The translations under genes and the position numbers were made by a program. A stretch of 19,195 bases of DNA from a bacterium. GTDB taxonomy: Bacteria > Zhuqueibacterota > Zhuqueibacteria > Zhuqueibacterales > Zhuqueibacteraceae. The stretch lies in contig JBIOXB010000113.1 of NCBI GenBank assembly GCA_044869275.1, positions 1-19,195 of the forward strand, read 5' to 3'. Numbering within the stretch: position 1 is the first letter of the stretch; each line of letters starts with the position of its first letter. The notes under the pieces are model-generated. The model made no database searches. It was not told the origin of the DNA and was given only the letters and a program-made list of their open reading frames with translations. Positions 1 through 19,195 of the stretch are shown here, piece after piece.

Positions 1-73
1 CTGAGTCGCCAAAGCTGAACTTTCACCCTAATGATTGAGGCAACATATCGCAGCAAATCATAAGGAGATCAAC

Positions 74-976
74 ATGTCTATTCGACCAATCAAACGACTC
101 ATCAAGGCCAAGCCGACGCTCGAAGGTGCGGGCGTGCATCTGCGCCGTGCGTTCGGTTTCGGCAACACCTCTGACTTCGACCCCTTCCTCCTGCTCGACG
201 ATTTTCGTAACGAGCGGCCGGAGGATTATATGGCCGGCTTTCCGTGGCACCCCCACCGTGGGATCGAGACGATTACGTACGTTCTTGCCGGAACCGTTGA
301 ACATGCCGACAGTATCGGCAATCGTGGCGCTATAGCCTCCGGCGACATTCAGTGGATGACGGCGGGGAGAGGGATCATTCATCAGGAGATGCCAAAAGGT
401 GACCACAAGGGCCGAATGCACGGGTTCCAGTTGTGGGCAAATCTCCCCTCGGCGCTCAAGATGACGGCGCCCCGCTATCAAGAGGTGAAGTCCGCAGACA
501 TTTCGGAAGTCACTGACGACGACGGAACGAAAGCCCGCATCATCTGCGGAAGCTTCTGGGGCGCCAAGGGTCCGGTCGAGGGGATTGCCGCTGATCCTGT
601 ATATATCGATGTGTCGGTGCCGCCAGGCAAGAGGAAGACTCTGCCGGTTGAGACGAAGAGCCATGCATTTGCATACGTCTTTGCCGGCTCAGGAAAGTTC
701 TGCAATGCCTCAATCCCCCTTGCCGTGCCCACCGAAAGTGTTGGGTGGTTGGATACCTCGCCCCCTGTGGAGGCGGACAATCGTTCGCTCGTGCTTTTCG
801 ATCGTGGTGACGAGGTCACAGTGCAAGCCGGGGAGGAGGGCATCCGTTTTCTCCTCATTTCGGGAAAACCGCTGGAGGAGCCCGTGGCATGGTACGGCCC
901 GATCGTAATGAACACCCAAGAACAACTCCAACAGGCGTTCGAGGAACTCCAGCGCGGAACATTTTTGAAATCGTAA
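74..976 (+). CDS. Pirin family protein (bicupin)
   Basis: Pirin motifs DPFLLLD, HPHRGIETITY (HxH), QWMTAGRGIIHQEMP (HxE), QLWANLP and C-terminal YGPIVMNT. ATG at 74 follows RBS AAGGAG (62-67), so it is preferred over the ORF-track start at 35. Confidence 0.93.
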   Translation: MSIRPIKRLIKAKPTLEGAGVHLRRAFGFGNTSDFDPFLLLDDFRNERPEDYMAGFPWHPHRGIETITYVLAGTVEHADSIGNRGAIASGDIQWMTAGRGIIHQEMPKGDHKGRMHGFQLWANLPSALKMTAPRYQEVKSADISEVTDDDGTKARIICGSFWGAKGPVEGIAADPVYIDVSVPPGKRKTLPVETKSHAFAYVFAGSGKFCNASIPLAVPTESVGWLDTSPPVEADNRSLVLFDRGDEVTVQAGEEGIRFLLISGKPLEEPVAWYGPIVMNTQEQLQQAFEELQRGTFLKS

Positions 977-1021
977 GCGATGGATTGCGAGAGAAGGGGT
1001 CAAAACGTAAAAAGAAAAGTT

Positions 1022-1984
1022 ATGAAGATGAAACCAACGCTCGGCGGCATCCATCACATCACGGCGCTGGCCAGCGACCCACAAAGGAACATCGACTTCT
1101 ACGTTGGCTTTCTGGGTTTGCGCCTCGTCAAGAAGACGGTGAATTTCGACGCGCCGGACGTGTATCATTTCTATTACGGAGATGAGACGGGCCGGCCCGG
1201 CACCCTGCTTACATTCTTTCCGTTTCCGAATGCGGTGAAGGGTAAACGTGGCGTTGGAGAGACCACCGCGGTGGCATTCTCAATTCCTCCTGAATCGCTG
1301 GACTACTGGATTAGCAGGCTTGCATCCAATGCGATTGACTTCGAGGGCCCGGTGCAACGCTTTGGTGCGCAGGTGATCGGTTTCGAAGATCCGGACGGAA
1401 TGAAGATCGAGCTGCTCGCCGATGCTGAGGTGCGGGCAATTCCTGCATGGAGCGGAACGGAGGTGGAGCCTGCGCATGCCCTGCGAAGATTGCACGGTGC
1501 AACGTTCGCGGAATTGAATCATGAAATCACTGCAAAGTTTCTCATCGACACCCTTGGCTTCAAAGCTATGGCACAGGAGGGAGAGCGCTATCGCTATCGC
1601 ATCGGTGAGGGAGAAGCCGAGGCGAAGATCGATATTCTCCTCCAGCCTCAAGCAAATCCCGGACGGCAATCGGCGGGCTCGGTTCATCACGTTGCATGGC
1701 GCGTTGCCACCGACGATGGGCAACGAGAGTGGCAGGAGACTCTTGGGAAAGCGGGAGTATCCGTTACGCCCGTGCAGGATCGACAGTACTTCCGGTCGAT
1801 TTATTTTCACGAGCCGGGAGGTGTGTTGTTCGAGATCGCCACCGACGGGCCCGGCATGCTGATTGATGAGCCGGCCGCTGAGCTTGGCTCACATCTCAAA
1901 CTTCCGCCCTGGTTCGAGCCGAAACGCGAGCGGCTCGAGCGGAGGTTGATCCCGGTTGCACTACCAGAACGTCTCAGCAGGTGA
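1022..1984 (+). CDS. VOC/glyoxalase-family ring-cleaving dioxygenase (MhqO/MhqA/MhqE-like)
   Basis: Motifs GIHHITA, LVKKTVNFDAPDVYHFYY, SVHHVAW and DRQYFRSIYFHEPGGVLFEIATDGPG. Start is uncertain (ATG at 1022 or 1028). Confidence 0.9.
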   Translation: MKMKPTLGGIHHITALASDPQRNIDFYVGFLGLRLVKKTVNFDAPDVYHFYYGDETGRPGTLLTFFPFPNAVKGKRGVGETTAVAFSIPPESLDYWISRLASNAIDFEGPVQRFGAQVIGFEDPDGMKIELLADAEVRAIPAWSGTEVEPAHALRRLHGATFAELNHEITAKFLIDTLGFKAMAQEGERYRYRIGEGEAEAKIDILLQPQANPGRQSAGSVHHVAWRVATDDGQREWQETLGKAGVSVTPVQDRQYFRSIYFHEPGGVLFEIATDGPGMLIDEPAAELGSHLKLPPWFEPKRERLERRLIPVALPERLSR

Positions 1985-2099
1985 AAGACAAGAAACCTGC
2001 GGATGTGGTGATACTCTTGCTCGAGCATCAGAACGGCTAAATCCTACCCGAAACCCTACAATGCCATCCCGCAGGGATCTTGGTTGAATTGAATTTCCC

Positions 2100-2128
2100 T
2101 TGCAATCTCGTGATTTCTAAAGTATATT
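2100..2128 (+). promoter_or_regulatory. Putative sigma70-type promoter for the AraC gene
   Basis: TTGCAA (2100-2105), 17-nt spacer, TATATT (2123-2128), inside an AT-rich tract about 80 nt upstream of the ATG at 2208. Confidence 0.45.
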
Positions 2129-2207
2129 CTTGTGTTAAATTTTGTATTCTTGATAAAAAACTATACTGCTTATTTGTCCTATCGTTCAATAATCTGTCGA
2201 AGGAAGA

Positions 2208-3179
2208 ATGGACGTACTTTCCGATGTTCTCAACACCGTTCGCCTGCGTAGCGCGGTGCAATTCTGTACGGAGTTGACGGCGCCGTGGGGCCTCCGGGTG
2301 CCGGCGCAGAATGATCAAGCTGTATTTTATGTTGTGGCGCGCGGGAGTTGTTATCTTGAAGTGGAGGGTCATAAAGCGCTGGTCTCGCTGGTGGGCGGCG
2401 ATCTTGTGATGTTGCTGCACGGCAATGCCCATGTCTTGCGCGATCATCCTGATAGTTCAGCGGTGCCGCTCGCACGCCTTGCCAAAAAATGCGATCGGCA
2501 CGATGCCTGCCGCTCTTTTCAGCACGGCGGCGGCGGCTCACTGACGGCGCTGGTGGCAGGATCATTCCTATTCGCGAATCCTGCCTCGAAATCATTCCTT
2601 ACAACTTTGCCACCGCTCATTCATATTCACGGCGATCGTGGCCAGCTCGTGCCCTGGCTGGAGACCACGCTCAAGTGGATGGCCGCTGAGACGACTTCAA
2701 ATAGTCCCGGCGCGCAGATCATGGCCTCGCGCCTGACCGACATGTTGTTCATTCAAATCCTGCGCGCGCACATTGCCGAGCACGCCGGAAAAGAAAACGC
2801 CGGCGAGGAGAAGGCCGGCTGGCTGCGCGCGCTTGCAGATGCACATATCGGCAAGGCTTTTGAATTGATTCACGAACAGCCTGACCACCCATGGACTGTG
2901 GCCGAGCTCGCGGCACGGGTAAATATGTCGCGCACCGCATTTTCATTGCGCTTCGCGCATTTGGCCGGCCTGCCGCCGCTAGCCTATGTCACCAAGTGGC
3001 GCATGCTCAGGGCCGGCGATTTGTTGCATCAGGGCGCGGCAACCATTTCCGAAATCGCGGCGGCCGTGGGTTATGAATCAGAAGCTTCATTCAGCAAAGC
3101 ATTCAAGCGGGAGATGGGAGTAGCGCCGGGCGCGTATCGCCGGGAGGGGCAGAATGGCACGGTTGATGTTCATAATTGA
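2208..3179 (+). CDS. AraC family transcriptional regulator with N-terminal cupin domain (RclR-like architecture)
   Basis: N-terminal MDVLSDVL...APWGL...YVVARGSC. C-terminal double HTH: PWTVAELAARVNMSRTAF...PPLAYVTKWRM...IAAAVGYESEASFSKAFKREMGVAPGAYR. AGGAAG precedes the ATG. Confidence 0.92.
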   Translation: MDVLSDVLNTVRLRSAVQFCTELTAPWGLRVPAQNDQAVFYVVARGSCYLEVEGHKALVSLVGGDLVMLLHGNAHVLRDHPDSSAVPLARLAKKCDRHDACRSFQHGGGGSLTALVAGSFLFANPASKSFLTTLPPLIHIHGDRGQLVPWLETTLKWMAAETTSNSPGAQIMASRLTDMLFIQILRAHIAEHAGKENAGEEKAGWLRALADAHIGKAFELIHEQPDHPWTVAELAARVNMSRTAFSLRFAHLAGLPPLAYVTKWRMLRAGDLLHQGAATISEIAAAVGYESEASFSKAFKREMGVAPGAYRREGQNGTVDVHN

Positions 3180-3242
3180 ATGAATGAATTTACCCACGGC
3201 ACGTTGGAAGAAACCTCTTTAGGCTGTGCTTTTTTAGCAAAG

Positions 3243-3308
3243 AAATTCAAAATCCAAAGCACAAAGCACAAAACTACTCTTGGATTTTGTGCTTTGACAT
3301 TTGGGTTT
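3243..3308. repeat. Heptamer-periodic inverted repeat (REP-like hairpin)
   Basis: AAATTCA-AAATCCA-AAGCACA-AAGCACA (3243-3270), then TGGATTT-TGTGCTT-TGACATT-TGGGTTT (3281-3308). Perfect 12-bp stem between CAAAGCACAAAA (3262-3273) and TTTTGTGCTTTG (3285-3296). Confidence 0.8.
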
Positions 3309-3331
3309 CCGACTCGTTCGGGTTAGGTTTT

Positions 3332-6300
3332 ATGAATAGACCACATATTGACGCTGCGCTGCCGGATTCATTTCATCCCTTCACGGTACGCTGGTTTCAA
3401 TCTCGCTTTCGTGAGCCTACCGAACCGCAAAGGTTGGGCTGGCCCGAGATTCTGGCCGGGCGCAATACGCTCATTGCCGCGCCGACCGGATCGGGCAAAA
3501 CCTTGAGCGCATTTCTCGCTTGTATCGATCGTTTATTGCGCGCCGGGCTGGAGGGCAGCCTGGGCGCTGCCATTGAGGTGATTTATATTTCTCCGCTCAA
3601 AGCGCTGAGCAACGATATCCGGCGCAATCTCGAAGTGCCGTTGGAAGAAATTCGCGCATGCGCTCGGGAAGCCGGCCACGAGGCGCCGCAGATTCGTGTG
3701 CAAGTGCGCACCGGCGATACCACACCTTCGCAACGCCAAACCATGCTCCGGCAGCCGCCTCACATTCTGGTTACGACACCGGAATCTCTATACCTCTTGC
3801 TCACCTCGGCCAAGAGCCGTGACCTGCTGCGCACGGTGCGCACCGTTATCGTCGATGAGATTCATGCGCTGGCGCGCGACAAACGCGGCTCGCATCTAGC
3901 GCTTTCCCTGGAGCGTCTCGAAGCGTTGTGCCAGGTCCCGCCCGTGCGCATCGGCCTTTCGGCAACGCAACGACCGGTGGTAGATATCGCGCGTTTTCTT
4001 GTAGGCAGCAAGCATGTCGATTCTTCCGGAAATCCCGACTGCCGCATCATCGACGTCGGCCATCTGCGCGACATGGACTTGGCAATCGAAGTTCCGCCGG
4101 CCGAGCTTTCCGCCGTTTGTTCGCATGAGACGTGGGGAGAGGTCTATCAACGCTTGGCGGAATTGGTGCAATCTCACCGCAGCACGCTGGTTTTCGTGAA
4201 CACGCGGCGCATGGCGGAGCGTGTATGCCACCATCTCACCGAACGGCTCGGCCCGGGCAAAGTGGCAAGCCATCACGGCAGCCTCTCGCGCCAAATCCGC
4301 CTCGCTGCGGAGGAACGCTTGAAGGCGGGTGAATTGAAAGCACTCGTTGCCACGGCTTCGCTGGAGCTGGGTATCGATATTGGTTACATCGATCTGGTTT
4401 GCCAAATCGGTTCGCCACGGGCGATTGCGACTTTCCTGCAACGCGCCGGCCGCGCCGGTCATTCACTTGGCGTGGTGCCCAAGGCTCGGCTGCTGGCGCT
4501 GACGCGGGACGAGCTGCTCGAAGCCATGGCCCTCATCCGTGCGGTGCGCCAGGGCCGACTGGATCAGGTGGAAATACCGATTGCGCCTTTGGATATTCTC
4601 GCGCAACAAATCGTTGCCGCGGTGAGCTGTGAGGAATGGAAGGAGGACGCGCTTTTTGAGTTATGCCGCGGCGCCTGGCCATATCGCGATTTGCCGCGAA
4701 AAGATTTTGAGGCCCTGCTCGTCATGCTCAGCGAAGGCATTGGCCGCGCACATCGCCGCGGAGCATATCTGCATCGCGACGTGATCAATCACCGGCTTCG
4801 GCCCCGCCGCGGCGCGCGCCTCGCCGCGCTCACTTCCGGCGGCGCCATACCGGAAAATGCGGACTATCGCGTGGTGACGGAAAATGATCGCACCTTCGTC
4901 GGCACAGTCAATGAGGACTTTGCCATCGAGAGTCTGGCCGGTGATGTTTTCATTTTGGGCAACACTTCCTGGCGCATTCGCCACGTGCGCGGTGGCGAAG
5001 TGGTGGTCAACGATGCCAAGGGTGCGCCGGCAACCATTCCCTTCTGGCTCGGTGAAGCGCCGGGCCGCACGATCGAGCTTTCCGCCGAGGTTTCGAGCTT
5101 GCGCGAAGAATTGGCGCGCCGCGCCAGTGGCTTGGTTTCAGAAGGCGGCGCCATTCCGGCGGACGACACGGCCTGGCTGGAAAAAGAATGCGGGGCCCAT
5201 GAATGGGCGGCGCGGCAAGCCCTGCTCTACGTTGGCGCACAAAAAGCCGCCATGGGTTTGGTGCCGACGCAAAAGCAAATCGTTTTCGAGCGCTTCTTCG
5301 ACGAGATGGGCGGCATGCAACTCGTGATTCATTCGCCTTATGGCAGCCGCATCAATCGCGCTTGGGGATTAGCGCTGCGCAAGCGCTTCTGCCGCCAATT
5401 CGATTTCGAACTGCAAGCAAGTGCCGATGACAACGGCATCGTGCTTTCATTGGGGCCGCAACACAGTTTTCCCCTCGAGCAATTGTTCAAATTTCTTCGC
5501 CGCGACAACGCCGAGCACATGCTCACGCAAGCTTTGCTCGCCGTGCCCATGTTCCAGATTCGCTGGCGCTGGAACCTCACACGCAGCCTGGCGGTGCTGC
5601 GCCAAAATGGCGGCAAAAAAGTTCCACCTCCGCTGCAACGCTTCCGCGCCGACGATTTGCTTACTGCCGTTTTCCCGGCGCAGACCGCGTGCTTGGAAAA
5701 CCGGCCCGAGGAGATTGAAATCCCGGATCACCCGCTGGTGAAACAAACGGTTTATGATTGCCTGCACGAGGCCATGGATTTGCCTCGTTGGCTGCAGCTG
5801 GTTGGCGAGATTGAAGACGGCCAAATCGAGCTCATTGCCCGGGACACGCGCGAGCCGTCGCCTTTCAGTTACGAGCGGCTCAACGCCTACCCTTATTCGT
5901 TTCTCGACGACGCCCCATTGGAAGAGAGACGAACGCGCGCGGTGGCGACACGCCGAACATTGAATGTGCAGGAGATGCGCGATCTGGGCCGTCTCGATTC
6001 CGCCGCGATTGCGCAAGTACGCGCCGAGGCTTGGCCGTTGGTGCGCGATGCGGATGAACTGCACGATACGCTGCTCATGGTCAGGGCCTTGCCGGAAAAT
6101 GAGGGCAAAGATTGGATCAACTGGTTTCAGGAATTGGTGCACGCCGGCCGCGCCACGGTGTTGGTGCGAGATCAAAAACCGGCTCTCTGGATCGCGGCGG
6201 AATGCTGGCCGCTCGTGCAAGCGGCGTTTCCTCACAGTGTCGCCGTTCCACCGGTTTCGCTTCCCGATGAAATCGCCACGGAAGCAACGGCTGCAACGGC

Positions 6301-7732
6301 CTGGGTGGAGTTGATCCGCGGCCGGCTTTCCTGCACCGGCCCTGCAACCGCCGGCCAAATCGCTGCCGATCTCGGCATGGAACAATCCGAAGTGTGGCTG
6401 GCGTTGGAGGCGCTCGAAGGTGAAGGCTTTGCGCTGCGCGGGCGCTTTGTCGAAAACGATGGTGAAATCGAGTGGTGCGAACGCCGCCTGCTGGCCCGGA
6501 TTCATCGCTTGACGCTCGATAATTTGCGCCGGCAAATCCAACCGGTCGCGCCGCATGAATTCATACAGTTTTTACTCGAGCACCAGCACTTGACTCCGTC
6601 TACGCGCTTGCACGGTGAAAACGGATTGGCGGAAATTATTGCGCAACTGCAAGGTTGCGAAATTCCTGCCGCGGTTTGGGAAGGAGAGATTCTGAGTCGC
6701 CGCATGGAAAAATTTGAATCGAGCTGGCTCGATCATCTTTCGCTTTCCGGCGAAGTAGGCTGGGGCCGGTTGCAGATGCCGCGCCGGGCGGAGGTGGATT
6801 CGTACTATACCGGCACATGGACGCGCGTGGTGCCAATTTCACTGGTATTGCGCCGGGAGTTAGCCTGGCTCTTGTCAACGGCCAGGAAACAAAATGAGCC
6901 CCATATGGGAAGCAATGCCCGCCTGGTTTTGGAAACGCTCACCAATCACGGCGCGCTTTTTTTTGATGATCTCCTGCTGCTCACACGGCTGCTGCCCAAA
7001 CAGTTGGAAAAGGCGATCAGCGAGTTGGTGACGTTAGGCTTGCTCACTGCCGATGGGTTCGCCGCCCTGCGCGCCCTGCTCGTGCGGCGCCGGCCCGGCT
7101 ACGTCTCCACCGGGCGCCGGTGGGCCCTGCAAAGCAGCGTTCCCATTCGCGCTCATGCCCGTGGCGGCCGCTGGACCTTGTTTCCCGGGAAAATGGCAGA
7201 GGCGGTGCAAGATTCCAGTCTGGCGAACCATGAGTCAAACGACCGCGTGGAAAGCTGGGCTTTGCAATTGCTGCGTCGGTATGGTGTCATGTTTCGCGAT
7301 CTGCTCGCGCATGAGGCTCTCGCACCGAAGTGGCAATTTCTGCTGCCGGTCTACCGCCGCTTGGAAGCACGCGGAGAAATTCGTGGCGGCCGGTTTGTTG
7401 CAGGCGTCGCGGGCGAACAGTTTGCCGCACCCGAGGCGGTCGAGCATCTCCGGCGCGTGCGCGACCGGAAGGCGAACGGCGAATGGTTGGTGCTCTCCGC
7501 TTGCGATCCGGCAAATTTGTTTGGCATCGTGACGAGAGAAACCAGAGTTGCGGCTCTGCGCACGAATTTGCTCATCGTGCGGGAGGGTCGTTTGATCGCA
7601 TCCAGGCAGAAGGCTGAGGTGCAACTTCATGAGGAAGTCGAGCCGGGATTGGCTGAAGAGATGACGAAGGCACTGCAGCACGCGGCAAGGTCGAGGATTC
7701 ATCACCTGGTCTCGCAAAAGCTAATTGATTGA
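3332..7732 (+). CDS. lhr: ATP-dependent Lhr helicase (SF2), long form with C-terminal winged-helix/glycosylase-associated domain
   Basis: Motif I APTGSGKT, YISPLKALSNDI, TTPESLY, motif II IVDEIH, GLSAT, HHGSLS, ATASLELGIDIG and motif VI QRAGRAGH. C-terminal LLRRYGV...EARGEIRGGRFVAG..GEQFA...LSACDPANL. ATG at 3332 is preferred because the GTG at 3287 lies inside the hairpin repeat. Confidence 0.92.
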   Translation: MNRPHIDAALPDSFHPFTVRWFQSRFREPTEPQRLGWPEILAGRNTLIAAPTGSGKTLSAFLACIDRLLRAGLEGSLGAAIEVIYISPLKALSNDIRRNLEVPLEEIRACAREAGHEAPQIRVQVRTGDTTPSQRQTMLRQPPHILVTTPESLYLLLTSAKSRDLLRTVRTVIVDEIHALARDKRGSHLALSLERLEALCQVPPVRIGLSATQRPVVDIARFLVGSKHVDSSGNPDCRIIDVGHLRDMDLAIEVPPAELSAVCSHETWGEVYQRLAELVQSHRSTLVFVNTRRMAERVCHHLTERLGPGKVASHHGSLSRQIRLAAEERLKAGELKALVATASLELGIDIGYIDLVCQIGSPRAIATFLQRAGRAGHSLGVVPKARLLALTRDELLEAMALIRAVRQGRLDQVEIPIAPLDILAQQIVAAVSCEEWKEDALFELCRGAWPYRDLPRKDFEALLVMLSEGIGRAHRRGAYLHRDVINHRLRPRRGARLAALTSGGAIPENADYRVVTENDRTFVGTVNEDFAIESLAGDVFILGNTSWRIRHVRGGEVVVNDAKGAPATIPFWLGEAPGRTIELSAEVSSLREELARRASGLVSEGGAIPADDTAWLEKECGAHEWAARQALLYVGAQKAAMGLVPTQKQIVFERFFDEMGGMQLVIHSPYGSRINRAWGLALRKRFCRQFDFELQASADDNGIVLSLGPQHSFPLEQLFKFLRRDNAEHMLTQALLAVPMFQIRWRWNLTRSLAVLRQNGGKKVPPPLQRFRADDLLTAVFPAQTACLENRPEEIEIPDHPLVKQTVYDCLHEAMDLPRWLQLVGEIEDGQIELIARDTREPSPFSYERLNAYPYSFLDDAPLEERRTRAVATRRTLNVQEMRDLGRLDSAAIAQVRAEAWPLVRDADELHDTLLMVRALPENEGKDWINWFQELVHAGRATVLVRDQKPALWIAAECWPLVQAAFPHSVAVPPVSLPDEIATEATAATAWVELIRGRLSCTGPATAGQIAADLGMEQSEVWLALEALEGEGFALRGRFVENDGEIEWCERRLLARIHRLTLDNLRRQIQPVAPHEFIQFLLEHQHLTPSTRLHGENGLAEIIAQLQGCEIPAAVWEGEILSRRMEKFESSWLDHLSLSGEVGWGRLQMPRRAEVDSYYTGTWTRVVPISLVLRRELAWLLSTARKQNEPHMGSNARLVLETLTNHGALFFDDLLLLTRLLPKQLEKAISELVTLGLLTADGFAALRALLVRRRPGYVSTGRRWALQSSVPIRAHARGGRWTLFPGKMAEAVQDSSLANHESNDRVESWALQLLRRYGVMFRDLLAHEALAPKWQFLLPVYRRLEARGEIRGGRFVAGVAGEQFAAPEAVEHLRRVRDRKANGEWLVLSACDPANLFGIVTRETRVAALRTNLLIVREGRLIASRQKAEVQLHEEVEPGLAEEMTKALQHAARSRIHHLVSQKLID

Positions 7733-7746
7733 AGGAGGCGAGCAAT

Positions 7747-8046
7747 ATGCCGCAGTCTTATAATATTGAAGAGACGTCGCCACTGGCACATCTTATTGCG
7801 GAAATTGACGCCTTATAGGCTAAAATTAATGCATTAAGACCACTTCAAGATGCGATATGGGCGACCATTCAAGAAAAATTGCGCATTGAGTGTACGTATG
7901 ATTCCAACGCCTTGGAGGGAAGCACGCTAACCAAAGGAGAAACTTATTTTTTTCTTCGGGAGGGCCTGACCGTTGAAGGCAAACCATTCAAGGATTTTAT
8001 GGATGCGCGCAATCATGCCGAGGCGATTGATTATTGGAAGCTTTAG
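7747..8046 (+). pseudogene. Fic/DOC family protein remnant (N-terminal part only, internal TAG at 7816-7818)
   Basis: RBS AAGGAGG (7732-7738) and ATG at 7747. Manual translation: MPQSYNIEETSPLAHLIAEIDAL*AKINALRPL...TYDSNALEGSTLTKGETYFFLREGLTVEGKPFKDFMDARNHAEAIDYWKL*. This has the SNALEGxTLT motif of class II Fic proteins. No HPFxDGNGR catalytic motif was seen downstream. Confidence 0.82.
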
Positions 8047-8265
8047 AATTGGCGGATGGGGGCAATTTAGGTCCATGCACAGAGCTTGTGGCGCGCAGTC
8101 TGCTAAACACGCAACAGATCATCTGGCAAGATCTCAATGCGAATTGAAACGTTGGTCGTTACAGAGTTCAAACGTCGAATAAAACCCCCAAATTTGCAGA
8201 CAACTACCTATCAGCCGGATCAAAGATTCTATTTTGCCAAATAACAAGGAAAGGATGAACCCAGC

Positions 8266-9345
8266 ATGAAGTACGATTTAAGAGGTCTCCGAAAAAGTGC
8301 TGCACTTTTTCCAATCATACCGGCCCTTTTGGCTTTGATGATCTCCGCCTGCACGCAGCAGCAAGCACAAGGTGGATTTCAAATGCCGCCCATGCCGGTT
8401 GAAACGGCACTGGTGGCGCAGACCACGGTCATCGATCCGTTTGAGGCCGTGGGCACGATCGAAGCGGAAGACGCGATTACGGTCGTCTCCGAAATGGATG
8501 CGCTGGTGATTAGCCTGCCGTTTCGCGAGGGCGAGGCGATTGCCAAGGGCGGATTGATCGCGCAATTGGATGATACGCAATTGCGCGCGGAGGAACTTCG
8601 GGCGCTGGCGCTTCTCGAACAAAGCAAAGTGACTTTCGATCGCATTAAGACCATCTCCGACGAGGGCCTGGGCACGGCGCAAAGCCTCGACGATGCAGCC
8701 GCGGCGCGAAAAGTGGCGGAAGCCGACGTTGCGGTGATTCGCGCGCGCTTGAAAAAGACGCGTATCGTGGCGCCGTTTGCCGGCATTGCCGGGGCGCGGC
8801 GTGTGAGCCCGGGAGCGTTCGTGCGCGCGGGTTCGCCGATCACCGACTTGGCGCAGATTCAGCAACTGCGCGTGACTTTTTCCGCGCCCGAACGATTCTA
8901 TGGGCAATTGCAGCGCGGCGCGGAGGTGAAAGTTTCCACCACGGCTTACCCGGACGAAGAGTTGATCGGCAAGGTACAAGTCATCGATCCGATCGTGGAT
9001 CTCGGCACGCGGCGCGTGAAAGTGATCGCGCGCCTCGACAATCAGGGCGGCAAATTTAGGCCGGGGATGTCCGCAAATGTCACCGTGGTTTTGGGCGAAC
9101 GCCCAAATGCTTTGACCATCCCCAGCGAAGCGGTTTTCGTCGAGGGCAGCCAAGCGCTGGTCTTCATCATTCAAGCCGACAGTACGGTAGCCAGAACCCC
9201 GGTGGAGCTGGGGACGCGCTTGCGCGAGAAAGTGGAAGTGCTCAACGGGCTTGCGGCCGGCACGATGGTGGTGCGCGCCGGCCATCAAAAACTTTTTCCC
9301 GGCGCGAAGGTGATGCCGATTTCGACCATGCCGCAACAAAATTAG
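8266..9345 (+). CDS. RND efflux periplasmic adaptor (membrane fusion protein), probable lipoprotein
   Basis: Signal peptide with lipobox-like ISAC. Motifs EAVGTIEA, RIVAPFAG, FRPGMSA, ALTIPSEAV and VEVLNGL...VVRAGHQKL. Confidence 0.93.
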   Translation: MKYDLRGLRKSAALFPIIPALLALMISACTQQQAQGGFQMPPMPVETALVAQTTVIDPFEAVGTIEAEDAITVVSEMDALVISLPFREGEAIAKGGLIAQLDDTQLRAEELRALALLEQSKVTFDRIKTISDEGLGTAQSLDDAAAARKVAEADVAVIRARLKKTRIVAPFAGIAGARRVSPGAFVRAGSPITDLAQIQQLRVTFSAPERFYGQLQRGAEVKVSTTAYPDEELIGKVQVIDPIVDLGTRRVKVIARLDNQGGKFRPGMSANVTVVLGERPNALTIPSEAVFVEGSQALVFIIQADSTVARTPVELGTRLREKVEVLNGLAAGTMVVRAGHQKLFPGAKVMPISTMPQQN

Positions 9346-9357
9346 CAATTTTTTGGG

Positions 9358-9423
9358 GAACCGCGAATGATCGCTAATCAGCGCGAATGCAGAATTCACG
9401 AGTATTCGCGTTCATTCGCGGTT
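9358..9423. repeat. Left palindromic repeat of the GxxExxY cassette
   Basis: AACCGCGAATGA (9359-9370) pairs perfectly with TCATTCGCGGTT (9412-9423). Inner CGCGAAT (9382-9388) pairs with ATTCGCG (9404-9410). Confidence 0.9.
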
Positions 9424-9436
9424 AAAGGGGGCAAAA

Positions 9437-9820
9437 ATGGCAGAACTATTAGAAAAAGAGTTGGTCTTCCGTATCATCGGATGCGCCATGGCCGTTCACA
9501 CTACCCTCAAGCACGGCCTACGTGAAAAGACATACGAAAACGCGCTTGCTATTGAATTGCAGCATCACAAAATTGAGTACAGCAAGCAAACAAGCTTTCC
9601 GGTTTATTATCGCAACGAGCTTGTGGATCAATTTATACCCGACCTGGTGGTAGAAAGACGTGTAATCGTCGATACCAAAACAGTTGAAACGATCATCGAT
9701 GACCATCGTGGCACGATGCTCAATTACCTCAAGATTACCGGATTGAAGGTCGGCGTTATCATCAATTACAAACACCGCAAGCTGGAATGGGAACGATTGG
9801 TTTTAGATGAAGCGCGATAA
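9437..9820 (+). CDS. GxxExxY protein (PD-(D/E)XK nuclease-like fold)
   Basis: 127 aa with IIGCAMAVHTTLKH-GLREKTY-ENAL (GxxExxY), FIPDLVVERRVIVDTK (PD...DxK) and MLNYLKITGLKVGVIINY. Confidence 0.92.
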   Translation: MAELLEKELVFRIIGCAMAVHTTLKHGLREKTYENALAIELQHHKIEYSKQTSFPVYYRNELVDQFIPDLVVERRVIVDTKTVETIIDDHRGTMLNYLKITGLKVGVIINYKHRKLEWERLVLDEAR

Positions 9821-9889
9821 ACCCGCTGTTCGAGTCGTTCAAGGGCTGCAAAGCACACGCCGTTATCGCAATTGAAGCGAATGGTCTTT

Positions 9890-9920
9890 ATTCGCGTAGA
9901 TTAGCGATCATTCGCGGTTC
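9890..9920. repeat. Right inverted repeat of the GxxExxY cassette
   Basis: ATTCGCGTAGATTAGCGATCATTCGCGGTTC. Positions 9899-9920 are the exact 22-nt reverse complement of 9358-9379. Confidence 0.9.
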
Positions 9921-9936
9921 AAAATGGAGACGAATA

Positions 9937-12900
9937 ATGAAACTGAGCGAAATCTCGATCCAACGCCCGGTGCTCGCCACGGTGATGAGTCTGGTGATCA
10001 TCATCTTCGGGGTAGTGGCATTCACGCAGCTGCCGGTGCGCGAATATCCCGATATTGATCCCCCCATCGTTTCCGTCACCACGTTTTATCGCGGCGCCAG
10101 CCCGAACGTGATCGAGACGGAGATCACCGATATTTTGGAGGAACAGCTTTCGACGATCGAGGGCGTGAAGACCATCACTTCCTCCAGCCAGGAACAAGGC
10201 TCGGTGATCACCATCACGTTCGAGCTGGATCGCGACGTGGATCAAGCCGCCAATGACGTGCGCGACCGCGTGGCGAGTGTGCGCGGTGTGTTGCCGCGCG
10301 AAGCGGATGACTCCATCATCCAAAAAATTGACGTGAATGCCCAGCCGATCATGTGGCTGGCGGTGATCAGCGACCGTCACAACAATCTCGAGTTGACGGA
10401 TGCTGCCGAACGCCTGCTCAAAGAGCGCCTGCTGCGCCTGCCCGGCGTAGGTTCGATTTTCATGGGCGGCGAGCGCCGCTACGCCATGCGGGTGTGGCTG
10501 GATTCGCAGCGCATGGCCGCGCGCGGCCTTACGCCGCAAGACGTGGAAAACGCCATTCGCTCTGAAAACGCGGAAATACCGGCAGGCCGGGTTGAAGGCG
10601 AAAGCCGCGAGTTTACCGTGCGCACGCGCGGCGATTTGTCCACCCCGGAGGAATTTGCCGCGATCATCGTCAAACAAGACGGCGATGAGGTGGTGCGCTT
10701 GGGCGACGTGGCCGACGTCGCTCTCGGCGCGCAAGATGAACGCACCGCGGTGCGGTGGAACGCCAAGCCCACGACCGGCCTCGGTGTTGTCAAGCAAACC
10801 CGCGCCAGCACGCTACAAGTGGCGGAAACCGTGATTGCGGCCCTGCCCGAGCTGGAAAAAATCCTGCCCGAAGGCATGCAAATCGACGTGGCCTACAACT
10901 CGGCGACCTTCATTCAGAACTCCATTAATGAAGTTGCAGAGACGCTGCTCATTGCGTTCGGCTTGGTGGTGTTGGTGATCATCGCATTTCTCAAAAGCTT
11001 CCGCGCCACGCTCATCCCCACCTTTGCGATTCCGATTTCCATCGTCGGCACCTTCGCGGTGTCGTACTTTCTTGGCTATACCATCAACATTCTCTCGCTG
11101 CTGGCGTTGGTGCTGGCCATCGGTTTGGTGGTGGATGACGCCATCGTCATGCTGGAAAATATTTATCGCCACATGGAGATGGGCAAAGCGCGCTGGCAGG
11201 CTGCGATCGACGGCGCGAAAGAGATCGGCTTCGCGGTGCTGGCAACCACGATCGCGCTGGTGGCGGTGTTCGTGCCGCTGGCTTTTCTCACCGGCAACAT
11301 CGGCCGGCTCTTCAATGAATTCGGCGTCTCCGTGGCGGTGGCGGTGCTCATCTCCGGTTTTGTCGCCCTGACGTTGACGCCGATGCTGTGCTCGCGCATG
11401 TTGAAACCACTGCATCACACCGGCACGAGCTGGGCTTCGCGCTCGTTCGATGCCTTCTTCGATTGGATGGAGCGCACCTACAACAAGATTGTGCGCGGCG
11501 CGCTGCGGCGCCGTGGTCTGGTTTTGGGCATCGCCGGTTTATTGATCGTGCTCAGCGTGGTGTTGTTCAATTTTCTTCCCAGCGAGCTGGTGCCAACCGA
11601 AGATCGCGGCGTGGGCTTTGGCATTGTCATCGCGCCCGAAGGCGCCACGCTCGAATACACCGATCGCTACATGCGCCAGGTCGAGCAAATCATGCTCAGC
11701 CGTCCCGAGACCGACGGTGTTTTCACCGCCACCGGCGTGGGCTTCGGCGGTCCGGGCCGCGTGACCAATGGCTTTATCTTTATGGGACTGAAGCCGGAGA
11801 GCGAGCGGAAAAAATCGCAGCAGGAAATCGTGCAGGAGCTTTTTCCGCAGCTTTTTTCGATTCCCGGCGTGCTCGCGTTTGTATTGAATCCGCCCAGTCT
11901 GGGCGCGGATTTCAATTTCACCCCGGTGGCTTACGTGTTGCAAGCGGATACCTATGAAGAATTGCAAAGCGCCGTCGGCACCATGATGGCGCAGGCCTCG
12001 CAGCTGGGTTATCTCATCAATTTGGATAGCGATCTGCGCTTGAACAAACCTCAGCTCGAGATTACCATCGATCGCGAGCGCGCCTCCGGACTCGGCGTTT
12101 CGGTGACCGACATCGGCAGCACCCTCGAAACATTTCTCGGCGGCCGCGTGGTCACCGACTTCAAGCGCGGCGCTAAACAATACGACGTCATCGTGCAGCT
12201 CAAGCCTGCGGATCGTGCCACGCCCAACACGATTGACGGCATTTATTTGCGCGGCACGAATGGGTTGGTGCAGCTCGCGAATGTTGTGAACGTAAAAGAA
12301 ACCGTGTCGCCCAAGGAGCTGAATCACTTCAATCGTGTGCGCTCGGCCACGATCACTGCCAGCATGGTGCCCGGCGTGAGTCTCGGCCAAGCGCTGAATG
12401 ATCTCGATCGCGTCGCGGACACCAGTTTGCCCGCAACCATCAAACGCGACTTGACCGGGCAATCGCGCGAGTTTCGCGAATCCAGCGGCGCATTGTATTT
12501 TCTCTTCGCGTTTGCAGTGGTGTTCATTTATTTGGTGCTGGCGGCGCAGTTCGAGAGCTTCATTCACCCGCTGACGATATTGCTGTCCGTGCCGCTGGCG
12601 GTTGCAGGCGCATTGGCCTCGCTTTTTGCTTTCGGACAAACCATGAACATCTACTCGCAAATCGGTTTGATCCTGTTGATCGGCCTGGTGACGAAGAACG
12701 CCATTCTGATCGTGGAATACGCCAACCAATTGCGCGCGCGTGGCCGGCAATTGTTTGACGCGGTTGCTGAAGCTTCGACCATCCGCTTGCGGCCGATTCT
12801 CATGACCTCATTTTCCACGGTCTTTGGCATATTGCCGATTGCCATCGGCCTGGGCGCGGGAGCAGAGGCCCGCCGGCCGCTGGGCATCGCGGTCGTGGGC

Positions 12901-13068
12901 GGCGTGCTGTTCTCGACGTTTTTGACGCTGGTGCTCGTGCCCGTCGTTTACACGCTGCTGGCGCGGTTTACCAAAGTGGAGGCGCATGTCGAAAGCGAAT
13001 CTTCCAACGGCAATGAGCCAGTGGCAGTGCATGCCAGAGAAGAGGGCGTGCGGGAAGCGGTGGCGTGA
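9937..13068 (+). CDS. RND efflux transporter permease subunit (AcrB/AcrD/AcrF family)
   Basis: 1043 aa. N-terminal SIQRPVLATV; proton-relay motifs GLVVDDAIVMLENI, GLVTKNAILIVE and RLRPILMT. RBS GGAGA at 9926-9930. Confidence 0.95.
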   Translation: MKLSEISIQRPVLATVMSLVIIIFGVVAFTQLPVREYPDIDPPIVSVTTFYRGASPNVIETEITDILEEQLSTIEGVKTITSSSQEQGSVITITFELDRDVDQAANDVRDRVASVRGVLPREADDSIIQKIDVNAQPIMWLAVISDRHNNLELTDAAERLLKERLLRLPGVGSIFMGGERRYAMRVWLDSQRMAARGLTPQDVENAIRSENAEIPAGRVEGESREFTVRTRGDLSTPEEFAAIIVKQDGDEVVRLGDVADVALGAQDERTAVRWNAKPTTGLGVVKQTRASTLQVAETVIAALPELEKILPEGMQIDVAYNSATFIQNSINEVAETLLIAFGLVVLVIIAFLKSFRATLIPTFAIPISIVGTFAVSYFLGYTINILSLLALVLAIGLVVDDAIVMLENIYRHMEMGKARWQAAIDGAKEIGFAVLATTIALVAVFVPLAFLTGNIGRLFNEFGVSVAVAVLISGFVALTLTPMLCSRMLKPLHHTGTSWASRSFDAFFDWMERTYNKIVRGALRRRGLVLGIAGLLIVLSVVLFNFLPSELVPTEDRGVGFGIVIAPEGATLEYTDRYMRQVEQIMLSRPETDGVFTATGVGFGGPGRVTNGFIFMGLKPESERKKSQQEIVQELFPQLFSIPGVLAFVLNPPSLGADFNFTPVAYVLQADTYEELQSAVGTMMAQASQLGYLINLDSDLRLNKPQLEITIDRERASGLGVSVTDIGSTLETFLGGRVVTDFKRGAKQYDVIVQLKPADRATPNTIDGIYLRGTNGLVQLANVVNVKETVSPKELNHFNRVRSATITASMVPGVSLGQALNDLDRVADTSLPATIKRDLTGQSREFRESSGALYFLFAFAVVFIYLVLAAQFESFIHPLTILLSVPLAVAGALASLFAFGQTMNIYSQIGLILLIGLVTKNAILIVEYANQLRARGRQLFDAVAEASTIRLRPILMTSFSTVFGILPIAIGLGAGAEARRPLGIAVVGGVLFSTFLTLVLVPVVYTLLARFTKVEAHVESESSNGNEPVAVHAREEGVREAVA

Positions 13069-13130
13069 AATGGGAGTGACATTTTCATCGTCGGTATGAC
13101 GCTCGGAGTTCATCTTTACAGAGTGACGAG

Positions 13131-16100
13131 ATGCACTGCCCCAACTGCCGCCACGAAAATCGCGCCAACGCCAAATTCTGCGAAGGATGTGGGATGGAGC
13201 AGGCTCCCGTCTGTCCGAGCTGTGGTCATGAGCTAAGACTGCAAGCCAGGTTCTGCGACGCGTGCGGCTCTCAGCTTGCACCAACGATGGCCTCTCCAAC
13301 CCCGGCAGATCTATCCTCGAAGTCGCCGCCTCCCAAGCGTGAAGCGCCGGAAGCTGAACGCCGCCACCTGACCGTGATGTTCTGTGATCTGGCCGGTTCA
13401 ACCGCGCTGTCCACGCAACTCGATCCGGAGGATCTGCGCGAGGTGGTGCGCCAATACCAAGCCGCTTGCGCCAAAGTCATCGCGCGCTATGACGGCCACA
13501 TCGCCCAATATCTTGGCGACGGGATTTTGGTCTATTTCGGTTACCCCGTAGCCCACGAGAACGACGCGCAACTCGCCGTGCGCGCCGGGCTGGGAATTGT
13601 GGAAGCAATGGAGGGGCTCAATCTTGGCCTGCAGCAGAAAATGGGTGTCAAGTTGGAAGTGCGTCTGGGCATTCACACGGGCCTCGTCGTTGTTGGAGAA
13701 ATGGGCGGGGGCAATCGGCATGAACAACTGGCTTTAGGAAAAACTCCGAATATCGCTGCGCGACTGGAAGGCCTCGCTCAATCCAACACCATCCTCATCA
13801 GCGCCGCAACTCATCGCCTCGTTGCCGGTTTTTTTGGCTGCGAGGATTTGGGTACCCATTCCTTGAAGGGCGTCGCCGAGCCCATGCAGATTTATCGGGT
13901 GCTCCATGAAAGCACCGCTAAAAGCCGGCTCGAGGTTGCTGCGCTTAAAGGCCTCACGCCTTTGGTGGGCCGCGAGCAGGAAGCCAATCTGCTGCTGCAG
14001 CAATGGCAACAAACGAAAGCGGGCGCTGGCAATGTGGTTCTACTCAGCGGTGAAGCGGGTATTGGCAAATCGCGGCTGGTGCAGGTCTTGAAAGAGCGCG
14101 TGGCCGAAGACCCGCAAGCGTGGTTGACGGAGTTTCGCTGCTCAGCTTATCATCAAAACAGCGCTTTTTATCCCGTCATTGACTTGCTGGAGAGAGTGGT
14201 TCTGGCCTTCGAGCCGCATGATTCCCCGCACGAGCGGCTGAGAAAGATCGAGGGCTTTTTGGTGCAGTATATGGCTTGCCGCTGCAGGAAAATACGCCGC
14301 TGTTCGCAGCCCTGCTCTCGGTTCCGCTGGGCGAAGGCTATGTGGCTTCGAATCTCTCCGCGGAGCGACAAAAGCACCAGATCATCTCGGCTTTAGTCCA
14401 CGTGTTGGAAGTACGCGCCTCGCGTCAGCCGGTCTTGTTGGTGATCGAAGATCTGCACTGGGCCGATCCCTCGACCATAGAGTTTATCAGACGTACCATC
14501 AACAAAGTGCCCGGCGCCCGCGTTTTGGCCGTGCTCACCTTCCGCCTGGAGTTTTCCCTGCCGTGGCAAAACCCGCCACACGTGATCTCGATCTCACTCG
14601 AGCATTTACCCCAGTCGCAAACGCGGGCAGTCGTGCATAAACTGGCGCAGGGCAAGAGTCTGCCCAATGAAGTGCTTGAGCAAATCGTCGCCAAGACCGA
14701 TGGCGTTCCACTATTTGTCGAGGAGCTGACCAAAATGGTGCTGGAATCCGGTCTGTTGATCGAGCATCAGCATCATTTCGAGCTGGCAGGTGCGCTGCCG
14801 CCGCTCGCCATTCCAACCACCTTGCACGATTCTCTCATGGCCAGGCTCGATCGCATGGCAACGGTCAAAGACGTGGTCCAGCTTGGCGCCACGATCGGGC
14901 GAGAGTTCACCTACGAGCTTCTGCACCTGGTGGCGCAGCTCGATCATGCCAAGCTGCAAAATGAGCTGGCGCGGTTGGTTGTTGCCGGGTTGTTGTTTGA
15001 AGAAGGCACACCCCCCAAATCGAAATACACATTCAAACACGCCCTCATTCGTGAGACCGCATACGAAGCTCTGCTCAAGAGCACACGGCAGATTTATCAT
15101 CTGCGGATCGCGCAGGTATTGGCGGAGCGCTTTCCGCAGCTGGCCGAATCCAAGCCTGAGCTCATCGCCTACCATTATACTGAGGCCAGGGTCTCCGAGT
15201 CAGCCGTGCACTTCTGGTATCGTGCCGCTCAAAATGCCGGCCGGCGTTCACTCCCGGAGGACGCCATCCTCTATCTCAACCAGGGCCTCGCCTTGATTCG
15301 CGCGATGCCGGAAAGTCCGGATAAAACGCGCCAGGAGCTTGAGTTTCTGATCCCACTTGGGTCCGCGCTGGTGGTCACCAAGGGCTATGCTGCGTCTGAA
15401 GTCGAACAGACTTATGCTTGCGCTCGGGAGCGTGCCATACATTCGGGCGAACGTTCTCATTTGTACTCGGCCGTGCTGGGGCTCTCTGCTTATTATCTCA
15501 TTAGAGGAGAGTTTCAGTCGGCGCAAGAGCTCGCCATGCAGGGACTGAGGCTGGCAACCGATATGCAGGATCCGGCTCTGCTCGTGGAATCGCACTACGT
15601 GCTCGGCACAGCTCTTTTTCATTTGGGTCATCTCAAGGCGGCGAGATCGAACTTGGAACAAGGTATCGCCCTTTATGAAAGTTCTCAGCACGCCGCCATG
15701 GTTTCGCGCTTCGGGCACGATGCCGGCATCCTATGTCTGTGCTATTTGGCGCGCATTCTTTGGTTTCAAGGTTATCCCGATCAAGCGTGGAGGAGAAGCG
15801 CGGAAGCAGTGGCTTTGGCGAGAGCGCTGGGGCACCCCTTCAGCCTGGCGCACGCGCTTACCTTTGCCGCCTTGGTCGGGCAGTTGCGGCTGGAAATACA
15901 ATCGACGCGAGAGCTCGCGGAAGAAGCGATCGCGCTCTGCACGGCGCATGGTTTTGCGTTCTGCCTGGCGATGGCTACCGTGCTGCGGGGTTGGGCGCTG
16001 ACCGAATTGGATCAAAAACAGGCCGGGATCGCGCAAATCGAGGAAGGAATAAAAGCCTGGCAGGCGACGGGAGCAGAGTTGTTCCGCCCGCATCTGCTGG

Positions 16101-16486
16101 CGCTGCTGGCGGAATCGTATGGCAAGGCCGGCCGCACAGCAGAAGGGCTGCAGGCCTTGGCAGAGGCCACGACGGCTGCGCAAAAAAGCGGCAAGCGATT
16201 TTACGCCGCGGAGTTGAATCGCCTCAAAGGAATGTTGTTGATGAGAATAGGCAAGCCCGCCGAAGAAGTGGAGCAATGTTTTTATCAAGCGGTCGAGATT
16301 GCACAAAATCAGCAGGCTAAATCTTTGGAGCTACGGGCGGCCGTAGGTCTATTTTCGTATCAAGAGCATAGTCAGCATGCGAAGCAGATTCTGCATGACG
16401 CGTACCATTGGTTCGAGGAAGGGTTCGATACGCTGGATTTACAGCTGGCCCGGACGTTGCTCGCAAGACAGGAGAATGAAGTGTGA
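13131..16486 (+). pseudogene. Double zinc ribbon + class III adenylate/guanylate cyclase + STAND-type ATPase + TPR-like protein, frameshifted at about 14271
   Basis: ORF 13131-14396 has four CxxC pairs, the cyclase motifs TVMFCDLAGST, YLGDG, GIHTG and NIAARL, and Walker A GEAGIGKS. ORF 14276-16486 has Walker B LVIEDLHWAD, TDGVPLFVEE, YTFKHALI and helical repeats. Removing AT at 14271-14272 joins them in frame (...LVQYGLPLQE..., 1117 aa). Confidence 0.85.
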
Positions 16487-17136
16487 ATCACACGAGACAC
16501 GCTGCGCAGCCGCCCTCGCTGAATCGCACGGCATTCAGCGCTACCGTTCATTGTCTGACCGGATGTGCTATCGGCGAAATTCTGGGGATGGTAATCGGTA
16601 CGGCTTTGGGATGGAGCAATTGGCCTATGGTGGCGCTTTCGGTTGCGCTGGCTTTTGTATTCGGCTACTCCCTCACCCTGCTGCCACTGCTGCGCGCGAA
16701 AATAGCTTTGGGGGCTGCGCTCGGGCTGGCCTTCGCCTCGGACACGCTTTCGATCACCGTGATGGAGATCATCGACAATGCCCTCATGCTCATTATTCCC
16801 GGCGCGATGGAAGCCGGGCTTGCGTCAATGCTCTTTTGGGGCAGCATGATGTTGTCGCTTCTGCTCGCAGGCCTGGCCGTGTTTCCCCTCAATCGTTGGT
16901 TGATTGGCCGCGGTCGAGGGCATGCAGTGGTGCACGAGTATCATGGCCGTCACGCGTCGCCGGCAAAATCTGAAAGCGAAAAAGCATCACCCGCCGGCAC
17001 TCACGCTTCTCATCATGCGCATCACTTTTCTGCTGGGGCAGGCGTTGAAGACCATTCCCGTGGGCACCGGCTATGCGGTGTGGACCGGCATCGGCGCGGC
17101 GGGCACGGCGATTTTGGGCATGTTTTTGCTCCATGA
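16483..17136 (+). CDS. DUF4396 domain membrane protein; C-terminus probably extended by read-through into the sugE remnant
   Basis: ATVHCLTGCAIGEILG, DTLSITVMEIIDN and FPLNRWLI motifs plus a His-rich tail. GTGA overlap with the upstream stop codon and RBS AGGAGA at 16470-16475. Confidence 0.85.
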   Translation: MNHTRHAAQPPSLNRTAFSATVHCLTGCAIGEILGMVIGTALGWSNWPMVALSVALAFVFGYSLTLLPLLRAKIALGAALGLAFASDTLSITVMEIIDNALMLIIPGAMEAGLASMLFWGSMMLSLLLAGLAVFPLNRWLIGRGRGHAVVHEYHGRHASPAKSESEKASPAGTHASHHAHHFSAGAGVEDHSRGHRLCGVDRHRRGGHGDFGHVFAP

Positions 17137-17218
17137 ATCACGCGAGGTATTGCGTTTGCTTTGCCTCGCGTTAATCGTGGCGGGCATCGTAGGGTTGAAG
17201 ATCGTTTCGCGCGAATAA
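17027..17218 (+). pseudogene. sugE: 5'-truncated SMR transporter, SugE/Gdx subtype
   Basis: FLLGQALKTIPVGTGYAVWTGIGAAGTAILG...ES...RLLCLALIVAGIVGLK matches the C-terminal part of SugE/Gdx. TM1 with the essential Glu was not seen upstream. Confidence 0.85.
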
Positions 17219-17238
17219 AGAGTTTAAGGAGAAACAAA

Positions 17239-18195
17239 ATGGCTCTTTCTGTTCATGGCCTGCATCACGTCACCGTGATCGCCGGTGCGGCACAGGAAAA
17301 TTTTGATTTTTACACCGGTGTCTTGGGTATGCGCCTGGTCAAAAGGAGCGTGAACCAAGATGCGCCCGAGACGTATCACCTCTTTTACGCCGACGCCGTG
17401 GGAAATCCCGGAACCGATCTCACTTTTTTTCCCTGGCCCGAGATGGGGCCGGGACGTTTGGGAACCGGTTTGACGGTTGAAGTGCCATTCGCCGTGCCTC
17501 AGGGCAGTTTGGCATACTGGCGGAAGAGATTCGAAAAGCATGGCGTGAAGCATAGCGAGGCCGAGATCCGTTTTGGCGAAACCGCTTTGCCTTTTCAAGA
17601 CCCGCACGGTTTGCAGCTCGCGTTGGTGGAAACCAATGATCAGCGGCCATTCGAGGCTTGGGCAAAAAGCCCGGTACCGGTGGAGCACCAGTTGCGCGGC
17701 ATGCACGCCGTGAGGCTATGGGAGGGCTCCCTCGCGCACACTGAAACTCTGCTTACCCAGCTCATGGGATTCAAAGCAATCGGAGAAGAAAACGGCTGGA
17801 ACCGCTACGGCGTGGAGGGCGGCGGCTCCGGCAAGATTATCGAAATGAAAGAACTGCCGCAGGAGCGCCGCGGCATGTGGGGGACAGGCCGAGTGCATCA
17901 TGTGGCTTGGCGGGTGAGTGATACCACCGAAGAAATGGCATTGCGCGACCACCTGGCCGCGGCGGGCTTGCAGCCCACGCCGCAGATTGACCGTTTCTGG
18001 TTCAAATCAGTCTACTTCAGAGAACCCGGTGGCGTGCTCTTTGAACTGGCGACCGACGGCCCCGGCTTTGATCGGGACGAGAACATGGAACGCCTGGGTG
18101 AAAAACTGATTTTGCCGCCCTGGCTGGAAGCGCAGCGCGAGAAGATCGAAGCAGCGCTGCCCAAGCTGCATACCACCATGGGAGAGAGCAAATGA
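17239..18195 (+). CDS. VOC/glyoxalase-family ring-cleaving dioxygenase (second paralog)
   Basis: GLHHVTV, LVKRSVNQDAPETYHLFY, PGTDLTFFPW, RVHHVAW and DRFWFKSVYFREPGGVLFELATDGPGF. RBS AAGGAGA (17226-17232) before the ATG at 17239. Confidence 0.92.
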   Translation: MALSVHGLHHVTVIAGAAQENFDFYTGVLGMRLVKRSVNQDAPETYHLFYADAVGNPGTDLTFFPWPEMGPGRLGTGLTVEVPFAVPQGSLAYWRKRFEKHGVKHSEAEIRFGETALPFQDPHGLQLALVETNDQRPFEAWAKSPVPVEHQLRGMHAVRLWEGSLAHTETLLTQLMGFKAIGEENGWNRYGVEGGGSGKIIEMKELPQERRGMWGTGRVHHVAWRVSDTTEEMALRDHLAAAGLQPTPQIDRFWFKSVYFREPGGVLFELATDGPGFDRDENMERLGEKLILPPWLEAQREKIEAALPKLHTTMGESK

Positions 18196-18848
18196 GCGAC
18201 CAACGAAGGACCAGCAAGGGCCCGCATCAGGGAGAGCCGGTTCTCGCTGCGGGTGCCCCGCTCGATCAAGCGCGCGCCGCGATGGTGTTGATACACGGCC
18301 GCGGAGCGACCGCCGAAAGCATTTTGACCTTGGCGGATGAATTGCGTCAGCCCGGTTTTGCATATCTCGCCCCGCAAGCCGCAGAGGGGACATGGTATCC
18401 CAATCGTTTTCTCGCGCCGACGGCAAGCAACGAGCCCTGGTTGTCCTCCGCGCTCGACGCCGTTGGCGAGGTCATCTCTCACCTGACCTCAGCGGGCCTT
18501 CCACACGAACGCCTCATGATTTTGGGCTTTTCACAAGGGGGATGTCTGGCGCTGGAATATGCCGCGCGCAACGCGCGCCGCTATGGCGGAATCGTGGGAT
18601 TGAGCGGAGGGTTGATCGGCGCCGAAGATGAGGCGCGCCACCACCAGGGTACATTGGCGGGCACTCCGGTTTTTCTGGGCTGCAGCGACGTCGATTTTCA
18701 CATTCCCCAAGCACGAGTGCAGCATGCGGCAGACACGCTTCGTGCTCTGGGCGGCGACGTGACCATGCGCTTGTATCCCAACATGGAGCACACGGTCAAT
18801 CAAAACGAAATAGATTTCGTGCGCGGTATGATGGCCGCCTTGGTGTGA
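18192..18848 (+). CDS. Phospholipase/carboxylesterase family alpha/beta hydrolase (MhqD-like)
   Basis: LIHGRG oxyanion motif, nucleophile elbow GFSQG, candidate Asp in SDVDFHIP and His in MEHTV. ATGA overlap with the dioxygenase gene. Confidence 0.9.
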   Translation: MSDQRRTSKGPHQGEPVLAAGAPLDQARAAMVLIHGRGATAESILTLADELRQPGFAYLAPQAAEGTWYPNRFLAPTASNEPWLSSALDAVGEVISHLTSAGLPHERLMILGFSQGGCLALEYAARNARRYGGIVGLSGGLIGAEDEARHHQGTLAGTPVFLGCSDVDFHIPQARVQHAADTLRALGGDVTMRLYPNMEHTVNQNEIDFVRGMMAALV

Positions 18849-18907
18849 ATAGCACTACAACGTTAAACTGGCCGGACCGTTTATCATTGTCATTCAGAAG
18901 GGATCAC

Positions 18908-19075
18908 ACTGTGTGAAAACTTGGGAATGCAGCACCCTGAGCTTGTCGAAGGAAGCTTGTCGAAGGGAGCTTGTCGAAGGGAGCTTGTCGAAGGGAGCTT
19001 GTCGAAGGGTGCTAAGTTCAAGAATCCGGCTTCGACAAGCTCAGCCGGCGTTGAAAGCAAGGGTTTTCACACAGT
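18908..19075. mobile_element. MITE-like element with 13-bp perfect terminal inverted repeats
   Basis: ACTGTGTGAAAAC (18908-18920) pairs with GTTTTCACACAGT (19063-19075), extending imperfectly outward. No transposase gene and no clear target-site duplication. Confidence 0.5.
18939..19044. repeat. 5x14-bp tandem array (GAGCTTGTCGAAGG) with one inverted copy, REP-like
   Basis: Units start at 18939, 18953 (first base A), 18967, 18981 and 18995, ending at 19008. The inverted copy CTTCGACAAGCTCAG (19030-19044) is the reverse complement of 18937-18951. Confidence 0.93.
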
Positions 19076-19195
19076 CTGAATCCTGTGCAGTAACAAGCAC
19101 ACTCGTCTATGGCCCAACGGTGTGACAAGAATCAACCAATCCCGAAGCTTCGGGACTCCTGAATGACATCTCTGGATGGAAAGGCTGGCTTAGGG

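Follow-up and report, generated by a model that had tools for sequence, protein, structure and literature searches.

A GxxExxY nuclease-like gene between hairpin arms in an efflux operon: a candidate transposase-free mobile cassette

How does a small nuclease-like gene, enclosed by inverted repeats and accompanied by no transposase gene, come to lie between two genes of an efflux operon, and do the gene and its repeats move as one unit? This question is raised by a 19,195-nt stretch of DNA (referred to here as the window) from a bacterium of the family Zhuqueibacteraceae. An intact gene for an RND efflux membrane-fusion protein (MFP; 8266..9345, + strand; TIGR01730, 235 bits; ORF list) is followed there by an intact RND permease gene (9937..13068, + strand; NF033617, 1140 bits), the latter preceded by an RBS-like GGAG at 9926-9929. 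The original prediction placed a unit with 31-bp inverted repeats between these genes, leaving both intact, and this description holds to the base: 9358-9388 agrees with the reverse complement of 9890-9920 at 29 of 31 positions, the MFP stop lies at 9345, and the permease gene begins at 9937. Among the inverted repeats of the window, the outer-arm pair ranks highest (36 nt, 89%). The left outer arm (9358..9388, +), which forms the left end of the cassette, comprises three CGCNAAT boxes with a 10-bp period, and its start is the point at which homology between cassettes at unrelated sites begins. After a 5-nt gap it is followed by its hairpin partner, the left inner arm (9394..9423, −; inverted repeat I3, 80%); the left-arm hairpin has a DNA fold of −20.7 kcal/mol (z −5.87). 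A short leader with a purine-rich RBS-like run ahead of the ATG (9424..9436, +; read from the sequence) leads into the GxxExxY gene (9437..9820, +), which encodes 127 aa with a predicted PD-(D/E)XK nuclease fold (TIGR04256, PF13366 and a structure model). The right outer arm (9890..9920, −) closes the cassette, and between it and the gene we infer, from the junction sequences of relatives, a decayed right inner arm with the approximate limits 9845..9882 (+). This arm is barely legible in the window copy and clear in G009, G015, L100 and L102, and a complete right hairpin is present in L103-L105. The second left arm, the decayed forward right arm and the genome-wide arm family described below are additional to the prediction, whose view of the repeats as simple 31-bp ends stands in part: the repeats are real, but they are not private ends, and the mobile form is a hairpin-gene-hairpin unit with four arms.

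The window cassette had an inverted-flank score of 53, as compared with a maximum of 21 in shuffled sequences, and a score of at least 40 was reached by only 9 of 1500 control genes. The low GC content noticed earlier for the enclosed gene was borne out (44.8% for 9437-9820, as compared with 59.5% and 59.1% in the neighbouring genes), and no direct repeat was found around the window cassette, in agreement with the reported absence of a target-site duplication. A promoter scan of the cassette gave one candidate against 1.3 in shuffled sequences, and neither a promoter nor a terminator was found above chance; the GxxExxY gene is therefore likely to be expressed from the operon transcript.

Several other features of the window are recorded here in their own right. 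Upstream of the MFP gene, 7740-8080 is an AT-richer stretch with stops and frameshifts, which resembles a broken Fic-family gene. A hairpin of CAAAGCACAAA / TTTGTGCTTTG units (3242-3309) lies just upstream of a large helicase-like gene, and an adenylate-cyclase/ATPase-like gene is split across overlapping frames (13131-14396 and 14276-16486), probably by a frameshift. At 18899-19084, a CTTCGACAAGCTCAG arm is the pairing partner of five 14-bp GAGCTTGTCGAAGG units in tandem; both lie inside a second 22-bp inverted repeat and constitute another nested palindrome family.

The product of 9437-9820 belongs to the GxxExxY family, as it matched TIGR04256 with 129 bits (cut-off 35) and PF13366 with 118 bits (cut-off 22) in a profile search and carries the motif residues G27-E30-Y33. 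The PD...DxK residues that had been read from the translation are present as P68-D69 and D79-T80-K81, and the active-site residues E30, D69, D79 and K81 are intact in the window copy. The structure model (pLDDT 93.6) showed a restriction-endonuclease-like fold with the E, PD and (D/E)xK residues in place, by which the protein is a predicted PD-(D/E)XK nuclease with putative cleavage activity. Among 174 proteins compared, D69 was conserved in 171, D/E79 in 172 and K81 in 170, and the catalytic set E30, D69, D/E79 and K81 was kept in 71 of 72 proteins of the CGCNAAT class. In the window copy, T replaces the Q of a QxxxY-like motif (Q in 130 of the 174); QxxxY is a mark of RecB/Cas4-type nucleases. 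The best fold matches included Cas4 SSO0001 (TM 0.60), lambda exonuclease (0.56) and Hjc (0.45), which are nucleases acting on DNA ends or branched DNA, as well as restriction-fold proteins; the top Z-scores were tied and middling (8.0, 7.9, 7.8 and 7.8) and did not indicate a substrate, and since the matches tied with restriction enzymes, no function was transferred from them. The protein thus shares the predicted core fold and the E...D...(D/E)xK active site with Cas4, lambda exonuclease and Hjc. Unlike Cas4, which has a four-cysteine Fe-S cluster (PMC3466216, PMC4176176), it has a single cysteine in its 127 aa and hence no such cluster. A sequence search of solved structures gave one chance match (E 0.33), and a protein atlas search gave one match at 0.75.

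The family was present in 110 of 121 genomes sampled from the phylum, with about 1-13 matches per genome. In the host genome (G000), the 16 TIGR04256 matches correspond to 13 loci, two surplus matches being second domains, and many relatives are tandem double domains, which hints at a dimer. The names of homologues suggest candidate division KSB1 as the probable host. No cassette carrier was found in 50,697 phage records or in a search for viral carriers, and 6 of 72,556 plasmid records matched, all with less than 40% identity. The pertinent section of PMC3424549 records PDDEXK_3/GxxExxY as a family of unknown function with many horizontal transfers, and the literature passage naming GxxExxY mentions, within that passage, only a Cas4-like domain. 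We also observed GxxExxY forms of ~250-280 aa (G000 C235:16171-16990, C203 and C94; L327-L363), mostly tandem double domains, in which the catalytic motif is altered in one half and each of which has its own longer-period arm family.

Genomes and metagenomes supplied 130 distinct GxxExxY loci. Scorable flanks were available at 122 of them, which we compared with 1500 long ORFs of the host genome as controls. At a threshold of 28, inverted flanks were found at 84 of the 122 GxxExxY loci, as compared with 18 of the 1500 control genes, and at 81 of 97 loci in another set of family-wide scope. Forty GxxExxY loci also scored in the direct orientation, as expected when a hairpin stands on each side. 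In the host genome, all 13 loci showed arms on the available flank(s), falling by eye into about nine arm families. The presence of CGCNAAT arms followed protein identity to the query: they occurred at 11 of 11 loci above 80% identity, at 14 of 18, 42 of 52 and 6 of 12 in the successive lower classes, and at 1 of 37 at 30-45%. On a tree of 125 rows, the arm-class label changed 28 times, as compared with 50.7 in shuffles (0 of 200 were as low), a result that by itself shows clustering rather than co-evolution, because kin share labels. In a label-free comparison, arms were more like those of the nearest protein at a different site of another genome (similarity 0.239) than those of other cassettes within their own genome (0.017), the former being higher in 63 of 94 cases. 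Both expectations of the original prediction, namely that homologs are enriched for flanking inverted repeats and that these repeats co-vary with protein phylogeny, agree with these results, and the comparisons indicate that arm sequence tracks the protein rather than the host.

The CGCNAAT class comprises 74 loci in 34 gene contexts, including dprA-topA, phosphatase-kinase and BREX genes, and no functional context common to the cassettes was found. Three cassettes, L103, L104 and L105, are 89-92% identical at three unrelated junctions; the homology spans the left outer arm tip to the right outer arm tip and ends there, with a complete hairpin on either side of the gene. A consistent target duplication was not found among 52 loci, none having one of at least 5 bp, and 3-bp target matches numbered 19 against 10.4 expected, at sites that are old and have no clean empty allele. 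Close copies within one genome were likewise not found, the highest within-genome protein identity being 34-76% in 15 genomes, so that bursts of the IS kind are absent. No excision joint skipping the cassette was detected in 4 DNA runs, which proves little, because these comprised contigs only and one run is possibly the source of the window. From the flank enrichment, the arms following the protein and the ~90%-identical cassettes at unrelated junctions, we conclude at the level of sequence comparison that the unit moves, with neither a transposase gene nor a consistent target duplication. The proposal that the protein mobilises its repeats gains from transposase-free movement and arm covariation, but no support was obtained for a recent insertion of 563 bp to which a clean empty allele would correspond. 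A group of nine metagenome loci (the L138 group) was observed to carry a CGCNAAT cassette between a helicase gene and pglZ in a BREX-like defence operon, where the end of the upstream gene and the left arm overlap.

In the host genome, 93 CGCNAAT-type arms occurred in 55 clusters, with none in two shuffles, and an arm logo drawn from 55 cassette loci showed three CGCNAAT boxes with a 10-base period and free spacers. A strict hairpin rule scored hairpins at 60 of 2522 co-directional junctions genome-wide. A count of solo hairpins had been suggested, and we considered it as a gauge of the protein's activity. It showed that 37 of the 53 gene-less hairpins of the host genome lie inside, and 16 of the 53 outside, a MITE-like shell of 126-144 bp with GGAT...ATCC ends and a CGCNAAT hairpin at its centre (genome-wide in G000; examples are G000 C129:37883-38019, G009 L224:1465-1605 and L371). 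The shell is an element separate from the cassette: among 21 complete shells, 8 are bordered by a perfect 3-base duplication (TWA-type), a true empty site in both G015 and G003 corresponds to one of the G009 copies, and the same shell wraps three other hairpin types in relatives, or nothing at all (79 bp, in the unpublished genome G014). No transposase adjoining the shell ends was found in 30 loci and 15 regions. Because most solo hairpins lie in this separate shell, their number says little about the GxxExxY protein. Gene-less hairpins thus have two sources, shell-borne copies and deletion relics (G008; G006 at L210). At L210, a second cassette site, we found a pseudogene plus a deletion relic; this site appeared to be empty in G006, and this candidate was rejected, as both outer arm stubs remain. 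The flanks of L213 gave no match in 4 genomes.

The window junction was compared in 19 genomes of the family, 16 of which had the permease start; G010, G011 and G018 (82, 94 and 59% complete) gave no match to the junction, the MFP gene was absent from the G005 contig, the G015 contig breaks just left of the cassette, and the G001 and G014 alleles come from unpublished genomes. A search of orthologous operons for empty sites had been suggested. None of the 16 was clean, the junction being occupied by full, deleted or rival arm elements. A complete cassette was present in 4 of the 16 (G000; G009, with D69V; G012; and G015, with a premature stop) and also on four metagenome contigs. G008 kept the arms plus 23 codons after an internal deletion, G001 had an arm remnant and a CGGAT hairpin, a gene-less GACAGAAAAAT hairpin stood in 7 of 16, a decayed GACAGAAAAAT hairpin in G006, and a CACGAAG hairpin in 2 of 16; a strict automatic hairpin rule scores 6 of the 16 alleles, the others having been assigned by reading and alignment, and kin among them are not independent. 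All four repeat types border GxxExxY genes elsewhere in the family. The deletion in G008, D69V in G009 and the premature stop in G015 form a decay series, and patchy presence at one conserved site together with decayed copies is a feature of free-standing homing endonuclease genes. At synonymous sites, the cassette gene has diverged from that of G000 to a degree similar to its neighbours, and dN/dS was 0.07-0.11. These values indicate that the cassette is an old resident of the junction, with long residence under purifying selection.

The eight cassette proteins at this junction form one clade (100/96), whereas for the genes that flank the cassette in the nine carriers such a clade is rejected (AU p 1e-39 for the permease and 7e-126 for MFP). 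Between G012 and L107, mismatches amounted to 109 of 896 positions in a cassette-centred patch and to 2 of 845 outside it, the patch limits having been set after viewing the data and L107 being a 2.5-kb metagenome contig that is possibly chimeric. This patch reaches about 110 bases into the MFP gene and 140 into the permease gene, and both letters are found in other lineages at 19 of its 28 flank differences. G009 and G015 have a permease dS of 0.14 as compared with a cassette dS of 0.61, and MFP is likewise not shared. Between G009, with the cassette, and G006, with the decayed rival hairpin, the switch is limited to the last ~8 MFP codons through the permease start. At another junction, the same two genes enclose unrelated cassettes (33% identity): L313 in G016 is a single domain with CGCAAAG arms, L329 in G007 is a double domain with CCAACGGA arms, and the L313 cassette is nested inside a leftover arm of the L329 type. 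Overall, near-site flanks showed no clustering by allele (0.350 within vs 0.345 between), and over 52 loci cassettes were not generally nested in older palindromes (own 12.0 vs cross 11.9). At five other loci, G009 and G015 are 2-21% different, and the permeases of G009 and G006 are closer than their other loci; as the genomes are mosaic elsewhere too, ordinary recombination could yield the same picture. Taken together, these alignments indicate that alleles have been exchanged at the window junction.

We propose that the cassette is an old selfish element whose nuclease recognises the arms and provokes breaks at hairpin junctions, with host recombination copying the cassette, a reading to which we give about equal chances of being right and wrong. 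The predicted nuclease would bind the three-box arms as double-stranded DNA, as the 10-bp period, the free spacers and the lack of a G.U bias suggest, and may cut at or near hairpins of the arm type. Such cuts would drive allele exchange, in which host recombination copies the cassette over a relative's repeat element at the same junction, and rare repair at other junctions or hairpins would seed new sites. The decay of cassettes into hairpins without a gene, through point mutations and internal deletions, is seen in the alleles themselves. A weakness of this model is that a nuclease which cuts its own arms would have to spare the donor cassette.

The sharp ends at the arm tips, the four-arm layout, the unrelated target junctions and the lack of a consistent duplication would also be produced by hairpin-guided excision and integration of the REP/RAYT or IS200/IS605 kind, in which single-stranded hairpins are cut at the arm tips and joined without homology; the hairpins do fold strongly as single-stranded DNA, and 16 of the 53 gene-less ones lie outside the MITE-like shell. 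We consider this unlikely, since PD-(D/E)XK is a hydrolytic fold that lacks the joining chemistry of HUH/tyrosine enzymes, no genome of the 15 held two close copies (34-76% at the highest), the 4 DNA runs, as contigs, yielded no excision joint, and the sites carry site-specific clades. Slightly more doubtful is the explanation that the arms are operators or stabilising hairpins of a host-beneficial gene, which recombination or the enzymes of other elements moved passively. Strong purifying selection and long residence, the occurrence of the family in 110 of the 121 phylum genomes, the common background mosaicism, and a MITE-like shell that spreads hairpins in the host genome with 3-bp duplications agree with such carriage. 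It accords poorly with up to a dozen divergent copies per genome, lying in unrelated operons and each with its own arm family, with the frequent pseudogenes and deletions, and with homology that stops exactly at the arm tips in cassettes that have no common functional context.

Processing of the long stem at the RNA level was part of the original prediction. The cassette would in that case resemble the intervening sequences (IVS) of 23S rRNA: the outer arms would pair, RNase III or the protein would excise the unit, and it would spread through RNA or recombination. The operon transcript can indeed fold with the outer arms paired (z −3.99), cassettes are co-oriented with both neighbours in 53 of 71 cases, and the pertinent part of PMC4990558 describes a 28-bp terminal stem around an ORF in the Coxiella IVS. 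This reading nevertheless appears improbable to us, and it is left unsupported by the sense strand, where G.U-compatible mismatches between the outer arms were not in excess (74 vs 62, p 0.35; 124 vs 117, p 0.70). Conservation lies in boxes with free spacers, and boxes one helical turn apart would fit a DNA protein-binding array better than an RNA stem; no Rfam match was found, and the unit contains no reverse transcriptase. In favour of RNA excision, a contig of RNA run X11, from a relative of ~95% identity, joins 9731 to 9909 and so skips 177 nt (9732-9908). This joint, with 36 nt on its short side, was the only one inside the cassette among 4 further runs; it removes half of the gene and half of the right arm rather than the cassette, resembles the DNA deletion of G008, and is most simply a DNA deletion. 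That an ordinary GxxExxY gene merely landed between two copies of a common dispersed repeat, as the 55 clusters of the arm family in the genome might suggest, has next to no likelihood: the association of gene and arm is almost universal and, in all the phyla concerned, specific to the subfamily, hairpins stand at only 60 of 2522 co-directional junctions, and the flank enrichment (84/122 vs 18/1500) and the arm-protein tree test refute such a chance composite.

Among known systems, free-standing homing endonuclease genes (T4 seg/mob and the PD-(D/E)XK enzyme I-Ssp6803I), as described in the relevant sections of PMC2988022, PMC3424549 and PMC10448857, are the closest in working to the proposed selfish cassette. 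Shared features are a small nuclease gene between conserved genes, site-specific clades, and a cycle of invasion and decay. Allele exchange that carries flanking host sequence may be a further one: one clear patch and two discordant pairs were found, but no near-site signal overall, and background mosaicism is common. In contrast to the homing genes of these sections, the cassette bears terminal arms of its own, which co-vary with its protein; it also leaves hairpins that lack the gene and occupies many unrelated junctions of bacterial chromosomes, and its cleavage is a prediction. The REPtron/REPIN-RAYT system, in the portions of bioRxiv 10.1101/2021.07.10.451892 and PMC3733652 that concern it, likewise has a palindrome-flanked nuclease gene with palindromes that also occur gene-less, enzyme-specific and extragenic repeat families, long residence and read-through expression. 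It differs in that RAYT is an HUH/tyrosine enzyme, a class to which the PD-(D/E)XK protein of the cassette does not belong, that RAYTs are single-copy without self-movement, whereas cassettes have ~1-13 matches per genome and have moved between junctions and phyla, and that REP palindromes are ~14-bp, as compared with arms of 3 x 10-bp boxes. The Coxiella S23p 23S rRNA IVS (same part of PMC4990558) resembles the cassette in having an ORF that is enclosed, within the transcript of its host, by a terminal inverted repeat of ~30 bp; the cassette differs in lying between protein genes instead of in an rRNA gene, in its nuclease fold and in box-like arms without an RNA-pairing bias. With IS elements and MITEs it shares terminal inverted repeats that mark the ends around one gene, and gene-less derivatives formed by internal deletion, but it lacks a DDE or HUH transposase, a consistent target duplication and multi-copy bursts within a genome. 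On the tested features, the cassette falls outside REPtrons, IS and IVS. We found no description of the gene-plus-arm unit in the literature searched.

What the window locus newly contributes is evidence on allele replacement. Its junction provides a natural series, in which cassettes are intact or carry a point mutation, a premature stop or a deletion, and to which rival hairpins and a patch of recombination belong as well; this series separates a homing-like route from a transposition-like route. The pairing of arm and protein gives each subfamily a predicted substrate, and a direct test of the function therefore needs only a 127-residue protein and an oligo of 30 bp. If cognate hairpins are cut, a large class of intergenic palindromes would be explained, and very small sequence-specific nucleases would be at hand. 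More tentatively, and at somewhat less than even likelihood, GxxExxY cassettes may represent an undescribed class of transposase-free mobile DNA, in which a minimal Cas4/RecB-like nuclease recognises its own three-box arms and uses other hairpins at operon junctions as landing pads, with rival cassette families displacing each other at a given junction. If this is true, their relics would be the origin of a large part of the palindromic repeats that are still unexplained in many uncultured phyla, and each subfamily would be a natural sequence-specific hairpin nuclease of 127 residues with a known cognate arm.
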